NCBI RefSeq assembly: GCF_988243305.1 | Contig: NZ_OZ547136.1 | Direction: 5' to 3' (one strand) | Length of the DNA stretch: 64,000 nucleotides | Shown: in pieces, positions 1 through 64,000 of the stretch | Layout of the letters: every line of letters starts with the position of its first letter | How positions within the stretch are numbered: the stretch's first letter is position 1 | The notes under the pieces: model-generated | Told to the model about the DNA's origin: nothing | Database searches by the model: none | What the model saw: the letters and a program-made list of their open reading frames with translations, nothing else | Made by a program: the position numbers and the translations under genes

Positions 1-73
1 TTGTGGTGCGTTGTGGGGCGGACAAGGCATTCGCGCCGCATCCGCCGACGGTCAATCGAATTATCAGAGGCCA

Positions 74-478
<405 letters not shown>

Positions 479-496
479 TCAGGAGCGCAAGTTGCT

Positions 497-787
497 TCAG
501 GCCGCGTGTGAGGCATCTTCCTCTTCGGATTCAGCACCGACGACCTGTGGGGACGGTAATTTGCCGGTTTTCAGAATGGTGCTCAGCACATCTTTTTGTT
601 CTGCCAGCCATAGCGAAAGGGCTTCACGTTGCTCGTCTTCCATTTGCACTGGAGAATTTGTCAGCCAGGTGTCAAGCAGATCCGCCGTATCAAGCATTTT
701 GTCATAAGCATCGGCTTCCTTTTTGCTGGTAAACGACATTTTCTCTTCGCCCTCACGAATGACTACGTATTTAACTTCAACCGCCAT
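497..787 (-). CDS. yebG: DNA damage-inducible protein YebG
   Basis: 96-aa ORF matching remembered YebG; LexA box immediately upstream. Confidence 0.9.
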   Translation of the reverse strand: MAVEVKYVVIREGEEKMSFTSKKEADAYDKMLDTADLLDTWLTNSPVQMEDEQREALSLWLAEQKDVLSTILKTGKLPSPQVVGAESEEEDASHAA

Positions 788-806
788 TTGCAGCCTCTCA
801 TAATAA

Positions 807-822
807 CTGTGATTTTATACAG
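807..822. promoter_or_regulatory. LexA (SOS) box upstream of yebG
   Basis: ctgtgattttatacag = CTGT-N8-ACAG palindrome about 20 bp upstream of the yebG start. Confidence 0.6.
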
Positions 823-920
823 TATATTTCTTTTCGGTTGGGAAATCAACATCAGCAATAAAGACACGCGCAAACGTTTTCGTTTATACTGCGCGCGGAA
901 TTAATCAGGGGATATTCGTT

Positions 921-2099
921 ATGACGTTATTAGGCACTGCGCTGCGTCCGGCAGCAACTCGCGTGATGTTATTAGGCTCCGGTGAACTGGGTAAAGAAGT
1001 GGCAATCGAGTGTCAGCGTCTCGGCGTAGAAGTGATTGCCGTTGATCGCTATGCCGACGCACCAGCCATGCATGTCGCGCATCGCTCCCATGTCATTAAT
1101 ATGCTTGATGGTGATGCATTACGCCGTGTGGTTGAACTGGAAAAACCACATTATATCGTGCCGGAGATCGAAGCTATTGCCACCGATATGCTGATCCAAC
1201 TTGAAGAGGAAGGACTGAATGTTGTCCCCTGCGCGCGCGCAACGAAATTAACGATGAATCGCGAGGGTATCCGTCGCCTGGCGGCAGAAGAGCTGCAGCT
1301 GCCCACTTCCACTTATCGTTTTGCCGATAACGAAAACCTTTTCCGCAAGGCGGTTGCTGACATCGGCTATCCCTGCATTGTTAAACCGGTGATGAGTTCC
1401 TCCGGCAAGGGGCAGACGTTTATTCGTTCTGCAGAGCAACTTGCTCATGCATGGGAGTACGCTCAGCAAGGCGGTCGCGCCGGAGCGGGCCGCGTAATTG
1501 TTGAAGGCGTCGTTAAGTTTGACTTCGAAATTACCCTGCTAACCGTCAGCGCGGTGGATGGCGTCCATTTCTGTGCACCAGTAGGTCATCGCCAGGAAGA
1601 TGGCGACTACCGTGAATCCTGGCAACCACAGCAAATGAGCCAGCTTGCCCTTGAACGTGCGCAAGAGATTGCCCGTAAAGTGGTGCTGGCACTGGGCGGT
1701 TATGGTCTGTTTGGTGTCGAGCTGTTTGTCTGTGGTGATGAGGTGATTTTCAGTGAGGTCTCCCCTCGTCCACATGATACCGGGATGGTGACGTTAATTT
1801 CTCAGGATCTCTCAGAGTTTGCCCTGCATGTGCGAGCCTTTCTCGGACTTCCGGTTGGCGGGATCCGTCAGTATGGTCCTGCAGCTTCTGCCGTTATCCT
1901 GCCACAACTGACCAGTGAGAATGTCACGTTTGATAATGTGCAGAATGCCGTAGGCGCAGGTTTGCAGATTCGTTTATTTGGTAAGCCGGAAATTGATGGC
2001 AGCCGTCGTCTGGGGGTGGCACTGGCTACTGCAGAGAGTGTTGATGAAGCGATTGATCGCGCAAAGCACGCCGCAGCACAGATAAAAGTACAAGCTTAA
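921..2099 (+). CDS. purT: Phosphoribosylglycinamide formyltransferase 2 (formate-dependent GAR transformylase)
   Basis: 392-aa ORF, ATP-grasp fold, matches remembered PurT. Confidence 0.95.
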
Positions 2100-2119
2100 C
2101 CCCGGCGAAAAACGCTACC

Positions 2120-2148
2120 AAAATGCCCGATCGAGGATCGGGCATTTT
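2120..2148. terminator. Bidirectional intrinsic terminator between purT and eda
   Basis: Perfect hairpin aaaatgcccgatc/gatcgggcatttt flanked by A and T runs, between convergent genes. Confidence 0.6.
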
Positions 2149-2153
2149 GACTT

Positions 2154-2795
2154 TTACAGCTTAGCGCCTTCTACAGCTTCACGCGCCAGCTTAGTAATGC
2201 GGTCGTAATCGCCCGCTTCCAGCGCATCTGCCGGAACCAGCCAGGAGCCACCGATGCACAGCACGCTTTTCAGCGCCAGGTAGTCACGGTAGTTAGCCGG
2301 AGAAATACCACCCGTCGGGCAGAAACGGACCTGGGAGAACGGACCCGCGATTGCCTGCAGGGCTTTCACGCCGCCGTTAGCTTCAGCCGGGAAGAATTTG
2401 AACTCTTTCAAACCGTAGTCCATACCCAGCATCAGTTCGGAAACAGTGCTGATCCCCGGAATCAGAGGAATAGTCCCTTCGGTAGCAGCCTTCAGCAGCG
2501 GCTCGGTCAGACCCGGGCTAATTGCGAACTGTGCACCCGCTTCGGTGACTTCTGCCAGCTGCTGTGGATTCAGCACCGTACCGGCACCCACAATCGCTTC
2601 AGGCACTTCTTTGGCGATAGCACGGATAGCGTCAACTGCACACTCGGTACGCAGAGTCACTTCCAGAACGCGCACCCCACCAGCAACCAACGCTTTTGCC
2701 ATCGGCACCGCGTGTTCCAGTTTTTTTACCACGATAACCGGTACAACCGGGCCGGTGGTCAGGATTGATTCTGCACTTGTTTTCCAGTTTTTCAT
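2154..2795 (-). CDS. eda: KDPG / KHG aldolase
   Basis: 213-aa ORF matching remembered Eda; Entner-Doudoroff operon context. Confidence 0.95.
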
Positions 2796-2831
2796 CAGAG
2801 TTTTCTCTCGCCTGATTACAAATTTGTCGTC

Positions 2832-4643
2832 TTAAAAAGTGATACAGGTTGCGCCCTGTTCGGCACCGGACAGTTTTTCACGCAAGGCGCTGAATAATTC
2901 ACGTCCTGTTCCCACGCGTGACGCGCTCAGGTCAGGAATGTGCGGTTCGCGAGCAGCCAGTTCCGCTTCGTCTACCAGCAGCGTCAGTTCGCCTGTCTGT
3001 CCATTCACACGAATGATGTCCCCGTCGCGCACTTTTGCCAGCAGCCCGCCATCGTAGGCTTCTGGTGTTACGTGGATAGCTGACGGCACTTTACCTGAAG
3101 CGCCGGAGAGTCGTCCATCGGTAACTAACGCAATTTTGAAACACCGGTCCAATAATACACCAAGTGGCGGCATGAGTTTATGTAATTCTGGCATTCCGTT
3201 CGCTTTTGGCCCCTGATGACGGACAACAATGACACAATCGCGGTCCAGCAAACCCGCTTCAAAGGCCGGCATAACGTCATGCTGGCTTTCAAAAACAACC
3301 GCAGGCGCTTCAATCACCTGGTTCTCTACCGGCACGGCAGAGGTTTTCATCACCGCTCGGCCCAGGTTACCGCTTAACACTTTTGTCCCACCATGATGAG
3401 AGAAAGGTTGTTCGAAGGAAGCGATCACATTGTTGTCGAGTGATTTTTCTGCCCCTTCCCGCCAGTCCAGTTCACCATTATTCAGCCATGGTTCAAGGGT
3501 ATAACGAGACAGACCAAAGCCTGCCACCGTATTGACATCTTCATGCAGCAGGCCTGCTTTGAGCAGTTCACGCACCAGAACCGGTACGCCACCTGCCGCC
3601 TGGAAGTGGTTAATATCGGCCGGACCGTTCGGGTAGAGACGTGCCATCAGCGGTACAACATCAGAAAGGTCAGAAAAGTCATCCCAGTTAATCTGAATAC
3701 CGGCCGCGCGTGCCATCGCCACCAGGTGCATGGTGTGGTTAGTGGAACCACCGGTCGCCAGCAGTGCAACGATACCGTTCACCACCACTTTCTCATCGAT
3801 CATCTTACCGATCGGCATCCATTCATTACCATTACCGGTCATGCGTGTAACCTGGCGCGCAGCGGCTGCGGTCAAAGCATCGCGCAGCGGAGAATCCGGA
3901 TGAACAAAAGAAGAGCCTGGCAACTGCATCCCCATAAACTCCACCACCATCTGGTTGGTGTTGGCAGTACCGTAGAAAGTACATGTTCCCGGCGCATGAT
4001 AAGACGCGGCTTCTGACTCCAGTAATGCCATGCGGTCCACTTTACCTTCGGCATAAAGCTGGCGAATACGCACTTTTTCTTTATTTGGCAAACCGCTTGC
4101 CATCGGTCCAGACGGCACAAACACCGCAGGCAAATGCCCAAACGACAGGGCTGCCATCGTCAGACCCGGGACAATCTTGTCGCACACACCGAGGAACAGA
4201 GCACCATCAAACATGTTATGGGACAGCCCCACCGCCGCAGACATCGCAATCACTTCGCGGCTTAACAGCGACAATTCCATTCCATCCTGCCCCTGGGTGA
4301 CACCATCACACATCGCCGGAACACCGCCTGCAACCTGACCAACCGCATTTGCTTCATGCAGGGCTTTACGAATGATTTCTGGATAGTGTTCATAAGGCTG
4401 GTGAGCGGAGAGCATGTCGTTATAGGAGGTGATGATGGCGATATTGTTACGCAACATGCTTTTCAATGAGGCTTTGTCTTCTGGCTGGCAGGCAGCGAAA
4501 CCGTGTGCCAGGTTACCGCATGCCAACTGCGAACGATGAACGGTCGAAGTTTTCGCTTGTTCTATCCGGGCGAGATAAGCAGAGCGAGTCTCGCGCGAAC
4601 GTTCAATGATTCGATTTGTTACGCGTAACAATTGTGGGTTCAT
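2832..4643 (-). CDS. edd: Phosphogluconate dehydratase
   Basis: 603-aa ILVD/EDD-family ORF upstream of eda. Confidence 0.95.
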
Positions 4644-4763
4644 AAAGGCTCCTGAAATTGAGTTGTCAGAGCAGGATGATTCACAACGCGTTTCATTCAG
4701 AGGATTTATGACTGAAACGCCTGTAACCGGAGCTCATAGGGCAAAAACGTTTCAGTCAGTGTA

Positions 4764-4798
4764 ATAAAAAAAGCCTCGTGGGTGAATCCGCACGAGGC
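4764..4798 (-). terminator. Intrinsic terminator downstream of zwf
   Basis: Hairpin gcctcgtg...cacgaggc followed on the minus strand by a T run. Confidence 0.55.
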
Positions 4799-4877
4799 CT
4801 GAAAGTGTAAAAATTGTTCTACAATCTGTGCAAGATCATGTTACCGGTAAAATAACCATAAAGGATGAGCGCAGATA

Positions 4878-6353
4878 TTACTCAAACTCATTCCAGGAAC
4901 GACCATCACGGGTAATCATTGCCACCGAGGCAACGGGTCCCCAGGTTCCGGCCTGATACGGTTTCGGCGCATCATTGTCCATCGCCCACGCCTCAGTAAT
5001 GGAGTCTACCCATTTCCAGGCTTCTTCCACTTCATCACGACGAACAAACAGTGCCTGAATACCACGCATGGTTTCCAGCAGCAGACGTTCATAGGCATCC
5101 GCCAGATGCGTCTGATTAAAGGTTTCTGAATAGCTCAGGTCCAGCTTGGTGATTTGCAGGTTATGTTTGTGGTCAAGGCCAGGAACTTTATTCAGTACCT
5201 GGATATCCACGCCTTCATCAGGTTGCAGACGGATAGTCAGTTTATTTTGCGGTAGATCCTGCCACGACTCTTTAAACAGATTCAGTTCAGGTGTTTTGAA
5301 ATAGACCACGACTTCAGAGCATTTGGTCGGCAGACGTTTACCAGTACGCAGGTAGAATGGCACACCGGCCCAGCGCCAGTTATCAATGTCGACGCGGATC
5401 GCCACGAAGGTTTCTGTATTGCTGCTCTTGTTCGCGCCCTCTTCTTCCAGATATCCCGGCACTTTTTTGCCCTGGGCGAAGCCCGCAGTATATTGCCCGC
5501 GTACGGTTTTTTCGCGTACGTTGGAGCGGTCAATACGGCGCAGAGACTTCAGTACTTTCACTTTTTCATCGCGGATGCTGTCTGCACTCAGGTCAGACGG
5601 CGGAGACATCGCAATCATGCAAAGAATTTGCAGCAGGTGGTTCTGGATCATGTCGCGCATCTGACCGGCTTTATCAAAATAGCCCCAGCGCCCTTCGATC
5701 CCCACTTCTTCTGCCACGGTAATCTCAACATGATCGATGGTGCGATTGTCCCAGTTATTCACAAACAGGGAGTTAGCAAAACGCAGCGCCAACAGGTTCA
5801 GCACCGTTTCTTTACCAAGATAGTGGTCGATACGGTAAACCTGGCACTCCTCGAAGTATTCGCCAACCTGATCATTGATTTCCTGCGAGGTCGCCAGCGA
5901 CGTCCCCAGCGGTTTCTCCATGACTACGCGTGCCGGTTTAGCATTCAGTTTTGCCTCACCAAGCCCTTTGCAAATTGCGCCAAAAGTGCTGGGCGGCATA
6001 GCAAAGTAGTTAATGGTGATACGATTTTTTTGATCCAGCATCGCGCCGAGACGGCTGAATGCAGCAGTGTCATTGACATCGAGATTACAAAAATCCAGAC
6101 GTGCACTCAGGGTGTCCCATAAACCTTCATCAATGGTTTCTTTCATGAAAGTTTCGAGCGCCTCGCGGACAACTTTGGTATAAGCCGCTTTATCCCAGTC
6201 AGCACGCCCTACGCCGATAATCCGGGTGTCCGGGTTGAGCTGACCGGCTTTTTCCAGTTGATACAGGGAAGGCAGCAATTTACGACGCGCAAGGTCGCCT
6301 TTCGCGCCGAAAATGACCAGGTCACAGGCCTGGGCTGTTTGCGTTACCGCCAT
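4878..6353 (-). CDS. zwf: Glucose-6-phosphate 1-dehydrogenase
   Basis: 491-aa ORF with G6PD motifs (RIDHYLGKE). Confidence 0.95.
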
Positions 6354-6690
6354 GTCATTCTCCTTAAGTTAACTATCCCGGTACTTAAGCCAGGGTATAC
6401 TTGTAATTTTCTTACGGTGCACTGTACTGCTTTTACGAGCTTGCGAAAACTGTAAACGCTTATCCACCCGTGCGATTACGGTAAAAGCGCGCAAAGTGCG
6501 GCAAAACTGATAAAAAAATCATCGTTTTCCATTGGGTAAAAATCTGACACTGATCATGTTATGAAAAAAAATAACAACTTTTTTATCTGCTTTTGTCATT
6601 AACACAGCACACAGGCGTAATATCTGACAAAACTGCATTTCGATTTCTTTCAGTGCGGAAATCGTCATTACCCGTGAGTCTCTTTACATC

Positions 6691-7560
6691 ATGAATATGC
6701 TGGAAAAAATCCAGTCTCAGCTGGAACATTTGAGCAAATCAGAGCGCAAAGTTGCCGAGGTCATTCTGGCTTCGCCCGATAACGCGATCCATTCGAGTAT
6801 TGCTGCTCTGGCGCTGGAAGCCAATGTTAGCGAACCGACGGTGAATCGTTTCTGTCGCAGCATGGACACGCGCGGTTTTCCTGATTTTAAACTTCATCTG
6901 GCACAAAGTCTGGCGAATGGCACTCCCTATGTTAATCGCAACGTCAATGAAGATGACAGCGTTGAATCATACACGGGGAAAATATTTGAGTCCGCAATGG
7001 CAACGCTCGATCATGTCCGTCATTCACTGGATAAATCTGCCATCAACCGCGCCGTCGACTTGCTCACTCAGGCAAAAAAAATCGCCTTTTTCGGATTAGG
7101 CTCTTCAGCCGCCGTTGCCCACGATGCGATGAATAAGTTCTTTCGTTTTAATGTTCCGGTGGTGTACTCCGATGATATTGTGCTGCAACGCATGAGTTGT
7201 ATGAATTGTAGCGACGGAGACGTGGTGGTGCTGATATCTCACACTGGAAGAACAAAAAATCTGGTCGAGCTGGCGCAGCTGGCACGCGAAAACGACGCCA
7301 TGGTGATTGCCCTCACCTCTGCGGGTACCCCGCTCGCCCGGGAAGCAACGCTGGCAATTACCCTCGACGTACCGGAAGATACTGACATTTATATGCCCAT
7401 GGTTTCTCGACTTGCGCAGCTGACCGTGATAGATGTGCTGGCAACAGGATTTACTTTGCGACGCGGTGCAAAATTCAGAGATAACTTGAAGCGGGTCAAG
7501 GAAGCGCTGAAGGAATCGCGTTTTGATAAGCAGTTACTTAATTTAAGTGACGATCGCTAA
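6691..7560 (+). CDS. hexR: RpiR/HexR-family transcriptional regulator (HTH + SIS domain)
   Basis: 289-aa ORF, divergent from zwf, matches remembered YebK/HexR. Confidence 0.9.
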
Positions 7561-7687
7561 AAACGACTGTCACTGTCCTAATCTTATACGACATCCGAAT
7601 GAGATTAATTTATCGCCATCGCGGCGTTATTTCATTCGGATTTCATGTTCAAGCAACACCTGGTTGTTTCAGTCAACGGAGTATTAC

Positions 7688-9130
7688 ATGTCCAGAAGGC
7701 TTCGCAGAACTAAAATCGTTACCACGTTAGGCCCAGCAACAGATCGCGATAATAACCTTGAAAAAGTTATCGCGGCGGGTGCCAACGTTGTACGTATGAA
7801 CTTTTCTCACGGCTCGCCTGAAGATCACAAAATGCGCGCGGATAAAGTTCGTGAGATTGCCGCAAAACTGGGGCGTCATGTGGCTATTCTGGGTGACCTC
7901 CAGGGGCCCAAAATCCGTGTATCCACCTTTAAAGAAGGCAAAGTTTTCCTCAACATTGGTGATAAATTCCTGCTCGACGCCAACCTGGGTAAAGGTGAAG
8001 GCGACAAAGAAAAAGTCGGTATCGACTACAAAGGCCTGCCTGCTGACGTCGTGCCTGGTGACATCCTGCTGCTGGACGATGGTCGCGTTCAGTTAAAAGT
8101 ACTGGAAGTTCAGGGCATGAAAGTGTTCACCGAAGTGACCGTCGGTGGTCCCCTCTCCAACAATAAAGGTATCAACAAACTTGGCGGCGGTTTGTCGGCT
8201 GAAGCGCTGACCGAAAAAGACAAAGCAGACATTAAGACTGCAGCGTTAATTGGCGTAGATTACCTGGCTGTCTCCTTCCCACGCTGCGGCGAAGATCTGA
8301 ACTATGCCCGTCGCCTGGCACGCGATGCAGGATGTGATGCGAAAATTGTTGCCAAGGTTGAACGTGCGGAAGCCGTTTGCAGCCAGGATGCAATGGATGA
8401 CATCATCCTCGCCTCTGACGTGGTAATGGTTGCTCGCGGCGACCTCGGTGTGGAAATTGGCGATCCGGAACTGGTCGGCATTCAGAAAGCGTTGATCCGT
8501 CGTGCACGTCAGCTAAACCGCGCGGTAATCACTGCGACCCAGATGATGGAGTCAATGATTACTAACCCGATGCCGACGCGTGCAGAAGTCATGGACGTAG
8601 CAAACGCCGTTCTGGATGGTACTGACGCTGTGATGCTGTCTGCAGAAACTGCTGCTGGTCAGTATCCTTCAGAAACTGTTGCAGCCATGGCGCGCGTTTG
8701 CCTGGGTGCGGAAAAAATCCCGAGCATCAACGTTTCTAAACACCGTCTGGACGTTCAGTTCGACAATGTGGAAGAAGCTATTGCCATGTCAGCAATGTAC
8801 GCAGCTAACCACCTGAAAGGCGTTACGGCGATCATTACCATGACCGAATCGGGTCGTACCGCGCTGATGACCTCCCGTATCAGCTCTGGTCTGCCGATTT
8901 TCGCCATGTCACGCCATGAACGTACGCTGAACCTGACTGCTCTCTATCGCGGCGTTACGCCGGTGCACTTCGATAGCGCTAATGACGGCGTAGCAGCTGC
9001 CAGCGAAGCGGTTAATCTGCTGCGCGATAAAGGTTACTTGATGTCTGGTGACCTGGTGATTGTCACCCAGGGCGACGTGATGAGTACCGTGGGTTCTACT
9101 AATACCACGCGTATTTTAACGGTAGAGTAA
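7688..9130 (+). CDS. pykA: Pyruvate kinase II
   Basis: ORF 7547..9130 trimmed to the [17 protein letters not shown] start; pyruvate kinase motifs. Confidence 0.95.
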
Positions 9131-9137
9131 GTACGTT

Positions 9138-9172
9138 GCCGGATGCGGCGAAAACGCCTCATCCGGCCTACA
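9138..9172. repeat. REP element
   Basis: gccggatgcggcg...cctcatccggc palindromic unit after pykA. Confidence 0.5.
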
Positions 9173-9261
9173 GTTCAATGATAGTTCAACAGATTTCGAA
9201 TCTTCTGAAGCAAACTTGAACTTATCACAAGGCGGAAGCCTCTCCTCGCGAGAGGCTTTTT

Positions 9262-10233
9262 TTATTTGATGGGATAAAGATCTTTGCGCTTATACGGTTG
9301 GATTTCGCCCGGTTTGCGAGTTTTCAGCAATTTTAATATCCAGGTGTATTGTTCTGGTCGCGGACCAACAAAAATCTCGACTTCTTCATTCATCCGCCGC
9401 GCAATTGTATGATCATCCGCCTCTAACAGATCATCCATCGGTGGGCGCACCTGAATCGTCAGACGATGCGTCTTGCCATCATAAATCGGAAACAGCGGTA
9501 CAACGCGCGCACGACACACTTTCATCAAACGACCAATCGCGGGCAACGTCGCTTTATAGGTGGCAAAGAAATCAACAAATTCGCTGTGCTCTGGGCCATG
9601 ATCCTGATCGGGTAAATAATATCCCCAGTAGCCCTGACGTACCGACTGGATGAATGGTTTAATACCATCATTTCTCGCATGCAGACGACCGCCAAAACGA
9701 CGACGCACCGTGTTCCAGACATAATCAAAAACCGGGTTGCCCTGATTATGGAACATCGCTGCCATTTTCTGCCCTTGCGAGGCCATCAGCATGGCCGGGA
9801 TATCGACGGCCCAACCGTGCGGCACCAGAAAAATCACTTTCTCGTTATTACGCCGCATCTCTTCGATGATCTCCAGCCCTTGCCAGTCAACGCGCGGCTG
9901 AATTTTCTCCGGCCCGCGTATTGCCAACTCAGCCATCATTGCCATCGCTTGCGGCGCGGTGGCAAACATCTCATCAACAATCGCTTCGCGTTCAGCTTCA
10001 CTACGTTCTGGAAAGCAGAGCGATAAATTGATTAACGCACGACGGCGTGAGCTTTTTCCCAGGCGTCCGGCAAAACGTCCCAGCCGTGCCAGAATGGGGT
10101 CGCGAAACTTTGGCGGCGTTAAAGCAATACCCGCCATCGCTGCTACGCCCAGCCATGCTCCCCAGTAGCGCGGGTGGCGAAAGGATTTATCAAACTCAGG
10201 AATGTATTCGCTATTATTTTTTTTCGTTTCCAT
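9262..10233 (-). CDS. lpxM: Lipid A biosynthesis myristoyltransferase
   Basis: 323-aa ORF of the HtrB/MsbB acyltransferase family. Confidence 0.9.
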
Positions 10234-10352
10234 GCTTTTCCAGTTTCGGATAAGGCAAAAATCAATCTGGTGATAGTGTAGCGGCGCAACTTGCCCCGCA
10301 CCAAATAAAAAAAGCCGGTACTGACTGCGTACCGGCTGCGAATGGATGTTAA

Positions 10353-11675
10353 TTAATCAAACCGTAGCTGCGGCACAATCTCTTTGGCCTGCGCCAGGAA
10401 TTCGCGACGATCGGAGCCGGTCAGCCCTTCGGTACGCGGCAGTTTTGCCGTCAGCGGGTTTACGGCCTGCTGGTTTATCCATACTTCATAGTGCAGATGC
10501 GGCCCGGTTGAACGTCCGGTATTACCGGAAAGCGCGATACGGTCGCCACGTTTCACCTTCTGTCCCGGTTTCACCAGAATCTTGCGCAAGTGCATATAAC
10601 GCGTGGTGTAGCTGCGACCATGACGAATAGCCACATAATAACCTGCTGCGCCACTGCGTTTGGCAACCACCACTTCACCGTCACCCACTGAAAGCACCGG
10701 CGTACCCTGTGGCATGGCGAAATCAACACCTCTGTGTGGCGCAACACGACCAGTCACCGGATTAGTACGACGCGGGTTAAAGTTAGACGAGATACGGAAC
10801 TGTTTCGCCGTCGGGAATCGCAAGAATCCTTTCGCCAGACCAGTACCGTTACGATCGTAGAATTTGCCATCTTCAGCGCGGATTGCGTAATAATCTTTAC
10901 CTTCTGAACGCAAACGTACGCCCAGCAGTTGGCTTTGCTCACGTTTACCATCAAGCATTTCTCGTGACATTAACACCGCAAATTCATCGCCTTTTTTCAG
11001 TTTGCGGAAATCCATTTGCCACTGCATGGCTTTAATCACTGCGCTCACTTCGGCGCTGGTTAAACCGGCGTTTCTGGCGCTGGCAACAAAGCTTCCCCCG
11101 ACGGTACCTTTCAGCAGATTGTTGACCCACTCTCCTTGCTGCATTTCGCTGGTCATTTTAAAACCGTTAGCGGCAGTACGGTCATAGGTTCGGGTTTCAC
11201 GACGAGACACTTCCCAGGTGAGGCGCTGCAGTTCGCCGTCCGCGGTTAATGTCCAGGAGAGTTGTTGACCGATTTTCAGGTTACGCAATTCTTTGTCGGC
11301 AGCAGCCAATTGGGTGATATCACCCATATCAATACCATACTGATTGAGAATGCTGCTTAGCGTATCGCCAGTGGAAACAACATATTCATGCACGCCCGCT
11401 TCACCGGCGATTTTGTCATCCAGTTCATCCTGGGGAATGGCTTCATCTTCTTGTGCAGCTTGATCAATCGGCTCACTGGCTTCAGGTAAGAGCGAACGAA
11501 TTTCGTTCTGTTCCAGCTCAATGGTTTTGACAATTGGCGTGGCATCGCGGTGATAAACATAGGGCCGCCAGACAGCGACGGCCAGAGTAAGAACGGTGAG
11601 CGACCCCAACATAACGCGGTGTGGTCGCGGTAAATTATTAAACGCCAGGGCGACAGAGCGGGCTATCTGTTGCAC
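10353..11675 (-). CDS. mepM: Murein DD-endopeptidase MepM (LysM + M23 peptidase)
   Basis: 440-aa ORF with M23 motif (HLHYEV); matches remembered YebA. Confidence 0.9.
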
Positions 11676-11690
11676 GTAATCACTTCCTCA

Positions 11691-12623
11691 TTAATCTCCT
11701 TTCAGGCAGCTCGCATACTGGTTGGCTAATTGATTCAGGAATTCTGAATAGCTTGTTTTACCCAGTTTGATATTCGTCCCCAGGGGATCCAACGTTCCCA
11801 TACGAACGGATGTCCCTCGTGCGACGCTCTCAACGACCGCTGGCCTGAACTGTGGCTCAGCAAAAACGCAGGTTGCTTTTTGCTCAACCAACTGTGTTCT
11901 TATTTCATGTAAACGCTGCGCGCCAGGTTGAATCTCAGGGTTAACGGTAAAATGACCAAGCGGTGTCAGTCCGAACTGTTTTTCGAAATAGCCGTAAGCA
12001 TCGTGAAAAACGAAATAACCTTTCCCCTTGAGCGGCGCGAGCTCGTTACCAACCTGCTTTTCGGTTGAGGCTAATTGTGCCTCAAAATCCTTCAGGTTGG
12101 CGTCAAGTTTGGCTCGACTTTGCGGCATAAGTTCCACTAATTTTCCATGGATTGCAACCGCTGTAGCCCGCGCTATCTCTGGGGAAAGCCAAAGATGCAT
12201 GTTGAAATCGCCGTGATGGTGATCTTCGTCACTTTTTTCCGCGTGGTCGTGATCATCATCATCGCCGTGAATACTTTTCATCAGCAGCGGTTTCACATTC
12301 TCTAGCTGCGCAATCGTTACCTGTTTCGCTTCAGGTAATTTACTTACCGGTTTTTGCATGAACGCTTCCATCTCCGGGCCAACCCAAACGACTAAGTCCG
12401 CGTTCTGTAAGCGTTTTACATCTGATGGACGCAGTGAATAATCATGTTCTGAAGCGCCGTCAGGTAGTAAAACCTCCGTTTCTGTTACCCCATCAGCAAT
12501 GGCAGAAGCGATGAACCCAACGGGTTTAAGCGAAGCGACAACGGCAGCATCTGCGGCCTGTGTTGCACCGCCCCAGAGAGCGGCGGATAATGCTGCGAAA
12601 AGAAGCGTTTTTTTATGTAACAT
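11691..12623 (-). CDS. znuA: Zinc ABC transporter periplasmic binding protein
   Basis: ORF 11691..12749 trimmed to the [15 protein letters not shown] signal-peptide start; His/Asp-rich loop. Confidence 0.9.
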
Positions 12624-12651
12624 AATGCGACCAATCATCGTAATGAATATG

Positions 12652-12674
12652 AGAAGTGTGATATTATAACATTT
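12652..12674. promoter_or_regulatory. Zur box in the znuA-znuC divergent promoter region
   Basis: Near-palindrome gaagtgtgatattataacatttc between the two divergent starts. Confidence 0.5.
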
Positions 12675-12701
12675 CATGACTACTGCAAGACTAAAATTAA
12701 C

Positions 12702-13457
12702 ATGACAAGTCTGGTTTCCCTGGAAAATGTCTCGGTTTCTTTTGGCCAACGCCGCGTCCTCTCTGATGTGTCGCTGGAACTTAAACCTGGAAAAATTTTG
12801 ACTTTACTTGGGCCAAATGGCGCAGGTAAGTCGACACTGGTACGGGTAGTGCTCGGGCTGGTAACACCCGATGAAGGGGTTATCAAGCGCAACGGAAAAC
12901 TGCGCATCGGCTATGTACCGCAGAAGCTGTATCTCGACACCACGTTGCCACTGACCGTAAACCGTTTTTTACGCTTACGCCCTGGCACACATAAAGAAGA
13001 TATTTTGCCTGCACTGAAACGTGTCCAGGCCGGGCATCTGATTAACGCACCGATGCAAAAGCTCTCGGGTGGCGAAACACAGCGTGTATTGTTAGCGCGA
13101 GCATTGTTAAATCGACCGCAATTATTAGTGCTGGATGAACCCACTCAGGGCGTGGATGTGAATGGTCAGGTGGCGTTATATGACCTTATTGACCAGTTGC
13201 GTCGCGAACTGGATTGTGGCGTTTTAATGGTCTCTCACGATCTGCATCTGGTAATGGCAAAAACCGATGAAGTGCTTTGCCTGAATCACCACATTTGTTG
13301 TTCCGGTACACCGGAAGTTGTTTCCCTGCATCCGGAGTTTATTTCTATGTTTGGTCCTCGTGGTGCTGAACAACTGGGTATCTATCGCCATCATCATAAT
13401 CATCGTCACGATTTACAGGGACGAATTGTTTTGCGTCGGGGAAATGATCGCTCATGA
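12702..13457 (+). CDS. znuC: Zinc ABC transporter ATP-binding protein
   Basis: 251-aa ORF with Walker A (GPNGAGKST) and ABC signature (LSGGE). Confidence 0.95.
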
Positions 13458-14239
13458 TTGAATTATTATTTCCCGGTTGGTTAGCCGGGATCATGCTCGC
13501 CTGTGCCGCGGGTCCGCTGGGTTCGTTTGTGGTCTGGCGTCGTATGTCTTATTTCGGTGATACGCTGGCCCATGCCTCATTACTTGGTGTCGCGTTTGGT
13601 TTGTTGCTGGACGTGAATCCATTCTATGCGGTGATTGCAGTTACGCTGCTGCTGGCGGGCGGTCTGGTATGGCTGGAGAAGCGTCCACAGCTGGCGATCG
13701 ACACGTTATTAGGGATTATGGCGCACAGTGCCCTGTCGCTGGGCCTGGTGGTCGTTAGTCTGATGTCTAATATTCGTGTTGATTTGATGGCTTACCTGTT
13801 CGGTGATTTGCTGGCAGTGACGCCAGAAGATCTCATCTCTATTGCAATTGGCGTGGTCATCGTGGTGGCGATTTTGTTCTGGCAATGGCGCAATTTGCTG
13901 TCGATGACGATTAGCCCGGATCTGGCGTTTGTTGATGGTGTGAAATTACAGCGCGTGAAATTGTTGTTGATGCTGGTGACGGCATTGACGATTGGTGTAG
14001 CGATGAAATTTGTCGGCGCGTTGATTATTACTTCGCTGCTGATTATTCCTGCAGCTACAGCGCGTCGCTTTGCCCGCACGCCGGAACAGATGGCCGGTGT
14101 CGCTGTTTTGGTGGGAATGGTGGCAGTAACTGGCGGTTTAACCTTTTCCGCATTTTACGATACGCCGGCGGGTCCGTCGGTAGTGCTATGTGCGGCACTG
14201 TTATTTATTATCAGTATGATGAAAAAGCAGGCCAGTTAA
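13454..14239 (+). CDS. znuB: Zinc ABC transporter permease
   Basis: 261-aa polytopic membrane ORF overlapping the znuC stop. Confidence 0.95.
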
Positions 14240-14257
14240 TCTATCGCTGAACACATT

Positions 14258-15402
<1,145 letters not shown>

Positions 15403-15407
15403 TTACC

Positions 15408-16019
15408 TCATAACGCGGCGCGTAGGGCTTCGCGAATTAATGTTTCACTGCTGGCGTCAGGGCGAGCGATTTTGCTCACCATGCGGCTTGCTTCTTGTGG
15501 TTTATAGCCCAGCGCCACCAGCGCGGCAACCGCTTCCTGTTCAGCATCGTCGGTCACCGGGCTGGCAGGTGACGTGAGTACCAGGTCGGCAGCTGGCGTA
15601 AAGAGATCGCCATGCAAACCTTTAAATCGGTCTTTCATTTCAACAATCAAGCGTTCGGCGGTTTTTTTGCCAATACCCGGCAGTTTCACTAGTGCCCCCA
15701 CTTCTTCACGCTCAACGGCATTAACGAACTGCTGCGCTGACATTCCAGAGAGGATCGCCAGCGCCAACTTCGGGCCGACGCCGTTGGTTTTGATCAACTC
15801 TTTGAACAACGTGCGCTCTTGTTTATTGTTAAAACCGTACAGCAGTTGCGCGTCTTCACGCACCACAAAGTGGGTGAAAACGATCGCTTCCTGACCCGCT
15901 TCAGGGAGTTCATAAAAACAGGTCATCGGCATATGCACTTCATAGCCTACGCCGCCCACTTCAATTAACACCAGCGGGGGTTGTTTTTCAATGATGATGC
16001 CTCTGAGTCTGCCTATCAC
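15408..16019 (-). CDS. ruvA: Holliday junction DNA helicase subunit
   Basis: 203-aa ORF immediately upstream of ruvB. Confidence 0.95.
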
Positions 16020-16070
16020 ATGACGCTCCTGCGTAATGAATCAAAGATAATGCTTATGATAAAAAAATGC

Positions 16071-16086
16071 TGGATAGATATCCAGC
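16071..16086. promoter_or_regulatory. LexA box of the ruvAB operon
   Basis: ctggatagatatccag palindrome about 50 bp upstream of the ruvA start. Confidence 0.6.
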
Positions 16087-16829
16087 GAAGGATGAAGAAA
16101 ACTTGCGAGGCGTCCCGATGTTCTGAAAAATGACGCAGTATAATTTTTTCTACAGGTTATATTGGAAGCAAATATTTAAATATTACATATTCAGTGAAAA
16201 AATGCGTAATAAAAATACACATTGCGCCTCCTGAAAAAATAAATTTTTTATGCTATTACGTATATTCATATCTATTTCAATGGAATGACAACGTGAATAT
16301 TAATTATCCTGCTGAATATGAAATTGGTGATATCATCTTTACATGTATAGGTGCTGCCTTATTTGGTCAAATATCAGCTGCATCAAATTGCTGGAGTAAT
16401 CACGTCGGGATCATTATCGGTCATAACGGTGAAGACTTTCTGGTTGCAGAAAGCCGTGTTCCCCTCTCAACCATCACTACGCTATCCCGTTTTATTAAAC
16501 GCTCTGCTAATCAACGCTATGCTATAAAGCGATTAGACGCCGGGCTAACAGAACAACAAAAACAACGAATTGTTGAACAGGTTCCCTCCCGGCTACGCAA
16601 ACTTTACCACACCGGTTTTAAATACGAATCTTCGCGCCAGTTCTGTTCAAAATTTGTCTTTGATATTTATAAAGAGGCACTATGTATTCCGGTGGGTGAA
16701 ATAGAGACGTTTGGAGAACTGTTAAACAGCAATCCAAATGCAAAACTCACTTTCTGGAAATTCTGGTTCCTGGGTTCTATTCCGTGGGAGCGTAAAACCG
16801 TCACGCCAGCCAGTTTGTGGCATCATCCG

Positions 16830-16838
16830 CGTTTGGTG
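16830..16838. repeat. IS10 target-site duplication, left copy
   Basis: cgtttggtg immediately abuts the IS; identical 9-mer at 18168-18176. Confidence 0.85.
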
Positions 16839-16851
16839 TAAGGAGATCCCC

Positions 16852-18060
16852 TCATAATTTCCCCAAAGCGTAACCATGTGTGAATAAATTTTGAGCTAGT
16901 AGGGTTGCAGCCACGAGTAAGTCTTCCCTTGTTATTGTGTAGCCAGAATGCCGCAAAACTTCCATGCCTAAGCGAACTGTTGAGAGTACGTTTCGATTTC
17001 TGACTGTGTTAGCCTGGAAGTGCTTGTCCCAACCTTGTTTCTGAGCATGAACGCCCGCAAGCCAACATGTTAGTTGAAGCATCAGGGCGATTAGCAGCAT
17101 GATATCAAAACGCTCTGAGCTGCTCGTTCGGCTATGGCGTAGGCCTAGTCCGTAGGCAGGACTTTTCAAGTCTCGGAAGGTTTCTTCAATCTGCATTCGC
17201 TTCGAATAGATATTAACAAGTTGTTTGGGTGTTCGAATTTCAACAGGTAAGTTAGTTGCTAGAACCCATGGCTCCTTTGCCGACGCTGAGTAGATTTTAG
17301 GTGACGGGTGGTGACAATGAGTCCGTGTCGAGCGCTGATTTTTTCGGCCTTTAGAGCGAGATTTATACAATAGAATTTGGCATGAGATTGGATTGCTTTT
17401 AGTCAGCCTCTTATAGCCTAAAGTCTTTGAGTGACTAGATGACATATCATGTAAGTTGCTGATAGGTTTCCAGTTTTCCGCTCCTAGGTCTGCATATTGT
17501 ACTTTTCCTCTTACTCGACTTAACCAGTACCAACCCAGCTTCTCAACGGATTTATACCATGGCACTTTAAAGCCAGCATCACTGACAATGAGCGGTGTGG
17601 TGTTACTCGGTAGAATGCTCGCAAGGTCGGCTAGAAATTGGTCATGAGCTTTCTTTGAACATTGCTCTGAAAGCGGGAACGCTTTCTCATAAAGAGTAAC
17701 AGAACGACCGTGTAGTGCGACTGAAGCTCGCAATACCATAAGTCGTTTTTGCTCACGAATATCAGACCAGTCAACAAGTACAATGGGCATCGTATTGCCC
17801 GAACAGATAAAGCTAGCATGCCAACGGTATACAGCGAGTCGCTCTTTGTGGAGGTGACGATTACCTAACAATCGGTCGATTCGTTTGATGTTATGTTTTG
17901 TTCTCGCTTTGGTTGGCAGGTTACGGCCAAGTTCGGTAAGAGTGAGAGTTTTACAGTCAAGTAATGCGTGGCAAGCCAACGTTAAGCTGTTGAGTCGTTT
18001 TAAGTGTAATTCGGGGCAGAATTGGTAAAGAGAGTCGTGTAAAATATCGAGTTCGCACAT
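16852..18060 (-). CDS. IS10 transposase
   Basis: 402-aa ORF (MCELDILHDSLYQFCPELHLKRLNSL...) matching remembered Tn10/IS10 transposase. Confidence 0.9.
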   Translation of the reverse strand: MCELDILHDSLYQFCPELHLKRLNSLTLACHALLDCKTLTLTELGRNLPTKARTKHNIKRIDRLLGNRHLHKERLAVYRWHASFICSGNTMPIVLVDWSDIREQKRLMVLRASVALHGRSVTLYEKAFPLSEQCSKKAHDQFLADLASILPSNTTPLIVSDAGFKVPWYKSVEKLGWYWLSRVRGKVQYADLGAENWKPISNLHDMSSSHSKTLGYKRLTKSNPISCQILLYKSRSKGRKNQRSTRTHCHHPSPKIYSASAKEPWVLATNLPVEIRTPKQLVNIYSKRMQIEETFRDLKSPAYGLGLRHSRTSSSERFDIMLLIALMLQLTCWLAGVHAQKQGWDKHFQANTVRNRNVLSTVRLGMEVLRHSGYTITREDLLVAATLLAQNLFTHGYALGKL

Positions 18061-18122
18061 CTTGTTGTCTGATTATTGATTTTTGGCGAAACCATTTGAT
18101 CATATGACAAGATGTGTATCTA
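18053..18122 (+). ncRNA. Probable IS10 RNA-OUT antisense RNA
   Basis: Placed from known IS10 architecture (antisense RNA overlapping the transposase start, running toward the outside end); not independently verified in sequence. Confidence 0.35.
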
Positions 18123-18167
18123 CCTTAACTTAATGATTTTTACCAAAATCATTAGGGGATTCATCAG

Positions 18168-18176
18168 CGTTTGGTG
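18168..18176. repeat. IS10 target-site duplication, right copy
   Basis: cgtttggtg. Confidence 0.85.
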
Positions 18177-18234
18177 TTGATTCATGCGGAGGGAGTGGAA
18201 ACGCCTCAGCCGGAACTGACCGAGGCGGTATAAC

Positions 18235-18756
18235 TTAACGCAGTCGCCCTCTCGCCAGGTTCAGCCGCGATTCGCTCATCTGCATCGCATTCTGACTGAC
18301 GTGACAATGGGTAATCGCGATAGCTAATGCATCGGCAGCATCCGCCTGTGGATTAGCGGGCAGTTTCAGCAAGGTGCGGACCATATGCTGCACCTGGCTT
18401 TTTTCAGCACTACCAATACCTACCACCGTTTGCTTTACCTGACGTGCCGCATATTCAAATACCGGCAATTCCTGATTCACCGCCGCCACAATCGCCACGC
18501 CGCGTGCCTGCCCCAGTTTCAGGGCTGAGTCAGCGTTCTTCGCCATAAAGACTTGTTCAATGGCGAAATAATCAGGCTGGAACTGGGTAATGATTTCCGT
18601 CACGCCCGCATAGATGAGCTTCAGACGAGACGGTAAATCATCCACTTTGGTGCGTATGCATCCGCTACCCAGGTAGGAGAGTTGCCTGCCTACCTGGCGG
18701 ATGACGCCATAGCCGGTCACGCGCGAACCCGGGTCAATACCGAGAATAATAGCCAT
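18235..18756 (-). CDS. ruvC: Holliday junction resolvase
   Basis: 173-aa ORF beginning [18 protein letters not shown]. Confidence 0.95.
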
Positions 18757-18790
18757 CACGCGTCTCCGTTTTGCTGTTTAGCAGGCCTCA

Positions 18791-19531
18791 TCAGAGAGTC
18801 GCTGCAACCTCATCAGAGATTTCACCGTTATGGTAAACTTCCTGCACGTCGTCGCAATCTTCCAGCATATCGATCAGACGCATCAGTTTCGGTGCGGTTT
18901 CTGCATCCATATCAGCTTTGGTGGACGGGATCATGGAAACTTCCGCGCTGTCTGCTTTCAGACCTGCCGCTTCCAGAGCGTCGCGCACTTTACCCATTTC
19001 TTCCCATGCAGTGTAGACGTCAATCGCGCCGTCATCATAGGTCACAACGTCTTCAGCACCTGCTTCCAGAGCTGCTTCCATGATGGTGTCTTCATCGCCT
19101 TTCTCGAAGGAGATCACGCCTTTTTTGCTGAACAGGTAGGCTACGGAACCATCGGTACCGAGGTTACCGCCACATTTGCTGAATGCATGACGCACTTCAG
19201 CAACGGTACGGTTGCGGTTGTCAGACAGACATTCAATCATGATTGCCGTGCCGCCAGGACCGTAACCTTCGTAGATGATGGTTTCCATGTTTGCATCATC
19301 ATCACCGCCCACACCACGTGCAATTGCGCGGTTCAGAGTGTCACGGGTCATGTTGTTAGACAATGCTTTATCAATTGCTGCACGCAGACGCGGGTTAGCG
19401 TCCGGGTCACCACCGCCCAGCTTAGCCGCGGTTACCAGCTCACGAATGATTTTAGTGAAGATTTTACCGCGCTTAGCATCCTGCGCAGCTTTACGATGTC
19501 TGGTGTTGGCCCATTTACTATGACCTGCCAT
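18791..19531 (-). CDS. yebC: YebC/PmpR-family transcriptional regulator
   Basis: 246-aa ORF beginning [14 protein letters not shown]. Confidence 0.95.
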
Positions 19532-19559
19532 AAAAATATCTCCAGATAGCCCTGCCTGT

Positions 19560-20012
19560 TCAGGCAGCGTTAATTACAAACTGTTCAATCGCCTGCCGGT
19601 TGCTCCAGGACTTAGTGAGCGCCGCCGCAGCAGGCGCATCAAGCCACTTGTAGGCCAGATGTTCAGTGAAGACGACCTGGCGTTCGTGCGGGAGCGCAAG
19701 ACAGAACCATGATTCCGTATTACGCGTCACGCCCGGCGCATAGCGATGACGTAAATGTGAAAAAATTTCAAATTCTACCGTGCGCTGACAGTCAATTAAG
19801 GTCAGTTGTTCAGCGACAACATCGATGGTGACCTCTTCCTTTACTTCGCGCATGGCAGCTTGCGGCGCGGTTTCACCCTCTTCCACGCTGCCGGTTACCG
19901 ACTGCCAGAAATCGGGATCGTCACGCCGCTGCAACATCAGCACCCGTTTCGTATCTTGTGCATAGATGACCACTAAGATCGAAACGGGACGCTTATACAC
20001 TTTATCCTTCAC
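19560..20012 (-). CDS. nudB: Dihydroneopterin triphosphate diphosphatase (Nudix)
   Basis: Nudix box ([20 protein letters not shown]); start placed at the GTG corresponding to the remembered [11 protein letters not shown]-terminus. Confidence 0.8.
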
Positions 20013-20129
20013 GCTGCCTCTTCGTTGACTGCCTTCGCTCATCCCATTCACATAGTTATCTATGCTCATGGGAGTTCACTCAGTTGCCGCCTCGATGCAA
20101 CGCGAATGATTTCGTGTATTTGAGTCATA

Positions 20130-21902
20130 TCAGTTATTCTCTGCCTTCTTCACAACCTGAATGCTCAGCTCAGCCAGTGCAGTCGGGTTAGCAAAGCTCG
20201 GTGCTTCAGTCATCAGACACGCTGCCGCCGTGGTTTTCGGGAAGGCGATAACGTCACGGATATTGTCGGTGCCGGTCAGCAGCATGGTCAAACGGTCAAG
20301 ACCGAATGCCAGGCCTGCGTGCGGCGGAGTACCGTATTTCAGGGCGTCGAGCAGGAAGCCGAATTTCTCGCGCTGTTCCTCTTCGTTGATACCCAGAATA
20401 CCAAACACCGTCTGCTGCATATCACCATTATGGATACGCACAGAACCACCGCCCACTTCGTAACCATTGATGACCATATCGTAAGCGTTCGCCACCGCAT
20501 TTTCCGGTGCAGCTTTCAGTTCTGCTGCCGTCATGTCTTTTGGTGAGGTGAACGGATGGTGCATTGCCGTCAGGCCGCCTTCACCGTCGTCTTCAAACAT
20601 CGGGAAGTCGATAACCCACAGCGGTGCCCATTTGCTTTCGTCGGTCAGACCAAGGTCTTTACCCACTTTCAGGCGCAGTGCACCCATCGCGTCGGCAACA
20701 ATTTTCTTGTTGTCGGCACCGAAGAAAATCATATCGCCATCTTGCGCGGCAGTACGATCCAGAATGGCTTCGATGATTTCTGCATTAAGGAACTTCGCTA
20801 CCGGGCTGTTGATACCTTCCAGACCTTTCGCGCGCTCGTTAACTTTAATGTAAGCCAGACCTTTCGCGCCGTAGATTTTAACGAAGTTACCGTATTCGTC
20901 GATCTGTTTACGGGTCAGCGATGCGCCGCCCGGAACGCGCAGAGCCGCTACGCGACCTTTCGGATCGTTCGCCGGACCTGCAAATACTGCAAATTCAACG
21001 GATTTCAGCAGATCGGCAACGTCGGTCAGTTCCATCGGGTTACGCAGATCCGGTTTATCAGAGCCGTAACGGCGTTCGGCTTCCGCAAAGGTCATTACCG
21101 GGAAATCGCCCAGATCCACGCCCTTCACTTCCAGCCACAGATGACGCACCAGCGCTTCCATCACTTCACGCACTTGCGGCGCGGTCATGAAAGAAGTTTC
21201 CACATCGATCTGAGTAAATTCAGGCTGACGATCAGCGCGCAGGTCTTCGTCACGGAAGCATTTAACGATCTGATAGTAACGGTCAAAACCGGACATCATC
21301 AGCAGCTGTTTGAACAACTGTGGGGATTGCGGCAGTGCGTAGAATTTACCTTTGTGCACACGAGAAGGCACCAGGTAGTCACGCGCGCCTTCCGGCGTGG
21401 CTTTGGTCAGCATCGGAGTTTCGATGTCGAGGAAGCCGTGGTCATCCATAAAACGGCGCACCAGGCTGGTGATTTTAGCGCGGGTTTTCAGGCGCTGAGC
21501 CATTTCCGGGCGACGCAGGTCGAGGTAGCGGTATTTCAGACGCGCTTCTTCGGTGTTGACGTGGTTAGAGTCAAGCGGCAGAACATCTGCGCGGTTGATG
21601 ATAGTCAGCGAGGACGCCAGCACTTCAATTTCGCCGGTCGCCATATCGCGGTTAATATTTTTTTCGTCACGCGCACGTACGGTGCCCGTGACCTGAATGC
21701 AGAACTCATTACGCAGTTCAGAGGCCAGCTTTAACGCGTCCGCACGATCCGGATCGAAAAATACCTGCACGATACCTTCGCGGTCGCGCATATCGATGAA
21801 GATCAGGCTACCAAGATCACGACGACGGTTGACCCAACCACACAGAGTCACCTGCTGCCCCACGTGGGACAAACGGAGCTGTCCACAATATTCTGTACGC
21901 AT
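20130..21902 (-). CDS. aspS: Aspartate--tRNA ligase
   Basis: 590-aa class II aminoacyl-tRNA synthetase. Confidence 0.95.
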
Positions 21903-22211
21903 GAGATATCCCTTAACTTAGCTGCCGGCGGATGCCCCCTGCTGCGCAGGTGACCAAGTCGCAGCGTTAGCTGTATGTCACAACTGAATGAAAAAAGGCG
22001 GCTATTATACTGGAAATTCTGCCGCACCGTAAGAGCCTGGCCCGCGCTGGAACACCTCGTTACCACTTTATATCGGGCCTGAAATCAGACTCTACGCCAG
22101 TTTGCTATAAAGGTGTTGCCCGAACTCATAAAAATTAACAAAATTTGTCGTTCCGCCATCGGCTAATCGCATTAAGGTGAGAGGCACTATTTTGTTTTGT
22201 CAGGAGTCATC

Positions 22212-22778
22212 ATGCTTGAACTTAATGCTAAAACCACTGCGCTGGTGGTGATTGATTTACAAGAAGGCATCTTACCTTTTGCCGGAGGTCCACATACTGC
22301 CGATGAGGTGGTTAATCGCGCCGGGAAGCTGGCGGCGAAATTTCGCGCGAGCGGTCAGCCCGTGTTTCTGGTGCGCGTTGGCTGGTCTGCCGATTATGCC
22401 GAAGCATTAAAACAGCTGGTTGATGTCCCCTCCCCCGCGAAAGTGTTACCCGAAAACTGGTGGCAACATCCTGCTGCATTAGGTGCAACCGACAGCGATA
22501 TCGAAATCATCAAACGTCAATGGGGTGCGTTTTACGGTACGGATCTGGAGTTGCAACTGCGCCGCCGGGGTATCGATACAATAGTATTATGTGGGATCTC
22601 GACCAATATCGGTGTTGAATCCACCGCCCGCAATGCCTGGGAACTCGGTTTTAATCTGGTGATTGCCGAAGACGCCTGCAGCGCCGCCAGCGCCGAGCAG
22701 CACAATAACAGCATCAACCATATCTACCCACGCATCGCCCGTGTGCGCAGTGTGGAAGAGATCCTCAACGCATTATGA
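22212..22778 (+). CDS. yecD: Isochorismatase-family hydrolase
   Basis: ORF 22197..22778 trimmed to the [17 protein letters not shown] start. Confidence 0.85.
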
Positions 22779-22870
22779 TTTACATCGGTCTGCCGCAATG
22801 GTCGCATCCTAAATGGGTGCGGTTGGGGATCACCAGCCTTGAAGAGTATGCCCGCCACTTTAACTGCGTG
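22775..22870 (+). pseudogene. yecE: 5' fragment of yecE truncated by prophage integration
   Basis: Encodes [32 protein letters not shown], then diverges into AT-rich phage DNA with a stop within a few codons. Confidence 0.7.
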
Positions 22871-22880
22871 ATACGGAATT
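22860..22880. other. Prophage/host junction (bacterial attachment site within yecE)
   Basis: Point where yecE homology ends; exact core not determinable from one junction. Confidence 0.5.
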
Positions 22881-22998
22881 TTTAAAAATCACTAAAGAAC
22901 GCCCAAGAGCATGTTTTTTATTTAGAAGAATCAAAGCGTTGTATTTCCATGTCATATAAAAATCGGCAAAGTTCATATGTAACAAAGTGTCCCAATCA

Positions 22999-23046
22999 TG
23001 CCCCAAAATGCCCCACAACAAATATTTTTGCCCCATGCATGCCCCA
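22999..23046. repeat. Four phased TGCCCCA repeats
   Basis: tgcccca at 22999, 23009, 23029 and 23040, spaced about one or two helical turns. Confidence 0.6.
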
Positions 23047-23067
23047 AAAAATCACTTTCCTTCACCC

Positions 23068-23117
23068 TTGACACTGTTTATCCATACAGTTAAAAATGAT
23101 ACTGTATACAAACACAG
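23068..23117 (+). promoter_or_regulatory. Sigma70-like promoter with two LexA boxes upstream of the dinI-like gene
   Basis: -35 TTGACA (23068-23073), 17-bp spacer, -10 taaaaat (23091-23097); CTGT-N8-ACAG boxes at 23074-23089 and 23102-23117. Confidence 0.6.
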
Positions 23118-23132
23118 TGTAGAGGGACTTTT

Positions 23133-23381
23133 ATGCGTATTGAAATCTGCATAGCCAAAGAAAAAATGACTAAAATGCCAACCGGTGCTGTGGATGCGTT
23201 AAAGGAAGAATTAACTCGGCGCATCAGTAAGCGTTATGACGATGTAGAAGTGATCGTAAAAGCCACCAGCAATGATGGGCTTTCTGTTACACGCACAGCA
23301 GATAAGGATTCTGCAAAAACATTTGTTCAGGAGACTCTGAAAGATACCTGGGAGTCTGCTGACGAGTGGTTTGTTCACTAA
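23133..23381 (+). CDS. DinI-family DNA damage-inducible protein
   Basis: 82-aa ORF, size and sequence character of DinI; SOS boxes upstream. Confidence 0.8.
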
Positions 23382-23448
23382 TAAACACGTAAAATCGGTA
23401 ACGGCTGGAAATCATTCAATACTCGCACTATCGAAAGTTCACCAGCCA

Positions 23449-23495
23449 ACCGCAGCACGTCCTGCATACGTCGTGTCTGCGGTTTTTCTTTTTCG
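23449..23495 (+). terminator. Intrinsic terminator after the dinI-like gene
   Basis: Hairpin ccgcagcacg...cgtgtctgcgg followed by tttttcttttt. Confidence 0.55.
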
Positions 23496-23496
23496 C

Positions 23497-23766
23497 TTAC
23501 ATTGTGTCTGGTTCTTCCGGCCACTCAATATCAGGTGCAGTTGATGTATCAACACGGTTCAGCAACACCCGATATTTATTCCATGCCTCCAGCAACGATC
23601 TTTCTTCCTCCGTTGCGATTTCCAGATCTACAGCATCCTGCAGTGGCGCAATATACTCACTGAATTCCTGGATGTAGAACTGTGTGGTGACGGTCTTCCA
23701 GCCATTCGGCTCCTGCTGTATCGAAGCATACCAGGCTATTTCAATATCGCTATGCTGCGGCAGCAT
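23497..23766 (-). pseudogene. Remnant tail fibre assembly (Tfa-like) gene
   Basis: 89-aa ORF whose last ~50 aa (...[45 protein letters not shown]) duplicate the C-terminus of the tfa at 24546..25130. Confidence 0.65.
23515..23665. repeat. Direct repeat of the tfa 3' end, copy 1
   Basis: About 90% identical over ~150 bp to 24568..24718. Confidence 0.7.
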
Positions 23767-23822
23767 TTAACCCCTTGTAATTCATCGCCATAATTGATTT
23801 AATTCACAAATAAAACTATAAC

Positions 23823-24491
23823 ATGGTGAAATCAATGAAAAAAAACACAGATGATGGGGCTAAAATTTACACACCACTTACCCTAAAGCTTTATGACTGG
23901 TGGGTTTTGGGAGTATCAAATCGGCTTGCATGGGGATGTCCTACAAAGGAACACCTTCTTCCACACTTTCTGGAACATTTAGGTAACAACCATCTGGATA
24001 TTGGTGTTGGAACTGGGTTTTATCTTACTCACGTACCTGAGAGTAGTCTGATATCTTTAATGGATTTGAACGAAGCTAGCCTGAACGCGGCATCTACAAG
24101 GGCTGGGGAATCAAAAATTAAACATAAAATTAGCCATGATGTTTTTGAACCTTATCCCGCGGCGTTACATGGTCAATTTGATTCCATTTCCATGTTTTAC
24201 CTTCTTCACTGCCTGCCTGGAAATATATCTACAAAAAGCTGTGTAATACGCAATGCGGCGCAGGCCTTAACTGACGATGGAACTCTATACGGAGCCACAA
24301 TTCTTGGCGATGGAGTTGTGCACAATAGCTTCGGTCAAAAACTGATGCGCATTTACAATCAGAAAGGCATCTTTTCAAACACAAAAGATTCCGAAGAAGG
24401 CTTAACACATATACTCTCAGAGCATTTCGAGAATGTTAAAACCAAGGTTCAAGGTACTGTAGTAATGTTTTCCGCTTCAGGGAAAAAATAG
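23823..24491 (+). CDS. Class I SAM-dependent methyltransferase-like protein (cargo gene)
   Basis: 222-aa ORF with Rossmann motif-I-like LDIGVGTGFY; opposite strand to the tail genes; substrate unknown. Confidence 0.55.
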   Translation: MVKSMKKNTDDGAKIYTPLTLKLYDWWVLGVSNRLAWGCPTKEHLLPHFLEHLGNNHLDIGVGTGFYLTHVPESSLISLMDLNEASLNAASTRAGESKIKHKISHDVFEPYPAALHGQFDSISMFYLLHCLPGNISTKSCVIRNAAQALTDDGTLYGATILGDGVVHNSFGQKLMRIYNQKGIFSNTKDSEEGLTHILSEHFENVKTKVQGTVVMFSASGKK

Positions 24492-24497
24492 CATCCA

Positions 24498-24529
24498 ACC
24501 GCAGCACGTTCTTGCTTAAGACGTGCTGC
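24498..24529. terminator. Hairpin between the convergent methyltransferase-like gene and tfa
   Basis: Perfect 10-bp stem ccgcagcacg/cgtgctgcgg; T run on the minus-strand side. Confidence 0.5.
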
Positions 24530-24545
24530 GGCATAATCCCAATGA

Positions 24546-25130
24546 TTACTCACTGACAGGGTTCGTAGGCCACTCAATATCAGGTGCAGTTGATGTATCA
24601 ACACGGTTCAGCAACACCCGATACTTCTTCCAGGCTTCCAGCAACGAGTTTTCTTCCTCCGTTGCGATTTCCAGATCTGCAGCATCCTGAAGCGGCGCAA
24701 TATGCTCACTGGCTACCTGCATCAGGTTGTTTTTTGTTTCTTCCGCCTCCCGGATCCGGAACAGTTTTTCTGCTTCCGTATCCTTCACCCAGGCTGTGCC
24801 GTTCCACTTCTGAAACTCCCCTTCCGGCGATAACCAGGTAACATTTTCCGGTAACGGACCGAGTTCAGAAATAAATAACGCGTCGCCGGAAGCCACGTCA
24901 TAAACCGTTTTACCCCGATGGTCTTCAAAGAGATGCCACGATGACTCATCACTGTTGAAAACAGCCACGAAGCCAGCAGGAATATCTGGTGGTGCAATAT
25001 CGGTACTGTTTGCTGGCAGACCTGTATGAGGCGGAATATATGCGTCACCTTCACCAATAAATTCATTAGTTCCGGCCAGCAGATTATAAATTTTTATGGT
25101 CCGTGGTTGTTCACTCATTCTGAATGCCAT
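24546..25130 (-). CDS. tfa: Tail fibre assembly protein
   Basis: 194-aa ORF matching remembered lambda Tfa ([34 protein letters not shown]). Confidence 0.9.
24568..24718. repeat. Direct repeat of the tfa 3' end, copy 2
   Basis: See copy 1. Confidence 0.7.
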
Positions 25131-27826
25131 TATGCAAGCCTCACAATGTAGTTAAATGCGATGTTTTTGACGGTGTTTTCCGCGTTACCCGCAGCGTTAA
25201 CGGTGATGGTATGTCCATGTGAACCAATCGCAACGGAGTGCGTATGAGCACCAATACCGACAGTATGCGCGTGTGCACCTGCAGATGCTGCTGTGCCGGA
25301 CAGTGAGTGGCTATGATTACCATCTGTACTGGTATTCGCTAACCACCCCGTAGACATACCTACTGAGCCTTGTACACCCCAGGTATTTTGACCTGAGCTT
25401 GTATAACCATATTGATAAGTATCTTTAAAAACACTGGGGTTAAATCGACGGCCATCTCTATGGCTGTGATTACCAGCTGCATTCGTGCTGCCACTTAAAC
25501 TATGGGTATGCGCACCAGTGTTATTCGTGGATTTAGTGCCGTAATCAAACGACGATGTGGTTTTCGTCCCCAAATCCGTACTGGATGCGCTGGCGCTGTG
25601 GGTGTGCGATTTAATGCCGTCCCGTTCCTGAGACAATACGGCACGACCACTGGCAGGTTTGCCCTTAATCGTCCAGCCACGCATATCAGGGATCACGCCT
25701 GACGGATAAGCGGCTGCAAGTTCCGGGTAGGCAGATTTGTCAAAAGTCTGCCCCTGCATCAGGGCATAACCAGACGGAACGGTATCCGATGGCCACGGGA
25801 TTGGTGCGCCAGGCGGATAAAACTGCTCTGATGGCGTATAGAGTGAATAAACTGTACCGTCCGTTAACCCTTCCGGCTTATTAGCAGAATATGCTGGTGA
25901 CGTATGAATCGTCACGCTGGCATTACTGGTATAATCCCATTGAATATTTACACCAGTCGCATAATTTCCGATTGCAACGTAAATATCGTAAGTATCACCA
26001 GATGTATTGACCCAGGCAAAATTTGTAAACCCTGTCGATGTGCGCTGCCATAAAGCACCAGTAATCCCCTTCGGATTACCATTACCTGCACGCAAAACAA
26101 GTTCAGATATACCTGCCTGTTGAGGTGAACCGACGTTAAATCCAGCGCCACCAATCAACGTAATTGAAACAACAGAACTCGCCTGTGGCATGGTTACCGT
26201 TGCTAATTTGAACCAACCAGCACCACCGCTGAATGACATTGTTGTTGAGTTAAGCGTACCAATATCTTTCGGCGTCAGTGTTATATCCTCCGAAAGCGCC
26301 TTACCATTCACCTTACGGTCAGAAGGTACCCGATCATTCGCATTGTCATTCGCTGCTTTAACTGCCTTCGGTGTCGCGGCAAGCGTTTCAGACGTACTGT
26401 TTGTCGCACTGCTGAGCTGTACTATCCCCTTTTTCGTCGTGCTCGCATCCTCAAGCGCCACGGCGGATGCAATATCCTCTGCCCGTTTTGCCGCTGTCTC
26501 AGCGCGCGTTGCTGCGGATTCTGCCGTACTTTTGCTCTGTGCTGCCGCTGTCGCACTGCCAGCAGCCTCTGTCGCCTTTGTGGATGCCGTCGTGGCGCTG
26601 CTCTTCGCTGCTGACGCCTGTCTGGTCGCCTCATCTTTTGAAGCAGACGCCGATGATGCCGATGACGCCGCCGAACTGGCGGACGATGCCGCTGCCGTTT
26701 TTGAGGATTCTGCGCTGGTTTCCGACGCTTTCGCGTTCGTTTCGGATGTCTTCGCTGAGGAAGCAGACCTCGCTGCTGCGCTGGCCTGTTCAGTGGCTTC
26801 GCCAGTCTTCGTTGTGGCTGTTGAAGCGGATGATGCGGCGCTTTCTGCCGATTTTCCGGCGGCGGTGGCACTGACTGAGGCCTGCCCGGCACTTGTTGAT
26901 GCGGCACTGGCGGACGACGCAGCCGCTGTTTTTGAATCTGCCGCAGCTGAGGCACTCTGTCCCGCTGCCGTTTCAGAAGACCTGGCGTTCGTCTCGGACG
27001 TTTTGGCCGCCTTCGCAGAATTTGCTGTCGCCGTTGCCGAGGAAGCTGCGCTGCTGGCGCTCGAGGCTGCGCTCGTTTCTGATGATTTTGCCGCCTCTTT
27101 TGAAGCCGACGCATCCCGGGCTGAGGTGGCAGCTTCTGACGCTTTCGTGGTCGCGGTGGATGCAGAAGTGGCTGCTGATTGTTGTGACGCTGCGGCATTC
27201 GTTTCTGACGTTTTCGCCGCAGCGGCACTGGTGGCCGCCGCGCTTTTTGAGGACTCTGCAGCGGCAGCACTTTTTTCCGCTTCAGTGGCCTTTGTTGATG
27301 CCGTTTCTGCGCTGGAAGACGCTGACTGAGCCGACGACGCGGCCTGTCCGGCTGACATGCTGGCTGCGCGTGCTGAGCCTGCAGCATCAGTCGCATGGGT
27401 TGCCGCCTCACGGGCTGATGTGCTGGCATCGCCGGCTGACTTCTTCGCGGCTGCCGTGTTCTGTGCCACTGCGGACGCGTTACGCTCCACCTCTTCCACC
27501 ATCACTTCAAAACGGCGCAGTGCCTCCGGTCGGACATCATCCTCCGTCATGGCACCGAGAAAATCATTCAGCGTACCTGGTCTGGAACCTTCATAGACGG
27601 TAATGGTCCCGGCATGTGAAGGCGGAAAACCTTCAACCAGCAGGGTGACGCTGTACTGACCATGCTCAACATCCATGCTGTAACGTCCGGCTTCATCCGG
27701 ATTTTCAGAGGCCACCGTGTTCACCACCACCGTGCTGCTGGTTCGTCTGGCCTTCAGCACAATGGTGCAGTTCTGTACTGGTTTTCCTGTGCCATCTTTA
27801 AGCACGCCAGAAATTTTTACTGTCAT
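25130..27826 (-). CDS. stf: Side tail fibre protein with expanded Ala/Ser/Thr-rich repeats
   Basis: 898-aa ORF; N-terminus ([22 protein letters not shown]) and C-terminus (...[24 protein letters not shown]) match remembered lambda Stf. Confidence 0.9.
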
Positions 27827-27977
27827 ACTTTTCCACCAATAAAAAAAGCCCGCAGCAGTGACGCCACGGGCTTCAGGACAGTGTAACTTTACGTTTCCTC
27901 AAACGCAGTTCACCCCATAAGGTGGATGAACCTGCGTATCATAACAATATTTACAGAAGATAAATCGGCGTCTGTTG

Positions 27978-28577
27978 TCAGAAACGGTATCCGATACCAA
28001 CAATAAATGCATCCGTTCGCCAGTCGCCACTACCGGAACCTTCATAAGCAAGGTCAATGGTCACGGATTCGGTCGGGTTAAACTGCACGCCAGCCCCCCA
28101 CGCCAGAGACGTGTTGCTGTGGCGACCGTCATCACTTCCGGTCAGCACATCGTGCGTTTTCCCCTTGTTGTCAGTTACGCGGAGATAATCCCCGGAGAAA
28201 GTCGACACACGGCTGTAAGACACACCCGCCATCGCATACGCGCTGAACCATTCATTCACGCGCACAGACGGCCCCGCCATTACGCTGAACCAGCGGTTAC
28301 GAACGGAATCTTCATGCCAGCGGGTATCGCTGTAACGGGTCAGCTGGCGATTCTTGTCTCCTGCATAGCTGAATGACGTCACCAGCCCCAGTGTGTCCGT
28401 AAACTCATAACGGTATTTCACGTTAATCCCGTTCAGATCATCACTGCCGGGGACGTTCGTCGAGGCATGAAGATACCCCGCGCTCAGCGTGGACTGATGT
28501 TCAGACGCCCATGCAGGCGCACCGGATACGGCCAGACAAATGGCTGCGGACAAAATTGCTGCACAAACTTTACGCAT
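27978..28577 (-). CDS. lom: Lom/Ail-family outer membrane protein
   Basis: 199-aa ORF with signal peptide and beta-barrel character, ending in the aromatic residue typical of the family; lambda-like position between J and stf. Confidence 0.85.
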   Translation of the reverse strand: MRKVCAAILSAAICLAVSGAPAWASEHQSTLSAGYLHASTNVPGSDDLNGINVKYRYEFTDTLGLVTSFSYAGDKNRQLTRYSDTRWHEDSVRNRWFSVMAGPSVRVNEWFSAYAMAGVSYSRVSTFSGDYLRVTDNKGKTHDVLTGSDDGRHSNTSLAWGAGVQFNPTESVTIDLAYEGSGSGDWRTDAFIVGIGYRF

Positions 28578-28647
28578 AATTACCTCTCGCTTTTCTGCAA
28601 TAAAAAAGGCGTCACTCCTGACGCCCTTTATTGGGGTTATAAATATT

Positions 28648-31600
28648 TCAACGAATACTGATGCCGGAAGCGGCTTTTTTGGTCACAATCACCGTACAGT
28701 CGGTGATATTGCCTGCCCCCTGATTGCCTTTCTGGAAAATCTTAAACTCCAGAGTGACGCTACCACCACCACTAGGCATATCAATAACTGCACTGTAACT
28801 ACCGGGAATGGCCCCTTTAGTTTCTCTGGATGCGATTAATACGCCGTTTTTGCGAACTTCAAAACCATAACCCGTGTATCGCGTGCCTCCTGGGTTATTT
28901 CCGCTCCCCGGATCGTCATACGCTATACCGTTAAAAATAATGGGCGGAATAATAATCTGGCGGTCAAAGTTATGATCATCGCTGATGGTGACTGTAACCG
29001 TACCGTTTGGTGTTTCCGTGTTACCCCACGTACCGACTTTTTTCGGGAAGGCTTTTGATACAGCTTTAACGAAATCCCCTCTGACCTGGGTCGCCTCCAG
29101 CATGCCCTTAATCGTACAGTTCTGGTTAATCTTGACATTGTTGAGCGTTCCTGAGTTCGCATTCACACTGCCACTGATATCCGCATTTTTAGCGGTCAGC
29201 TTTCCGTCTGATGTCAGGGAAAATACCGGAGGACTGCCACCGCTGGTAATGGTGGGGGCCGTCAGGCGCTTCAGGAACACGTCGTTCATGAATATCTGGT
29301 TGCCCTGCGCCACAAACATCGGCGTTTCATTCCCGTTTGCCGGGTCAATAAACGCGATACGGTTAGCGGCAACCAGAAACTGGCTCAGCTTGCCTTCCTC
29401 CGTGTCCTCCATGCTGAGGCCAATACCCGCGACATAATGTTTGCCGTCTTTGGTCTGCTCAATTTTGACGCCCCACATGGCATTCCATTTATCGTTAGCG
29501 TCCTTCCACTCTTTCGAAAACTCCTCCAGTCTGCTGGCGTTATCTTCCGTCAGCTCAAAGTTTTCCAGCAGTTCCTTGCCGAGATGCGTTTTATTGATCA
29601 ACCCTTTATAAAAATTCAGATAACCTTCCGCATCATCGCTCGCCCGACCGACGGCCTCCACAAATGCCGATTTACCAACGGTGTTCACGCTGCGGATATA
29701 AAAGTAATAATCATAACCTGGCTTAATATTGCTACTGGCGGCTATCCAGTACAGCGCCGTACCAAGATAACGCGCGCTGGTTTCAACCTGCCTGATATCG
29801 ATAATCCGCTTTTCCGAGAACCAGAACTCAAACTGCACCGTCGGGTCATATACAGCCAGTTTCGGGACCGCTGTTATCTGAAAATACCCTGGTATCAGTT
29901 CAATAGTGACAGGCGCTGCCGGTGCCGCAATCCGGAACGATACCGATGCCGGATCGCCCTGCTGCCCCCACGCATTTACCGCCCGGACCGTCAGCGTGTA
30001 ACGCCCCAGCGCCAGTTGCCTGAAGCGGTATGTGGTTTCCGCCGTCCGGGCCGTGCTGACCAGCCGCTCACTGCCGTCATCCGCTGTTACGGTCAGACGG
30101 AGCAGGAAGCTCACGCCCTTCACCACCTTCGGCGTGTCCCAGCGCGCCAGCACCTGGTATTCCCCGCTGTCTGCGGTGACTTCTGCGGTCAGGTGCTGCA
30201 CCGCTGGCGGCGTGACACCATTTACCGTGCCGCTCTGGTCGCCGTCAAAGTGCGCCCCGTTATCCACGATGGCCTCTTTTTCCGGTACATGCTGCACGGC
30301 GGTGATGGCATACGTGCCGTCGTCGTTCTCACGGATACTCACGCAGCGGAACAGGCGCTGGCGCAGCGTCGGCAGCTTCAGCCCCCATACGCTGTATTCA
30401 GCAACGCCGTCAGGAACACGGCTCACTTTCACCTTCACGCCGTCGGTGACGGACTGAACCTCCACGCTGACCGGACTCCCCTGCCCGTCAACCAGGCTTA
30501 TCAGCGTGGTGCCGGAAGATGGCAGCGTGATTTCACGGTCGAGCGTCAGCGTCCGGGTCTGGCTGTTTACCGCCAGCACGCGCCCGCCGGTGCGGATACC
30601 GGCATAGTCATCATCGCAGATTTCAATGACATCGCCCGGTACATGGCGAAGCCCTTCGGCACCCACGCTGAAGTCCACGGTCTGCGTTTCCAGCAGTTCT
30701 GTTTTAATCAGCCACAGCCCGGCGCGGTGTGCCTGCCCCCGGCTGGTACAGCCAAAAGCATCCATCTTCGTGACGTTACGACCGTAACGGGCAATGGCCT
30801 GCGTGTCCTCCACAAGCTCTGTCGCCGTCTCCCAGCCGTTATTCGGGTCAATCCAGTTCACCTCAACGGCATTATGGCGGTCCTTCAGGGCGCTGAAGCT
30901 GTAGCGGAACGGCGCGCCATCATCCGGCATCACCACATTACTGCGGTTATAGGTCCACACCTTATCCGACGGTCGGTCCTGCACGAACGTCAGCGTCTGC
31001 CCGTTCCATACCGGCATACAGCGCATCGCCGAGCAGAAATCACTGAGCACATCCCACGCCTTACGCTGTGTGGTCAGCCAGGCATTACAGGTGATGCGCG
31101 GCTCCGTGCCGCCAAAACCATTCGGTACCAACTGGTCGCAGTACTGGCCGATAACGTACAGCGCCCATTTGTCCACATCTGCCGCACCAAGACGTTTCCC
31201 CATGCCGTAGCGCGGGTGGGTCAGCATATCCCACAGACACCAGGCCATGTTGTTGCTGTATGCTGGCTTTAACGTTCCGTCCCAGATACCGCTGTATTGC
31301 CGCGTCTGCGGGTTATAGTTCGACGGCACCTGCAGAATACGCCCGCGAAGATGATAATTACGGCTCACCTGCTGGCTGCCGAACTGCTCCGAGTCCACCT
31401 GCACGCCGACCAGTGCCGTGTTCGGGTAGCACTGTTTCACATCGATGATTTCGGTGTATGACGACCAGAGCGTTTTGTTCTGCAGCTGGTCTGTGGTGCT
31501 GTCCGGCGTCATCCTGCGCATCCGGATATTAAACGGGCGCGGCGGCAGGCTACCCACCACCACCGAGGCCAGATACTGCGAGGTGGTTTTGCCCTTAATG

Positions 31601-32061
31601 GTGATGTCTTTTTCCGTCACCCAGCCACCGTTACGTTGTATCTGAACCAGCAGACGGACTTCCGACGGATTCCTGTCACCCTTTGAGGTGTTTTCCACCA
31701 GTGCCTGTACACCGAAGGTAAAGCGCAGACGGTCGATGTTTGCAGACGTAATGGTGCGGGTGATCGGCGTGTCATATTTCACTTCCGTACCCAGCACCGT
31801 CTCGGAGCCGGAGGATTCAAACCCCTCCGGCGGTGTCTGCTCCTGCTCACCGGCACGGAACACCACCGTGACACCGGAGATGTTGGTATTCCCCTCAGTG
31901 TCCAGCACCGGCGTACTGTTCAGCAGCACGCTTTTTAATCCATCCACCGGACCTTCAACCGGCCCTTCGCTGATGGCATCGATCACACTCAGCAACTGCG
32001 TGGACTTCAGGTTGTCCTTCGCTTCGCGCGGGGTATGCCCCTTACTGCTTCCTTTACCCAT
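28648..32061 (-). CDS. J: Tail tip / host specificity protein J
   Basis: 1137-aa ORF beginning [34 protein letters not shown]. Confidence 0.95.
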
Positions 32062-32121
32062 TCCTCACGCTCCATAAATGACAAAACCGCCCGCAGGCGG
32101 TTTCACATAAAACATTTTGCA

Positions 32122-32793
32122 TCAGCGACCAATCACCACAACCTGACCACCGTCCCCTTCGTCTGCCGTGCTGATCTCCTGAGAAACCACGCGTGACCCC
32201 ACGCGCATTTCCCCGTACAGAACGGGCAGAACATTGCCCTGGGCAACCATATTATCCAGCGAAGAAAAATAGGTGTTCTGTTTGCCGTTATCTGTTGCCT
32301 GTGTGCGGGGAGTTCTGGCTTTCGGTGCCAGCATCTGCGCCACACCACCGAGCACCATACTGGCACCGAGAGAAAACAGGATGCCGGTCATCCCACCGGC
32401 CCCAATGGCTGCCCCCCATGCTGCAAGGGTGACTCCGGCGGTAAAGAATGATCCGGCAATGGCGGCAGCCCCCAGGACAATCTGGAATACGCCACCTGAC
32501 TTGGCCCCGGCGACTCTGGGAACAATATGAATCACAGCGCCATCAGGCAGAGTCTCATGTAACTGCGCCGTTAACCCGGACGTGCTGACGTCCCGCCCGG
32601 CAATCCGTACCTGATACCAGCCGTCGCTCAGTTTCTGACGAAACGCCGGGAGCTGTGTGGCCAGTGCGCGGATGGCTTCAGCCCCCGTTTTCACACGAAG
32701 GTCGATGCGGCGGCCAAATCGTTGCAAATCCCCGTAAAGGCAGATGCGCGCCATGCCCGGTGACGCCAGAGGGAGTGTGTGCGTCGCTGCCAT
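32122..32793 (-). CDS. I: Tail assembly protein I
   Basis: 223-aa ORF in the lambda I position and of lambda I size. Confidence 0.85.
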   Translation of the reverse strand: MAATHTLPLASPGMARICLYGDLQRFGRRIDLRVKTGAEAIRALATQLPAFRQKLSDGWYQVRIAGRDVSTSGLTAQLHETLPDGAVIHIVPRVAGAKSGGVFQIVLGAAAIAGSFFTAGVTLAAWGAAIGAGGMTGILFSLGASMVLGGVAQMLAPKARTPRTQATDNGKQNTYFSSLDNMVAQGNVLPVLYGEMRVGSRVVSQEISTADEGDGGQVVVIGR

Positions 32794-33434
32794 TTGTCGG
32801 TGTACCTCTCTCGTTTGCTCAGTTGTTCAGGAATATGGTGCAGCAGCTCGCCGTCGCCGCAGTAAATGGCGGCGTGATTCGGCACCGATGAACCAAAACA
32901 GCACAGCAGCACATCGCCCGGCTGTGCCGCTGACAACGGCACCTGATACAGCCCCGTCGCCTCCAGATTATCCAGATAGAGATTCTGACCGTGACGCCAC
33001 CAGTCATCCTCACGATGAAAGTCCGGCATCTCAATCCCCGCCAGATGATAAGCATCCCGGAACAGTGTGTAACAGTCCGTCACACCGTGCTCAAAGCGCC
33101 GCCCGGTGAGATGCGGCACACAGCGGAACTTATGAATCGTCCCCCGGCAGACCAGCCACCACGGCAAATCACTCTGCACCTGCAGCCGCCGGTCGGCCTC
33201 ACTCAGCCAGGGCAGACCACCGGGGTGGCTGTGGACCAGCGCCACAATCTCACCCTGCATTTCTGCCTGCAGCCAGTCTTCCGGCGACATACGGAAATAC
33301 GCCTCCGGCTCACCGGAAATATTCATGCAGGGAAAATATCTTTCCCCCTCCGGCGTTCTCACCACGAAGCCGCACGACTCCGCTGGCGCACATCGCCGGG
33401 CGTGCGCCAGAATCGCTGATTCTGTCTCTGTCAT
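32691..33434 (-). CDS. K: Tail assembly protein K (MPN/JAB + NlpC/P60 domains)
   Basis: ORF 32691..33698 trimmed to the MTETESAILAHARRCAP start; HSHPGG JAB motif; 3' overlap with I as in lambda. Start uncertain. Confidence 0.75.
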   Translation of the reverse strand: MTETESAILAHARRCAPAESCGFVVRTPEGERYFPCMNISGEPEAYFRMSPEDWLQAEMQGEIVALVHSHPGGLPWLSEADRRLQVQSDLPWWLVCRGTIHKFRCVPHLTGRRFEHGVTDCYTLFRDAYHLAGIEMPDFHREDDWWRHGQNLYLDNLEATGLYQVPLSAAQPGDVLLCCFGSSVPNHAAIYCGDGELLHHIPEQLSKRERYTDKWQRRTHSLWRHRAWRASAFTGICNDLAAASTFV

Positions 33435-33438
33435 GGGA

Positions 33439-34137
33439 TTACTGCGAAAGTTTGTTAATGGAAAGGAAGCCGCCAAAGTTGCCGACGTTATTGCGGAACT
33501 TACAGCCACCCAGGCATTTGCTGCATTTATCCTTCGTGATATCGGACGTCGGCTGGTCATATTCATCCGCGACAGCCGGACCGCTATAACCGCACTCGTC
33601 ACCGCGATAGGTCCAGGTGCAGGTGTTGGCCAGCATGATACGTCCCGGAAAAACAGCGCCATCCGTTTCCGTCGGCGTGGACAGTACAAAGGAGGCACTC
33701 ACCGCGCTCAGTTCGCTGCACTGCTCGATGCGCCAGCGGCTGATCACCTCCTGCTCCGGATCGGCGTCACTGTTTCCGTTGACGAAGTTCACCGCATCCA
33801 GAAAACGGGCGTAAACCTTACGCCGGACCACCGTTCCGCCGACCAGACTCTGCAGATCTTCCGCCATCCCGGTGACCATACCGTACAGGTTAGAAACCGT
33901 CAGCGTGGGGCGCGTACTGGTGCCTTTGCCATTCAGTTCAAAACCGCTCCCCTGAATGGGATACGGCTGATACTGTCGCCCCTGCCAGGTGACCGGCTCA
34001 CCTTTTTCGTTCTGCTCATTACAGAAAAAATAACGTTCTCCACCGACCTCTGTCAGGTCGATTTCCCAGAGCACCACGCTGGCCGACTGCTCCGCACGGG
34101 TGCATTCATTCAGTGTTTCCTGCCGGATATCCTGCAT
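33439..34137 (-). CDS. L: Minor tail protein L
   Basis: 232-aa ORF matching remembered lambda L. Confidence 0.9.
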   Translation of the reverse strand: MQDIRQETLNECTRAEQSASVVLWEIDLTEVGGERYFFCNEQNEKGEPVTWQGRQYQPYPIQGSGFELNGKGTSTRPTLTVSNLYGMVTGMAEDLQSLVGGTVVRRKVYARFLDAVNFVNGNSDADPEQEVISRWRIEQCSELSAVSASFVLSTPTETDGAVFPGRIMLANTCTWTYRGDECGYSGPAVADEYDQPTSDITKDKCSKCLGGCKFRNNVGNFGGFLSINKLSQ

Positions 34138-34466
34138 CAGTTCACCACCTGTTCAAACTCTGCGCTGAACTCAACACGCAGCATACTGACCCGCGACGAC
34201 CATTTTGCGCAGGTCACCTTTATCTGCCGCCACTCATAAGGCGGCGTCCACAGAAAGGATTTCCAGCCCCCGTGCTCTTCCAGAAACGACTCCAGTACCG
34301 TGGCCTCCTCACGGGGGACAGAAAGCGTCACGCTGTACGTTTTCAGGTTGGCATTCAGCCCGGCAGGCGCTCGCTGGGAATAGCCATCACCAAAGCGCAC
34401 CTTTCTTACAGAAGGGGCCGAAGCCACATCCATACCGGGTTTCACTTTCCAGCGGAAGGTTTTCAT
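34137..34466 (-). CDS. M: Minor tail protein M
   Basis: 109-aa ORF between H and L. Confidence 0.9.
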   Translation of the reverse strand: MKTFRWKVKPGMDVASAPSVRKVRFGDGYSQRAPAGLNANLKTYSVTLSVPREEATVLESFLEEHGGWKSFLWTPPYEWRQIKVTCAKWSSRVSMLRVEFSAEFEQVVN

Positions 34467-37024
34467 CGTCCACCTCCGGAGAACAGGCCACCATCACGCA
34501 TCTGTGTCTGAATTTCATCACGGGCACCCTTGCGGGCCATGTCATACACCGCCTTCAGAGCAGCCGGACCTATCTGCCCGTTCGTGCCGTCGTTGTTAAT
34601 CACCACATGGTTATTCTGCTCAAACGTCCCGGACGCCTGCGACCGGCTGTCAGCCAGACTGCCCGGTGTACCGACATAACCACCGGTGGCATAGCCGCGC
34701 ATCAGCCGGTAGAGATTCCCCACGCCAATCCGGCTGGTTGCCTCCTTCGTGAAGACAAATTCACCACGGTGAACAATCCCCGCTGGCTCATATTTGCCGC
34801 CGGTTCCTGTGAATCCTCCGGTTGCAAAATGGAATTTCGCCGCAGCGGCCTGAATGGCTGTACCGCCTGACGCGGATGCGCCGCCACCAACAGCCCCGCC
34901 AATGGCGCTGCCGATACTCCCGACAATCCCCACCATTGCCTGCTTAAGCAGAATTTCTGTCATCATGGACAGCACGGAACGGGTGAAGCTGCGCCAGTTC
35001 TGCTCACTGCCGGTCAGCATCGCTGCCATATTCTGTGCAATACCATCAAAGGTCTGCGTGGCTGCACTTTTTACCTGCGACATACTGTCCGTGGCGCTCT
35101 CTTCCCACTCACTCCAGCCGGACTTCAGGCCTGCCATCCAGCTCCCGCGAAGCTGGTCTTCAGCCGCCCTGGTCTTTTTCTGCTCTGACATGACGTTATT
35201 CAGCGCCAGCGGATTATCGCCATACTGTTCCTTCAGGCGCTGTTCCGTGGCTTCCCGTTCTGCCTGCCGGTCAGTCAGCCCCCGGCTTTTCGCATCAATG
35301 GCGGCCCGTTTTGCCCGTTGCTGCTGTGCGAATTTATCCGCCTGCTGCGCCAGCGCGTTCAGGCGCTCCTGATACGTAACCTTGTCGCCAAGTGCAGCCA
35401 GCTGGCGTTTGTACTCCAGCGTCTCATCTTTATGCGCCAGCAGGGATTTCTCCTGTGCGGACAGCTGGCGACGTTGTGCCGCCTCCTCCAGTACCGCGAA
35501 CTGACTTTCTGCCTTCCACAAATCCCGGCGCTGCTGGCTGATTTTCTCATTCGCTCCGGCATGCTTCTCCAGCGTCCGGAGTTCTGCCTGAAGCGTCAGC
35601 AGGGCAGCATGAGCACTGTCTTCCTGACGATCGCCCGCAGACACCTTCACGCCGGACTGTTTCGGCTTTTTCAGCGTCGCTTCATAATCCTTTTTCGCCG
35701 CCGCCATCAGCGTGTTGTAATCTGCCTGCAGGATTTTCCCGTCTTTCAGGGCCTTGTTCAGTTCTTCCTGACGGGCGGTATATTTCTCCAGTGGCGTCCG
35801 CAGGCGTTCGTAAGCCTTCTGCGCCTCTTCGGTATATTTCAGCCGTGACGCTTCGGTATCGCTCTGCTGCTGCGCATTTTTGTCCTGTTGAGTCTGCTGC
35901 TCAGCCTTCTTTCGGGCGGCTTCAAGCGCAAGACGGGCCTTTTCACGATCATCCCAGTAACGCGCCCGCGCTTCATCGTTAACAAAATAATCATCCTTGC
36001 GCAGACTCCAGATGTCGTCCGCTTTCTTAAACGCAGCCTCTGCCTTAATCAGCATCTCCTGAGCGGTATCAGGACGACCAGTATCCAGCACCGCATCCCA
36101 CATGGATTTGAATGCTCGTGCTGTCCTGTCTGCCCAGGTCTCCAGCGTGCCCATGTTCTCTTTCAGGCGACGGGTCTGGTCATCAAACCCTTTCGTTGCT
36201 GCCTCGTTCGCCGCCTGCAATGCCCCGGCACCATCGCCGGAACGCTGCAACTGAGCAACATACGCAATCTGCTCCGCCGTCACGTTATGGAACTGGCGCG
36301 CCATCGCTGTCAGCCCCGACGTCGGGTCTGTGGTCAGCTTCCCGAAGGCTTCAGCGACCTTGTCCACCTCCACGCCGGATGCAGAGGAGAAACGCGCCAC
36401 ACTCTGGCTGATGGATGCAATCTGAGCCTCACCGCTTACTCCCGCCTTAACCAGTGCGCTGAGTGACTCGCTGGTCTGGTTAAACGTCAGCCCTGCCGCC
36501 TGCCCGGCTCTGGACAGGACCAGCATACGATCTGCCGTCAGACCCGACTGATTGCCGGAAAGGACCAGCGTTTTGTTGAAATCGGACAGGGTTGAGTTGC
36601 CCTGATACCAGGCATACGCCAGCGCACTGGTCGCCACCGCCAGCGAGGTGGCCCCGACCATCGGCAGGGTGATCGCACCGGCAAGCCCCCTGAACATGGG
36701 GATCATCCCGCCGAAGGAGTCCTTCACCTGACCACCCTGTTGCAGCAGGATCAGCCACGGACTTTGCCCGCCTGCAAGCTGCGTGGCCACGTCGGTGAAC
36801 TGCGCAGGCAGCATACGCATGGCGGCTTTATACTGCCCGACGGAAATCCCCGCTTTCTGTGCAGCCAGTGCCTGTCGGCTCAGCGACTGTTCAACGACTG
36901 CCGCTGTTTTTTTCGCATCACTTTCCGTACCGGAAAAATGACGCCTGACTCTGGCCATCTGCTCGTCAAATCTGGCCGCATCCAGACTTAAATCAACGAC
37001 CAGATCGCCTACCGGTTCAGCCAT
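34463..37024 (-). CDS. H: Tail tape measure protein H
   Basis: 853-aa ORF, same length as lambda H; coiled-coil-rich centre. Confidence 0.95.
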   Translation of the reverse strand: MAEPVGDLVVDLSLDAARFDEQMARVRRHFSGTESDAKKTAAVVEQSLSRQALAAQKAGISVGQYKAAMRMLPAQFTDVATQLAGGQSPWLILLQQGGQVKDSFGGMIPMFRGLAGAITLPMVGATSLAVATSALAYAWYQGNSTLSDFNKTLVLSGNQSGLTADRMLVLSRAGQAAGLTFNQTSESLSALVKAGVSGEAQIASISQSVARFSSASGVEVDKVAEAFGKLTTDPTSGLTAMARQFHNVTAEQIAYVAQLQRSGDGAGALQAANEAATKGFDDQTRRLKENMGTLETWADRTARAFKSMWDAVLDTGRPDTAQEMLIKAEAAFKKADDIWSLRKDDYFVNDEARARYWDDREKARLALEAARKKAEQQTQQDKNAQQQSDTEASRLKYTEEAQKAYERLRTPLEKYTARQEELNKALKDGKILQADYNTLMAAAKKDYEATLKKPKQSGVKVSAGDRQEDSAHAALLTLQAELRTLEKHAGANEKISQQRRDLWKAESQFAVLEEAAQRRQLSAQEKSLLAHKDETLEYKRQLAALGDKVTYQERLNALAQQADKFAQQQRAKRAAIDAKSRGLTDRQAEREATEQRLKEQYGDNPLALNNVMSEQKKTRAAEDQLRGSWMAGLKSGWSEWEESATDSMSQVKSAATQTFDGIAQNMAAMLTGSEQNWRSFTRSVLSMMTEILLKQAMVGIVGSIGSAIGGAVGGGASASGGTAIQAAAAKFHFATGGFTGTGGKYEPAGIVHRGEFVFTKEATSRIGVGNLYRLMRGYATGGYVGTPGSLADSRSQASGTFEQNNHVVINNDGTNGQIGPAALKAVYDMARKGARDEIQTQMRDGGLFSGGGR

Positions 37025-37451
37025 ACCGGACTCCTCCTGCGATCCCTTCTGATACTGTCATCAGCATTACGTCATCCTCCGTCATGTCCGCCACATCCGG
37101 GGAAGTAGGGATAACTTCATTCCCGTCCGGGCCAAAGCGGGCACCTCCGCCAAGCCCTGCCGCTTTCTGCATCAGCACATCATCTTCAGGCTCTTCGTCA
37201 GCCTCGCGCCGGTTCAGCAAACTGAAATCCAGCGGATGCATATCCGGATCGCTGAAAAACAGGCTGAGCACGGTGTACGTCAGCCCGGAAAAGTGCATAT
37301 CCAGCAGAACATCATGAAAATAATGGGTACTGTAAAAGCGGTGCCAGTCGGCATACTCCGTGGATGACATCCCGGCAAGCATGGCACGCCAGTCGGGTCG
37401 CCCCATCTCACGCGCCAGTTTCAGGGCAAAACTCAGCTCACCGTCGAACAC
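37017..37451 (-). CDS. T: T-frame portion of the G-T tail assembly chaperone (made by -1 frameshift from G)
   Basis: -1 frame ORF overlapping the 3' end of G and continuing to the start of H. Confidence 0.8.
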   Translation of the reverse strand: MFDGELSFALKLAREMGRPDWRAMLAGMSSTEYADWHRFYSTHYFHDVLLDMHFSGLTYTVLSLFFSDPDMHPLDFSLLNRREADEEPEDDVLMQKAAGLGGGARFGPDGNEVIPTSPDVADMTEDDVMLMTVSEGIAGGVRYG

Positions 37452-37855
37452 TTTCCCGCAGAAACAGGCTCTGCAGGCCCGGCGTCCTCTGCCTGTTCAG
37501 GGGCATCATTCACCACAAACTCATACATACCGGACAGCCGGTACACCACGTTTTCAGCATGCGAAATTGCCTCTGTGGGCCAGGTGGTAAGCACTTCCTG
37601 CTCAATCTGTTTAACGGCTTCATTCATGGAAGGCTGCTTTGTCTTCTGCGGATGGTTATGCCACAGGGACATAGCCACCACAAAAGCACCGGTTCTGATG
37701 GCGTCTTCCACAGTAAACTTCCGGTTGCTGTCTGACTCCGCCTGTTCTGCCTGCCGTTTCATCAGGGCGAGATGCTCAATACGCTGCAGGGCTGACAGTT
37801 CAGAAAGCGTGACGGTCACGCCGTTATGTTCAAATGATTCGGTTTTCAGGAACAT
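37433..37855 (-). CDS. G: Tail assembly chaperone G
   Basis: 140-aa ORF; slippery site close to its 3' end. Confidence 0.9.
   Translation of the reverse strand: MFLKTESFEHNGVTVTLSELSALQRIEHLALMKRQAEQAESDSNRKFTVEDAIRTGAFVVAMSLWHNHPQKTKQPSMNEAVKQIEQEVLTTWPTEAISHAENVVYRLSGMYEFVVNDAPEQAEDAGPAEPVSAGKCSTVS
37451..37457 (-). promoter_or_regulatory. Programmed -1 ribosomal frameshift site
   Basis: GGGAAAG on the minus strand, identical to the lambda G/T slip sequence; the -1 frame continues into the T ORF. Confidence 0.8.
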
Positions 37856-37870
37856 CGCTGACTCTCCGGA

Positions 37871-38611
37871 TTAACTGTCGGTGACAGTGATTTCTGCAAC
37901 CGCAGCAAGTTCACCATTACCGGATACAACCGGAATGTTGACCTTACCTGCAGCAACGCCTTTCACGGTGATGGTCATACCACTGACCGACACGGTGGCT
38001 TTTGTTTTATCCGCTGACACCGCACGGAAGCTCTTGTCAGTTGCGCCCTCCGGCTGGAATGCCACGGTCAGCGTGGTGCTCTGCCCTTTCACCACCGAGG
38101 AGCTGGCAGGCGTCACGGTCATACCGGTTGCCGCCGTCACCGTACTGCGATCTTCTGCCATTGACGGACGGCCCACATTGGTGATCTTCACTGTACGGGT
38201 GATCACTTCCTTCGCCGTCACCGCCTTACCGATACTGCTGACCCAGCCACGGAACACATCGACCGTGCCGTTCGGGAAGCGGATTTTATAGGCACGGGTA
38301 TCACCTTCATTAAACCACACCAGCAGCGCCTGCTGCCCCTGCTCTCCGGGCATCCACGCCAGCGTGAAGCTGGTATCTCCGGCGGATTTCTGACCCTGCC
38401 CGGTCGCGGTCCAGTCCGCATCTTCATCATCGAGATAACTGTCGTCATAGGACTCAGCGGTCAGTTCGCCGGGCGTCAGGTCTTTAACTTTAGCCAGACG
38501 CGACCAGTCAACGTCTGAAAGCGGGTTCGCATAAGGGTCGCCGCTCCCGTTATAAACCCACAGGGTGGTTCCGGCACCTTTCACCGGTATTGCTGGATTT
38601 GGTACAGGCAT
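37871..38611 (-). CDS. V: Major tail protein V (with C-terminal Ig-like domain)
   Basis: ORF 37871..38641 trimmed to the [20 protein letters not shown] start. Confidence 0.9.
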
Positions 38612-38618
38612 ATCGTCC

Positions 38619-39014
38619 TCACATTTCATAGGTAATGACATAAGTCAGATCGGCAGAACTCCACAGGCCCGCATCATCGTCGCGCCGGTAGTCATAGCCG
38701 CTGGCCACCATACTGGTGATCAAATCTGACAGTGCCGGGACATCGCTCATCACCGGATAAATCCGGGACTCCATCCACGAATCCAGCTCTGAATCCGGCA
38801 CCTGAGCAGGCAGGAAAACTTCAATATGCAGCTCCGCCTGCCAGGTATCACTGTCCAGCTCTTCGCCCGTGTATTCAGCGCCGGTGAGATAAACGGCAAT
38901 TGCCGGAAAATCCGCCTCATCAAAAACAGCGGGGCGACCATCAAAAAGCGTCGCCCCGGTGTCATGCTTCTCCAGTGCATCCAGTACGGCTGCACGGAGT
39001 TCAGTATGTTTCAT
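38619..39014 (-). CDS. U: Tail terminator protein U
   Basis: 131-aa ORF beginning [21 protein letters not shown]. Confidence 0.9.
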
Positions 39015-39589
39015 CGCTTTATTACCATTCTCAGTTGATGCTGCAGCGCATAGCCCAGCTCTTTCGGAAGACGTTCACGCCGTATCCGTTCAATATTCTG
39101 TTTAAACGCCGTGGTAAGCGGCACCGCCATCGGGATTTTCACCACATCAATGGGGTAACGGTTTTTCCCGGCCACACGCTGCATGACATGCCACCGGCCA
39201 TTTTTCAGTTGCTGAATAAACGCGCCGGGAATACGACGGTTTCCCACCACAAGCACGCTGCCGCCACCTTTCAGGGATGAACGCTGCCCCTTTTTACGAC
39301 GTCTGCGGCGGGAAAGGACAACCCGCGCGTTACCCAGCTTGATTACGGGCAAATCCCCCCGGTTAACCCTGATTCTGGCCTGCGGATTTTTGACCGTGGC
39401 CCTTTTCAGCCTGGCCCTTTCCTTTACCAGTTTCCGGCGTACCTTTGTCTCACGGGCAACCTGTGCCACCGACTGCGATACCGCGGATGAAGCAACGCGG
39501 TTAATGGCCATTGCGGCGGCACCGGGCACCGCCGTTCTGCTGATACGGCTGAGGTTTTCAACGGCCTGCTCAAGACCTTTTATGGCCAT
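39011..39589 (-). CDS. Z: Tail completion protein Z
   Basis: 192-aa ORF between FII and U. Confidence 0.85.
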   Translation of the reverse strand: MAIKGLEQAVENLSRISRTAVPGAAAMAINRVASSAVSQSVAQVARETKVRRKLVKERARLKRATVKNPQARIRVNRGDLPVIKLGNARVVLSRRRRRKKGQRSSLKGGGSVLVVGNRRIPGAFIQQLKNGRWHVMQRVAGKNRYPIDVVKIPMAVPLTTAFKQNIERIRRERLPKELGYALQHQLRMVIKR

Positions 39590-39600
39590 ACATCCCCCTT

Positions 39601-39954
39601 TCAGCGGCGACGGTTAACGGCAGGCGGTACGCCCCGCCCAAGCCAGAGATGACAGCTTCCGCCATCATCCGGCGAAATCCGGTCTATCCAGAAGTTTTCC
39701 TCACCGATGGTCAGCGTGTCGCCGCGCCGCAGCTGCCGCACATCATCAGTCCGGACAAACAGGGACGGGCTGGAGCCTTCAACGCGCACGCCCTGTCCGG
39801 CATAGCTGATATTTTCAGGGTCATCAAAAACACCACGTATCACAGCACCGGACTGCTCACCGGATGTAATGGTGGCTGACGTTCCCATGTACCCGCGTAT
39901 CGTTTCATCGGCGCGGGCAATGGCAGCATCGAACAGGTTATCGAAATCAGCCAC
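39601..39954 (-). CDS. FII: Head-tail joining protein FII
   Basis: 117-aa ORF in lambda order. Confidence 0.85.
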   Translation of the reverse strand: MADFDNLFDAAIARADETIRGYMGTSATITSGEQSGAVIRGVFDDPENISYAGQGVRVEGSSPSLFVRTDDVRQLRRGDTLTIGEENFWIDRISPDDGGSCHLWLGRGVPPAVNRRR

Positions 39955-39965
39955 AGCGCCTCCCG

Positions 39966-40361
39966 TTATTGCATTCTGGCCAGGCCGCGCTCTGTCATTT
40001 CAGCTGCCACACCGGCAGAGACACGGAACGCCGTTCCCGGCAGCACAAATGCCACAGCCTCATCCCGCGTGGCGTGAAGTGCATCAGTATGCAGCGTCAC
40101 CAGTGCCACAACCGTGACCAGATCAGCCGTATCAGTCACGGTATCCGGCTGCGCTGATACAACCTCATTTTCATGTCCGGTCAGCACATTTTCCGGGCTG
40201 AGAGGGGTATCCTGACCGGCAGTGTCGCCCGTGTCATCAAGCTCTTCTTCCAGCTCTGCCACACGGAGCGCCAGTTCTTCTTTCGTCCCCGTCAGGCTGA
40301 TATCACGGTTCAGTTGTTCACCCAGCGAGCGGAGACGGGCAATCAGTTCATCTTTCGTCAT
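39966..40361 (-). CDS. FI: DNA packaging protein FI
   Basis: ORF trimmed to the MTKDELIARLRSLGEQLNRD start (132 aa). Confidence 0.85.
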   Translation of the reverse strand: MTKDELIARLRSLGEQLNRDISLTGTKEELALRVAELEEELDDTGDTAGQDTPLSPENVLTGHENEVVSAQPDTVTDTADLVTVVALVTLHTDALHATRDEAVAFVLPGTAFRVSAGVAAEMTERGLARMQ

Positions 40362-40402
40362 GGACTCCTCCACAGAGAAACAATGGCCCAGAAGGGCCAC
40401 GA

Positions 40403-41428
40403 TTACGCCAGTTGTACGGAAACGAACTCATCAGGGTCAGCCAGCAGCATCAGCGGTGCTGACTGAATCATGGTGAACTCACGCGCCGGATCGCCGGTGG
40501 TCACCCAGTTTTTCGGGTAACGGGCAGAGGCGTTAATGCCTTCGCGCTGTGCATCCGCATCCTGAATGCAGCCATAGGTGCGCAGACCGCGTGCATGAGT
40601 GTTACCCAGCACCATCGTGTTGTCCGGCAGGAAGTTCTTTTTGACGCCGTTTTCCACGTACTGTCCGGAATACACGACGATGGCCACATCGCCATACATT
40701 CCCTTATAAGACACCGCTTTGCCCAGGTCTTTCACCGCTGTCTCCAGTTCGGAATGAGAGCCGCGACGGGTATCCAGCTTCTCCCTGACGGCTTTGAAGG
40801 AACGGAACAGCGCCCAGCCTTTCGGGTCAAACACAATGATATTCACCACGCCGCTGGCGTTCAGCGCGTAGGCTTCGATATCGTCGGTCGGGTCATACGT
40901 GGACTTGTCACGCTTGCTCCACTCCGTGCCGCCGGACTGCGTGATGTTGTTCGCCGCACTGCGGCCCATATCCACCTCAACCGGATCGAAGGCTTCACCG
41001 GTCATGGTGTATTTGCCCTTGAGCACGGCAGAAACTGCCTGCATCTCTTCGACCTGAGCAATGGCCAGCTCTTCGTCACGCATGTTCTGCAGGATGATGC
41101 GACGGCGGCGGTAAGCCGGGTCCGCCAGATTCTGCGGATCTTCATCCGGCAGGCGACGCAGGGTCATCTGCGGATTCACTTCATGCTTCGGCTTGACATA
41201 TCCCGGCGTAAATTCAGAGGTGGAGCCGCCACGGGAACGGATAACCTCACCGGAAACAATCGGCGAAACGTACAGCGCCATGTTTACCAGTCCCGGAATT
41301 TGTGAGAGATAGACTTTCTCCGTAGTGAAGGGATAGCTCTCACGGAAAAAGAGACGCAGAAACAGCGGATCAAACTTAAATTTCTGCTCATTTGCCGCCA
41401 GCAGTTGGGCGGTTGTGTACATCGACAT
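40403..41428 (-). CDS. E: Major capsid protein E
   Basis: ORF trimmed to the MSMYTTAQLLAANEQKFKFDPLFLRLFFRES start (341 aa). Confidence 0.95.
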   Translation of the reverse strand: MSMYTTAQLLAANEQKFKFDPLFLRLFFRESYPFTTEKVYLSQIPGLVNMALYVSPIVSGEVIRSRGGSTSEFTPGYVKPKHEVNPQMTLRRLPDEDPQNLADPAYRRRRIILQNMRDEELAIAQVEEMQAVSAVLKGKYTMTGEAFDPVEVDMGRSAANNITQSGGTEWSKRDKSTYDPTDDIEAYALNASGVVNIIVFDPKGWALFRSFKAVREKLDTRRGSHSELETAVKDLGKAVSYKGMYGDVAIVVYSGQYVENGVKKNFLPDNTMVLGNTHARGLRTYGCIQDADAQREGINASARYPKNWVTTGDPAREFTMIQSAPLMLLADPDEFVSVQLA

Positions 41429-41483
41429 AAAAAAATCCCGTAAAAAAAGCCGCACAGGCGGCCTTTAGTGATGAAGGGTCAGG

Positions 41484-41816
41484 TTAAACGATGCTGATTG
41501 CCGTTCCGGCAAACGCGGTCCGTTTTTTCGTCTCGTCGCTGGCAGCCTCCGGCCAGAGCACATCCTCATAACGGAACGTGCCGGACTTGTAGAACGTCAG
41601 CGTGGTGCTGGTCTGGTCAGCAGCAACCGCCAGAATGCCAACGGCAGCACCGTCGGTGGTGCCATCCCACGCAACCAGCTTACGGGTGGAGGTATCCAGC
41701 ATCAGCGGGGTCATTACAGGCGCTTTCGCACTCAATCCGCCGGGCGCGGTTGCCGTATGTGCCGGGTCACTGTTGCCCAGCGGCTGGTAATGGGTAAAGG
41801 TTTCTTTGCTCGTCAT
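41484..41816 (-). CDS. D: Head decoration protein D
   Basis: About 110 aa beginning [33 protein letters not shown]. Confidence 0.9.
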
Positions 41817-41825
41817 AAACATCCC

Positions 41826-43125
41826 TTACACTGGTGTGTTCAGCAAATCGTTAACGGCATCAGATGCCGGGTTACCTGCAGCCAGCGGTGCCGGTGCCCC
41901 CTGCATCAGACGATCCAGCGCAGTGTCACTGCGCGCCTGTGCACTCTGTGGTGCAGCTGCCAGAATGCGGCGGGCCGTTTCCACGGTCATACCGGGGGTT
42001 TCGGCCAGCACGCGTGCCTGTTCTTCGCGTCCGTGAGCCTCCTCACAGTTGAGGATCCCCATAATGCGACTGTTTTCTGCCGCAACCGCTGCGGTGATCT
42101 GCGCGTTCACGTCCGGCTGCGCCGCGCTGGCGTTTTCGCCCTCCGTCGCTTGCACCACGCCAGTAACGTCAGCCTGCGAAGCAGTGGCTGAAACAGTTGT
42201 TGATTGAGTCTCTTTGGTCATTCGCCCTCCTGAGAGACGGGATTTACGTGTATCCAGTGCATCACGCATGACGGTGATCGCATCGGTACTGTTAACAAGT
42301 TCATCAGCCAGTCCGGCATCAATGGCCTCCTGACCGCTGTACACTGCAGCCTCGGTATCCAGCACAGCCTGCACGGACAGGCCGGTATATGCCGACACCT
42401 TCTGTGCAAACATCCGGCGGGTTGCATCCATCCGGGACTGCAGTGTTTCCCGGACATCATCCGGTAGATGGCTGTAGGGGTTGCCATCCACCTTATGGCT
42501 GCCGCTGTAAATCAGCGTGATTTCCACACCCTGTTTCTCCAGCGCAGCACCGTAATTACTGTGAGCCATCATGACGCCGATGGAGCCTGTCCGGGCGGTC
42601 TGCGTGACCAGACGCCGGGAGGCGGCACTGGCAAGCAGCTGACCTGCGCTGCAGTTCATGTCATTGGCCAGCGCCCATACCGGCTTTATGTCACGCACAC
42701 GGGCGATGATGTCAGCGCAGTCAAATGCCCCCGCCACCATTCCGCCTGGCGTGTCCATATCGAGCAGAATGCCGTCCACCATCGGGTCGCTGGCAGCCTG
42801 TTGCAGACGGGCGATAATGCCGTTGTAACCGGTCATCCCCGAGTACGGCTGCAGCGCCCGCGTCCGGCTGACCAGCGTGCCGGACACCGGCAGCACGGCG
42901 ATGCCGTTCATGACCTGATAACTGCGGGCCTGTCGTGGTCCGTCATCATCACCGGATAATGCCAGCGTCGCGAGTGCCTCCTGGGCAGTCAGGCTGTCGC
43001 CGGACACCGCATCCGTCAGGCGGCTGATCCCAAGCTGGCCTGCAAGCGCACAAAAGAAAACCCGCGCATAGGCGGGTTCAAGCATCAGCGGCTCATTAAA
43101 AGCCATGCTGGCAATATGCGGGAGA

Positions 43126-43145
<20 letters not shown>
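41826..43145 (-). CDS. C: Head protease/scaffold protein C (with nested in-frame Nu3-like scaffold)
   Basis: Product matches lambda C from VTAELRNLPHIASMAF; inferred GTG start at 43143-43145 overlaps the end of B by 20 nt, as in lambda. Confidence 0.85.
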
Positions 43146-46826
<3,681 letters not shown>

Positions 46827-46852
<26 letters not shown>

Positions 46853-47372
46853 TCAGCAACCCCGGTATCAGTTCATCCAGCGCGGCTGCTTTGTTCATGG
46901 CTTTGATGATATCCCGTTTCAGGAAATCAACATGTCGGTTTTCCAGTTCCGGAAAACGCCGCTGCACCGACAGGGGGATCCCGTCGAGAATACTGGCAAT
47001 TTCACCTGCGATCCGCGACAGCACGAAAGTACAGAATGCGGTTTCCACCACTTCAGCGGAGTCTCTGGCATTTTTCAGCTCCTGTGCGTCGGCCTGCGCA
47101 CGCGTAAGTCGATGGCGTTCGTACTCAATAGTCCCTGGCTGGAGATCTGTCTCGCTGGCCTGCCGCAGTTCTTCAACTTCCCGGCGCAGCTTTTCGTTCT
47201 CAATTTCAGCATCCCTTTCGGCATACCATTTTATGACGGCGGCAGAATCATAAAGCACCTCATTACCCTTCCCACCACCCCGCAGAACGGGCATTCCCTG
47301 CTCCTGCCAGTTCTGAATGGTACGGATACTCGCGCCGAAAATGTCAGCCAGCTGCTTTTTGTTGACTTCCAT
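46827..47372 (-). CDS. Nu1: Terminase small subunit Nu1
   Basis: 181-aa ORF beginning MEVNKKQLADIFGASIRTIQNWQEQGMP. Confidence 0.95.
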
Positions 47373-47379
47373 TGTTCAT

Positions 47380-47600
47380 TCCACGGACAAAAACAGAGAA
47401 AGGAAACGACAGAGGCCAAAAAGCCCGTTTTCAGCACCTGTCGTTTCCTTTCTTTTCAGAGGGTATTTTAAATAAAAACATTAAGTTATGACGAAGAAGA
47501 ACGGAAACGCCTTAAACCGGAAAATTTTCATAAATAGCGAAAACCCGCGAGGTCGCCGCCCCGTAACCGGTCGGATCGCCGGAAAGGACCCACGAAATGA
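47380..47600. other. cos region (cosB, cosN, cosQ)
   Basis: Sequence closely resembles the lambda cos region in reverse orientation. Confidence 0.7.
47550..47561 (-). other. cosN 12-nt cohesive end
   Basis: aggtcgccgccc is the reverse complement of the lambda cohesive end GGGCGGCGACCT. Confidence 0.7.
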
Positions 47601-47767
47601 TAATTATTATCATCTATATAAGGTTTATCACAACATGTGTGTACGCCATCAAACCACGAGAAATAATCAATTATGACGCAGGTATCGTATTAATTGATCT
47701 GCGTCAAATTAACGTAAAAGCAACTTCTGATAATACAAATCAGCAACACTGAATATGGGGAAACATT

Positions 47768-47953
47768 ATGTCATCAAAGAACAGAACCCGCAGAACAACA
47801 ACCCGCAACATCCGATTTCCAAACCAGATGATTGAACAAATTAACATCGCTCTTGATCTGAAAGGTTCAGGAAACTTTTCAGCGTGGGTTATTGAAGCCT
47901 GCAGAAGAAGGCTGTCAACAGAGAGTTCGGGTATGAATTACATAATTAAGTAA
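47768..47953 (+). CDS. Small hypothetical protein, possibly ribbon-helix-helix DNA-binding
   Basis: 61-aa ORF with GGGGAA Shine-Dalgarno; basic N-terminus followed by a beta-strand/two-helix pattern (IRFPNQMIEQINIALDL...FSAWVIEACRRRL). Confidence 0.4.
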   Translation: MSSKNRTRRTTTRNIRFPNQMIEQINIALDLKGSGNFSAWVIEACRRRLSTESSGMNYIIK

Positions 47954-48085
47954 CATGGTGTTCACAGAACACGCAGTTACCGGACACATCAGTTTTCCAT
48001 TCGCTCCCTGGCAGTACAGGCTTCCCCTCTGACGGGATAGCCTGAAAAAATAACACAGAAAATTATTTGTTATAATTAATATAAC

Positions 48086-48226
48086 TTACTCAAAAAAAAG
48101 CGACGAGAAAATCAGCATCAACGAACAATAAGCGCCAATACGTGATAACAAATGGCAGCCATATTTATCTGCAGTATAAGCAATGGACAGGATAACCACA
48201 CCAGAAACCGTCAGCATAAAATCCAT
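48086..48226 (-). CDS. Small hydrophobic peptide (46 aa), hypothetical
   Basis: Hand-translated: MDFMLTVSGVVILSIAYTADKYGCHLLSRIGAYCSLMLIFSSLFFE; GGGGAAG Shine-Dalgarno; below the 60-aa cut-off of the ORF track. Confidence 0.25.
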   Translation of the reverse strand: MDFMLTVSGVVILSIAYTADKYGCHLLSRIGAYCSLMLIFSSLFFE

Positions 48227-48576
48227 TTGAACTTCCCCGGACAAAATCGACTCATCTAAAGATTTACAGCTCTTTTTATTATCAATATGTTAAAAGTAAA
48301 ATAAACAGATGTTCAATAACACGAATACAAAAACGTGCTGAAATTCAATGAATCCATTTCTGTGTCATCAATTAATAGTGATAAACATCCGGCTTCTTCC
48401 ACCATCGCACCGGACAGGCGACTATGAGGGGACAACGCCGCGCTCCGTTAACGCGGTAAACCCCGGTGTGTATCGTTTTTGATTATCCCCGCACACTCGC
48501 GCAGAGGAGTCTCCCTGTCGGGCTGCGGTCTCTGTTAATGAGGGAATACAGCGACGATACGGCGCATCAACAAAAC

Positions 48577-49044
48577 TTATTTCAGGCACTGAGTACGGAT
48601 ATATTCCTGCGCCCCTTCCAGTTGCTTGTGCATCGTCATCAGCCGCTCTCTGAGGGTGAAATAATCCCGTTCAGCGGTGTCTGCCAGTCGGGGGCCGGTT
48701 GCATTATCCACGCGGGCGGTGCCGGTGGCTTCACGCACGGGACCTGGACAGGTGGCGTTGATACGCAGGCGCTTACGACCAGCGGCAACGTCAGCGCGAA
48801 GAGTTTCATTTTCAGCTCTCGCATCGGCTAATTCCCTCGAGTATTTTGCATCGAGCGCAGCAACATCACGCTGACGCATCTGCATGTCAGTAATTGCCGC
48901 GTTCGCCAGCTTCAGTTCTCTGACATTTTTGTCGCGCTGGGCTTTGTAGGTAATGGCGTTATCACGGTAATGATTCAGCCCCAGACTAAGCGCACCACAG
49001 GCCACCAGCATGACAATAATCACCACACACAGAACACGGTTCAT
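48577..49044 (-). CDS. Rz: Spanin inner-membrane subunit Rz
   Basis: ORF 48577..49128 trimmed to the [38 protein letters not shown] start. Confidence 0.9.
48639..48824 (-). CDS. Rz1: Spanin outer-membrane lipoprotein Rz1, embedded in Rz in the +1 frame
   Basis: 61-aa ORF with lipobox (VVSAC) and Pro-rich tail ([30 protein letters not shown]). Confidence 0.85.
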
Positions 49045-49262
49045 ATCACCACCAACGGATTGCCCAGACCAGAACAGCAATGGCCACAATACGAATGGCA
49101 AATGCCATTGCCCGAATAAGTTCAGCACTCATCTTTTTAAAGTTCACGATTTCAGCGCAATGACCAGTTTTGCCAGCCCATATAGCATCGGAGACACAGC
49201 AATACCAACAGCCACCCACTTAATAGCAAAAGCCAGCGCTCTGCTGATGTCATCAGTCACTG

Positions 49263-49394
49263 TCACCCCAGCAGCCCCGACGAAGACAACATCACCCAGG
49301 CGAGGGACAGAAAAAGAGCAACCAGCATTAGTGAAAATGAAATACCGACAATCACACACAGGACCTTTGCCGGCGTTATGAGTTTGTCTGACAT
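49263..49394 (-). CDS. Small hydrophobic peptide (43 aa), hypothetical
   Basis: Hand-translated: MSDKLITPAKVLCVIVGISFSLMLVALFLSLAWVMLSSSGLLG; AGGGG Shine-Dalgarno 6 nt upstream. Overlaps the longer alternative-frame ORF 49144..49416. Confidence 0.3.
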   Translation of the reverse strand: MSDKLITPAKVLCVIVGISFSLMLVALFLSLAWVMLSSSGLLG

Positions 49395-49563
49395 AGCTAC
49401 CCCTTAATTGCCACAATTAACTGGGATACTACCCATAAAAAAGGGATGCTCCAGACCAGCAAAAATTTCCAGTTTGGTAATTGACTAATCATGAGTCGCA
49501 ACTCCCTAATCAGTTTGCTAAAATCAATCAAGGCAGCCTCCCATAGCTTACTGCCATAAAAAC

Positions 49564-49600
49564 AAAACCCCGCTTGCTGCCAACAAACGGGGTTTTTACT
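49564..49600. terminator. Hairpin terminator downstream of R
   Basis: aaaaccccg...cggggttttt with T runs on both strands. Confidence 0.55.
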
Positions 49601-49686
49601 TTTATTCACTTACGTTTCGCCAGTTCGCAGGATTTCGTGTTATCCGCCCGCGTGGCCATGCCTTATTTTTCAGCAAAATATTCTGC

Positions 49687-50220
49687 TTATCTGTCGATAC
49701 CCCAGCACGCCAGCGCGCTCTCCTGGTCACGACGGGATACCTGACCGTAGCAGTTGTTTGAACGAATACGGCAGTCTCTGCCACCGTCCTTAATCCACCA
49801 GCGAATCGCCTCACACGCTCCCCTGCGGTCACCAGCATTCAGCCGCTTATAAAACGTCGACGGGAAACACTTACCGGGGCCAATGTTATAGGGACAGAAT
49901 GACGCTATACCCGCTTTCTGTGGTTCGGTCAGTGGAACTTTAATATTGCGCTCCACCCATGCCAGCGCCTTATCCCGTTCAATGGCATTAACCTGGTCGC
50001 ATTTTTCCTTCGACAGTTTCATGCCCGGAATAACAGGTTTACCATCCACCATTGTGGCACCGCGGCAGATGGTCCAGATACCCGCACCATCACGGTATGC
50101 CGTTGTGTGGTTACCTTCTTTTTCATCCAGAAACTGGTCGAGAATATCAGGCGCAGGCGCACCGATGGCAATCAACGCCAGAACGGCAGCCGACAGGCCA
50201 TATTTGATTTTGGTGTTCAT
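49687..50220 (-). CDS. R: Endolysin (lysozyme family) with N-terminal signal-anchor-release-like segment
   Basis: 177-aa ORF; N-terminal weakly hydrophobic Gly/Ala-rich segment (LSAAVLALIAIGAPA). Confidence 0.9.
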   Translation of the reverse strand: MNTKIKYGLSAAVLALIAIGAPAPDILDQFLDEKEGNHTTAYRDGAGIWTICRGATMVDGKPVIPGMKLSKEKCDQVNAIERDKALAWVERNIKVPLTEPQKAGIASFCPYNIGPGKCFPSTFYKRLNAGDRRGACEAIRWWIKDGGRDCRIRSNNCYGQVSRRDQESALACWGIDR

Positions 50221-50276
50221 GGATATTTATCAGGATTTATCGGTTCCGAATCCCTGGATATGTTAAATCTTCAGCC

Positions 50277-50303
50277 CGCCAGCGGTAGGACACTGGCGTT
50301 TTT
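50277..50303 (+). terminator. Hairpin plus T run between the R start and the 104-aa ORF
   Basis: cgccagcggtaggacactggcg followed by ttttt on the plus strand; function unclear. Confidence 0.35.
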
Positions 50304-50348
50304 CCTGATGGCTGAAATATATCTGACAATTTCAGTAGAGGATTAACC

Positions 50349-50663
50349 ATGCATAACGATCAACATAATTATGATTTATGCCTGCAAGCCATAAATGAGC
50401 GGGTAAAATCAGAGTGCCTCTTACTCCTCCCACAAGAACACGATGCAGTAAAATCCATTCAGGCTGAGCCGTATGGACATCTCACACCTGTGACTCTCGG
50501 CATTATCGCCAGAGCATTAACACAGCCCATGCTTATGCGTATTAAGACCAATATAAATAACTGGTTGAATGAAGAATTAAGCTACCTTGATTGTGAGTGG
50601 GACAATCATTACGCAAAAACACAAAAAGAACGCATCTTCAGTCGATTATCCAGCAACAGATAA
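50349..50663 (+). CDS. Hypothetical protein (104 aa), antisense to the late operon
   Basis: ORF with GAGGA Shine-Dalgarno 7 nt upstream; AT-rich codon usage; no family recognised. Confidence 0.45.
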   Translation: MHNDQHNYDLCLQAINERVKSECLLLLPQEHDAVKSIQAEPYGHLTPVTLGIIARALTQPMLMRIKTNINNWLNEELSYLDCEWDNHYAKTQKERIFSRLSSNR

Positions 50664-50672
50664 CGAGCCACC

Positions 50673-51479
50673 TTATATACGCCCTTTCAGATAAGTCATC
50701 CCCGGCTGCATCCAGTCAACAGGTGCTTTCTTAAAGGGCGTATTATCAAAATCACGCAGAAGAGCCTCCAGCACAACTGCATCATTGTCAGCACCACTGG
50801 CCATCATTTCAATCTCAGCTGCTACCTGCAGATATCCCATGCAACGACCAATGCGCTTCATCAGCCCCTGCTTTTTATTGTTCTTCAGGTAATCAATGGC
50901 AAATTCAATGAGCGCCTCACTATGCTGGTGCGATGGCGGTGTTAATTTCCCATTTTCTGAGATGGTTATTTTCCCGCCATCTCCGTATACAACAAAGGAT
51001 GGCCGGTTACACTCCCATTCCTGATCTTTATCAGGTGCAGACGCAATAAAATAACGTTTATTTCCTTCCTCTCCGGCACTTTTAACCGTAATGGAGTACT
51101 CAGACTGCAGACAAGACGCCTCTTTTTCTGACCGCAGTGTTGACGGCGGCATCTTCAGAGAACCAGTAATTCTTCCCGGTAGCTTTCCTTTGTAGGTTAT
51201 CAACACATCCTGCGCCTCTAAAATTATGGGGCGCTTTTCCGGCGACAGCTCATCCCCTTCACATAACCCGGCAGCAACATCCAGGAAGACCTGTCTGATG
51301 CTCCTTCTGGCTGCTGCCTCATAAAACTCCAGCGCGGCACCTTCAACACGGTCCAGCGAGATGTCCAGGTCAAAAATTTCACCGTCAAAGCGTTTTTTGT
51401 CCCGTAACGCTAAAGTTACCGTAACTTTATTCTCAAAATTGCGGATCCCTTTCACAATCAGTTCATAGTTTTGAGTCAT
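50673..51479 (-). CDS. Hypothetical protein (268 aa) inserted between holin and endolysin
   Basis: Start is 4 nt after the S stop (GAGTAATTCAATG) with GGGGAGAG Shine-Dalgarno inside the end of S; soluble; no family recognised. Confidence 0.6.
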   Translation of the reverse strand: MTQNYELIVKGIRNFENKVTVTLALRDKKRFDGEIFDLDISLDRVEGAALEFYEAAARRSIRQVFLDVAAGLCEGDELSPEKRPIILEAQDVLITYKGKLPGRITGSLKMPPSTLRSEKEASCLQSEYSITVKSAGEEGNKRYFIASAPDKDQEWECNRPSFVVYGDGGKITISENGKLTPPSHQHSEALIEFAIDYLKNNKKQGLMKRIGRCMGYLQVAAEIEMMASGADNDAVVLEALLRDFDNTPFKKAPVDWMQPGMTYLKGRI

Positions 51480-51483
51480 TGAA

Positions 51484-51699
51484 TTACTCTCCCCGTGCAG
51501 CCTTACGACGGTCCTCTCTGATTTTGAAATACAGGTTAGTCAGATATGTCAGCAGCCCAAACAGCAGACTCCCCAGCACGCCTATTGCCGCCCACTGAGA
51601 CGGGGAAACCCTGTCCAGCAACTGCAGGAACCAGTAGCCCGTTCCCACCGCTGACGTGGTGTATGACACACCTGTTGTGATTTTTTCCATCTGGTACAT
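51484..51699 (-). CDS. S: Holin, phage 21 S-type (pinholin-like), with dual-start motif
   Basis: ORF 51484..51777 trimmed to [10 protein letters not shown]...; two TM segments; C-terminus [19 protein letters not shown]. Confidence 0.85.
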
Positions 51700-51849
51700 A
51701 CCCCGTCTCCCGTTATCCGGAAGCTGACAACAATAAAAAAAGCCACCAGTTAAGTACTGATGGCTCTGATAACTCATGCAGGCATCTCAGACGACCCACT
51801 GACACTACCGGTGAGTTTAACGATACCTTCCATTTGACTGGCTCACTTT

Positions 51850-53703
51850 TTATGATGATGCCGGTGCATTTATCTCCAGCACCAGACTTTCTATCTCAAC
51901 GCCATACGCTGCATTTTTGGTAATATCCGTCAGCGTCAGCGCATTCAGCCCCAGTGTCAGACTGTCTTTTATGACCTGGAATGCCGGGCCAGCCACTCCA
52001 TTCAGTTTCGGAGTAACCGTGGCACTGCCGGCGGTGAACACCAGTTCCAGCGTCTGCCAGTCATTACTGTAATTCCCGAACTCGCCCAACTTTGTGTTTC
52101 CTGCTTTCTTGTGATGCATCAGATTCAGTTTGCCGTCTGTGGTCTGGGTGAAGAACGACATCAGGAACGGGTTACCAGTCCCGGCCATCGCCACGACGTC
52201 AGGTAACGCTACATCGGTATACAGATAAATTCCCAGGCCGAACTGGTTGTTGGTCAGTGCGCCTGACAGTCGAAACTTACAGCTCAGTCTGCCACCCCGT
52301 GTCAGCAGGGAGACTGCGTCATCCACCGGATGCATCAGGGACCAGGTTTTATTGCTCTGCTTGGCGATCTTAAATACACCACCCGACAACTGAATTCCGC
52401 CGTCCTTAATGGTCCAGCCCTGCGCAGCAGCCTCTCCGGCTGTCGGCAACAGGGAGATTGTGCGTACGGATGCATCTTCAGACGGCCCCGATGGCGTGTT
52501 GCCGCCGGGCGAGGGTTTGATTTCCGGTGCCTTACCACTGATGAAAGCTGAGGTGCGCCCGGCTGCGTTCAGAATAGCGGTTGCCATACGATCCGGAATA
52601 ATGCTCCTGCGCGCCCATGAACTGAAATGTGTCGGGCGGTTTGATGATACCTGGTTTCCATTCGTTCTCGATGCCGCACCGTAATATCCTGATGCCGGAA
52701 TATCCGGATCTTCTGCCGGTGCGTTAGTGGCGGTATTGACGCCGTTACCGTCTGTCATGAAGGGCACAAAATAAACGCCCTCACTCTCCCTGTTTTTATA
52801 CCCGCCGTACACGGTGTCGTACTGGGTAGCGTATGTATTTTTCCAGTAATACGTCGTGTCACCACAAATCCACGGCACATTTACAGCACTACCACCATGA
52901 CACTGCGCGTTAAACACAGTGAGGTCAGCACGAAACTGCTTCAGCATGGCTGTAAACAGCGCAGGTTGCTGTGCGTAGGTGGCGGCGTTCATGTCAAACT
53001 CTCCCTGCATCCAGCACACCGCCAGCAACACATTTTTCGGGTTCTTCTGTAATGCAGCTTTAGTGCGCGCAATCAGGTCCTGATATAACGGTTTACCCAC
53101 ACCCCAGCGTGCCGAATCCTGGCTGGCCCCCGCGTCCGCACTGAATGTCCCCTCCGCGCCCTTGGTGAATGCCGAACCACCACGACAGCATGGTACCAGC
53201 AGGATCCCCGCGTTATTCGGGATATACGGGAGCAGTTTTTTGGCAATATGTAAGCCCTGGCCGACACAGCCGTACTGCCCTTTGCTCAGGTCTGCCTTCG
53301 GATGATTCAGCGTACTCATATCCTGCACATCATGCAGACAGTGGTCAGCCGGGATGATGTCGTTATACGTACAACTCTCTCCACCCGGAGTTACCGTGCT
53401 GCGGCGCGCCAGCTGTTTAATGCGCGGATCCGGAGCATCGTAAGAATCCGGTAACGGAAGCCCTTCACCGTAGGCCATGCCGTTGGACTGTCCGGCAAGC
53501 ACAACCACGTAGAACCAGTCCGGCTCAGATGAAGGGCCGACCTGTGGATCTCCTTCAATAGCCACCGCCTGCATCAGTGTGTACGGCGTAATGGCAACCG
53601 GTCCGCCATATGGCTGCCAGCCCTCTTTCAGTTTGTGTGTCAGCTTTTCCGCAAGGTCTGACGGCGACGCCGCCCTGACAACATCATAGTGTTTAAATGC
53701 CAT
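51850..53703 (-). CDS. Prophage sialate O-acetylesterase (NanS-p / YjhS-like)
   Basis: 617-aa ORF in the position this gene holds in Stx-type phages, between the tRNA cluster and S. Confidence 0.8.
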   Translation of the reverse strand: MAFKHYDVVRAASPSDLAEKLTHKLKEGWQPYGGPVAITPYTLMQAVAIEGDPQVGPSSEPDWFYVVVLAGQSNGMAYGEGLPLPDSYDAPDPRIKQLARRSTVTPGGESCTYNDIIPADHCLHDVQDMSTLNHPKADLSKGQYGCVGQGLHIAKKLLPYIPNNAGILLVPCCRGGSAFTKGAEGTFSADAGASQDSARWGVGKPLYQDLIARTKAALQKNPKNVLLAVCWMQGEFDMNAATYAQQPALFTAMLKQFRADLTVFNAQCHGGSAVNVPWICGDTTYYWKNTYATQYDTVYGGYKNRESEGVYFVPFMTDGNGVNTATNAPAEDPDIPASGYYGAASRTNGNQVSSNRPTHFSSWARRSIIPDRMATAILNAAGRTSAFISGKAPEIKPSPGGNTPSGPSEDASVRTISLLPTAGEAAAQGWTIKDGGIQLSGGVFKIAKQSNKTWSLMHPVDDAVSLLTRGGRLSCKFRLSGALTNNQFGLGIYLYTDVALPDVVAMAGTGNPFLMSFFTQTTDGKLNLMHHKKAGNTKLGEFGNYSNDWQTLELVFTAGSATVTPKLNGVAGPAFQVIKDSLTLGLNALTLTDITKNAAYGVEIESLVLEINAPASS

Positions 53704-54192
53704 GAATCCTCCCGGCCGGGATAATATTGTGAGTAAAATGAGGAGCGGGCTGAAGTCCGGAAGTTACAGGACAATGGCAGAAGAGAGACAATAGCCCGCA
53801 ATACGAAAAAGGCCGCGCTATTGCGCAGAGTGATTACTGTCAGATATTATTCGCCAGCTGAAATATTACTTCACGTTTTGTTGTTTATTCCTTGCCGCCC
53901 GCGTCTCCCTGCGCGGGATTTTTTTGTCCATAAGAAAGCCCCTCCGGAGAGGGGCTGGAGAGTGGCGCTATGTGCCATTGCATGGTGCCGGGTGCCTCCC
54001 GGTGAATTCAGTACCAGCACCTGAATCCGCGATTATCCCATATACCTACTCGCTGATTGCCCCTCCGCACAGGGGGATTCACCATGCCAGTTTCTTTTAA
54101 CAAACTCCCCGCAAAACAGACAACTGTCAACCGTCTGAATTGTGAGACATTTAAAAAAAAGGCCCGCAAAAGCGAGCCAGGGAAAATAAGTG

Positions 54193-54269
54193 TGGCGCGT
54201 TGTACTGGATTCGAACCAGTGACCGATTGCTTAGAAGGCAATTGCTCTGTCCGGCTGAGCTAACAACGC
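54193..54269 (-). tRNA. argO: tRNA-Arg (anticodon UCU), argO-like
   Basis: Hand-folded cloverleaf; anticodon loop CTTCTAA; T-arm GGTTCGAATCC; 3' CCA encoded. Confidence 0.8.
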
Positions 54270-54282
54270 AGGGTACAGATAA

Positions 54283-54359
54283 TGGACCGCCATCGAGGAC
54301 TCGAACCCCGCGCAACCAGCTTCGAAGGCTGGCGCTCTATCCTGATGAGCTAATGGCGG
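54283..54359 (-). tRNA. argN: tRNA-Arg (anticodon UCG), argN-like
   Basis: Hand-folded; anticodon loop CTTCGAA; T-arm GGTTCGAGTCC; 3' CCA encoded. Confidence 0.75.
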
Positions 54360-54366
54360 TATGTGA

Positions 54367-54438
54367 TGGTGGCCCTTGCTGGATTTGAACCAGCGACCTG
54401 GCGATTATGAGTCGCTCTCACCACTGAGCTAAAGGGCC
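54367..54438 (-). tRNA. ileZ: tRNA with CAU anticodon (Ile2/Met type), ileZ-like
   Basis: Hand-folded; anticodon loop CTCATAA; T-arm GGTTCAAATCC; short D-loop; 3' CCA encoded. Confidence 0.7.
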
Positions 54439-54600
54439 GGGAGCCGCATAATAACGACGCGTAATTAATTCTTCAATATCATCCGTTCTGGCTGACTAAA
54501 TCCTGTACTTCCCGAACCGTCTGCTCAAAACATTCAGTCTCCAGCTCAACGCCAATTGCACGACGCCCGAGCGCCAGTGCTGCTTTGACGCTACGGACAT

Positions 54601-54629
54601 AAAAAAGCCAGCCACTGGGGGAGGCTGGC
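54601..54629 (-). terminator. Intrinsic terminator upstream of the tRNA cluster
   Basis: gccagcc...ggctggc hairpin followed on the minus strand by TTTTTT. Confidence 0.5.
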
Positions 54630-55263
54630 GAAACTCGTAGAGCAAAAGTGTTGTTACACTAACTTCGTCACAGGGTTATCCTGCAATACTCAAAATACAC
54701 AATATTTACAAAACTAATAGTATACAAGGCGATCTTTAAGATTTTGTTATAAATTATTGCCTTTCTCCTCTTTCCATGAGCTTTCTGGGTAGCCACAGAA
54801 TTCCGGGTACAGAAAAACCCGCTCAGCGGCGGGTTTAAGCTGTGTGACGAAGTAACCACTCTTAACAGCATAACCAATTTTTTACGTACGTAAACCACTA
54901 AATGATATTTGCGAGAATGCTACCGAGTATTGAAAACACCACTACAAATACATAAGCAAATCTCAACAAATAACCAACAAATAATTTCCAGTGTTATTTT
55001 TAGCCGGTTTAAATTGAACCTTCAAATTATAGAGCACTTATAAATAACAGCCGTTAATATAAATTGGCTAATAGATTTATTTTTATTCAGCCAAGAGCCA
55101 TGAATAGGATTCGATAGAAAAAAGTTCAGATAAAAATAGAGATCTACTTCACAAATCAAACGAGAAACCAAAACTAACATCTTGAAATAATCACATTGAT
55201 TAGATGAATATTTATCGCGCAGTGACATCATTTTTTAATAATAGTTCAAAAAAAGGGCTCACG

Positions 55264-56346
55264 ATGAAAAAATTAACAGTGGCAATTTCTGCTGTAGCTG
55301 CATCAGTACTGATGGCGATGTCTGCTCAGGCAGCTGAAATTTATAATAAAGACAGTAACAAGCTGGATCTGTACGGGAAAGTTAATGCTAAGCACTATTT
55401 CTCCTCTAATGATGCAGATGATGGTGATACTACTTATGCCCGTCTTGGCTTCAAAGGTGAAACCCAAATCAACGATCAACTGACTGGTTTCGGTCAGTGG
55501 GAATATGAATTCAAAGGCAACCGCGCTGAATCTCAAGGTTCCTCCAAAGATAAAACCCGTCTTGCCTTCGCTGGCCTGAAATTCGGTGACTACGGCTCAA
55601 TCGATTACGGCCGTAACTACGGTGTAGCATACGACATCGGTGCGTGGACTGACGTTCTGCCAGAATTCGGTGGCGATACCTGGACCCAAACAGATGTGTT
55701 CATGACTGGTCGCACCACTGGTGTTGCAACTTATCGTAACAACGACTTCTTTGGTCTGGTTGATGGTCTGAACTTTGCTGCTCAGTATCAGGGTAAAAAT
55801 GACCGCACTGACGTAACTGAAGCTAATGGTGATGGTTTCGGTTTCTCCACTACTTATGAGTATGAAGGATTCGGTGTAGGTGCAACCTATGCTAAATCTG
55901 ACCGCACTAATAATCAGGTTATCTACGGTAACAACAGCCTGAATGCATCTGGTCAAAATGCTGAAGTATGGGCAGCTGGTCTGAAATATGATGCGAACAA
56001 CATCTATCTGGCTACCACCTATTCTGAAACCCAGAACATGACTGTTTTTGGTAATAACCATATTGCCAACAAAGCACAAAACTTCGAAGTAGTTGCACAA
56101 TATCAGTTCGACTTCGGTCTGCGTCCGTCCGTTGCTTACCTGCAATCTAAAGGAAAAGACTTGGGTGCGTGGGGTGATCAGGACCTGGTTGAATATATTG
56201 ATGTAGGTGCAACCTATTACTTCAACAAAAATATGTCCACTTTTGTTGATTACAAAATCAACCTGATTGATAAGAGCGATTTCACGAAAGCATCTGGCGT
56301 TGCTACCGATGATATCGTTGCTGTAGGTATGGTTTACCAGTTCTAA
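55264..56346 (+). CDS. Prophage-encoded OmpC/OmpF-family porin (NmpC/Lc-like)
   Basis: ORF 55204..56346 trimmed to the [23 protein letters not shown] signal peptide; ends in ...VGMVYQF; opposite strand to the late operon. Confidence 0.9.
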
Positions 56347-56482
56347 TTTGATTACTAAAAGATATGTTGCGGGAGGCTTTGCCTCCCCAACATATAAGTG
56401 GCTCCCTCAAGCCACTTCCTTTAGGAGCACAACCTTGCTTCTAACTATATAAACCTTCTGTTATATATTACCCTTTATTTTT

Positions 56483-56510
56483 GGGGGCGTTGCAACGCCC
56501 CATTTTTAAT
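56483..56510 (+). terminator. Intrinsic terminator after the porin gene
   Basis: gggggcgttgcaacgcccc followed by atttttaataatttt. Confidence 0.55.
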
Positions 56511-56534
56511 AATTTTTAGTAAACAATTGGCATA

Positions 56535-56918
56535 TTAATTAGAGTTATTAACAACGATATCCATCTCTAACCGGATATCTAATGCCATTAACATCCCTTC
56601 AATTATGCCCTCAGCCTTCTGTAACCTTTTCCCGATATAACCATCAGAGCAGCAATGCTTACCTGCCAGTGACATGAATGTCATACCGACTACATAATAA
56701 TCTACTAATAAATCGTGCAAATCGCTGTTGTTCTTTTTCAGACGGGCCATGCACCCGCAAATAATCATCGCGTCATCGTCACAACATTGCGGGCGAGATT
56801 TTACTTTTGAAGTAATTAATCCCTTAAAACCGGCGGCAATGGACGACCAGGTCACATCTTCATGATTATTAGCCGCCCACGCTCCCCAGCGTTCGAGAAC
56901 CATCTGAATATCACGCAT
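56535..56918 (-). CDS. Q: Late gene antiterminator Q (QuuD-like)
   Basis: ORF 56535..56933 trimmed to [22 protein letters not shown]...; Cys-rich zinc-binding region. Confidence 0.85.
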
Positions 56919-56935
56919 CAACTTTCTCCACAAAA

Positions 56936-57955
56936 TCAGGACAGCACACCAATCGCCAGCGCGCGATCGATAAAACGAAATATCAGCTCCAGTTGGGAAC
57001 CATACTTCTCTTCAAATGCCACGGTATCCGCATGTAGTTCGTCATGGTGTTTTCTGCACAAAGGCAACACAAAAAGGTCATGCGCTTTTGTACCCATTCC
57101 ACCCTGACCATGACCAATCAGGTGATGAGGATCGTCGGCTGGCTTACCACAACATGCACACGGCTGCGTCTTAACCCAGCGCGTGTACTTTTCATTAACC
57201 CAGCGACGACGTTTTGGGCGTAACATAAAAGACTCCGGCGACTCCGGATCCACTTTCAGCGCCAGCACCTTTTTCGCTTTATCCTGGATGATGCTGGTGG
57301 CAGGAACCGAAGGCACAAGGTCACTTTCCCGGGTGACAGACGGCACAACAGGCTTCGGTAATCTCAGTGCCTTACGGGCTGCACTTTCCGGTAAGGCATC
57401 CGCCAGGTCATTACGAATCAGCCACCAGCACAGTTCCGGCATTGTCACAACGTGACTGTCATCAAAACCGAGATCCCGACGCACAACAGACAACACCCAG
57501 CGGGCACAGTTATCCGTTGCCATTGATTCCAGCCGTTCCGTGAACTGATCGCGCAGCTGGTTATCGCAGTGCCAGCACAGACGGATTGCACCCGGAGCGT
57601 GTCGCATTGTGGTCATGTTCTCGCTGTGCCAGTCGGAATGAGGCCACTGGCAGCCTTTTTCACGAAGTAACCAGCTTTCAAGACATTCCACGCCACCAGC
57701 ACGACGGATCACTGCCTCATTGCGGAACACGGCCCGAACGGCAGGATCATCCGCCAGCGGTTGTGATGCCGCCGGAACGGCACCACTGGCGAAAGATGAA
57801 TAACGTTCCGGCTCAGGCTCCAGCAGGACACGCCCCTGCATAAACAGGGGCATCAGCTCTGAACCGGGCCTGAACAATACAATCCCCATACGCGGGGCAA
57901 TTTCAGGGGTCAGCAGTGCTCTCACGGTCACCTCAGCAAACGATATTGAATGCAT
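56936..57955 (-). CDS. DUF968-like protein with C-terminal HNH-like Cys/His motif
   Basis: 339-aa ORF immediately upstream of Q; CACCGK...HHLIGHG...CRKHHDELH. Confidence 0.6.
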
Positions 57956-57976
57956 ACAGAGAAAAAAACTCAGTCA

Positions 57977-58234
57977 TCACGCAGTAAACTCCTTCACCAG
58001 TATTTCAAACTGGCTTACCTGTCCTTCCAGTTCCTCCACGCAATCCACCAGCTCATCCACCGCCTTTTGTGTACGGTGTTTTGCCTGCAGCAGATCACGA
58101 AGCGCCGGAGTAAGCTGCTTGCGGAGCGTATCTTTTGCCACGCTCGTTTTTTCCATCTGTTCAGCACAACGAAGCATCTCCTGCGCCTGCCGACGAAGTT
58201 GTTCCGGTGAAACAGTGATTGTTCTGTTGTTCAA
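57977..58234 (-). CDS. Hypothetical protein (85 aa)
   Basis: ORF only. Confidence 0.35.
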   Translation of the reverse strand: MNNRTITVSPEQLRRQAQEMLRCAEQMEKTSVAKDTLRKQLTPALRDLLQAKHRTQKAVDELVDCVEELEGQVSQFEILVKEFTA

Positions 58235-59631
58235 AATAAACGCTCCGTTTTACTGCCCGACATGCGGTTATTGCTGTATCTGCGCGGATTGCCCGGCGTC
58301 ATGGGTGTGGAAAGAACCCGGGCACTCTCCTGATCCACAGGCAGAAAATGCCCGTTATGAAAACGCCGGTAAATGGTACCCAGCGTGCCATTACGCTGTT
58401 TCGTGATGTTGATTTCTGCTATGCCTCTGGCCTGAGTTTCCGGGTTGTATACCTCATCCCTGTAAAGCATCAGAATGATGTCGGCATCCGCCTCGATTTC
58501 CCCGGAGTTTTTCAGGTCCGAGTTCATTGGGCGTTTATTGGGTCTGGATTCCACGCCGCGGGAGAGCTGGCTCAGAGCAATCAGCGGAAAACCGCCGGAT
58601 TTTGCCAGGCTTTTAAGTCCCTTTGAGATTTCCCCCACCGCAAGGTCGTGACGCCCCGTGCTGCGGGTTTTAATCAGGCCGAGGTAATCGACCACCACCA
58701 GCGCCGTTTCCGGGTGTTTCATCCGGTGGTGCTTCGTGGTTGCACATATCTCATCAATGGTCAGGTTTGCCTGGTCCACCATCCAGATATTACGCCCCGT
58801 CATTCGTCCCACGCCCTGCGTGAAACGCGCCCAGTCTTCATCTTCAAAACGGGCAACAGACTTAAGACGGGATACCGGCATTCCACCGGCAGCAGACACC
58901 ATACGTTCACCAATCTGGATGTTCGCCATCTCCATGGTGAACAGAAGCACGCCATGCCCCTGCTCAGTCACCTTGTCGATGATGTCCAGCGCAAGTTCGG
59001 TTTTCCCCATCGAAGGACGGGCGGCAATGAATACCAGGTCTCCGGGCTCCATACCGCCCGTTTTTGCGTCCAGTTCATCAATACCGGTCATCAGCGCCCT
59101 GGATTTCTCCAGTCCCTGATTGCGGCATTCAACACGGTCGACCACTTCCGGAAGGACATCATCAATGTGAACCGGCTGAATGACGCCCTTTCCGGTCGAC
59201 AGTGAGGCCATCATGTTCTGCACATCCTTCAGGGCATCCTCGGCTGCTTCACAGGTATACGCATCACGTAAATTCTGTAATGCTTCAGTCAGTGTTTTTT
59301 CTGCATCGCGCAGTGCGGCATTGCGCCGCAACGCTGCGACATAGTGCTCCAGTGAAGACTTCACCCAGGTTTTGCGTCCGGTGTCGGTAATCACCGGGGC
59401 AAGTTCCGGCATCTCATTGCACAGCAGTACGGGGTCAATGACGCCGGATATGCGAGCCTGTCTGCAAATCCCCGCGTAAATATCCCGGTACTGACGCACA
59501 AAAAATACATCCGCCGGAAGTGTGGCCAGAATATCCATCACTTCCGGATCGGCCCCACGCAGAAAAAACGCACCGATGACAGCGCCTTCCAGGTCATCGT
59601 TACGCCATGCCGGGGTGTTCTGGCTGGTCAT
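58231..59631 (-). CDS. DnaB-family replicative DNA helicase
   Basis: 466-aa ORF with RecA-like motifs (AARPSMGKTE; ILMLYRDEVYNPE). Confidence 0.9.
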   Translation of the reverse strand: MTSQNTPAWRNDDLEGAVIGAFFLRGADPEVMDILATLPADVFFVRQYRDIYAGICRQARISGVIDPVLLCNEMPELAPVITDTGRKTWVKSSLEHYVAALRRNAALRDAEKTLTEALQNLRDAYTCEAAEDALKDVQNMMASLSTGKGVIQPVHIDDVLPEVVDRVECRNQGLEKSRALMTGIDELDAKTGGMEPGDLVFIAARPSMGKTELALDIIDKVTEQGHGVLLFTMEMANIQIGERMVSAAGGMPVSRLKSVARFEDEDWARFTQGVGRMTGRNIWMVDQANLTIDEICATTKHHRMKHPETALVVVDYLGLIKTRSTGRHDLAVGEISKGLKSLAKSGGFPLIALSQLSRGVESRPNKRPMNSDLKNSGEIEADADIILMLYRDEVYNPETQARGIAEINITKQRNGTLGTIYRRFHNGHFLPVDQESARVLSTPMTPGNPRRYSNNRMSGSKTERLF

Positions 59632-60536
59632 GCGGCAACACCTCCGATACGAGAACGGTAGCTGGGCCAGTTAAACGACAACCAGTTGCGCCCGCCATCG
59701 GTGATCCTGTCGGCAATCCGGGGACTGATGAACGCCCACAATTCTTCCGGTGAAAGATTGCTGATCAAGATAGTTGGCAAAATACCCTCATACCGGGCAT
59801 TGATAATTTCCTGCAAAATGGCCATTTCAGCCGCACTGCCAAACTGAACGCCGACTTCGTCGACAATCAGCAAATCCAGTGACGCATAATGCTCAATGAC
59901 GTCATCCGCTGTTTTTTCACTGTCATTCCGCCAGCAGTTTTTCACAGCCCGGGTAAGGCGCATCACGTCGGTGATCTCCACACTGGCCAGATAGTTACGG
60001 ATGATGTGTTTTGCCATTGATACCGCCAGATGATTTTTCCCGGTACCGCAACTGCCGGTCATAACAAGACTGGTACCGTTCTCCAGCATATCTGGCCAGT
60101 TCTCCGCATAGCGGCGACAGGCCGCAAGATTTCTGGCTGCGTCAGGATTAACCTCCAGATAATTATCAAACTCGCAGTCCCGAAAACGCAGAGCAATTCC
60201 GGCGTTATCAGTCAGTTCTTCCGCCTTGAGGGACGACAGTTCCATGGTCAAATCACTGGCCTCAGCGATCAAGCAGTCAGGGCAGCATGAAATTTTTTCT
60301 CTGTCCTCGCCATTACGATCGATCCACACCAGTATATGCGTACGATATTTACCGTGTTTTTCGCAATATCCGCGACCTTCACGCATCAGGCAGGAACGAT
60401 AAGGCCATGGCTTTTCGCCCTTCTGAGCAAATGCAATCTCTGCCCGTAACTCATCCATTTCTGCCCGTAACTCATCCATTCGCGCCTGTAGTCTTGTTTG
60501 TTTCTCACGTTGGTCAATCGTCATCATCGCTGTCAC
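59628..60536 (-). CDS. DnaC/IstB-like AAA+ helicase loader
   Basis: 302-aa ORF with Walker A (GSCGTGKNHLAVSMA) and Walker B (LLIVDEVG). Confidence 0.85.
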   Translation of the reverse strand: MTAMMTIDQREKQTRLQARMDELRAEMDELRAEIAFAQKGEKPWPYRSCLMREGRGYCEKHGKYRTHILVWIDRNGEDREKISCCPDCLIAEASDLTMELSSLKAEELTDNAGIALRFRDCEFDNYLEVNPDAARNLAACRRYAENWPDMLENGTSLVMTGSCGTGKNHLAVSMAKHIIRNYLASVEITDVMRLTRAVKNCWRNDSEKTADDVIEHYASLDLLIVDEVGVQFGSAAEMAILQEIINARYEGILPTILISNLSPEELWAFISPRIADRITDGGRNWLSFNWPSYRSRIGGVAA

Positions 60537-60537
60537 C

Positions 60538-61524
60538 TCAGAATGTCAATTTGTTACTGGATTTACCGAATTTGTCAGACATGGCTCCCAGGCCAGCCAG
60601 GACATCGACCTGTCGCTGTCGCCCACCTCCGTGAGCGGCTGGCTGTTGCCAGTAATCTTCGAAGTGACGATCGGGTCCAAAGAACGTCGCAGCCTGCTTC
60701 ACGAACTGTGTGCCGGTATTTCCTGTAGCACGTACCCAGGCGGCATACCGCTTCACGCCATCAAGCATGGTCTCCGGTTTTATTCCCTCCCTGATACGGG
60801 CTTTCCAGGCTTTGAAGGCCGCTGACTTGGAATTGCCACCAGCACGTTTGGGATATTCCTGCCAGGCCTGTTCAAATTCCGGTGAATATTCCTGTCGGGC
60901 AGAACGCGCAGACGCGTCAGCGGATGCATCAATAGTGTTTTTAGTCTCCGTTGTAATCTCTGTAGTAATCTCTGTATTTGTATCAACATTCGGCGTATCC
61001 CCTGTTCCGTTATGACGTCGGGGGGTGTTCCGTTTTAACGTAATAGCTGTATCGCTGATTGCATTATTGCTGTTACTTTCTGGCGAAACAGAAGAAGGTG
61101 TGGTGATGGCCGCAATTGCCTGTGGGTTGATCCCGACAAACAAAATATTGCTGCATTTCACCCCATCGAGCATTTCCACCGTGCGTAAATCCAGAGTAAT
61201 AAACCCTGCATCGCGCAGACGCTTCAGCGCATCTGCGGTTTCCCTTTTCCCGAAACCAAACTGCTCAGCAAACGCCTGGTAGCTTCTTTGCAGTTTGTCG
61301 CCCTGAAAACGCTTGCGATATCCCAGCAACGCTCCGGTGTGCTCATCCCTGACCTCTGTCGGGCGGTACCAGTAAACGATCTCTGAAAGCAGAGCGATAG
61401 CCGTCGCATCCGGACGCCCACTGGGTAGTCGAATATATTTCCACCAGTTCGCAGGTGTAACATTGCCGGAAATATTAATTTGACCAATAGCCATAACTTC
61501 CGGTGTGGGGGCGTAACGGCTCAT
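60538..61524 (-). CDS. Putative replication initiation / replisome organiser protein
   Basis: 328-aa ORF directly upstream of the helicase loader; contains an internal tandem DNA repeat (iteron-like). Confidence 0.55.
   Translation of the reverse strand: MSRYAPTPEVMAIGQINISGNVTPANWWKYIRLPSGRPDATAIALLSEIVYWYRPTEVRDEHTGALLGYRKRFQGDKLQRSYQAFAEQFGFGKRETADALKRLRDAGFITLDLRTVEMLDGVKCSNILFVGINPQAIAAITTPSSVSPESNSNNAISDTAITLKRNTPRRHNGTGDTPNVDTNTEITTEITTETKNTIDASADASARSARQEYSPEFEQAWQEYPKRAGGNSKSAAFKAWKARIREGIKPETMLDGVKRYAAWVRATGNTGTQFVKQAATFFGPDRHFEDYWQQPAAHGGGRQRQVDVLAGLGAMSDKFGKSSNKLTF
60953..60976. repeat. Tandem 12-bp repeat (gtaatctctgta x2 plus degenerate flanking copies), candidate origin iterons
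   Basis: Direct tandem repeat inside the initiator gene, next to an A/T-rich stretch; encodes TEITTEITTE. Confidence 0.5.
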
Positions 61525-61820
61525 ACAACCTCCTTCCGCGGCATGAGAATTGTGTAGCCACGCGCAGGTTGTAGTCGGGCTTTTGCATCAATAGTAAGCG
61601 TTGCAATTTTTCGGATATGAAGATAACCAGCTCTTTCCAGTGCCAGGGTTTCCCTGAATATCGCTTGCTTAGAACAACAGCAGAAATCAGCAAGCACCTG
61701 ATGATCAATAACTCTCTCGCCTTCACCGTCTGAAGAACCCGACATCAAAACACGCAACATAATTAGGCGCTGAATCGGGTTATCGAAAGCACATCCGCAC
61801 ACAAACTGAAAACAGTTCAC
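61521..61820 (-). CDS. Hypothetical protein (99 aa), possible helix-turn-helix
   Basis: ORF only. Confidence 0.3.
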   Translation of the reverse strand: MNCFQFVCGCAFDNPIQRLIMLRVLMSGSSDGEGERVIDHQVLADFCCCSKQAIFRETLALERAGYLHIRKIATLTIDAKARLQPARGYTILMPRKEVV

Positions 61821-62041
61821 GCCACACCTCCCAGACGCTTAAACATTTTTCCAGACAGAAATACCGCCAGAGGGTAACTGATGGTGTAGCTACGCCCCTG
61901 TAGTTCGCACACGACTTTCTGGCTTTCAGCGTTGACTAGGCAAACCCGCAGAACGTGACCGTTGCTGGTGGCGAACCACTGCCCCACACGGGGGCAACGG
62001 TTGTATCGGTGATACAGGGAATTAACGATGTGGCGGATCAT
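61817..62041 (-). CDS. Hypothetical protein (74 aa)
   Basis: ORF only. Confidence 0.3.
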   Translation of the reverse strand: MIRHIVNSLYHRYNRCPRVGQWFATSNGHVLRVCLVNAESQKVVCELQGRSYTISYPLAVFLSGKMFKRLGGVA

Positions 62042-62232
62042 GGACGCACCTCCACCGTAGTTACGTATTTAACCGGGCTACCTTTCATTGAGATGGTTTC
62101 ACACATCTCTGCCGCTTTCAGTTCCGCTGTTTTTCTGGATTTATAGCGACGGTGCCAGACAGATACATCCGTGCGAACTGATACATCGTTTCTGTATTCC
62201 GTAGTGGAGATGATGATTTCGTAACTAATCAT
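62038..62232 (-). CDS. Hypothetical protein (64 aa)
   Basis: ORF only. Confidence 0.3.
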   Translation of the reverse strand: MISYEIIISTTEYRNDVSVRTDVSVWHRRYKSRKTAELKAAEMCETISMKGSPVKYVTTVEVRP

Positions 62233-62780
62233 GGGCGAACCTCCTTGTCAGAACCATTCAGCCTGGAATCAACAAGTGCAGCGCCAAAAACAGCATCACC
62301 AACACGGTCGTACAGTTTGCTAGCCAGCGGAGATTCAACGGCCTTAAGCATTGGATAAAGCTGGCTTGTCCAGATTTGATGGATTTCACGCAAATGCAGG
62401 TATACGCCTCTGGCGTTTCGTGCGACAGCTGACATATCAGACGCATCGGCACCTGATAAACTCTTCTCCATCAGGTTAAAGGCGTTGATGTATGCCTCTT
62501 TGAACCGGGCTGCACGTTTGCCAGTAAAGCCCATAGCAAGGAACGCGAAGCCATCACGGGTGATTTGATAGCAAGGTAGTTTGCGGCCTGTGCAATCGGT
62601 GTAATCACTCACCGAAAAATTGCGGGCAGTGAATGATGCGGAGCATTCAAGCGTGCGGATCTTTTTCAGTACATCGTCATGACGCTTGGAGAAGAAGTTG
62701 GCAACAGCCAGGGATGAAGTAACAGCCTGACCATCAACGATGGCAATTTCAGGTTGAGTGAGGGTTGGGATCGTAGCCAT
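62229..62780 (-). CDS. Rha-family phage regulatory protein
   Basis: Rha-type motif SKRHDDVLKKIRTL; ORF 62229..63080 trimmed to the ATG at 62780, which has a GGAGG Shine-Dalgarno 8 nt upstream. Start uncertain. Confidence 0.65.
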   Translation of the reverse strand: MATIPTLTQPEIAIVDGQAVTSSLAVANFFSKRHDDVLKKIRTLECSASFTARNFSVSDYTDCTGRKLPCYQITRDGFAFLAMGFTGKRAARFKEAYINAFNLMEKSLSGADASDMSAVARNARGVYLHLREIHQIWTSQLYPMLKAVESPLASKLYDRVGDAVFGAALVDSRLNGSDKEVRP

Positions 62781-63188
62781 GATGGCAGCCTCCGTTGACT
62801 GTGGAAAACTTCCACCACCGGAGCTGCGAAACTCACTGGTGGCAGACTGAACAGGGTTCGCAGTACCGGCGTCAACGGAGACCGGCGAGCCTTTCGGCTC
62901 CCCTGCCCAGCCCACCATAATTCTGGCGTGCGTGAGCGCGGACGATAAAAAAGACGCTGGCGCGTCATATATCGCCGTTGACAATTCCGGGCTGCGACCC
63001 CCGGCACCCGCTTTATAAGGTGCAGAGACAGTGTAACGTCCCGAAATTGCAGAATCAATATTTGGTCTTGAAATGATCATATAGCTGCTGATATCTTTAG
63101 AACTGTTCTTGGATGTTTCGGAGCCGTTTTATGCGAAACAGCTCCCCGTTATTGATGTTGAGTGAGCCGGGTTACTCCCGGCTTTTTT

Positions 63189-63938
63189 TCACCGCTGCCA
63201 ACCAATAACCTGAAATAACCCCATTTTCGGGTGATACCAGCGAGTCCCTCGCGGTTCTGCTTCCTCCATAACCCGATAAAAAGCAGCCATAAACGGTTCC
63301 ACAGCAACAATTGCGCGACGTGACAACAATCCGTCCGGCGTCATGAACTCATGGGTGTCTGTAGGAATCTGATAGGCGTTCACCAGATTGCGGCATTTAT
63401 CATCTGACAAACCGGTTTTTGCTTTCAGTTGGCGATATCCGGCATAGCCCTCACGAATAGTGCCCTTTTTAATTTGCTCGACTGTTTCAGCAACGTGGCT
63501 GACTTTTTCTTCCACCTGAGTGATCCGTTTCTGTTGGCGAACGGCTTCAAGAGCCATCGCGGCAACCATTTCGATTTCGCTCATTGGCTTACGGATCTGT
63601 TCTTCCAGTTCACGCCAGCGATCTACCAGGCGAGCAGTGAATTCAGGGCAGAGCTGTGCGACGACAATGATGCTGTCGCGCTTACCTTGTTCTCCTTCAA
63701 ACAGGTAATGCTCATATTGAACTTTAAAACCTAAGTTATTGATTTTCTCGGAAACAGCCATTGGCGGTTTCCGGATGATGTTTTTAGCAACCAGGCGTTC
63801 GATACTACGTTTAACATCTGAGTGCTGACTACCCACCAGCTCTGCGATCTCAACGCTGGTCATGGATGCTTTGTCGTTAAAAATTGCGGTGTTCACTGCC
63901 ATCTCCTTACGGATAAATTCTTTTAAGATTCCGCACAT
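63189..63938 (-). CDS. Putative antirepressor / Rha-ORF6N-like regulatory protein
   Basis: 249-aa ORF with Rha/ORF6N-like segment MTSVEIAELVGSQHSDVKRSIERL; start uncertain (internal MAVNT with AAGGAG directly upstream). Confidence 0.5.
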   Translation of the reverse strand: MCGILKEFIRKEMAVNTAIFNDKASMTSVEIAELVGSQHSDVKRSIERLVAKNIIRKPPMAVSEKINNLGFKVQYEHYLFEGEQGKRDSIIVVAQLCPEFTARLVDRWRELEEQIRKPMSEIEMVAAMALEAVRQQKRITQVEEKVSHVAETVEQIKKGTIREGYAGYRQLKAKTGLSDDKCRNLVNAYQIPTDTHEFMTPDGLLSRRAIVAVEPFMAAFYRVMEEAEPRGTRWYHPKMGLFQVIGWQR

Positions 63939-64000
63939 TCGTACTTATTGGTGCCGAACCTTCCTTCAGTTATCCTTTTGATCCCTATAAACAAAAGAAC

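Follow-up and report, generated by a model that had tools for sequence, protein, structure and literature searches.

The cos–Rz interval of a lambda-like prophage: a conserved ylcI/ynfO-family gene beside a probable exchangeable cargo gene

In the stretch of DNA analysed here (64,000 nucleotides; hereafter the window), the interval between cos and Rz is best read as accessory DNA of the ordinary kind found at the right end of a lambda-like prophage, a reading to which we give a probability of about 0.6. It would hold two independent units, ylcI, a gene of the YlcI/YnfO family, and an exchangeable cargo gene for a 46-aa hydrophobic peptide, which would converge because of the layout of the slot and not because they are partners. 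For the gene pair itself little is new: the family of the 61-aa gene has already been named, the 46-aa ORF is an orphan hypothetical, and the stakes are low. The novelty of a 187-bp non-coding block on the Rz side of the slot is modest.

A preliminary description of this DNA had pointed out the convergent ORF pair between cos and Rz, and both ORFs are indeed present (Table 1), each preceded by a GGGGAA-type Shine-Dalgarno sequence 5-6 nt upstream of its start, as had also been described. In near-identical E. coli prophages both carry a PGAP annotation from NCBI, the 61-aa protein as 'YlcI/YnfO family protein' (WP_001329960.1) and the 46-aa product as 'hypothetical protein' (WP_000347013.1). 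They lie on opposite strands with their stop codons 132 bp apart. The late genes of the prophage are on the minus strand. On one side the pair is bordered by the packaging region, where the 12-nt cohesive-end sequence is taken to be cosN by comparison with the lambda cos sequence, and the three repeats (families D3, I1 and I3) are presumably R sites, judging from lambda cosB. From 47562 onward the sequence is 86.5% identical to the lambda right end. The interval had further been described as AT-rich and otherwise non-coding. This holds for 47600-48380, where GC is 25-42%, compared with 51-66% in the flanking DNA, and fails for 48381-48567, a block of 51-59% GC that is conserved across hundreds of lambdoid phages. 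The reported lack of a bor-like gene stands, as tblastn found no homolog of Bor, YbcV, YbcW or the TonB-like protein in the window.

Table 1. Features of the cos–Rz interval and its neighbours (positions in the window)
Feature	Position	Strand	Basis or remark
Nu1	46827-47372	-	
cosB, three Nu1-binding R-type repeats (presumed)	47397-47509 (47397-47408, 47442-47453, 47498-47509)		repeat families D3, I1, I3
cosN (presumed), 12-nt cohesive-end sequence aggtcgccgccc	47552-47563	-	reverse complement of GGGCGGCGACCT
Perfect 7-1-7 Fur box TGATAATtATTATCA	47598-47612		between cosQ and ylcI, 155 bp upstream of ylcI
Palindrome, 13-nt arms ATCAATTATGACG..CGTATTAATTGAT	47666-47698		upstream of ylcI; invariant in cos-type relatives
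Shine-Dalgarno GGGGAA of ylcI	47757-47762	+	read from sequence
ylcI/ynfO-family gene, 61 aa	47768-47953	+	ATG at 47768, stop at 47953 (sequence and ORF list); NF041551, DUF3950 and phrog_949 matches
Spacer between the two stop codons	47954-48085		poorly conserved between alleles
46-aa ORF (WP_000347013.1), probable two-helix membrane peptide, cargo (moron) gene	48086-48226	-	ATG at 48226, stop at 48086 (sequence and ORF list); PGAP, conservation, hydropathy
Shine-Dalgarno GGGGAA of 46-aa ORF	48233-48238	-	read from sequence; kept in SHP24 allele
35-nt AT-rich stretch, identical in two diverged cargo alleles	48272-48306		45-80 nt upstream of 46-aa ORF; alignment with L011
Conserved 187-bp GC-rich non-coding block	48381-48567		Rz-side bound of slot
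Hairpin P1 of block	48388-48392 paired with 48410-48414		compensatory changes
Rz spanin gene, last of lysis cassette	48577-49035	-	ORF list; PGAP 'lysis protein' in L001
Rz1-like ORF	48639-48824		embedded in Rz

The 61-aa protein is a member of the YlcI/YnfO family according to three profile libraries: it scores 35.2 bits with NCBIfam NF041551 (cutoff 30), matches Pfam PF13132 (DUF3950) over residues 21-49 with E=1.4e-18, and matches phrog_949 with E=9e-32. A match to a known non-regulatory family had been named beforehand as something that would speak against a regulator. The family is indeed a known one (DUF3950), and it is a family without known function, regulatory or otherwise. In K-12 it belongs to the 'y-ome' of uncharacterised genes, and a literature search on ylcI, ynfO, DUF3950 and the two protein accessions found no functional study.

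The protein had also been called ribbon-helix-helix (RHH)-like, and structural modelling agrees with this. In the AF2 monomer of YlcI an extended N-terminus is followed by helices at residues 19-32 and 37-55. In a single-chain dimer model (core pLDDT 80-86, pTM 0.63) the order of strand (10-18), helix (19-32) and helix (37-54) is repeated in the second half. With this dimer the best Foldseek match in the PDB is TraY, a tandem RHH protein (E=0.017, probability 1.0; TM 0.55-0.70 over about 112 columns). The informative top matches of the monomer are all RHH proteins, ParD2, HicB, NikR, Arc and MazE among them, at 1.4-2 Å rmsd but with E>=1.4. The weakness of these E-values is due to the tiny size of the domain. 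PDB sequence and profile searches with YlcI gave no useful match to any solved RHH protein, and no recognised RHH family was matched at the sequence level, Pfam giving DUF3950 alone; a HicB-like match among the PHROGs is weak (E=0.012). The HMM and structure searches for RHH, Arc or CopG folds that had been suggested as a check were thus positive with the structure model and negative with sequences and profiles. Support for the predicted RHH domain of DUF3950 (about aa 10-54) comes from the structure-model route. Most E. coli genomes carry this DUF, and the phage lambda reference genome has it without annotation; the predicted fold suggests an activity that can be tested for it, namely DNA binding. 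If the prediction is right, YlcI would be a dimeric, sequence-specific DNA-binding regulator. The divergent regulator-like positions that distant DUF3950 homologs occupy in integrase islands fit such a role.

ylcI is under strong purifying selection. Its dN/dS is 0.06-0.07 in comparisons with two alleles, substitutions fall mostly at third codon positions, and the motif NFSAWV (residues 36-41) is nearly invariant. The gene is carried by lambda, DLP12 and Qin, the copy in lambda being unannotated and 90% identical at the amino-acid level, and K-12 has both ylcI and ynfO. Of 5426 E. coli genomes, 4347 match at least part of the interval, and the match typically covers 47560-47902, which is the cos-to-ylcI part. 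ylcI is matched in about 4300 genomes versus 733 for the 46-aa peptide. In the lambda right end it is a fixed element and a constant neighbour of the packaging genes.

The 46-aa peptide is hydrophobic (GRAVY 1.1) with two hydrophobic segments, and hydropathy makes a two-helix inner-membrane hairpin its most likely form. It is confined to E. coli, where 733 of the 5426 genomes have it and its copies form 13 protein clusters. No homologs beyond near-identical E. coli copies turned up among 5.8 billion proteins or in a phage collection, and there was no match in PDB, Pfam, NCBIfam, PHROGs or PADLOC. In the 733 genomes there are two near-identical alleles and one of about 80% identity. Most copies are 97-100% identical and for this reason uninformative on coding, so that the coding evidence comes from one divergent allele, that of SHP24.

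It is unlikely, yet deserves to be weighed, that this ORF is not a gene at all, having arisen by chance in a young AT-rich cargo whose product, if any, would be an RNA or a regulatory site. The absence of homologs outside E. coli and the near-identity of most copies are consistent with this possibility, as is the fact that conservation is higher in the non-coding stretch upstream than in the ORF itself. On the other hand, the SHP24 allele, although its nucleotide identity is 79%, retains the ORF, its start, Shine-Dalgarno sequence and hydrophobicity; the ORF is free of internal indels, whereas the flanks do have indels. The peptides of the two cargo alleles are 71% identical with conservative replacements, the central loop (ADKYG..LLSRIGAYC) is conserved, and both other same-strand frames hold stops. 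A naive dN/dS of 0.31 and a naive Fisher test of synonymous versus non-synonymous changes (p=0.01) also point to coding. The dN/dS value was dropped as support, since in a simulation respecting the transition/transversion ratio the amino-acid changes were not significantly few (p=0.28), and a random ORF stayed open 68% of the time. Only the retention of hydrophobicity is significant: retention of both the ORF and its hydrophobicity in the divergent allele has a joint simulated p of 0.0015. On these grounds we hold with moderate confidence that the 46-aa ORF is translated. The 35-nt stretch upstream is probably its promoter region, judging from its conservation. A promoter-like TTTACA-17-TATGTT found by scanning on the plus strand (48263-48291) overlaps it.

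The Rz-to-cos interval had been regarded as a cargo slot, and the alternative cargos found between conserved flanks bear this out. In a survey of 120 viral contigs, ylcI was followed by nothing, by the 46-aa ORF, by a TonB-like gene or by YbcV, and then by the 187-bp block, which lies directly against ylcI when the slot is empty; the packaging genes on the opposite side were of either the Nu1 or the HNH type. The slot is bounded by the conserved coding sequence of the ylcI N-domain and by the block. Boundaries are thereby defined for a recombination slot that exchanges lysogenic-conversion genes in relatives of Shiga-toxin phages. The 46-aa ORF is one of several interchangeable cargos at this slot. 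Like a lambdoid moron, it is present or absent between conserved flanks and differs from them in base composition; its signals consist of weak promoter-like matches and the conserved 35-nt stretch, with no convincing terminator found. We propose that it is a separate cargo with its own conserved, AT-rich upstream DNA, which in other phages would be replaced by a gene for a TonB-C-like lipoprotein, by ybcV or by nothing.

The C-terminal tail of YlcI (after about aa 49) co-varies with the type of cargo. This association could hint at a functional link; we attribute it instead to physical linkage. Of the 12 tail residues, the two cargo alleles share 3, while the peptide is 71% identical, as given above.

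Two sites upstream of ylcI may bear on its control. The Fur box is the sole perfect match in the window and is kept in lambda, DLP12, 2G7b and SHP24, its central base alone varying. For K-12, a gel shift by Fur was reported for the nohA site, while the nohB site is a predicted one (Chen et al. 2007, PMC2189734); the Fur site was assigned to the promoter of nohA, a Nu1 homolog, and not to ylcI (PMC2189734). An experimentally known Fur site is hereby placed in the context of the slot. The palindrome is a candidate operator, and together the two would be likely ylcI control sites in cos-type phages. YlcI itself may be made in the lysogen from its own promoter.

YlcI might also be a dedicated switch for the slot cargo, working by DNA binding or as an excludon, and perhaps iron-responsive by way of the Fur box. 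Most of the cargos in the tblastn listing converge on ylcI (the 46-aa ORF and the TonB-like gene in viral contigs, with ybcW in K-12), ybcW-ylcI is among the convergent pairs of overlapping transcripts (excludons) listed from K-12 RNA-seq, and one alternative cargo, the TonB-like one, is iron-related. However, ylcI is equally conserved beside an empty slot in viral contigs, ydfO in Qin and ybcV in YbcV-type contigs run in the same direction as ylcI, and HNH-type phages have no Fur box. Moreover, the regions upstream of the different cargos are unrelated, and no motif resembling a YlcI operator was found to be common to them. We consider a dedicated switch improbable. For two independent units, the coupling, if any, would most likely be an overlap of the convergent ylcI and 46-aa transcripts, because no terminator lies between them: a scan of the spacer found no convincing intrinsic one. 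A structured RNA had been suggested for this spacer, and its poor conservation between alleles leaves the suggestion unsupported.

A structured RNA had also been suggested for 48227-48570, and here part of the suggestion survives, namely a conserved element with one covarying hairpin, P1. The widely conserved non-coding block carrying it matches no Rfam family; a scan of 46500-50500 at E<=1 returned chance matches to mir-578 and PVT1 only. When 48375-48576 was folded as a single sequence, the z-scores were -0.5 and 0.0, which means that neither strand is unusually stable. Promoters and terminators were not found within the block by scanning. VT2-Sakai orf48 and Stx2-II ORF C87 cover the block, and a conserved ORF was ruled out by stops and frameshifts in other variants. 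The prophage sRNAs AgvB, AsxR and Esr41 and the Pas sRNAs were considered as well; they are located in the Q-holin region and have no match here. The loop of P1 contains GATGGTGG, one mismatch from Chi, and a Chi site was rejected on an alignment in which the sequence varies across variants. A more ambitious picture can be drawn, in which the lambda right end is a cargo-docking cassette: the ylcI N-domain and the block would serve as recombination anchors, a Fur-tied RHH protein YlcI would switch the cargo (membrane peptide or TonB-like lipoprotein) by convergent transcription or by binding, and the block would be a new structured RNA. We consider it speculative and, as a whole, improbable.

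Given its position, YlcI might instead serve DNA packaging or the working of cos, either by binding beside cosQ, for instance, or by modulating terminase. ylcI always adjoins a packaging module, of either the cos-Nu1 or the HNH-TerS type, and one distant homolog is fused to a helix-turn-helix domain resembling that of the terminase small subunit. Nevertheless, ylcI reads away from cos and against the late operon, and the minimal cos of lambda is not known to require anything beyond cosQ-cosN-cosB. Furthermore, distant homologs are found away from any terminase gene, and 933W-type and ES18 phages have the block and no ylcI. A packaging role is thus very improbable.

The least probable reading is the one whose layout the preliminary description had seen a resemblance to, a small toxin plus regulator module, in which the 46-aa peptide would be a type I-like membrane-damaging toxin that YlcI controls or neutralises. 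The peptide is small and hydrophobic, many antitoxins consist of an RHH N-domain and a variable tail, as YlcI with its cargo-dependent tail seems to, and the Foldseek matches to the antitoxins ParD, MazE and HicB, together with the weak HicB-like match among the PHROGs, fit such a picture. Against it, ylcI is fixed while most genomes with ylcI lack the peptide and show unrelated cargos or none, so that co-inheritance of the type II kind is not seen; one alternative cargo is an exported lipoprotein, out of reach of a cytoplasmic tail; and the genes converge, so that they form no co-directional operon. The tail is poorly kept between cargo alleles whose peptides are similar, the peptide has two hydrophobic segments where type I toxins typically have a single one, and no toxin fold or family was matched in the libraries searched. 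Nor was any direct repeat found between the upstream region and the ORF through which a divergent antisense RNA could pair with the peptide mRNA, and Rfam had no match. Since no terminator intervenes, transcription reading through from ylcI could produce an overlap with the 3' end of the peptide mRNA. Beyond the small size and hydrophobicity of the peptide, no known feature of type I or type II toxin-antitoxin systems was found.

With the type I systems tisB/istR-1, zorO/orzO and hok/sok the interval shares a short hydrophobic prophage ORF, a long AT-rich region upstream of it and a divergent promoter-like site. It differs in the two hydrophobic segments, in the lack of a toxin family and of a complementary antisense repeat, and in that the neighbouring regulator candidate is a protein. 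The lambdoid morons (bor of lambda, ybcV/ybcW and the TonB-like lipoprotein gene) share more with it: like them, the 46-aa ORF sits in this accessory region, is exchangeable and AT-rich, and brings its own upstream DNA. It is, however, far smaller, belongs to no known family, and its product is predicted to be an inner-membrane hairpin and not a lipoprotein.

Like Arc, Mnt, CopG, ParD and TraY, YlcI is predicted to have a strand-helix-helix fold that dimerises through the N-terminal strand, and its sequence pattern is Arc-like (xIRFPxxxhxxIxxxh...G..NFSxhhxxxh). Unlike these, it has no significant sequence match to solved RHH proteins, and its N-terminal arm is rich in arginine and threonine and its tail variable. 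The nearest relatives are YlcI (DLP12) and YnfO (Qin) of K-12, which are the same in family, orientation and place beside a Nu1 homolog (nohD/nohA), and in the upstream region including the Fur box, with about 87% DNA identity over 47560-47902. They differ in the C-terminal tail, which is STESSGMNYIIK here, and in the downstream cargo, which in K-12 is ybcW/ybcV or ydfO/gnsB and others in place of the 46-aa ORF. Finally, the Fur box shares with the K-12 nohA/nohB sites the 7-1-7 motif and a matching position about 230 bp upstream of the Nu1 homolog; in contrast to K-12, the prophage here is intact, as it is in lambda.

The two small ORFs between Rz and cos are present exactly as first described, both in the sequence and in the ORF list, each with a GGGGAA Shine-Dalgarno sequence 5-6 nt ahead of its ATG, and the observation of the pair is confirmed. 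They lie in a lambda-like prophage whose late genes occupy the minus strand in the order lysozyme, Rz, Rz-cos interval, cosN, cosB repeats, Nu1, terminase A. We identify aggtcgccgccc as cosN by comparison with the lambda cos sequence; the three R-type repeats were found in the sequence, and their assignment as cosB R sites follows lambda cosB. Positions 47562-47902 align with the lambda right end at 86.5% identity. No homologs of Bor, YbcV, YbcW or TonB-like proteins were found in the window by tblastn, in agreement with the reported absence of a bor-like gene. The interval had also been called AT-rich, which holds for 47600-48380 (GC 25-42%) but not for the conserved block that follows (51-59%). 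The pair is a known-family member plus an orphan cargo ORF.

Features of the Rz-cos region
Feature	Position	Strand	Remark
terminase A	44927-46852	-	after Nu1 in late-gene order
Nu1	46827-47372	-	late gene, beyond cos
cosB	47397-47509		three R-type repeats
cosN	47552-47563
Fur box	47598-47612		perfect 7-1-7
palindrome	47666-47698		33 bp, candidate operator
ylcI	47768-47953	+	61 aa
46-aa ORF	48086-48226	-	WP_000347013.1
conserved block	48381-48567		187 bp
block hairpin	48388-48392/48410-48414
Rz	48577-49035	-	Rz1-like ORF embedded
lysozyme	49687-50220	-	late-gene order, ORF list

The 61-aa protein scores above the curated NCBIfam cutoff for YlcI/YnfO in a profile search and matches Pfam DUF3950 (E=1.4e-18) and phrog_949, a family of unknown function. 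In near-identical E. coli O104:H4 and O157:H7 prophages, PGAP labels it 'YlcI/YnfO family protein' and the 46-aa product 'hypothetical protein'. Its K-12 homologs, ylcI (DLP12) and ynfO (Qin), are catalogued among uncharacterised genes, and a literature search found no functional study of ylcI, ynfO or DUF3950. The preliminary description had considered a known non-regulatory family; by sequence similarity the family is indeed known, and it is functionally uncharacterised. With third codon positions carrying most substitutions and a dN/dS of 0.06-0.07 against two diverged alleles, ylcI is plainly a real gene. Some part of the Rz-cos interval is matched in 4347 of 5426 complete E. coli genomes, usually 47560-47902, which covers the cos side and ~45 codons at the start of ylcI. 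Lambda (NC_001416) carries a copy without annotation in the complement of ~48148-48303, 90% identical in amino acids and preceded by the palindrome and Fur box seen here.

YlcI has an Arc-like sequence pattern, xIRFPxxMIEQINIAL...GSGNFSAWVIEACRRRL. The AlphaFold monomer (pLDDT 66) is extended at its N-terminus and then forms helices 19-32 and 37-55, and Foldseek aligned it mostly with ribbon-helix-helix (RHH) proteins (ParD2, HicB, NikR, Arc, MazE, ORF56) at 1.4-2 A rmsd, with E-values that are non-significant for a domain so small. RHH proteins fold only as dimers, and therefore two linker-joined YlcI copies were modelled with a matching self-paired alignment. Each half then formed strand 10-18 and two helices (core pLDDT 80-86, pTM 0.63). 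The best PDB match of this dimer model was TraY (E=0.017, probability 1.0, TM 0.55-0.70, ~112 columns), a natural tandem-RHH protein of the F-plasmid relaxosome. Structure searches returned RHH proteins, and PDB sequence searches with YlcI returned no match. The RHH pattern noted earlier is right at the level of the model: YlcI is a predicted RHH protein and a putative DNA-binding one.

DUF3950 is a small family (106 clusters at 50% identity). Its divergent members lie beside integrases, downstream of cdtABC, or, in integrase-primase islands, at a divergent, regulator-like position, and one distant member carries a fused terminase-small-subunit-like helix-turn-helix domain. Such contexts fit a small regulator that binds DNA in the accessory regions of mobile elements and do not fit a dedicated antitoxin. 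The islands around the distant members at L012 4001-4390 and L013 2786-3313 resemble phage satellites; in L140 (830-3689) a homolog follows directly downstream of cdtABC, which encode the cytolethal distending toxin, and reads in their direction.

The 46-aa ORF has no relatives outside E. coli, only 13 near-identical protein clusters and two phage records, and no family in NCBIfam, Pfam, PHROGs, PADLOC or PDB. The cargo DNA (47954-48380) occurs in 733 of 5426 genomes, as two alleles at 97-100% identity and one at ~80% (strain SHP24), the sole informative comparison for coding status. SHP24 keeps the ORF, its ATG and its Shine-Dalgarno sequence without internal indels (79% nucleotide, 71% amino-acid identity). 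A naive synonymous versus non-synonymous test of this comparison gave p=0.01. In a simulation that kept to the 18:6 transition/transversion ratio of this comparison, the amino-acid changes were unremarkable in number (p=0.28), and random ORFs were still open in 68% of cases. The replacements are conservative (p=0.10) and hold or raise hydrophobicity (p=0.015), with a joint probability of 0.0015. Hydrophobic segments (residues 3-17 and 30-45) surround a conserved polar loop, ADKYG..LLSR. We put at about 75% the probability that this orphan ORF is a real gene, for a predicted two-helix membrane peptide.

That the peptide and YlcI form a toxin-regulator module, as had been proposed, is highly improbable. 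The peptide is small and hydrophobic, the only type I feature found; a repeat search of the interval gave no repeat providing divergent antisense RNA complementarity, and an Rfam scan no RNA family match. Type II features fail: the genes are convergent and not co-inherited, and the peptide has no toxin family. The 132-bp spacer between the stops holds no convincing terminator, and read-through from ylcI is the sole conceivable antisense to the peptide mRNA; K-12 RNA-seq records ybcW-ylcI as a convergent overlapping transcript pair. Alleles have little of the spacer (47954-48085) in common, and this speaks against the structured RNA suggested there.

The analysis supports the reading as a family member beside orphan cargo and, from the earlier interpretation, the RHH pattern and the cargo slot; it does not support the toxin-regulator module. 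The region is a mosaic whose joints are sharp. On the left, the joint is just upstream of the ylcI start, where either cos-Nu1 or an HNH endonuclease and TerS are found; an internal joint lies at ~codon 49 of ylcI (47915-47953; loci L016-L135); the right joint is the 187-bp block, conserved whatever flanks it. Of 120 viral contigs with the block, ~28 have nothing between it and ylcI, 18 have the 46-aa ORF, 15-17 a TonB-C-like lipoprotein gene and 13 ybcV, every content occurring with either packaging module type. Lambda and DLP12 have ybcV/ybcW homologs there, and bor beyond the block. The TonB-like cargo, a lipoprotein of 108 aa with a TonB family annotation, has the same slot and orientation in E. 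coli UC4224 (L005 1589-1915); it could disturb TonB-dependent uptake or phage entry. The YlcI C-terminal tail tracks cargo type (46-aa ORF, TonB-like, YbcV) independently of the packaging module. Physical linkage to the recombination joint explains this better than a binding interface, because only 3/12 tail residues are conserved between the two peptide-cargo alleles, the TonB-type tail is also found where that cargo is absent, and an exported lipoprotein is beyond the reach of a cytoplasmic tail. The ybcW homolog lambdap79, beside unannotated ylcI, was scored as essential in a CRISPRi screen, against earlier genetics (PMC10695390); the score may reflect a polar effect that stops late transcription on its way to cos.

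The least-explained feature here is the block rather than the gene pair. GC-rich and non-coding, it lies between lysis cassette and packaging genes in lambdoid phages and is present in 398 phage records (among them Stx1 and Stx2 phages, Salmonella ES18, lambda-like phages); a conserved ORF was rejected by variant comparison. Its central ~45 nt are nearly invariant. A structured RNA had been suggested for 48227-48570, and within the block one hairpin shows compensatory changes in 4/5 pairs. The three tested helices together gave 23 double-change cells, where shuffles predict 3.7 and slid controls gave 0-6; this hairpin accounts for 20 of the 23. Where a second hairpin lies, other variants have unrelated hairpins at the same position. 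The block has no Rfam match, and its single-sequence fold stability is ordinary.

Two near-palindromes, TTATAATTAATATAA (48070-48084) and TGATAATTAATTTCT (L005 1564-1578), AT-rich and differing from the Fur-box motif at 3 positions each, sit just past the stops of the 46-aa ORF and the TonB-like cargo, respectively. The only perfect Fur box in the 64-kb window, TGATAATtATTATCA, lies between cosQ and ylcI; the start of ylcI is 155 bp away and that of Nu1 226 bp. It is kept in lambda, DLP12, 2G7b and SHP24, where the central base alone varies. The palindrome, invariant in cos-type relatives, is a candidate operator on sequence grounds. HNH-type phages lack both, and in them 41 bp separate the start of ylcI from the HNH start codon. 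By eye, TTGATyCTGC, TAACGTA and AAGCA are common to the cos-type ylcI upstream region (47700-47726) and the beginning of the HNH coding sequence of HNH-type phages (L003 1430-1468), and may be the remnant of an ancestral arrangement. In K-12, the nohA Fur site (22.3 bits) was gel-shifted by Fur, the nohB site (25.3 bits) is predicted, and the published site is ascribed to a nohA-facing promoter (PMC2189734). The Fur box described here is the positional counterpart of the sites at nohA and nohB, the K-12 homologs of Nu1.

What the first reader, a model, noticed from the sequence alone, without database searches (positions are those of the whole stretch)
49130..49686. Terminator and overlapping small hydrophobic ORFs between endolysin R and Rz
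About 640 bp separate R from Rz. The gap opens with a strong hairpin terminator (49564-49600) and contains a 43-aa hydrophobic ORF with a good Shine-Dalgarno (49263..49394) overlapping a longer alternative-frame ORF (49144..49416) that ends in an amphipathic/hydrophobic tail. This could be a small membrane toxin, a lysis regulator, or remains of a replaced gene.
Basis: seen in the sequence. Interest (0 to 1): 0.5.

Follow-up and report, generated by a model that had tools for sequence, protein, structure and literature searches.

The report
Tiny membrane-protein cassette between endolysin and spanin
The 640 bases between the phage's cell-wall enzyme gene and its outer-membrane-disruption gene are a widespread, mobile insert: a two-way transcription stop signal followed by four genes for very small membrane proteins of untested function, possibly guarded by a small antisense RNA.

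Summary
All genes run on the minus strand. The R-Rz gap is 642 bp (49045-49686). K-12 Qin has no such gap, so it is an insert. It holds a 15-bp hairpin (49564-49596) with A- and U-runs on either side, shaped like a bidirectional terminator. Four packed genes for single-pass membrane proteins follow:
- C': 38-40 aa, 49144-49266.
It abuts the Rz start.

The families are under purifying selection (pN/pS 0.08-0.6) and carry no functional annotation (four PHROGs, no Pfam). C' and D' lack the N-terminus of their 50-60-aa family.

The same hairpin-leader-ORF cassettes follow endolysins of three unrelated enzyme families. They also sit between baseplate or tail genes in six genera. In uninduced EPEC the sense genes are silent.

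Best reading: late-expressed accessory membrane proteins of the lysis step (inferred).

Most novel reading: in 15 of the 16 cassettes examined, a conserved promoter-like element inside the first codons points back at the hairpin. This predicts a ~75-nt antisense RNA. No transcript evidence exists.

The parts
49687..50220 (-). R, a SAR-type lysozyme (N-terminus MNTKIKYGLSAAVLALIAIGAP); upstream neighbour of the cassette
   Evidence: ORF; phrog_7 endolysin, 1.5e-63; RefSeq 'lysozyme'; weakly hydrophobic N-terminal segment.
49597..49686 (-). Non-coding stretch between the R stop and the hairpin. It is conserved together with the R 3' end.
   Evidence: query bases 1-143 are conserved even where everything after the hairpin differs. 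No Rfam match.
49554..49606 (.). Hairpin with a 15-bp stem (49564-49596), an A-run on one side and a U-run on the other. The shape fits an intrinsic terminator that works in both directions. It marks the 5' edge of the mosaic cassette.
   Evidence: terminator scan; z = -3.9; 3 covarying pairs in 10 cassettes; a hairpin of different sequence but the same shape 35-99 nt upstream of the first small ORF in nearly all cassettes.
49532..49555 (-). Leader stem-loop GGCAG-(14 nt)-CUGCC, with the Shine-Dalgarno GGGAGG (49537-49542) in its loop
   Evidence: Other cassette subtypes have a 5-bp stem of different sequence at the same place (CCUUG/CAAGG, UGACU/AGUCA).
49397..49531 (-). ORF A, 44 aa (MIDFSKLIRELRLMISQLPNWKFLLVWSIPFLWVVSQLIVAIKG). 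TTG start. A second possible start is the ATG at 49492, preceded by SD AGGGAG, giving 31 aa. One TM segment. phrog_6632.
   Evidence: pN/pS = 0.11 between L093 and L098, against 1.5-4.9 in the other frames. Homologues in Salmonella, Enterobacter, Klebsiella, Citrobacter and Providencia.
49516..49524 (+). Predicted extended -10 box TGCTAAAAT on the strand opposite to ORF A. The predicted start is near 49531 and the predicted RNA runs 49531 to about 49606 (~75 nt), ending at the hairpin. Hypothetical.
   Evidence: in 11 of 12 cassettes from five genera the -10 ends at ORF+5 to +8 and the predicted TSS is at about ORF+1. SPN3UB has the weaker TGCTAATAT at the same place, read directly from its sequence; four more A-type cassettes; no synonymous variation in codons 3, 5, 6, 7, 10 and 12; predicted folds. 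No transcript evidence.
49263..49394 (-). ORF B, 43 aa (MSDKLITPAKVLCVIVGISFSLMLVALFLSLAWVMLSSSGLLG). One TM segment. phrog_4906. The start lies 2 nt after the ORF A stop.
   Evidence: Found at full length in 276 phage records, including Stx phages where it follows ant. pN/pS is 0.14-0.60 in 18 of 21 pairs (the other three 0.74-1.66), against mostly 0.8 or more in the other frames.
49144..49266 (-). ORF C', 40 aa from the GTG that overlaps the B stop (or 38 aa from the GTG at 49260): M(TV)TDDISRALAFAIKWVAVGIAVSPMLYGLAKLVIALKS. It equals residues 23-60 of the 60-aa family phrog_1115 and lacks that family's N-terminal part.
   Evidence: The full-length family has pN/pS = 0.17. PGAP aa from a CTG at 49299. 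The copy is frameshifted in phage phiSTEC1589.
49046..49132 (-). ORF D', 28 aa ([28 protein letters not shown]). It corresponds to the C-terminal TM part of the 50-57-aa family phrog_4493. Its last codons, UGG UGG UGA, lie 1 nt before the Rz ATG.
   Evidence: The full-length D family has pN/pS = 0.08. A diverged 28-aa form occurs in L164. The TGAnATG junction is constant.
48577..49044 (-). Rz i-spanin, with Rz1 embedded at 48639-48824; downstream neighbour, translationally coupled to D'
   Evidence: (phrog_13 Rz-like spanin, 2e-76).

Best explanation
The R-Rz spacer is an inserted, horizontally exchanged cassette of the phage late operon.

Shown:
- It begins with a strong hairpin shaped like a bidirectional terminator.
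- Four tightly packed genes for tiny single-pass proteins follow: A, B, C' and D'.
- For the full-length family forms, the positive-inside rule predicts N-terminus in the cytoplasm, C-terminus out, and almost no periplasmic part.
- The last codons of the array (RWW-stop) sit 1 nt before the Rz start codon.
- The protein families are under purifying selection.
- The cassettes recombine at shared ends: the hairpin plus leader at 5', and ...CGNTGGTGGTGA at 3'.

Inferred:
- No sense promoter is visible between the hairpin and ORF A, and the locus is silent in a lysogen. The genes should therefore be transcribed only by the Q-modified, terminator-resistant late RNA polymerase.
- The proteins would then appear in the inner membrane together with the pinholin, the SAR endolysin and the spanin.
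- There they most likely adjust a membrane step of lysis: pinholin triggering, release of the membrane-tethered endolysin, or spanin activity. They are not themselves a holin, an endolysin or a spanin.
- C' and D' are N-terminally shortened copies and may be weakened or inactive.
For: Insert status: K-12 Qin has the R stop overlapping the Rz start.

Anatomy.

Coding:
- D50: pN/pS 0.08.
- A45: 0.11.
- C60: 0.17.
- B: 0.14-0.60 in most pairs.
- In every case the other frames give about 0.8 or more.
- B keeps 43 aa in 276 phage records.

Link to lysis:
- Of 109 C/D-type cassettes in IMG/VR, 107 follow an endolysin: lysozyme 75, M15 peptidase 21, GH108 11. Two had no recognised neighbour.
- The next gene always starts 1 nt after the stop. 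It is Rz or a conserved 60-aa lipoprotein.
- Yersinia and Citrobacter show the same layout.

Mosaic architectures.

Late-only expression:
- No sense-strand promoter-like site lies in the gap.
- In uninduced EPEC E2348/69, which carries identical B, C' and D' proteins in the same layout, baseMean is 1.9 for R, 0.87 for the C' frame and 0.12 for Rz. A neighbouring prophage gene reads 83.

Precedent: phage Mu gp25, a small membrane-tethered protein required for SAR-endolysin release (PMC9239132).
Against: - No experiment addresses function, and no homologue is characterised. There is no Pfam, NCBIfam or PADLOC match, and the four PHROGs are of unknown function.
- A-type cassettes, and two C/D-type ones, also sit between baseplate genes (gpV-like | sheath initiator) and between tail genes I and J. 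The cassette is therefore not confined to lysis genes, though every position is in a late operon.
- C' and D' lack the family's N-terminal part. C' is frameshifted and D' internally deleted in phage phiSTEC1589. ORF A carries a premature stop in L004.
- Qin-type cassettes function without any of these genes.
- The silence in a lysogen is one dataset under two growth conditions.
Confidence: 0.45

Rival explanations
1. Antisense-locked small-toxin module, laid out like a type I toxin-antitoxin system or P22 sar/ant. It can coexist with the best explanation.
- The first codons of the first ORF carry a promoter on the opposite strand.
- That promoter makes a 74-109-nt RNA (about 75 nt here, plus strand ~49531-49606).
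- The RNA is complementary to the start codon and Shine-Dalgarno of ORF A and ends at the bidirectional hairpin.
- In the lysogen it would block any leak-through translation of the membrane peptides and, through coupling, of Rz.
- Massive late transcription would overcome it.
For: -: in 11 of 12 cassettes (Escherichia, Salmonella, Yersinia, Citrobacter, Serratia, Klebsiella) an antisense -10 ends at ORF+5 to +8. It is TGCTAAAAT in A-type cassettes and TATACT or TATAAT in C/D-type ones. C/D-type cassettes also have a -35 (TGGACA or TAGTCA) at an 18-nt spacing. SPN3UB has the weaker TGCTAATAT at the same place (read).
- four more A-type cassettes (Enterobacter, K. grimontii, Providencia, Citrobacter) show the same element.
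- for the two C/D-type cassettes scanned, this site was the tool's only promoter hit in the region.
- A and C/D proteins are not demonstrably homologous except in their last 15 residues.
- Synonymous variation is suppressed in the first 12-15 codons. In the D comparison, 2 synonymous changes fall in codons 1-15, while nearly every codon from 20 to 36 differs.
- The hairpin has both an A-run and a U-run.
- The predicted RNAs fold as anti-SD, then a stem-loop, then an A-rich spacer, then the terminator.
- Precedents: PasB, a validated 83-nt sRNA antisense to the late operon that ends at a hairpin just after the upstream gene; and P22 sar in the ant moron (PMC2629481).
Against: - No transcript evidence. 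There is no Hfq-CRAC peak in any Sakai R-Rz gap.
- No RIL-seq element is listed for E2348C_1412-1417 in the uncut summary table.
- No Rfam family matches.
- AT-rich Lys, Tyr and Phe codons near a start codon easily mimic -10 boxes.
- Nucleotide conservation of the 5' end could equally reflect translation-initiation constraints or recent recombination.
- For A-type cassettes the standard scan found promoter-like sites at other, non-conserved positions.
- The IMG/VR sample was selected with a pattern that includes the motif, so it is not an independent test.
Confidence: 0.3
2. Generic moron unrelated to lysis. The small membrane proteins serve another purpose, such as blocking superinfection or acting on a host membrane protein. 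They sit next to Rz only because that junction tolerates insertions.
For: - The same cassette types occur at gpV|gpW and gpI|gpJ junctions.
- In Stx phages the R-Rz gap holds an antirepressor gene, which shows it is an insertion hot spot.
- Cassette ends are shared while the ORFs are swapped.
Against: - The genes are silent in the lysogen, whereas exclusion functions are usually prophage-expressed.
- There is no sense promoter, and the terminator lies upstream of the genes rather than downstream.
- C/D-type ORFs show a strong bias to endolysin neighbours (107 of 109) and are tightly coupled to the spanin or lipoprotein gene.
Confidence: 0.2
3. The peptides are irrelevant. The last ORF is only a leader that delivers ribosomes to a poorly initiating Rz start, and the other ORFs are decaying remnants.
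For: - The RWW-UGA-N-AUG junction is invariant across unrelated ORF families and in front of different downstream genes.
- C' and D' are truncated.
- Decay is seen in some prophages.
Against: - Purifying selection acts over the whole length, including the TM residues: 0.08 for D and 0.11 for A.
- B keeps its length in 276 records.
- Qin couples Rz directly to R without any leader ORF.
Confidence: 0.1

Closest known systems
Morons of lambdoid late operons (Juhala et al. 2000, as cited in PMC4104026 and PMC2629481), for example the P22/epsilon34 'ant moron'
   Same: Extra DNA sits between two genes that are adjacent in relatives (Qin R/Rz). It is tolerated in a Q-antiterminated operon, carries an intrinsic terminator, and is exchanged as a unit. 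The same gap holds ant in Stx phages.
   Different: No sense-strand promoter was found. The terminator lies upstream of the genes rather than downstream. The genes are silent in the lysogen in the one dataset available.
Phage Mu gp25 'releasin' (DUF2730; PMC9239132)
   Same: A small membrane-tethered late protein encoded near a SAR endolysin and spanins. It is neither holin, endolysin nor spanin, and it modulates the endolysin's membrane step.
   Different: gp25 is 99 aa, N-out/C-in, with a 73-aa acidic cytoplasmic domain. The ORFs here are 28-60 aa, predicted N-in for the full-length forms, and have no DUF2730 match. Function is untested here.
Holin/antiholin dual-start proteins (lambda S105/S107, phage 21 S68/S71)
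   Same: Small inner-membrane late proteins. A and C/D have two in-frame starts, each with its own Shine-Dalgarno, and the longer form adds basic residues.
   Different: There is one TM segment instead of two or three, and no holin family match. A separate S21-like holin is present at 51484-51699.
Cis-antisense RNA locks on small genes: hok/sok, symE/SymR, P22 sar/ant
   Same: The predicted layout runs: terminator of the antisense RNA, then the ribosome site and start of a small (membrane) protein, then an antisense promoter inside the first codons. Predicted RNA size is 74-109 nt.
   Different: No Hok (Pfam) or Sok (Rfam) match. The toxin-side mRNA has no promoter of its own. The antisense RNA is only predicted.
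Prophage sRNAs convergent to the late operon: PasB (EPEC), AgvB/AsxR (EHEC)
   Same: They are short RNAs antisense to late transcripts in intergenic hot spots, ending at a hairpin just after the upstream gene. An A-type cassette occupies the PasB position (gpI|gpJ) in a Citrobacter prophage.
   Different: There is no sequence similarity. PasB and AgvB are Hfq-bound and detected experimentally, and nothing is detected in the R-Rz gap in the same datasets.

Membership tests
Rho-independent (intrinsic) terminator, bidirectional | GC-rich stem-loop followed by a U-run on the transcribed strand, on both strands | tested here: met
   15-bp stem, UUUUGUUUUU on the minus strand and UUUUUACUUUU on the plus strand, z = -3.9. 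Covariation. Actual termination was not assayed.
Moron | Inserted between genes that are adjacent in related phages | tested here: met
   Qin rrrQ and rzpQ overlap by 4 nt. Several alternative contents occupy the same gap.
Moron | Own promoter driving the inserted gene, with expression from the prophage | tested here: not met
   No sense promoter-like site lies between the hairpin and ORF A. Sense RNA-seq baseMean is at most 2 in uninduced EPEC.
Hok/Gef type I toxin with Sok RNA | Match to the Hok/Gef protein family and to the Sok RNA family | tested here: not met
   Pfam scans of B and C60 gave no hit even at E <= 10. Rfam has no Sok or hok hit in 47000-52000 or in 12 related loci.
Type I toxin-antitoxin or cis-antisense-regulated small protein (generic) | An antisense RNA is actually transcribed opposite the toxin's ribosome-binding site | not testable with these tools
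   Only a conserved promoter-like motif and a terminator are seen. Published Hfq-CRAC and RIL-seq lists show nothing here.
Holin (class II / pinholin) | Two TM domains and a holin family match | tested here: not met
   Each ORF has one hydrophobic segment. PHROG hits are all of unknown function, whereas the true holin at 51484-51699 hits holin PHROGs.
Releasin (DUF2730) | DUF2730 match, N-out/C-in topology, and a cytoplasmic domain of about 70 aa | tested here: not met
   No Pfam match for the two ORFs scanned, B and C60. All ORFs are 28-60 aa, with basic N-flanks in the full-length family forms. Description of gp25 is from PMC9239132.
Spanin (i-, o- or u-spanin) | A periplasmic domain spanning to the outer membrane, or a lipobox | tested here: not met
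   C-terminal tails are 2-14 residues and there is no lipobox. Only Rz hits the spanin PHROGs.
PHROG families 6632 / 4906 / 1115 / 4493 (unknown function) | Significant profile match | tested here: met
   A 1.3e-12 (70-aa form), B 4.5e-21, C60 6.6e-42, D37 5.5e-16, and the window's 28-aa D' 3.8e-06.

The most novel reading that the evidence does not exclude
The hairpin is the terminator of an undescribed family of ~75-110-nt cis-antisense RNAs. Their promoter lies inside the first codons of the first small ORF. Each cassette would then be a self-contained unit: an antisense RNA plus genes for tiny membrane proteins. It would be a type-I-toxin-like lock that only Q-antiterminated late transcription can open. 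Such units would move between three hot spots of lambdoid late operons (endolysin|spanin, gpV|gpW, gpI|gpJ) across Enterobacterales.
Probability: 0.3. Interest if true: 0.75.

Novelty: new variant of a known kind. Interest (0 to 1): 0.55.

Why it matters
These ORFs are present in a large share of E. coli genomes. Partial matches occur in 2088 of 5426 complete genomes, with up to 17 places per genome, and they are in the Stx phages of EHEC. Every database searched lists them as 'hypothetical', or does not annotate them at all.

If they tune lysis, they would add a further component to the pinholin / SAR-endolysin / spanin pathway. They would also affect the timing of phage and Shiga-toxin release.

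If the antisense RNA exists, it would be a new, easily testable class of prophage sRNA and a new way of gating toxic late genes.

In either case the result gives correct gene models for a region that annotation pipelines handle inconsistently. Examples are the 70-aa, 90-aa and CTG-start 51-aa models, and loci where nothing is annotated.

Tried and rejected
1. AgvB/AsxR-like sRNA in the R-to-hairpin spacer. Rfam includes both families and gave no hit. The published sRNAs lie upstream of the holin.
2. EcOnc Hfq-CRAC peaks in the R-Rz gap. None exists. EcOnc10/11/12 lie downstream of Rz, and EcOnc33 lies inside nanS-p.
3. PasB identical to this element. The probe sequence is absent from the window. 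PasB lies between tail genes I and J.
4. RIL-seq or RNA-seq support in EPEC, which carries the same cassette. The sense genes are silent and no RIL-seq element is listed.
5. B as a duplicated Rz TM domain. BLASTP finds no similarity.
6. A and C/D as a single family. hhalign aligns only the last 15 residues, with probability 48%.
7. Hok, holin, releasin, spanin or defence-system membership. No matches.
8. The 70-aa (49397-49609) and 90-aa (49144-49416) ORFs as real genes. The first runs through the hairpin. The second overlaps B in a frame with pN/pS above 1.
9. Broader sampling in one-genome-per-species contigs. Both scans came back empty.
10. The search for related loci with B alone.
11. The plus-strand promoter-like hit at 49388-49417. 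It is at chance level and is not conserved in position among A-type cassettes.
Full report
WHAT IS THERE

All genes in this part of the window run on the minus strand.
- R is a 177-aa lysozyme with a weakly hydrophobic N-terminal signal-anchor. It occupies 49687-50220.
- Rz occupies 48577-49044, with Rz1 embedded at 48639-48824.
- The gap between them is 642 bp.
- In the K-12 Qin prophage, which has the same holin-YdfR-lysozyme-Rz cassette, the R stop overlaps the Rz start. The 642 bp are therefore an insertion.
- The stretch is common. A full-length match is found in 586 of 5426 complete E. coli genomes, and parts of it in 2088, with up to 17 places per genome.

THE HAIRPIN

A 15-bp stem with a 3-nt loop lies at 49564-49596, 90 nt after the R stop.
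- On the minus strand it is followed by UUUUGUUUUU. On the plus strand it is followed by UUUUUACUUUU.
- The 71-nt stretch folds at -26.5 kcal/mol, z = -3.9, and no shuffle folds as well.
- Ten cassettes from different phages have hairpins of different sequence but the same design. Three stem pairs change on both sides while staying paired.
- Homology between otherwise different R-Rz gaps ends exactly at this hairpin (query bases 1-143 only). It therefore marks a mosaic boundary.
- Its shape is that of a bidirectional intrinsic terminator. Termination itself was not assayed.

THE GENES

Four small ORFs follow the hairpin with almost no spacing.
- A runs 49397-49531 and encodes 44 aa from a TTG, preceded by GGGAGG in the loop of a small leader hairpin. 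An in-frame ATG at 49492 has its own AGGGAG.
- B runs 49263-49394 and encodes 43 aa. It starts 2 nt after the A stop.
- C' runs 49144-49266. Its GTG overlaps the B stop (GTGA). A second GTG lies at 49260.
- D' runs 49046-49132 and encodes 28 aa. Its UGA lies 1 nt before the Rz AUG.

RefSeq annotates B, a 51-aa version of C' that starts on a CTG, and D'. A GenBank phage record annotates a 70-aa version of A that runs through the hairpin, plus B and C'.

Each protein has one hydrophobic segment, with mean Kyte-Doolittle score of 1.9-2.9 over 19 residues. The full-length family forms have basic N-terminal flanks, while the truncated C' and D' have neutral or slightly acidic ones. C-terminal tails are only 2-14 residues. 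The full-length forms are therefore predicted to be N-in, tail-anchored-like inner-membrane peptides.

ARE THEY REAL GENES?

Homologues were collected from E. coli genomes, GenBank phages, IMG/VR and other genera. I compared non-synonymous and synonymous change in the annotated frame with the two other frames as controls.
- D family (L010 vs L008): 20.5 synonymous and 5.5 non-synonymous differences, pN/pS 0.08. The other frames gave 1.4 and 6.5.
- A family (L093 vs L098): 0.11, against 1.5 and 4.9.
- C family: 0.17.
- B family: 0.14-0.60 in 18 of 21 pairs. The three higher values (0.74-1.66) are mostly pairs with few differences. The other frames were mostly 0.8 or more.

B keeps exactly 43 codons in 276 phage records at 63-100% identity, including the Stx phages, where it follows the antirepressor gene.

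The families correspond to PHROGs 6632, 4906, 1115 and 4493, all of unknown function. There is no Pfam match for B or C60 (the two scanned), and no NCBIfam or PADLOC match. No homologue carries a functional name.

Where it overlaps B, its frame shows pN/pS of 1.1-3.3 against the window type (fr2). Only its last 38-40 codons, which are C', belong to a conserved family.

TRUNCATED COPIES

The full C family is 60 aa (MGKYKRILLRLTMKNGLELKAPVTDD...). The full D family is 50-57 aa (..GKYKRFFLRLSIMKGIEVETPASLDLTRAAAFAIR...RWW).
- The window's C' equals residues 23-60 and D' the last ~27 residues.
- One IMG/VR locus has C60-B-C'-D'-Rz, so B-C'-D' travels as a block.
- In phage phiSTEC1589, C' is frameshifted and D' internally deleted.
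- A diverged 28-aa D' form (MSTDFIRATAFAIRLVAIAVLIWAVRWW) recurs in an unrelated cassette.

Whether C' and D' still act is open.

A MOBILE CASSETTE

The gap is a mosaic hot spot. The architectures seen are:
- R-hairpin-C60-B-Rz. This is the O157:H7 type and the commonest in the IMG/VR sample drawn with C60 as query.
- R-hairpin-A-B-C'-D'-Rz, which is the window and EPEC type.
- R-hairpin-A-B-Rz.
- R-hairpin-D50-Rz.
- R-hairpin-A45-Rz, found in E. coli and in Salmonella phage SPN3UB.
- R-ant-B-Rz, found in Stx phages.

Different ORF families share the 5' end, namely the hairpin plus a leader such as CCTTGAnTAAGGCAAGGGAGAAC. They also share the 3' end...CGNTGGTGGTGA, which encodes RWW-stop. Profile comparison of A and C/D aligns only those last 15 residues.

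A pattern scan of IMG/VR found 109 C/D-type cassettes (63 distinct).
- 107 followed an endolysin: R-type lysozyme 75, M15 peptidase 21, GH108 11. Two had no recognised neighbour.
- A hairpin lay 44-99 nt upstream in 60 of the 63 distinct sequences.
- In the twelve loci examined, the last small ORF of the array ends 1 nt before the next gene's start. That gene is Rz or a conserved 60-aa lipoprotein.
- Yersinia and Citrobacter prophages show the same layout.

The cassettes also occur outside lysis genes.
- Between a gpV-like baseplate gene and the sheath-initiator gene: Salmonella phage SEN34, E. coli Rac-SA53, and Serratia, Klebsiella and K. grimontii prophages.
- Between tail genes I and J in a Citrobacter prophage.

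All of these positions are inside late operons.

EXPRESSION

No sense-strand promoter-like site lies between the hairpin and ORF A. About 30 nt separate them.

EPEC E2348/69 prophage PP6 carries the same cassette, with protein accessions for B, C' and D' identical to the window's exact-match record. In the published RNA-seq table of uninduced cultures, baseMean is 1.9 for R, 0.87 for the C' frame and 0.12 for Rz. A nearby prophage gene reads 83 (PMC8550237 supplement).

I infer that the genes are made only from the Q-antiterminated late transcript, together with the holin, endolysin and spanin.

MOST LIKELY MECHANISM

Shown: a terminator-shaped boundary, four selected or partly truncated single-pass membrane-protein genes, translational coupling into Rz, and a strong association of C/D-type ORFs with endolysin-spanin junctions.

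Inferred: late-only expression, and a role in a membrane step of lysis such as pinholin triggering, SAR-endolysin release or spanin control. The precedent is Mu gp25, a small membrane-tethered protein required for SAR-endolysin release (PMC9239132). These ORFs fail every membership test for releasin, holin, spanin or Hok.

I put this reading at 0.45. A generic moron function (0.2) and a pure coupling-leader or remnant reading (0.1) remain possible.

THE ANTISENSE LEAD

In 11 of 12 cassettes from five genera, and in four further A-type cassettes, the strand opposite to the first small ORF carries a promoter-like element. Its -10 box ends at ORF position +5 to +8.
- A-type cassettes have TGCTAAAAT, an extended -10, formed by the D-F-S-K codons.
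- C/D-type cassettes have TATACT or TATAAT, formed by the (K/N)-Y-K codons, with TGGACA or TAGTCA 18 nt upstream.
- The twelfth cassette, SPN3UB, has the weaker TGCTAATAT at the same place (read).
- For the two C/D-type cassettes scanned, this site was the tool's only promoter hit in the region.

The predicted start lies opposite the start codon. The RNA would run over the anti-Shine-Dalgarno and a small stem-loop and end at the hairpin. Predicted length is 74-109 nt, and about 75 nt here (plus strand ~49531-49606).

Synonymous variation is suppressed in the first 12-15 codons of both families.

This layout resembles hok/sok, symE/SymR and P22 sar/ant (the last cited from PMC2629481). It also resembles the validated EPEC sRNA PasB, which is antisense to the late operon and ends at a hairpin just after the upstream tail gene.

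Evidence against the lead:
- No Hfq-CRAC peak.
- No RIL-seq element.
- No Rfam family.
- AT-rich N-terminal codons mimic -10 boxes.
- The IMG/VR sample was chosen with a pattern that contains the motif.

I rate it 0.3. It is directly testable.

VERDICT

The finding is real and richer than described. It is neither an artefact nor a characterised system. It is a new variant of the moron or accessory-gene kind, with an unusual upstream bidirectional terminator and a possible antisense lock. Interest 0.55.

Noticed in passing
window 48455-48503 (+), just past the Rz stop: This stretch is 95% identical to the Sakai Sp10 site of the Hfq-CRAC peak EcOnc11 (homologues EcOnc10 and EcOnc12). That peak is a candidate sRNA antisense to the late operon, 75-120 nt downstream of Rz.
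   Followed up: partly
window 50673-51479 (-) and 50349-50663 (+): Between the holin and R lies a 268-aa protein. Its first 100 residues are a DUF1327/YdfR domain (Pfam 1.5e-40), joined to a long extra C-terminal part (phrog_1085). A 104-aa ORF (phrog_1853) lies on the opposite strand. Neither matches a defence family.
   Followed up: partly
window 51484-51699 (-): The class II (phage-21-type) holin has two in-frame start codons, at Met1 and Met4 (MYQMEK...). This is the dual-start pattern known for pinholin and antiholin. The mechanical ORF list extends it to 97 aa.
   Followed up: no
L010 1655-1837; L116, L117, L127, L133, L200 (IMG/VR): In M15- and GH108-endolysin cassettes the D-type small ORF is followed (TGAnATG) by a conserved 60-aa lipoprotein (MxRKHWTHRMPRTAAKWALVAILVPFFLVGC...). 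No Rz-like i-spanin is seen. It may be an unrecognised outer-membrane-disruption component.
   Followed up: no
L112 1262-1372 (E. coli E2348/69 PP6) and L237 2001-2138 (Citrobacter): The validated sRNA PasB lies between tail genes I and J. It ends at a hairpin just after gene I and overlaps a 22-aa ORF on the sense strand. An A-type small-ORF cassette sits at the same I|J junction in a Citrobacter prophage.
   Followed up: partly
window 49144-49299 (-): The RefSeq model WP_042004856.1 (51 aa) begins on a CTG codon at 49299, inside ORF B. The homologous family supports a start at GTG 49266 or 49260 instead.
   Followed up: yes
L005, L035 and 7 further loci: These loci carry a B variant whose last 17 residues are read in the other frame (...LRLDDVVFVGDAGVRGI) yet which still ends at 43 aa. 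The C-terminal tail of B is its most variable part.
   Followed up: no
window 49597-49686 (-): The 90 nt between the R stop and the hairpin are conserved together with the R 3' end, even where the rest of the gap differs. They contain the near-palindrome GGATAACACGAAATCC. No Rfam match.
   Followed up: partly

Follow-up and report, generated by a model that had tools for sequence, protein, structure and literature searches.

The window analysed here is a stretch of 64,000 nucleotides from contig NZ_OZ547136.1 (NCBI RefSeq assembly GCF_988243305.1) that contains a phage lysis cassette. Read along the minus strand, the gene order is holin S, a 268-aa ORF, a 104-aa ORF encoded on the plus strand, and endolysin R. 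S (51484-51699, minus strand) encodes a class II (S21-like) holin of 71 aa, identified from PHROG profiles through the holin families phrog_9876 (E 4.6e-40) and phrog_20; loci homologous to S carry PF04971 (Phage_holin_2_1). Its stop is the TAA at 51484 and its likely true start an MYQM dual-start motif at 51699, the mechanical ORF reaching 51777. R (49687-50220, minus strand) encodes a lysozyme-family endolysin of 177 aa (phrog_7 endolysin, E 1.5e-63; PF00959 in homologous loci) with a hydrophobic, SAR-like N-terminus, the SAR character being assigned by inspection only.

The 268-aa gene (50673-51479, minus strand), which we term YdfR-long, is joined to S by the junction TAA-ttca-ATG: its ATG lies 4 nt past the S stop and its Shine-Dalgarno sequence (GGGGAGAG) is located inside the end of S. 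Because it is translationally coupled to the holin, YdfR-long is a gene of the late lysis operon. The 104-aa gene (50349-50663, plus strand) is antisense to that operon; 9 nt separate its stop from that of YdfR-long, and 128 nt lie between it and the divergent R. This is the geometry described in a first-pass annotation of the window, and each element of it was recovered. The part of the interval nearest R is an R leader (50221-50276, minus strand) common to about 2200 E. coli genomes, with the first 44-79 nt of the interval matching 2207. A strong Shine-Dalgarno sequence is not visible in the leader, and R is without translational coupling here, in contrast to the 4-nt overlap of ydfR and rrrQ in K-12.

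The same annotation had taken S and R to be normally adjacent and had recognised neither of the proteins encoded between them. Neither statement was borne out: a YdfR-family gene is common in the S-R gap of E. coli prophages with this cassette, and the 268-aa protein is a YdfR (DUF1327) protein, the usual occupant of that gap. The family fills the same position in K-12 Qin and in many Stx and lambdoid phages, and it is present in most E. coli genomes. In loci L005, L010 and L013, too, a YdfR-family gene follows a class II holin immediately and in the same orientation. Of the phage records, 272 of the 373 that match the window's S-R region have no DUF1327 match. In the literature, DUF1327 is mentioned in one paper, in passing.

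By sequence, the 268-aa protein belongs to the YdfR (DUF1327) family, of which it represents a long form. Residues 1 to 100 align with positions 1 to 88 of the 93 in the Pfam DUF1327 model (PF07041, E 1.5e-40), and the whole protein matches phrog_1085. Identity to K-12 YdfR is 81% over aa 1-74, beyond which there is no similarity and the C-termini differ. In YdfR-long, a flexible linker joins a DUF1327 N-domain to a conserved C-terminal region, which we call the D domain. The N-domain (aa 1-74; 51258-51479, minus strand), delimited by PF07041, the K-12 identity and an AF2 model, is predicted to form three strands and a long helix (pLDDT 73-88). The linker (aa 75-153; 51021-51257, minus strand) is predicted to be disordered, with pLDDT below 50 over aa 74-151. 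It lacks a coiled-coil segment of about 65 aa that is present in the 296- and 333-aa forms (alignments A2 and A6) and that a deletion between two SEKE repeats has apparently removed. The D domain (aa 154-268, 115 aa; 50673-51020, minus strand), defined from alignment A5 and AF2, is modelled as a beta-meander with four helices (pLDDT 66-91). Invariant columns of alignment A5 give the conserved motif GRCMGYLQVAAEIE ... PPFK..P..W..PG..YLK, and relatives in Salmonella and elsewhere are 33-45% identical. Since a Salmonella protein of 233 aa also combines DUF1327, a coiled coil and a D domain, the long architecture is, on this homology, old.

The 104-aa protein belongs to phrog_1853 (E 8.4e-50), its residues 1 to 103 covering profile positions 57 to 158 of 159; the additional N-terminal positions of the profile probably stem from over-extended gene calls such as P0007. 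As the first-pass annotation had it, the gene possesses its own ribosome-binding site, a GAGGA 6 nt upstream of the ATG. The AF2 model consists of five helices (pLDDT 93, pTM 0.84), and the product is a small all-helical cytoplasmic protein. With 41% GC in the gene and 34% in the stretch just upstream, against 53% in S and R, its own Shine-Dalgarno sequence and its orientation against the late operon, the gene looks moron-like. A consensus scan returned no promoter, and manual inspection only weak -10-like hexamers.

Neither protein contains a membrane segment, a signal sequence or a match to a PHROG lysis family. The highest 19-residue Kyte-Doolittle means are 0.87 for the 268-aa protein and 1.16 for the 104-aa protein; with no hydrophobic stretch of transmembrane grade, both are taken to be soluble, in agreement with what had been proposed for the larger one. 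NCBIfam gave no match to either protein and PADLOC-DB 2.0 no family at E up to 1; the profile HMM searches that had been suggested as a check connected neither of them with a PADLOC defence model or with any lysis-cassette family of characterised function. Roles in defence, exclusion or anti-defence, which the first-pass annotation had suggested, are purely conjectural, and none of the present results favours them. For the 104-aa protein the Pfam search gave noise only (LRR19-TM, E 0.22), no relative was found in Pfam, PADLOC, PDB or among annotated AFDB entries, and the AFDB50 fold search led to uncharacterised E. coli, Shigella and Salmonella proteins alone. The D domain matched no Pfam family and no solved fold in the PDB. 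A Foldseek search of the 268-aa model against the PDB yielded nothing at E 0.001 or better, the top matches being short curved beta-sheet or NTF2-like fragments on the N-domain, and sequence-profile searches of the PDB yielded nothing meaningful for either protein. Neither the D domain nor the 104-aa protein has a structural or sequence relative in these searches that confers a biochemical activity. A catalytic cysteine in the GRCMG motif was considered and rejected, the cysteine being an alanine in Salmonella protein P0186. A match to P0201 (3579 aa) from an exhaustive search was discarded as a repeat-inflated hit to a trimeric autotransporter adhesin. Literature searches by accession number and locus tag retrieved neither gene, nor expression data for them.

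Both ORFs are real genes, as judged from the intactness of the 104-aa ORF and from the dN/dS of that ORF, the D domain and the DUF1327 domain. The 104-aa ORF is intact, at 103-105 codons, in alleles down to 37% identity, and remote homologues (28-48% identity) keep lengths of 105-107 aa. At dS up to 0.6, the 104-aa ORF has a dN/dS of 0.24-0.37, with variable sites distributed 30/22/45 over the three codon positions. The D and DUF1327 domains are both under purifying selection (dN/dS 0.14-0.36); for the D domain, conserved from E. coli to Salmonella, the range is 0.25-0.36, with a third-position excess among the changes (48/36/79). The selection analysis contradicts the view that one or both ORFs are non-functional, whether recombination remnants or chance antisense ORFs, which we regard as extremely improbable. 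That view could draw on the apparent internal deletion in the linker and on annotation: PGAP labels the gene 'YdfR family protein, incomplete, missing C-terminus' in KE54 and O104:H4, and in many genomes it leaves the D-domain region unannotated. The 268-aa ORF is, however, intact in both of the genomes so labelled, the deletion form is widespread (cluster P0016, 584 members), and the folded models of both proteins are confident. An intact long ydfR is therefore being marked as a truncated pseudogene by the NCBI pipeline, and the D domain, which 776 of 5426 complete E. coli genomes (14%) carry, is easily missed because of that call and the missing annotation.

The pair had been put forward as a candidate for inserted, undescribed cargo. 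In fact the same layout of S, 268-aa gene, antisense 104-aa gene and R is already deposited in Stx2-converting phage 86, as orf5/orf6 (AB255436 / NC_008464), and in a non-Stx prophage of E. coli O104:H4 2011C-3493, and both proteins fall into existing PHROG families. Existing annotation of these copies does not go beyond hypothetical, YdfR family or pseudogene. From the 5' end of R through the 104-aa gene and the D domain into the linker, the window, phage 86 and the O104:H4 prophage are 100% identical. Only the DUF1327 allele differs, over about 230 bp that are 62-70% identical between 100% identical flanks; phage 86 and the O104:H4 prophage carry an MKKKYEL-type allele with 55% amino-acid identity to that of the window. 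On this pattern, the window's DUF1327 stretch is a swapped allele. The gene pair is catalogued prophage content, not new cargo, and what is new is the constant tail-to-tail pairing of the small gene with a D-domain gene.

This pairing was followed in the window and in loci L001, L006, L016-L021, L022-L026 and L031. In all of them a D-domain gene and the small gene converge, their 3' ends lying 9-19 nt apart or overlapping by up to 33 nt. The two genes do travel together, a point that the first-pass annotation had raised as a check. The arrangement holds at 38-48% identity, both proteins diverging in parallel to about 40%, and the two genes also occur together in Salmonella and in unclassified metagenomic contigs. 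In some loci the pair lies between Q and the holin instead of in the S-R gap, with the tail-to-tail arrangement kept. It is upstream of the holin in L022, L023 and L031 (small protein 38-45% and D domain 39-42% identical), and in Salmonella and related loci it precedes an overlapping holin-lysozyme pair. Thus the pairing is fixed across divergent lineages with differing flanks, as in a conserved two-gene module. No small gene without a D-domain neighbour was found among the loci examined; the nearest case is L027, where the small gene converges on a degenerate D remnant of 65 aa. The converse fails, making the dependence one-directional. The small gene is present in 94 of the 5426 genomes as against 776 for the D domain, and in L010 and L013 a D-domain gene without a small gene has R directly downstream. 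Because such genes are common, the D domain does not need the partner. Part of the co-occurrence could be explained by physical linkage alone. A type II toxin-antitoxin pair was rejected as a description, the genes being convergent and not operonic, with no Pfam, PADLOC or PDB matches and with the D domain mostly without its partner.

An imperfect inverted repeat, CGCCAGCG-N6-CACTGGCG, followed by TTTTT (50277-50303, no strand assigned; the repeat itself spans 50277-50298), separates the R leader from the AT-rich 5' portion of the 104-aa gene. The hairpin reported upstream of the gene exists in this form and is conserved; as a structure, it is thermodynamically unremarkable, folding at -13 kcal/mol on the plus strand (z -0.4) and -17 kcal/mol on the minus strand (z -2.35). 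The repeat is kept beside every intact homologous module examined, remote ones included, and is absent only in L027. In 10 further loci, again including remote modules, the stem is conserved, the loop is variable and there are no compensatory changes. A proven RNA element was rejected for want of compensatory pairs and on an unfavourable covariation term. Wobble changes in the repeat indicate different strands in different loci. We report the element as a conserved inverted repeat only.

The repeat also precedes unrelated antisense genes in other prophages. In L007 the slot after it holds a 95-aa antisense phrog_10490 protein with a weak match to the PADLOC candidate PDC-S51 (E 2.5e-5), and in O26 strain 11368 an antisense ORF of about 210-233 aa. 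A polymorphic effector with cognate antisense partners was rejected as an account of these loci, given that the O26 ORFs overlap, so that one may be spurious, and that none of the alternative antisense proteins is related to the 104-aa family.

A slot with changing occupants is what would be expected if the 104-aa gene were an independent moron, that is, lysogen-expressed cargo for exclusion, defence or host fitness with no tie to YdfR. On that account, a permissive antisense site lies upstream of the R leader and the constant neighbour reflects tight physical linkage only. The AT-rich composition of the gene, its own Shine-Dalgarno sequence and the absence of the small gene beside most D-domain genes all fit. 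We nevertheless consider it somewhat unlikely: the pair is kept at about 40% identity, in Salmonella, in metagenomic contigs and after relocation within the late operon, and such long-kept pairing in mosaic phage genomes usually signifies functional coupling. The presence of a D-domain neighbour in all loci examined, degenerate in L027, and the lack of any PADLOC match for the protein likewise speak against independent cargo.

The position in the lysis cassette and the translational coupling to S raise the alternative that YdfR-long, and possibly the small protein, are lysis-timing accessories that regulate the pinholin or the SAR endolysin, for instance by making lysis later or sharper, in the manner of antiholins and other lysis regulators. 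The regulators so far described for holins and SAR endolysins work in or at the membrane, whereas neither protein here has a membrane segment or signal sequence. K-12 ydfR is coupled to its lysozyme gene through the 4-nt overlap, and a screen for envelope integrity picked out a K-12 ydfR mutant (Paradis-Bleau et al. 2014, as related in PMC13232886). Against this stand the Salmonella and related loci, where the pair lies upstream of the holin-lysozyme pair, the 272 of 373 phage records with this S-R region that do without a DUF1327 match, and the finding that overproduced K-12 YdfR has no effect on growth. We judge a role in lysis timing distinctly unlikely.

The one activity reported for the family concerns RNase E. 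In K-12 YdfR, residues 1-72 are enough to give a two-hybrid signal against the N-terminal half of RNase E, and Rne1-598 and RNA co-purify with Strep-YdfR; binding is known for this short form only, by these two methods (PMC13232886). When the short form was overproduced, few transcripts changed and growth was not slowed (PMC13232886).

Our preferred reading, which we hold tentatively, is that YdfR-long is a late protein that docks on RNase E, with a 104-aa partner expressed outside the late operon. The N-domain, being homologous to aa 1-72 of K-12 YdfR, probably docks YdfR-long on the catalytic half of host RNase E, possibly also on RNA. Such docking would place the D domain at the RNA-decay machinery late in the lytic cycle. 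YdfR-long would be expected to adjust RNA stability, in the role of a dispensable accessory and not of an agent of envelope disruption. Synthesis of the 104-aa protein probably does not rely on the late promoter and takes place in lysogens or at an early stage of infection; the antisense orientation of its gene, the GAGGA of its own and the 41% GC of the gene with 34% upstream were counted in favour of such expression. Q-antiterminated late transcription, running antisense through the gene, would silence it. As a regulator or neutraliser, the protein probably acts on the D domain or works jointly with it; in which direction it acts, and on what target, is a guess.

Taken further, YdfR-long and the 104-aa protein would make up a two-component module, so far unrecognised, of lambdoid prophages in enterobacteria, a proposition that we regard as unlikely as it stands. 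In such a module, the small helical protein, made in the lysogen, would check its partner's activity until silenced by late transcription, and the exchange of DUF1327 alleles alone would reflect selection at the interface with a host target. The long architecture with its constant antisense partner suggests that K-12 YdfR, the form studied as an RNase E ligand, is a shortened version of a larger protein, so experiments on K-12 alone may miss its function. The occurrence of the pair in Stx-converting phages and O104:H4 offers a tractable system that gives direct access to the question of late-stage RNase E manipulation by temperate phages.

K-12 YdfR (b1555, Qin) is the closest known counterpart. 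Like YdfR-long, it lies between a class II holin (essQ) and a lysozyme gene (rrrQ) on the same strand, with the same 4-nt junction past the holin stop and the 81% identity over aa 1-74 given above. Unlike YdfR-long, it is a protein of 103 aa with a short unrelated tail, its gene overlaps the lysozyme start, and it is without linker, D domain or antisense partner. On these comparisons, K-12 YdfR has the look of an abbreviated or degenerate version of the longer architecture seen in the window and in Salmonella.

Lambda-type morons such as bor lie in the late region on the opposite strand and have their own promoter, active in the lysogen. The 104-aa gene resembles them in being antisense within a late operon, small and AT-rich, with its own ribosome-binding site, and in sharing its slot with several unrelated genes in related prophages. 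It differs from bor-type morons in that no promoter or terminator was identified and the product is cytoplasmic, not a lipoprotein, and from typical morons in that it keeps one specific neighbour across deep divergence.

Operons of pore-forming colicins have their immunity gene placed, on the other strand, between the colicin and lysis genes. The present arrangement is formally analogous: a large gene of variable C-terminal region comes first, a small gene converges on it, and a lysis gene is next in line. In contrast to colicin immunity proteins, the small protein is soluble, not membrane-embedded, and there is no homology; many D-domain genes also occur without the small gene, and no toxicity is known.

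Finally, several phage proteins act on RNase E, among them the T7 gp0.7 kinase, phiKZ Dip and T4 Srd, all early or middle products of virulent phages. K-12 YdfR binds the catalytic N-terminal half of the enzyme and is not known to affect its activity. No sequence or fold relation was found between YdfR-long and any solved structure. If its DUF1327 domain binds RNase E as K-12 YdfR does, YdfR-long would be another phage-encoded ligand of the enzyme.

The region belongs to a lambdoid prophage whose lysis cassette is read on the minus strand. The mechanical ORF of the holin gene S spans 51484-51777 (−), and PHROG holin matches together with a MYQM dual-start motif place its true start at 51699, giving a protein of 71 aa. 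A 268-aa ORF (50673-51479, −) begins 4 nt past the S stop (TAA ttca ATG), with GGGGAGAG ahead of it inside the 3' end of S. On the opposite strand lies a 104-aa ORF (50349-50663, +) preceded by GAGGA 6 nt 5' of its ATG; its stop is 9 nt from that of the 268-aa ORF. This ORF diverges from the endolysin gene R (49687-50220, −; phrog_7, E 1.5e-63), with 128 nt between the two starts. Everything that the first-pass annotation stated about the arrangement of these four ORFs agrees with the sequence. No obvious Shine-Dalgarno was seen in the R leader (50221-50248; …AATCCTGATAAATATCC ATG).

Two terminator-like hairpins, each followed by a T run, lie on the late-operon strand. The first (51739-51767, −) falls within the over-extended 97-aa ORF, shortly before the point where S really begins, and the second, a strong 15-pair stem (49564-49596, −), stands about 90 nt past the R stop, ahead of several small ORFs (49144-49609, −) and of Rz (48577-49128, −) with its embedded Rz1 (48639-48824, −). 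One of the small ORFs encodes a hydrophobic protein of 43 aa (MSDKLITPAKVLCVIVGISFSLMLVALFLSLAWVMLSSSGLLG), and 43-aa hypothetical genes are called in the same R-Rz interval of related prophages. On the other side of S is a 617-aa esterase of the NanS-p/SASA type (51850-53703; phrog_143, labelled SASA at homologous loci). The region downstream of Q is the usual place for tRNA and sRNA cargo in Stx-type prophages. No stx genes were found in this prophage; an STnc100 sRNA (Rfam RF02076, 139 bits, E 1.2e-31) and three tRNA genes occupy 53926-54116 and 54196-54438 (−), just 5' of the esterase gene.

Neither protein between S and R had been recognised initially. For the 268-aa protein this no longer holds: residues 1 to 100 match DUF1327 (Pfam, E 1.5e-40) and residues 1 to 74 are 81% identical to K-12 YdfR, the similarity ending there. 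Every membership test for YdfR/DUF1327 that could be run came out positive, and on sequence we assign the protein to the YdfR family, as YdfR-long. Homologues measure 103, 176, 183, 211, 268, 287, 296 and 325 to 333 aa, and alignments reveal a modular protein. DUF1327 is followed by a linker, in some forms by a coiled coil, and at the C-terminus by D, a conserved domain of about 115 residues with the motif GRCMGYLQVAAEIE ... PPFK..P..W..PG..YLK. DUF1327 itself occurs as two alleles that are about 55% identical. No coiled coil is present in the window's protein, whose junction falls between two SEKE repeats that flank the coiled coil in the 333-aa form, suggesting loss by internal deletion. The 268-aa form is widespread, with 584 members in cluster P0016. 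Coiled coil and D also occur without DUF1327 in proteins of 185 to 217 aa, one common layout having a separate 75-aa DUF1327 gene 3' of such a gene. A 233-aa Salmonella protein possesses all three parts, which argues that the long architecture is old; the 103-aa K-12 YdfR looks like a short derivative of it.

AlphaFold2 modelled two folded regions, residues 1 to 73 (three strands and a helix) and 155 to 268 (a beta-meander and four helices), separated by a disordered stretch (74 to 151). Fold and sequence-profile searches of the PDB returned no solved structure matching either domain.

The 104-aa protein belongs to phrog_1853 (E 8.4e-50); Pfam, NCBIfam and PADLOC yielded no match for it. HMMER, run exhaustively against 1.8 billion representatives, added only a few relatives of 105 to 107 aa at 28 to 48% identity, and AlphaFold2, supplied with the resulting alignment, gave a confident five-helix model (pLDDT 93, pTM 0.84). 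The protein is soluble; the earlier description of the 268-aa protein as soluble was likewise retained. Across five diverged E. coli alleles the frame is held at 103 to 104 codons, with dN/dS of 0.24 to 0.37 at dS up to 0.6 and 30/22/45 variable sites by codon position. We conclude that this is a real gene, without known relatives of known function. Its GC content is 41%, and that of the preceding 50 nt 34%, against 53% for S and R. In YdfR-long, dN/dS is 0.25 to 0.36 for D and 0.14 to 0.32 for DUF1327. Non-function of the ORFs is ruled out by these selection data.

At every locus examined that carries a homologue of the small gene, it is convergent with a gene ending in D, the stops being 9 to 19 nt apart or the genes overlapping by up to 33 nt; at L027 the neighbour is only a degenerate 65-aa D remnant. 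The pairing persists at 38 to 45% identity in the small protein and 39 to 42% in D, and at sites other than the S-R gap. Salmonella enterica has Q, HicBA, the 233-aa YdfR-long, an antisense 105-aa gene, holin and lysozyme in that order, a layout shared by L022, and at L023 and L024 the pair adjoins a class III holin. In such Salmonella-type prophages the HicA/HicB toxin-antitoxin pair lies between Q and the two genes (L022 5195-5833; L031 2118-2779); this Q-proximal site at the head of the late operon is another cargo slot. Of 5426 complete E. coli genomes, 776 have D and 94 the small gene (phage records: 5 and 4, respectively), and in other layouts R directly follows a 296- or 333-aa YdfR with no small gene. 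Thus, of the suggestion that the pair travels as a unit, one half stands: the small gene goes with D, but D often occurs alone. The main competing explanation, which we consider somewhat unlikely, treats the small gene as an unrelated moron that linkage keeps beside D.

K-12 YdfR is reported to co-purify with Rne1-598 and with RNA (PMC13232886). The late-operon position of ydfR-long, its coupling to S and its two-domain build are observed; we propose that late in infection YdfR-long would dock on RNase E or RNA and that D would be its working end. Expression of the small antisense gene would not belong to the late programme, and late transcription converging on the gene would switch it off; its product would act on or with D. 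Taken whole, this proposal is tentative and more doubtful than probable. A role for the pair in lysis timing would suit the genes' address in the lysis cassette, but is improbable, fitting poorly with both the soluble nature of the two proteins and the Salmonella layout.

The hairpin reported upstream of the 104-aa gene is present as an inverted repeat (50277-50298) of modest folding energy. It stands beside every intact module examined, remote ones included, with a conserved stem and a variable loop; no compensatory changes were found in the stem among the loci compared. It could be an RNA element, a recombination boundary or a protein site. The repeat also lies 5' of unrelated antisense genes in other prophages: at L007 a 95-aa phrog_10490 gene, and in O26 strain 11368 an ORF of greater length. 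The site beside the R leader acts as a slot that antisense genes occupy. L007 represents a common alternative layout: S, a 213-aa coiled coil plus D gene, a 75-aa DUF1327 gene, the antisense gene (3402-3689, −) and R. Its 95-aa product gave a weak partial match to the PADLOC candidate PDC-S51 (E 2.5e-5, 59 aa of a 376-position profile). In E. coli O26:H11 11368 (L004 2001-3054), R and a DUF1327 'pseudogene' are separated by about 1 kb of unannotated sequence. Within it is an antisense ORF of 233 aa, unmatched in Pfam, PHROG and PADLOC, which shares sequence with the 3' part of a YdfR-like ORF of 263 aa; in the overlap, probably only one of the two is genuine.

NCBI PGAP labels the intact 268-aa ORF a pseudogene ('YdfR family protein, incomplete, missing C-terminus'; L003 5924-6259, L030 7924-8259), and in many complete genomes the D coding region carries no feature (hits H105-H134). 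This treatment of the intact ORF as a truncated pseudogene is an artefact of the annotation. Compared with Stx2 phage 86 and an O104:H4 prophage, the window shows 100% identity over a block that starts inside R and takes in the small gene, D and the linker; S is likewise 100% identical. The sole difference is a stretch of about 230 bp encoding DUF1327 (window 51258-51479 against L001 and L030; 62 to 70% identity), a clean, domain-sized allele swap inside one gene. Both genes, first put forward as undescribed cargo, are already public as orf5 and orf6 of Stx2 phage 86, identical outside the DUF1327 allele; a limited search of the searchable literature found no description of D, the long architecture or the conserved antisense partner.

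The nearest known entity to the 268-aa protein is K-12 YdfR/DUF1327. That S and R normally adjoin one another is not true of this cassette type: the K-12 Qin prophage has ydfR between its holin and lysozyme genes (essQ, ydfR, rrrQ). Of 5426 complete E. coli genomes, 4367 match some part of the 1263-bp S-R interval. Among phage records, 373 match the S-R region at all and 101 have the DUF1327 domain, H-19B, mEp460 and many Stx1a and Stx2c phages among them. In Qin all three genes lie on a single strand, with the same 4-nt gap after the holin as in the window. There, ydfR and the lysozyme start share 4 nt, whereas R in the window stands 452 nt from the previous sense gene; with the antisense gene in this gap, translational coupling to the endolysin would be broken.

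Follow-up and report, generated by a model that had tools for sequence, protein, structure and literature searches.

A predicted pinholin and SAR-endolysin cassette with a chargeless dual start and a split S–R junction in an Escherichia coli lambdoid prophage

Lysis genes and their neighbourhood

The window analysed here, a 64,000-nucleotide stretch of contig NZ_OZ547136.1 from RefSeq assembly GCF_988243305.1, carries a set of lysis genes on its minus strand. The S gene (51484..51699, minus strand) encodes a class II holin of 71 aa that belongs to the phage 21 S family and is a predicted pinholin. Translation of the reverse complement yielded an intact 71-codon ORF that opens with ATG TAC CAG ATG. 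The first ATG (51699..51697) and the fourth codon, again ATG (51690..51688), share a frame and are spaced by three codons, so that direct reading of 51688..51699 (minus strand) gives two in-frame starts, Met1-Tyr2-Gln3-Met4, the second of which defines a 68-aa short form. A sequence-only reading of the same DNA had proposed these coordinates, this strand and a Met-Tyr-Gln-Met start, and re-translation reproduced them exactly. A longer, 97-aa ORF from an ATG at 51777 was rejected as an artefact of mechanical ORF listing: its extension, which is not conserved among relatives, crosses both the ribosome-binding region and a terminator-like hairpin.

S matched the Pfam family PF04971 ('Bacteriophage P21 holin S') with an E-value of 9e-33 and a score of 112.5 bits (cut-off 26) over profile positions 1-63 of 64, and also matched PHROG holin families. 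Using tblastn, we found S with 100% identity in 74 phage records, including Stx2a phages and Shigella phage POCJ13, and at 95% identity or higher in a further 200; identity to a phage-21-type S was 76%. The hydropathy profile contains two hydrophobic segments, at residues 8-28 and 36-58, followed by a highly charged tail with six basic and three acidic residues among the C-terminal 13. The predicted TMD1 (residues 8-28; 51616..51678, minus strand) is weakly hydrophobic and SAR-like by composition, with Gly, Ala, Ser or Thr at 11 of 21 positions and a mean Kyte-Doolittle value of 0.53 compared to 1.48 in TMD2. Its summed insertion cost is 6.2 compared to 0.8 for TMD2, which is comparable to a phage-21-type S. 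TMD2 (residues 36-58; 51526..51594, minus strand) carries G40xxxS44xxxG48. An alignment of 17 family sequences shows no variation at G40 or S44 and at least 90% conservation of G48, and the window S has all three. This face of TMD2 reportedly plays a role in pinhole packing. The N-terminal E5/K6 pair is conserved in the same alignment. S is a class II holin whose predicted topology is the SAR-TMD1 architecture of the S21 pinholin, and comparative studies have already placed Stx-phage holins in the pinholin class, together with SAR endolysins (PMC8136144; PMC10462455).

The R gene (49687..50220, minus strand) encodes a 177-aa GH24 lysozyme (PF00959), which we assign to the 933W/Qin type of SAR endolysins; the deposited PGAP annotation of the pair in a related E. 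coli genome is 'class II holin family protein' and 'lysozyme'. The N-terminus of R, MNTKIKYGLSAAVLALIAIGAPAPD, has two Lys followed by an 18-residue hydrophobic stretch. This stretch is the predicted SAR segment (residues 7-24, YGLSAAVLALIAIGAPAP; 50149..50202, minus strand), which is preceded by K4 and K6, contains Gly, Ala or Ser at nine of its 18 positions and is conserved among R variants; residues 1-30 contain no Cys. A sequence search of the PDB retrieved R21 (3HDE/3HDF) and DLP12 RrrD (4ZPU), and the catalytic triad, E35-x8-D44-x5-T50, aligns to that of R21 and is invariant in 11 homologues. An AlphaFold2 model of R (pLDDT 86.5, with residues 11-30 at 94-96) superposed over 174-183 columns on full-length R21 (3HDE) and DLP12 (4ZPU), compared to only 140 columns on the SAR-less R21 fragment 3HDF, and it confidently set residues 11-35 on the catalytic body, as in full-length R21. 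The model is consistent with control of R by R21-type refolding and not by the disulfide caging of P1 Lyz. Across 11 diverse S loci (the window and ten homologues), each S was paired with an N-terminally hydrophobic GH24 lysozyme, and these partners fall into either the 165-aa R21 subfamily or the 177-aa subfamily of the window R. The earlier proposal of a phage 21-type lysis logic, with a signal-anchor-like segment at the start of R, therefore stands: S belongs to PF04971, R is an R21/933W-type GH24 lysozyme and, at the sequence level, a hydrophobic segment rich in Ala and Gly comes after K4 and K6.

Rather than a membrane-tethered SAR enzyme, R might be a lysozyme that is secreted in the conventional way and has a cleavable signal peptide. 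Its core, LSAAVLALIAIGA, has a Kyte-Doolittle value of about 2.1 across 15 residues, which is fairly hydrophobic, and is followed by an Ala-Pro-Ala that resembles an A-x-A motif. Direct reading, however, places a proline (Pro22, Pro24) after each A-x-A-like site, so that every candidate -3/-1 site has Pro at +1. Signal peptidase I does not process sites with Pro at this position, a sequence rule that argues against cleavage of R. The corresponding G-A-[PS]-A-P motif was present in every E. coli R variant collected, and one Erwinia homologue has A-P-A-S instead. The packing of residues 11-35 onto the catalytic body in the AlphaFold2 model also speaks against conventional secretion, as does the treatment of the 933W R, 93% identical to that of the window, as a SAR endolysin: the Young laboratory lists it as a SAR endolysin construct and has used it in release assays (PMC9239132). 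We consider a cleaved R extremely improbable and read the protein as a putative SAR endolysin below.

Downstream, the i-spanin gene Rz (48577..49044, minus strand; PF03245, E = 3.5e-51) begins at an ATG at 49044, in agreement with the PGAP call in a related genome. The gene for the o-spanin lipoprotein Rz1 (48639..48824, minus strand; PF06085, E = 4.3e-21) lies inside Rz in the +1 frame and encodes a lipobox-like LVVSAC. Between R and Rz are four tiny ORFs (49046..49492, minus strand) of 31 aa (49397..49492), 43 aa (49263..49394), 40 aa (49144..49266) and 28 aa (49046..49132), all on the minus strand, with starts and stops that overlap or abut. Each encodes one hydrophobic helix. They correspond to PHROGs 6632, 4906, 3246/1115 and 4493, all of unknown function, and had no match in a Pfam search; a related E. 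coli genome has three of the four annotated as hypothetical. Small membrane peptides in a lysis cassette could modulate lysis.

The minus strand also has two terminator-like hairpins. One, with a 12-pair stem followed by the U-run TTTTATTGTT, lies between nanS-p and S (51739..51767), and the other, a strong hairpin with a 15-pair stem and a T-run, lies just downstream of R (49564..49596). Both are inside the late operon, and Q-modified polymerase presumably reads through them. Upstream of S, the minus strand carries the nanS-p esterase gene (51850..53703), three tRNAs (54193..54438) and Q (56535..56933). A match to the STnc100 sRNA (53926..54116, minus strand; Rfam score of 139 bits, gathering score 47) falls between the tRNA cluster and nanS-p. 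This tRNA-to-nanS-p interval is the position of stx in Stx phages, and there are no stx genes in the window. Between Q and the tRNAs, an OmpC/NmpC-like porin gene (55204..56346, plus strand; PF00267, E = 4e-153) is oriented opposite to late transcription; we take it to resemble lc of phage PA-2 and nmpC of DLP12.

Genes inserted between S and R

Between S and R lie 1,263 nt with two ORFs. The first inserted gene (50673..51479, minus strand) encodes a 268-aa protein with an N-terminal DUF1327/YdfR domain (PF07041, E = 2.4e-41, residues 1-100; PHROG 1085, unknown function). It begins 4 nt past the S stop and uses a Shine-Dalgarno sequence inside the 3' end of S (junction GGGGAGAGTAATTCAATG). The K-12 DUF1327 protein YdfR has been reported to bind RNase E's catalytic domain, and possibly RNA (PMC13232886). 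An AlphaFold2 model of the 268-aa protein reached a pLDDT of only 35 on a 13-row alignment and was unusable. The second inserted gene (50349..50663, plus strand) is a 104-aa ORF that runs antisense to the late operon and has GAGGA as a good ribosome-binding site. It belongs to PHROG 1853 (E = 8e-50; unknown function), appears in the annotation of both Stx2 phage 86 and E. coli genomes, and had no Pfam or PADLOC match; a PADLOC defence-system search covering both inserted genes and nanS-p found nothing.

That inserted genes interrupt the S/R pair had been noted before, and the two ORFs bear this out, yet the split is the majority arrangement for this S allele. We compared gene order in 80 IMG/VR loci carrying the same S (99-100% identical), a sample that shows order and not allele diversity. 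R directly followed S in only eight of the 67 informative loci, and the remaining 59 carried an insert of 374-1,445 nt, DUF1327-like in 56 of the 59. The window layout itself recurred, with 100% identical proteins, in one IMG/VR locus (L048), and 478 complete E. coli genomes have a match to at least 80% of a 6-kb query. Lineages other than the E. coli Stx type have S and R overlapping or abutting.

Immediately downstream of S lies a mosaic hot spot (loci L007-L086), in which the first inserted gene always begins 4 nt past the S stop and takes over the Shine-Dalgarno sequence in the S 3' end. The inserted products are modular, combining a DUF1327 N-domain of ~100 aa with various C-modules; in another form, a coiled-coil N-module (MNHEEMNQRF...) is fused to the C-module found at residues 122-268 of the window protein. 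The 104-aa antisense ORF accompanies long DUF1327 forms in eight IMG/VR loci. The DUF1327 gene and the opposite-strand ORF would, on our reading, be accessory cargo in a recombination hot spot, outside the lysis mechanism.

The start of R varies with what precedes it. We found no recognisable Shine-Dalgarno sequence in the region upstream of the window R (50221..50260, minus strand). In about 50 insert-bearing loci R is preceded by CCTGATAAATATCC-ATG, compared to GGGGAGAGTAAGCTG-ATG where R comes directly after S. The first four codons of R track the junction as well, encoding MN[TA]KI or MSAKI in almost all insert-bearing loci and MSRK[LF] or MNRKL where R abuts S.

Related systems and the proposed lysis pathway

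Among the closest known relatives in the lysis genes themselves is 933W, the Stx2 phage of E. coli O157:H7 EDL933 (AF125520). Its S is identical to that of the window at 70 of 71 residues (99%), Met-Tyr-Gln-Met included, its R, at 93% identity, has the same SAR-like N-terminus, Rz and Rz1 are present, and nanS-p lies upstream. In 933W, however, R begins 4 nt after S and ant lies between R and Rz, whereas the window places the DUF1327 gene and the antisense ORF between its S and R genes, has four tiny hydrophobic ORFs in place of ant, and lacks stx. Stx2-converting phage 86 (NC_008464) shares the order nanS-p, S, a 268-aa YdfR-family gene, the opposite-strand ORF and R, with 91% identity over 76% of the 6-kb query. 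It differs in carrying stx2AB, in having ant between R and Rz, and in the N-terminal allele of its YdfR-family protein (MKKKY... compared to MTQNY... in the window).

Resemblance extends to less similar systems. The S21 protein of phage 21 (S68/S71) shares PF04971, Met1 and Met4, a SAR-like TMD1 and G40xxxS44xxxG48 with the window S, and R21 shares with the window R the GH24 family, E35/D44/T50 and a SAR segment free of Cys. S21 nonetheless begins Met-Lys-Ser-Met, with a basic residue, compared to Met-Tyr-Gln-Met, and the window R is only about 29% identical to R21-type enzymes, its 177-aa subfamily having four extra Cys and a 7-residue insertion. The K-12 cryptic prophage Qin (essQ-ydfR-rrrQ-rzpQ/rzoQ) likewise has a P21-family S, a DUF1327 gene 4 nt past the S stop and a 177-aa R with the same N-terminus; its EssQ, however, starts Met-Lys-Ser-Met, its YdfR is a 103-aa single-domain protein whose gene overlaps rrrQ, and there is no antisense ORF.

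The region is very probably a lysis cassette of the Stx-phage/Qin type from the late operon of a lambdoid E. coli prophage, made up of a pinholin, a SAR endolysin and spanins, with the insert as cargo. What the sequence shows is family membership, near-identity to the S and R of 933W, conserved motifs and gene order. Pinholin/SAR-endolysin logic is an already known system, and the value of recognising it here lies mainly in correct annotation.

In the proposed pathway, Q-antiterminated late transcription would pass the internal terminators, and S would, by homology, build up in the inner membrane with two TMDs. At an allele-specific time the weakly hydrophobic TMD1 would leave the bilayer and become externalised, and TMD2 would oligomerise into pinholes, for which we infer a nanometre-scale size, collapsing the proton-motive force; the holes that define a pinholin measure about 2 nm and depolarise the membrane, but let no folded endolysin through. 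R would be exported by Sec and kept inactive by its uncleaved N-terminal signal-anchor until depolarisation freed it in a presumably PMF-dependent release, upon which the N-terminal segment may, as in R21 and without a SAR cysteine, refold onto the catalytic domain. Rz and Rz1 would then fuse the membranes.

A competing account sees in the cassette the decaying remnant of a cryptic prophage, in which the insert uncoupled R from S and lysis was lost. R does lack both an S-coupled ribosome-binding site and a Shine-Dalgarno sequence of its own, and it lies between a strong terminator and an antisense ORF. Each of the five lysis ORFs is nonetheless intact, the order S, DUF1327 gene, 104-aa ORF and R is also present in the complete genome of Stx2-converting phage 86, and the identical proteins of locus L048 show the same layout in IMG/VR. 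The junction without a Shine-Dalgarno sequence, CCTGATAAATATCC-ATG, is moreover the one conserved across about 50 insert-bearing loci. We regard decay as very unlikely and retain the reading of a lysis cassette with inserted cargo.

Initiation and the dual start of S

The S initiation region (51700..51723, minus strand) combines an SD-like GGGAG (51711..51707), well spaced at 7 nt before the first ATG, with a purine run, GGGGU (51704..51700), directly before it. This tandem layout (GGAGGUGAGG) recurs in Lys- and Arg-bearing alleles. In the centroid fold, GGGAG falls within the 3' arm of a 6-bp hairpin, CUUCCG-GAUAA-CGGGAG (51723..51707). In the dual starts of lambda S107/S105 and S21, a hairpin at the Shine-Dalgarno sequence governs the ratio in which the starts are used, and the longer product delays lysis. 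The pairing probability of the window Shine-Dalgarno sequence was 0.86, which is suggestive only, as it was equalled by 8% of upstream shuffles; for a phage-21-type allele pairing was 1.0 and statistically strong, with 0.5% of shuffles reaching it. Four other alleles (L003, L005, L089 and L091) showed no enrichment of pairing over shuffles. A consensus structure of the start region from 11 alleles (MAFFT and RNAalifold) contained no pairs because hairpin geometries differ between alleles. Translation would probably proceed both from Met1, with GGGAG partly sequestered by the hairpin, and from Met4.

To place this start region in the S family, we surveyed 120 listed cluster representatives, 95 of which have three residues upstream of the short-form Met. 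Met was found at -3 in 94 of the 95 while positions 2-3 varied, which argues for selection on both Met codons and against their pairing by chance. Of the 94 M-x-x-M representatives, just 50 had a Lys or Arg at positions 2-3. Gln occupies position 3 in every one of the remaining 44, position 2 being Tyr, Asp, Asn, His or Phe, and one such allele, M-D-Q-M, which adds a negative charge, heads a cluster of 985 member sequences. Chargeless N-termini of S were also found in Citrobacter, Cronobacter and Franconibacter.

Charge matters to how these starts are interpreted. Reviews ascribe the antiholin character of lambda S107 and of S21-71 to an N-terminus with an additional positively charged residue (PMC9636201; PMC6116005), a working definition of the dual-start motif demands a basic residue between the starts (PMC9671378), and saturation mutagenesis of the S21-68 N-terminus indicated that charge sets the time of TMD1 flipping (preprint 10.1101/2021.04.20.440580). 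Lambda S107/S105 resembles the window S in having two in-frame starts at the extreme N-terminus and an upstream RNA hairpin, but it belongs to an unrelated family, as a class I holin that has three TMDs and forms large holes, and its antiholin depends on Lys2 and a deformylated N-terminus (PMC6116005). Between the two starts of the window S there is only Tyr-Gln, with no basic residue to give the long form extra positive charge.

The suggestion that the two starts yield holin and antiholin isoforms thus holds in part: both Met codons are conserved across the family, but the basic residue between them is missing. Two translation products, of 71 and 68 aa, are likely, and we infer that both starts are used. 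For the long form acting as an antiholin we see roughly even odds, and a holin/antiholin pair from S is no more than plausible. Because the Met-Tyr-Gln extension brings no basic side chain, the long form would at best be a weak inhibitor, perhaps acting through its free alpha-amino group.

Alternatively, the two Met codons might exist without any holin/antiholin pair, with one start used or two similar effectors made, and timing set by expression level alone. We give this reading serious weight, somewhat short of an even chance. The extension without a basic residue fits it, as does the free drift of position 2 among Tyr, Asp, Asn, His and Phe, Asp included, given that the antiholin nature of S107 and S21-71 is credited to the extra positive charge and that N-terminal charge sets TMD1 flipping in S21-68 (preprint 10.1101/2021.04.20.440580). 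Against it, Met1 is kept in all but one of the 95 representatives, the chargeless clade included, and the tandem Shine-Dalgarno layout of the window S is the same as in the Lys/Arg-bearing alleles. The alpha-amino group of a deformylated Met1 could also contribute one positive charge, as for S107 (PMC6116005).

A more specific idea, which we advance tentatively and think rather unlikely, is that the conserved upstream start of the Stx-phage-type clade (M-Y/D/N/H/F-Q-M) has ceased to supply an antiholin that works by charge. Most sequenced Shiga-toxin phages would in that case have pinholins to which the textbook holin/antiholin timing does not apply, and the timing of lysis and toxin release would be set otherwise. 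Candidates would be the alpha-amino or formylation state, the ratio of starts acting as dosage only, and accessory cassette genes, among them the small membrane peptides encoded between R and Rz. A very common S allele lacks the basic residue on which the phage 21 and lambda model of antiholin action depends; lysis timing, and toxin release in Stx phages, may therefore be controlled differently.

A link between the chargeless N-terminus and the insert between S and R was considered and rejected: M-Y-Q-M also occurs with an adjacent R (933W, L003, L090 and the eight IMG/VR loci described above), and EssQ, with M-K-S-M, nevertheless has ydfR inserted after it. Two homologues listed as starting 'MMKM' (L089:1201-1212 and L091:1201-1212) read ATT/ATC-ATG-AAG-ATG; their first 'M' is a gene-caller start at ATT or ATC, which leaves M-K-M, the motif of lambda S, as the true one.

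Follow-up and report, generated by a model that had tools for sequence, protein, structure and literature searches.

Stx2-type phages such as 933W and Sakai Sp5 carry their toxin genes within a late region of the order Q-pR'-ileZ-argN-argO-stx2AB-STnc100/EcOnc27-AsxR-nanS-p-S-R. The DNA analysed here, a single stretch of 64,000 nucleotides (the window), contains a prophage with much of this order, in which an earlier note had described the place of the toxin genes as empty. This locus raises three questions: whether stx is indeed absent, what lies in its place, and whether the prophage lost the toxin genes or never had them.

Gene order of the late region

From Q to the lysozyme gene, the features used in the comparison are:

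56535..56933, minus strand: antiterminator Q gene of the QuuD/933W-Q family (PHROG 79 'anti-termination protein Q-like', E 4.7e-53)
55204..56346, plus strand: OmpC-family porin gene, placed after Q and before the late leader (NCBIfam 'porin OmpC', 518 bits, cut-off 484)
54598..54895, minus strand: 933W-like late-operon leader (blastn and base-by-base alignment to annotated 933W)
54448..54476, minus strand: promoter-like site 5' of the tRNA cluster, homologous to pT of 933W (TTGAAG-17-TATTAT, 9/12 matches)
54367..54438, minus strand: tRNA with anticodon CAU, ileZ-type, with a 4-nt deletion in the D/anticodon stem (ARAGORN, Rfam)
54283..54359, minus strand: tRNA-Arg (UCG), argN-type (ARAGORN, Rfam; 74/77 nt identical to 933W argN)
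54193..54269, minus strand: tRNA-Arg (UCU), argO-type (ARAGORN, Rfam 70.1 bits; 76/77 nt identical to 933W argO)
54153..54178, minus strand: intrinsic terminator of the tRNA cluster (GGCTCGC-TTTT-GCGGGCC then T8, terminator scan)
51850..53703, minus strand: NanS-p-type sialate O-acetylesterase gene, 617 aa (Pfam DUF1737, SASA and DUF6645)
51484..51699, minus strand: class II holin S (PHROG holin, E 2.4e-40; RefSeq 'class II holin' in the O111:H21 locus)
49687..50220, minus strand: endolysin R, a lysozyme (ORF; lysozyme in the annotation of homologous loci; weak NCBIfam endolysin match)

ARAGORN, run over the 64-kb window, located exactly three tRNAs, all on the minus strand, and the Rfam tRNA model confirmed each of them. 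The CAU tRNA, named Met by ARAGORN and tRNA-Ile (ileZ) by the 933W annotation and RefSeq, lacks GAGC relative to 933W ileZ and is otherwise identical to it; this 72-nt copy scores 58.2 bits with the Rfam model, and those of 933W and Nil3 score 72.5. The promoter-like site at 54448-54476 aligns with the 933W 'pT putative tRNA promoter', and the terminator of the cluster (fold energy -13.8 kcal/mol, z -3.7) corresponds by homology to the 'terminator upstream of the stx genes' of 933W.

From the leader to this terminator, blastn aligned window 54895..54152 with 933W locus 1666..2412 at 87% identity. The leader itself (54598-54895) comprises the last bases of a Q gene, a stretch homologous to pR'/qut, the tR' hairpin at ~54833-54812 and a second terminator at ~54628-54598; going by the 933W annotation, these elements would act as pR', qut and terminators. 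The Q protein shares 78% amino-acid identity with 933W Q, and its gene is annotated quuD in the O111:H21 locus, which is 98-99% identical. Two features of Stx2-type late regions are present here, namely the ileZ-argN-argO trio (CAU, UCG, UCU) detected with ARAGORN and Rfam and, judged by sequence, a 933W-type pR'/qut/tR' leader with a Q of the 933W/H-19B family (87% nt, 78% aa). Beyond the tRNAs, 933W and the window share an STnc100-family sRNA, a NanS-p-type esterase (53% identity over the full length; 'SASA family carbohydrate esterase' in homologous loci), a holin and a lysozyme. For the two ORFs between holin and lysozyme, PADLOC and NCBIfam gave no function.

A methyltransferase remnant and the opposite-strand porin gene lie between Q (56535-56933) and the tRNAs, and both were missing from the layout given in the earlier note. 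The annotation of the O111:H21 15A locus names this porin ompC and that of PhiR phages 'OmpD', and it is annotated in phage Perceval as well; in 933W, no porin gene stands between Q and pR'. Late regions of the DLP12 and PA-2 type presumably resemble the window in this respect, with a porin gene (nmpC or lc) following a QuuD-type Q; these elements are not known to have the tRNA trio or the nanS-p module.

The proposed likeness to Stx2 phages in the order of Q, the CAU/UCG/UCU trio, esterase, S and R was thus borne out (ARAGORN, Rfam, Pfam and comparison with 933W), and the distance between the last tRNA and the esterase gene, estimated at ~490 bp, is 489 bp (54192-53704). The span originally singled out, 53704-54440, takes in the tRNAs themselves.

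The unoccupied stx2 site

Searches of the whole window with Stx1A/B and Stx2A/B by tblastn (E up to 100, word 2) returned noise, with a best E of 0.56 and nothing meaningful in the interval, and blastn with the two stx cassettes as queries (word size 7) yielded only chance matches of 13-31 nt, outside the interval. Homology to 933W stops at window 54152 (933W locus 2412) and restarts at 54149 (933W locus 3745), so that the 1,332 bp which in 933W carry stx2A and stx2B between the terminator and STnc100 are exactly absent. Comparison with the Stx2a phage EC3283 gave the same breakpoints. The site is:

54150..54151, no strand: unoccupied stx2 site, location of the 1,332-bp stx2A-stx2B cassette in Stx2 phages (933W and EC3283 breakpoints)

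Judged by tblastn, by blastn and by the abutting flanks, the stxA and stxB genes that mark a Stx-converting phage between the tRNA cluster and nanS-p are missing. The earlier statement that there are no A- or B-subunit genes was correct, and precisely the position at which 933W and other Stx2a phages have stx2AB is vacant here. The moron site has been described as lying 3' of pR' and containing convergent sRNAs (PMC4104026). The stx2 insertion point is real and precisely definable, and 'unoccupied moron site' is an accurate label for it.

A deletion scar, which the earlier note had proposed to seek by alignment with Stx phage late regions, was not found; junction sequence and flank alleles speak for the standard stx-free allele. 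The 9 nt preceding the conserved TCACAATTCAG are TTAAATGTC in the window, a motif of the stx-free type that resembles TTAAAT[GA]C[CT] of unrelated stx-free contexts and of the Stx1 phage, whereas Stx2 phages carry GTAATCTGTG at this position. The first 140 bp to the right of the junction (54149-54010) are 98-100% identical to stx-free loci, as against ~60% (global) or 76-86% (local) to Stx2-adjacent alleles, sampled from ~170 Stx2 phage records and 5426 genomes. Both ends of the 933W cassette and the window junction share an A/T-rich similarity of a few bases (A-T-(C)-T-G).

A Stx2 prophage with the window-type allele was sought in the 5426 genomes with a chimeric probe made of the stx2B 3' end and the window's right flank. 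It matched 532 genomes, all with other alleles, the best at 91.8% overall, and two matches inspected closely had ~86% identity in the window half; because megablast did bridge diverged alleles, only the identities and not the count of 532 are diagnostic.

Further from the junction the picture differs, and the interval is a mosaic: over its distal ~300 bp it matches the Sakai Stx1 phage at 97-100% identity, over its proximal 140 bp it does not. Window 54009-53704 (306 bp, comprising the 3' half of STnc100, the antisense element described below and the esterase leader) is 97.7% identical to the Sakai/Morioka Stx1 phages (Sp15, NC_004913) and 94% to Stx2a phages. The tRNA trio is missing from Sp15; there, stx1AB stretches from the leader to a point ~60 nt upstream of the STnc100 anchor, and STnc100 has another allele in its proximal half.

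Two convergent small-RNA genes in the gap

The gap had been said to contain only hairpins and short ORFs. This description did not hold, as about 385 of the 489 bp are taken up by a convergent pair of sRNA genes, which Hfq studies of EHEC and EPEC had already recorded, and the tRNA-operon terminator. The further features of the gap are:

53926..54116, minus strand (that of the late operon): STnc100-family sRNA gene, homologue of EcOnc05/EcOnc27 (Rfam RF02076)
53744..53925, plus strand: convergent antisense sRNA of the EcOnc08/EcOnc21/EcOnc42 family, the EPEC 'E2348C_1409.E2348C_1408.IGR' (homology, terminator scan; 5' end approximate)
53806..53828, minus strand: third terminator-like hairpin, ~100 nt upstream of the esterase start (CTGCGC-AATA-GCGCGG then CCTTTTTCGT, terminator scan)

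The sense element matches STnc100 (RF02076) over model positions 1-206 of 206 with 139.2 bits (gathering score 47, E 1e-32), and has its own terminator at 53956-53937. Members of this family sit just 3' of stx2B in 933W and just 3' of stx1B in the Stx1 phage. Hfq-bound homologues are EcOnc05 (~222 nt, northern blot) in the Sp4 gap and EcOnc27 in Sp5, and the Sakai Sp4 Hfq-CRAC peak of EcOnc05 maps to window 54055-53947; by homology, the window element would likewise be an Hfq-associated transcript. On the minus strand at 54117-54160, inspection by eye and a consensus scan revealed no convincing sigma-70 site. PasD was considered as another identity of the sense element: PasD2 of E2348/69 matches 42 nt at 79%, within the conserved STnc100 core (54087-54048). 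From these matches we class the element as STnc100/EcOnc05 type, not PasD type. PasA of E2348/69 has no match in the window, and a reading of the hairpin at 51767-51739 as a PasA-like sRNA marker is for that reason unsupported.

The antisense element was identified from the EPEC RIL-seq supplement and from Sakai Sp4. The E2348/69 RIL-seq sRNA at 1444797-1444978 corresponds to window 53925-53744 with 98.3% identity, and within the window the Sp4 Hfq-CRAC peak of EcOnc08 falls on 53851-53923 and that of EcOnc21 on 53760-53845. The terminator scan placed its terminator at 53898-53917, followed by T7, and the consensus scan a plus-strand promoter-like site at 53697-53725. Both sRNA promoters are only weakly predicted, and the 5' ends are carried over from homologues. 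In position the element resembles AsxR/AgvB, as its plus-strand terminator (53898-53925) abuts the STnc100 end at 53926, a geometry likewise seen in 933W (STnc100 at 3778-3983, AsxR at 3985-4037). In sequence it is unrelated to AsxR, the antisense sRNA of 933W: the models RF02703 and RF02702 gave zero matches up to E 10 on 551 bp, as against 88 bits in 933W, and pairwise alignment to 933W AsxR yielded just a 10-nt terminator fragment. For Sp15, the EcOnc list of Tree et al. does not include the antisense element; EcOnc15 there lies upstream of stx1A. The third hairpin, at 53806-53828, has a fold energy of -9.1 kcal/mol (z -1.9). The interval should be annotated as a terminator and two convergent Hfq-type sRNA genes, not as spacer or hypothetical ORFs. 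The 5' variable region of the window STnc100 allele and its antisense partner may have host targets other than those of the Stx-phage alleles.

Put together, the module runs from Q through the opposite-strand porin, the 933W-like pR'/tR' leader, the tRNA promoter, three tRNAs, terminator and convergent sRNA pair to nanS-p, holin and lysozyme, and Stx2 phages have the same module plus a 1.33-kb stx2AB 'moron', which sits exactly where the tRNA terminator gives way to the STnc100 gene. By analogy with 933W and lambda biology, pR' transcripts would halt at tR' in a lysogen, where the tRNAs and both sRNAs would be transcribed from their own promoters. Upon induction, Q-modified polymerase would be expected to pass all three terminators of the sense strand that lie within or near the gap, leading to expression of nanS-p and the lysis genes. 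Expression of the late region and its dependence on Q are read across from these relatives, and since the CAU tRNA is damaged and Q is cut off from the leader by the porin gene, the late operon may no longer be functional.

Related loci and the origin of the stx-free arrangement

The closest described counterpart is Sakai Sp4, a non-Stx, lambda-like prophage. Between its ileZ1-argN1-argO1 genes and ECs_1088 lies a gap of equal length (489 bp) with 98.8% identity to the window, and identity over 846 bp (tRNAs, gap and esterase 5' end) is 97.8%. Sp4 shares with the window the tRNA trio, the position of the esterase and, inside the gap, EcOnc05 in sense and EcOnc08/EcOnc21 in antisense orientation. 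It differs in its intact ileZ of 76 nt (the window copy is 4 nt short), in its integration site, and upstream of the tRNAs, where genes for an AraC-family regulator and a CAAX protease stand in Sp4 in place of the Q, porin and methyltransferase remnant of the window. Nil3 (AM051322; O157:H7, cattle, Egypt), a partial record of 6.3 kb that ends within the gap, shares with the window the tRNA trio and, after it, the junction and the gap (98.6% identity), with no stx annotated; its ileZ is intact, and its Q-to-tRNA region is different and without porin. In the prophage of O111:H21 strain 15A (CP077477), the whole region from Q through porin, tRNAs, gap and esterase to S and R is 98.3-99.5% identical to the window, including the 4-nt tRNA deletion. 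That locus lies in another chromosomal place, and its holin gene is followed by a truncated YdfR gene.

Among 5426 complete E. coli genomes, 1041 have the same contiguous junction, some of them O157:H7 strains that contain Stx phages in addition, and 532 have stx2B next to an STnc100 allele; the two counts come from two different probes. Fragments of the module reach up to 18 copies per E. coli genome. In the phage collection the junction is contiguous only in Nil3, PhiR49_2 and vB_EcoS-611R1, where stx2 therefore cannot occupy the site. The Sepvirinae phages phi296 and PPwrbA_EH2201 have a second stx-free junction form (75 nt), and STnc100 occurs in late regions without tRNAs or esterase as well (MS6198, PhiR5_1). 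The slot is thus empty in that stx does not occupy it, but the arrangement, present in about one fifth of complete E. coli genomes, is ordinary and already known, and its sRNA genes have been described before.

The earlier idea of a toxin-negative relative of Stx phages applies to the late-leader module only. Unlike 933W, which belongs to the Sepvirinae, the prophage has head and packaging genes of the lambda type (A/B/Nu3/E head genes; PhiR29_1, mEp332-like), with PhiR29_1, mEp332 and Kati as the best matches to window 39001-64000 and no phage record spanning at least 80% of that query; the porin gene between Q and the leader is a further difference. With its Q, holin, endolysin and DUF1737-SASA esterase and no toxin genes, it has the features of a non-Stx lambdoid nanS-p prophage of the Sp4 type. 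nanS-p occurs in Stx and non-Stx prophages alike (PMC8065619). The prophage is integrated at yecD|yecE, i.e. in yecE of the E. coli chromosome, and is read on the minus strand; its right end, with int and the immunity region, lies beyond the window.

We conclude with high confidence that 53704-54440 is the tRNA-to-esterase part of the late leader of a non-Stx lambdoid prophage, whose stx2 site is unoccupied and has stx-free-type sequence, and which most likely never carried stx here or received a stx-free allele by recombination, without deletion. The wording 'lost or never acquired' of the earlier note covers this outcome. Descent from a Stx2-converting phage from which a (near-)precise deletion removed stx2AB, joining tRNA terminator and STnc100 gene, would account for the presence of both cassette flanks side by side, and the A/T-rich microhomology shared by the junction and the 933W cassette ends could fit an old illegitimate recombination. 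We nevertheless regard it as highly improbable: the scarless junction has TTAAATGTC and not the Stx2-type GTAATCTGTG, the adjoining 140 bp are at most 86% identical to all Stx2-adjacent alleles sampled and 98-100% to stx-free loci, and these two properties favour 'never acquired' over deletion. Moreover, independent deletions would not repeat the single breakpoint common to 1041 genomes, a second stx-free form exists in phi296 and PPwrbA_EH2201, and the structural backbone is lambda-type, not Stx-phage-type.

Scarless loss is a different matter. An ancestor with stx could have had its whole tRNA-sRNA-esterase segment swapped by recombination with a co-resident stx-free lambdoid prophage, and in alignments such a replacement would look the same as never having acquired stx, the interval being visibly mosaic (54009-53704 like Stx1/Stx2a phages, 54149-54010 not). 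The many partial module copies per genome offer ample recombination partners, and yecE is a known Stx-phage integration site (PMC8065619), with phage records named after it that include the Stx2a phage Stx2_12E129_yecE and PPyecE_EH1910, whose name is without stx. We still consider this history unlikely, as no stx remnant is present in the window, the lambda-type backbone is unlike that of the sampled yecE Stx2 phages, and the idea adds a needless step that a single window could not falsify. It is, by comparison, fairly probable that the 'slot' is an artefact of the comparison, the tRNA-sRNA-esterase module being a generic lambdoid late leader that lacks nothing, with Stx phages as the exception. 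The predominance of the contiguous junction over stx2B beside an STnc100 allele (1041 against 532 genomes, with two different probes), the arrangement of Sp4, the similar organisation reported by Tree et al. for Sakai Sp3, 4, 9, 10, 11 and 17, and STnc100 in the late regions of MS6198 and PhiR5_1 all agree with it. However, it restates our preferred explanation of a non-Stx lambdoid leader more than it rivals it, and the insertion point used by stx2 is still real. More tentatively, the window-type junction (the T-run of the tRNA terminator with TTAAATGTC-TCACAATTCAG) might be the ancestral acceptor allele for insertion of the stx2AB moron, which we hold possible but doubtful; if so, comparison of stx-free and stx-bearing alleles could rebuild the insertion event and its mechanism.

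Beyond correct annotation the importance of the locus is small. Its practical lesson is that a late region which resembles that of Stx phages in having Q, ileZ-argN-argO, nanS-p, S and R should not be taken as evidence for a toxin phage, because the stx-free form is found in more genomes than the Stx2-occupied one by the two probes above and coexists with Stx phages in O157:H7. Lambdoid phages are mosaic, and a prophage with Stx2-phage-like flanks could in principle swap the module by recombination. Of relevance to surveillance, the prophage described here shares with Stx2 phages both its integration site in yecE and the flanks of the stx2 site.

Gene order of the late region

The earlier note had described an Stx2-type order of Q, three tRNA genes, a NanS-p esterase, S and R, with a gap of about 490 bp between the last tRNA and the esterase gene. 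ARAGORN, Rfam and Pfam bear out this layout, and the gap, 54192-53704, measures 489 bp. Over the 64-kb window ARAGORN reports three tRNA genes, each of them minus-strand and each confirmed by the Rfam tRNA model. The description omitted an opposite-strand porin gene and a methyltransferase remnant between Q and the tRNAs.

Features of the late region
56535-56933, minus strand: Q gene, 78% identical to Q of 933W, the Stx2a reference phage
55204-56346, plus strand: porin gene of the OmpC family, intervening between Q and the tRNAs; NCBIfam OmpC match of 518 bits
54483-54596, minus strand: remnant of a gene for a site-specific DNA methyltransferase (C-terminal fragment), immediately upstream of the tRNA promoter
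54367-54438, minus strand: tRNA, anticodon CAU, ileZ-type (ARAGORN, Rfam)
54283-54359, minus strand: tRNA, anticodon UCG (ARAGORN, Rfam)
54193-54269, minus strand: tRNA, anticodon UCU (ARAGORN, Rfam)
51850-53703, minus strand: esterase gene, 617 aa, the next minus-strand gene after the tRNAs
51739-51767, minus strand: terminator-like element, a 12-bp hairpin then a T-run, between esterase stop (51850) and holin start (51699)
51484-51699, minus strand: class II holin, downstream of the esterase
within 50349-51479, minus strand: ORF of 268 aa, PHROGs 1085/2091/406, YdfR-like N-terminus
within 50349-51479, plus strand: ORF of 104 aa, PHROG 1853
49687-50220, minus strand: lysozyme, after the holin and two intervening ORFs

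The esterase carries Pfam domains DUF1737, SASA and DUF6645 and shares 53% full-length identity with the 933W esterase, indicating a NanS-p-type sialate O-acetylesterase. The porin gene, with flanks at 54896-56534, separates Q from a 933W-like pR' leader, and Q thus lies ~1.6 kb from its presumed target promoter. Porin-bearing lambdoid phages (the PhiR series, ‘OmpD’, and Perceval) have a similar Q-porin-leader layout. A 13-nt leftover of a second Q 3' end is found at ~54895, just before the leader, and the methylase is full-length at the remnant's position in several Stx2 and non-Stx relatives. The CAU tRNA is 72 nt long instead of 76, one GAGC repeat unit being deleted; the anticodon stem thereby loses its 5' side, the Rfam score is down from 72.5 to 58.2 bits, and the tRNA is probably non-functional. 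The E. coli O111:H21 15A prophage shares this deletion, which is absent from 933W, Nil3 and Sakai Sp4. The two ORFs between holin and lysozyme had no match in PADLOC or NCBIfam; annotation of the O111:H21 relative has a truncated YdfR gene as the counterpart of the 268-aa ORF. The hairpin at 51739-51767 is not PasA, the E2348/69 PasA sequence having no match in the window.

The stx position and its history

Searches of the whole window by tblastn (Stx1A/B and Stx2A/B) and blastn (both stx cassettes) returned chance-level matches only, and the claim that the gap holds no A- or B-subunit genes therefore stands. Aligning the late region with those of reference Stx phages, as the earlier note had proposed, gave sharp breakpoints with the stx2AB position unoccupied. 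By blastn, window 54895..54152 corresponds to 1666..2412 of the 933W locus, a block with pR', qut and tR', the promoter and genes of the three tRNAs, and the terminator that the 933W annotation places ‘upstream of the stx genes’, while window 54149..53979 corresponds to 933W 3745..3926. The 1,332 bp between them (933W 2413-3744), which have no window counterpart, hold stx2A (2463-3422) and stx2B (3434-3703); in the window, the flanks are 2 bases apart (54150-54151). Both breakpoints are identical in the comparison with EC3283, a second Stx2a phage. In the Stx1 phage the tRNAs are absent and stx1AB stands in place of window 54591-54088.

We consider it likely that stx was never acquired at this junction in this lineage. 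Ahead of the conserved TCACAATTCAG, the window has the nine bases TTAAATGTC; the corresponding bases are TTAAAT[GA]C[CT] in unrelated stx-free contexts (phi296/PPwrbA_EH2201, PhiR5_1, MS6198), TTAAATACA in the Stx1 phage and GTAATCTGTG in all four Stx2 loci examined. The junction is thus of the stx-free type and carries no residue of the stx2 cassette end, which argues against a deletion of stx2 at this site. So does the adjoining sequence: over the first 140 bp beyond the junction on its right, identity is 98-100% with stx-free loci, as against ~60% (global) or 76-86% (local) with Stx2-adjacent alleles, and a chimeric probe joining the stx2B 3' end to the window right flank detected no window-type allele next to stx2B in the 5426 genomes, its best match having 91.8% identity over the whole probe and 86% over the part taken from the window. 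Moreover, a single breakpoint is common to about a thousand genomes, and Sepvirinae phages have a second stx-free form, with 75 nt rather than 48 nt between argO and the STnc100 anchor, a pattern that independent deletions would not produce. Together, these results make deletion very improbable. Because the gap is a mosaic, its distal 306 bp sharing 97.7% identity with Stx1 phages, loss of stx through scarless replacement by recombination stays a candidate, one that we regard as unlikely.

RNA elements of the 489-bp gap

The gap is not mere spacer. Said earlier to contain only hairpins and short ORFs, it holds terminators, an STnc100 sRNA and an antisense sRNA homologue, as identified by terminator scan, Rfam and a match to EPEC RIL-seq data.

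RNA elements between argO and the esterase gene
54178-54161 followed by T8, minus strand: strong intrinsic terminator after argO (-13.8 kcal/mol, z -3.7)
53926-54116, minus strand: full-length STnc100-family sRNA (Rfam 139 bits vs gathering score 47, E 1e-32)
53898-53917 followed by T7, plus strand: terminator of the antisense element, abutting the STnc100 3' end
53828-53813, minus strand: third sense-strand terminator (terminator scan, fold energy)

Five terminator-like sites were observed in 53600-55000, against 1.5 ± 1.1 expected from shuffles. The short ORFs overlap the sRNA elements, and RefSeq homologues annotate such ORFs as pseudogene fragments only. Rfam places the STnc100 family directly 3' of stx2B in 933W and EC3283; the Stx1 phage has it 3' of stx1B, and the stx-free loci of Nil3 and O111:H21 15A have it as well. 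The antisense element matches the EPEC E2348/69 RIL-seq sRNA ‘E2348C_1409.E2348C_1408.IGR’ (NC_011601 1444797-1444978; window 53925-53744, 98.3% identity), which its authors equate with EHEC EcOnc08/21/42, and a promoter-like site at 53697-53725 (plus strand) fits it in position. At the corresponding position 933W has the anti-sRNA AsxR; an identity with AsxR/AgvB was rejected, the sequences being unrelated. In E2348/69 prophage PP6 (NC_011601 1443000-1444650), ISEc13 interrupts the STnc100-type sRNA gene, and the antisense sRNA and esterase are intact.

While anatomy, homologies, breakpoints and prevalence were observed directly, the working of the region can be proposed from 933W and lambda biology (933W annotation, PMC4104026, PMC8065619). 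In the lysogen, tR' would end transcripts started at pR'; pT would drive the tRNAs, and two sRNAs, each from its own promoter, would act on host targets via Hfq. Upon induction, Q-modified RNA polymerase would pass the terminators at 54178-54153, 53956-53937 and 53828-53806 and reach nanS-p, S and R. Equivalent read-through in Stx2 phages would reach stx2AB, the corresponding position being unoccupied in the window.

Relatives and chromosomal setting

The arrangement is already published and very common. In Sp4, a non-Stx lambda-like prophage of O157:H7 Sakai, the gap from ileZ1-argN1-argO1 to ECs_1088 is of equal length and identical to that of the window at 483 of 489 positions. Tree et al. 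reported Hfq-bound sRNAs there (PMC4104026): the EcOnc05 peak (sense, ~222 nt) maps to window 54055-53947 and the antisense peaks EcOnc08 and EcOnc21, jointly an RNA of ~271 nt (PMC4104026), to 53851-53923 and 53760-53845, respectively. In that study, the stretch 3' of pR' is presented as a ‘moron’ insertion site with convergent sRNAs, exemplified by stx2 in Sp5 (PMC4104026). Of 5426 complete E. coli genomes, 1041, many O157:H7 strains among them, match a 211-bp junction probe (54050-54260) without a break; in Stx2 phages the match stops at the predicted base. Among the phages of the collection, only Nil3 (98.6%; a partial, 6.3-kb record in which no stx is annotated), PhiR49_2 and vB_EcoS-611R1 have the junction uninterrupted, and no stx2 is therefore possible at that site in these phages. 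The best whole-region match is the O111:H21 15A prophage (98.3-99.5%), and nanS-p genes occur in Stx and non-Stx prophages alike (PMC8065619).

The structural genes are lambda-type, with best matches to PhiR29_1, mEp332 and Kati. The prophage, described earlier as a toxin-negative relative of Stx phages, is thus a relative only in the mosaic sense: the late-leader module is common to both, the structural backbone is not. The earlier interpretation is right in substance, but the gap is less empty, and the relationship to Stx phages less close, than it states.

The chromosome left of the prophage is that of E. coli (ruvB-ruvA-yebB-ruvC-yebC-nudB-aspS-yecD). The gene yecE is interrupted: at ~22000-23800 the tail-fibre end adjoins yecD and a truncated yecE, which places the integration in yecE, where Stx phages integrate as well (PMC8065619). 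In the homologous locus, genes for a DinI-like protein and a SAM-dependent methyltransferase are located close to the tail-fibre end. An IS10-type element (~16842-18170), which the reference E. coli layout does not have, lies between yebB and ruvC. In the early region, C4 and isrK form a P1/P7-type antirepressor-control module present in some lambdoid and Gifsy-type prophages.

Further elements in the window
16852-18060, minus strand: IS4-family transposase ORF, 402 aa, of the IS10-type element
18053-18122, plus strand: RNA-OUT of the IS10-type element (Rfam, 99.5 bits)
24589-24787, minus strand: Rfam match (224 bits) to family IS009, in the region of the tail-fibre assembly gene
62835-63023, minus strand: adjacent Rfam matches to C4 antisense RNA and isrK, at 78.8 and 58.7 bits, respectively
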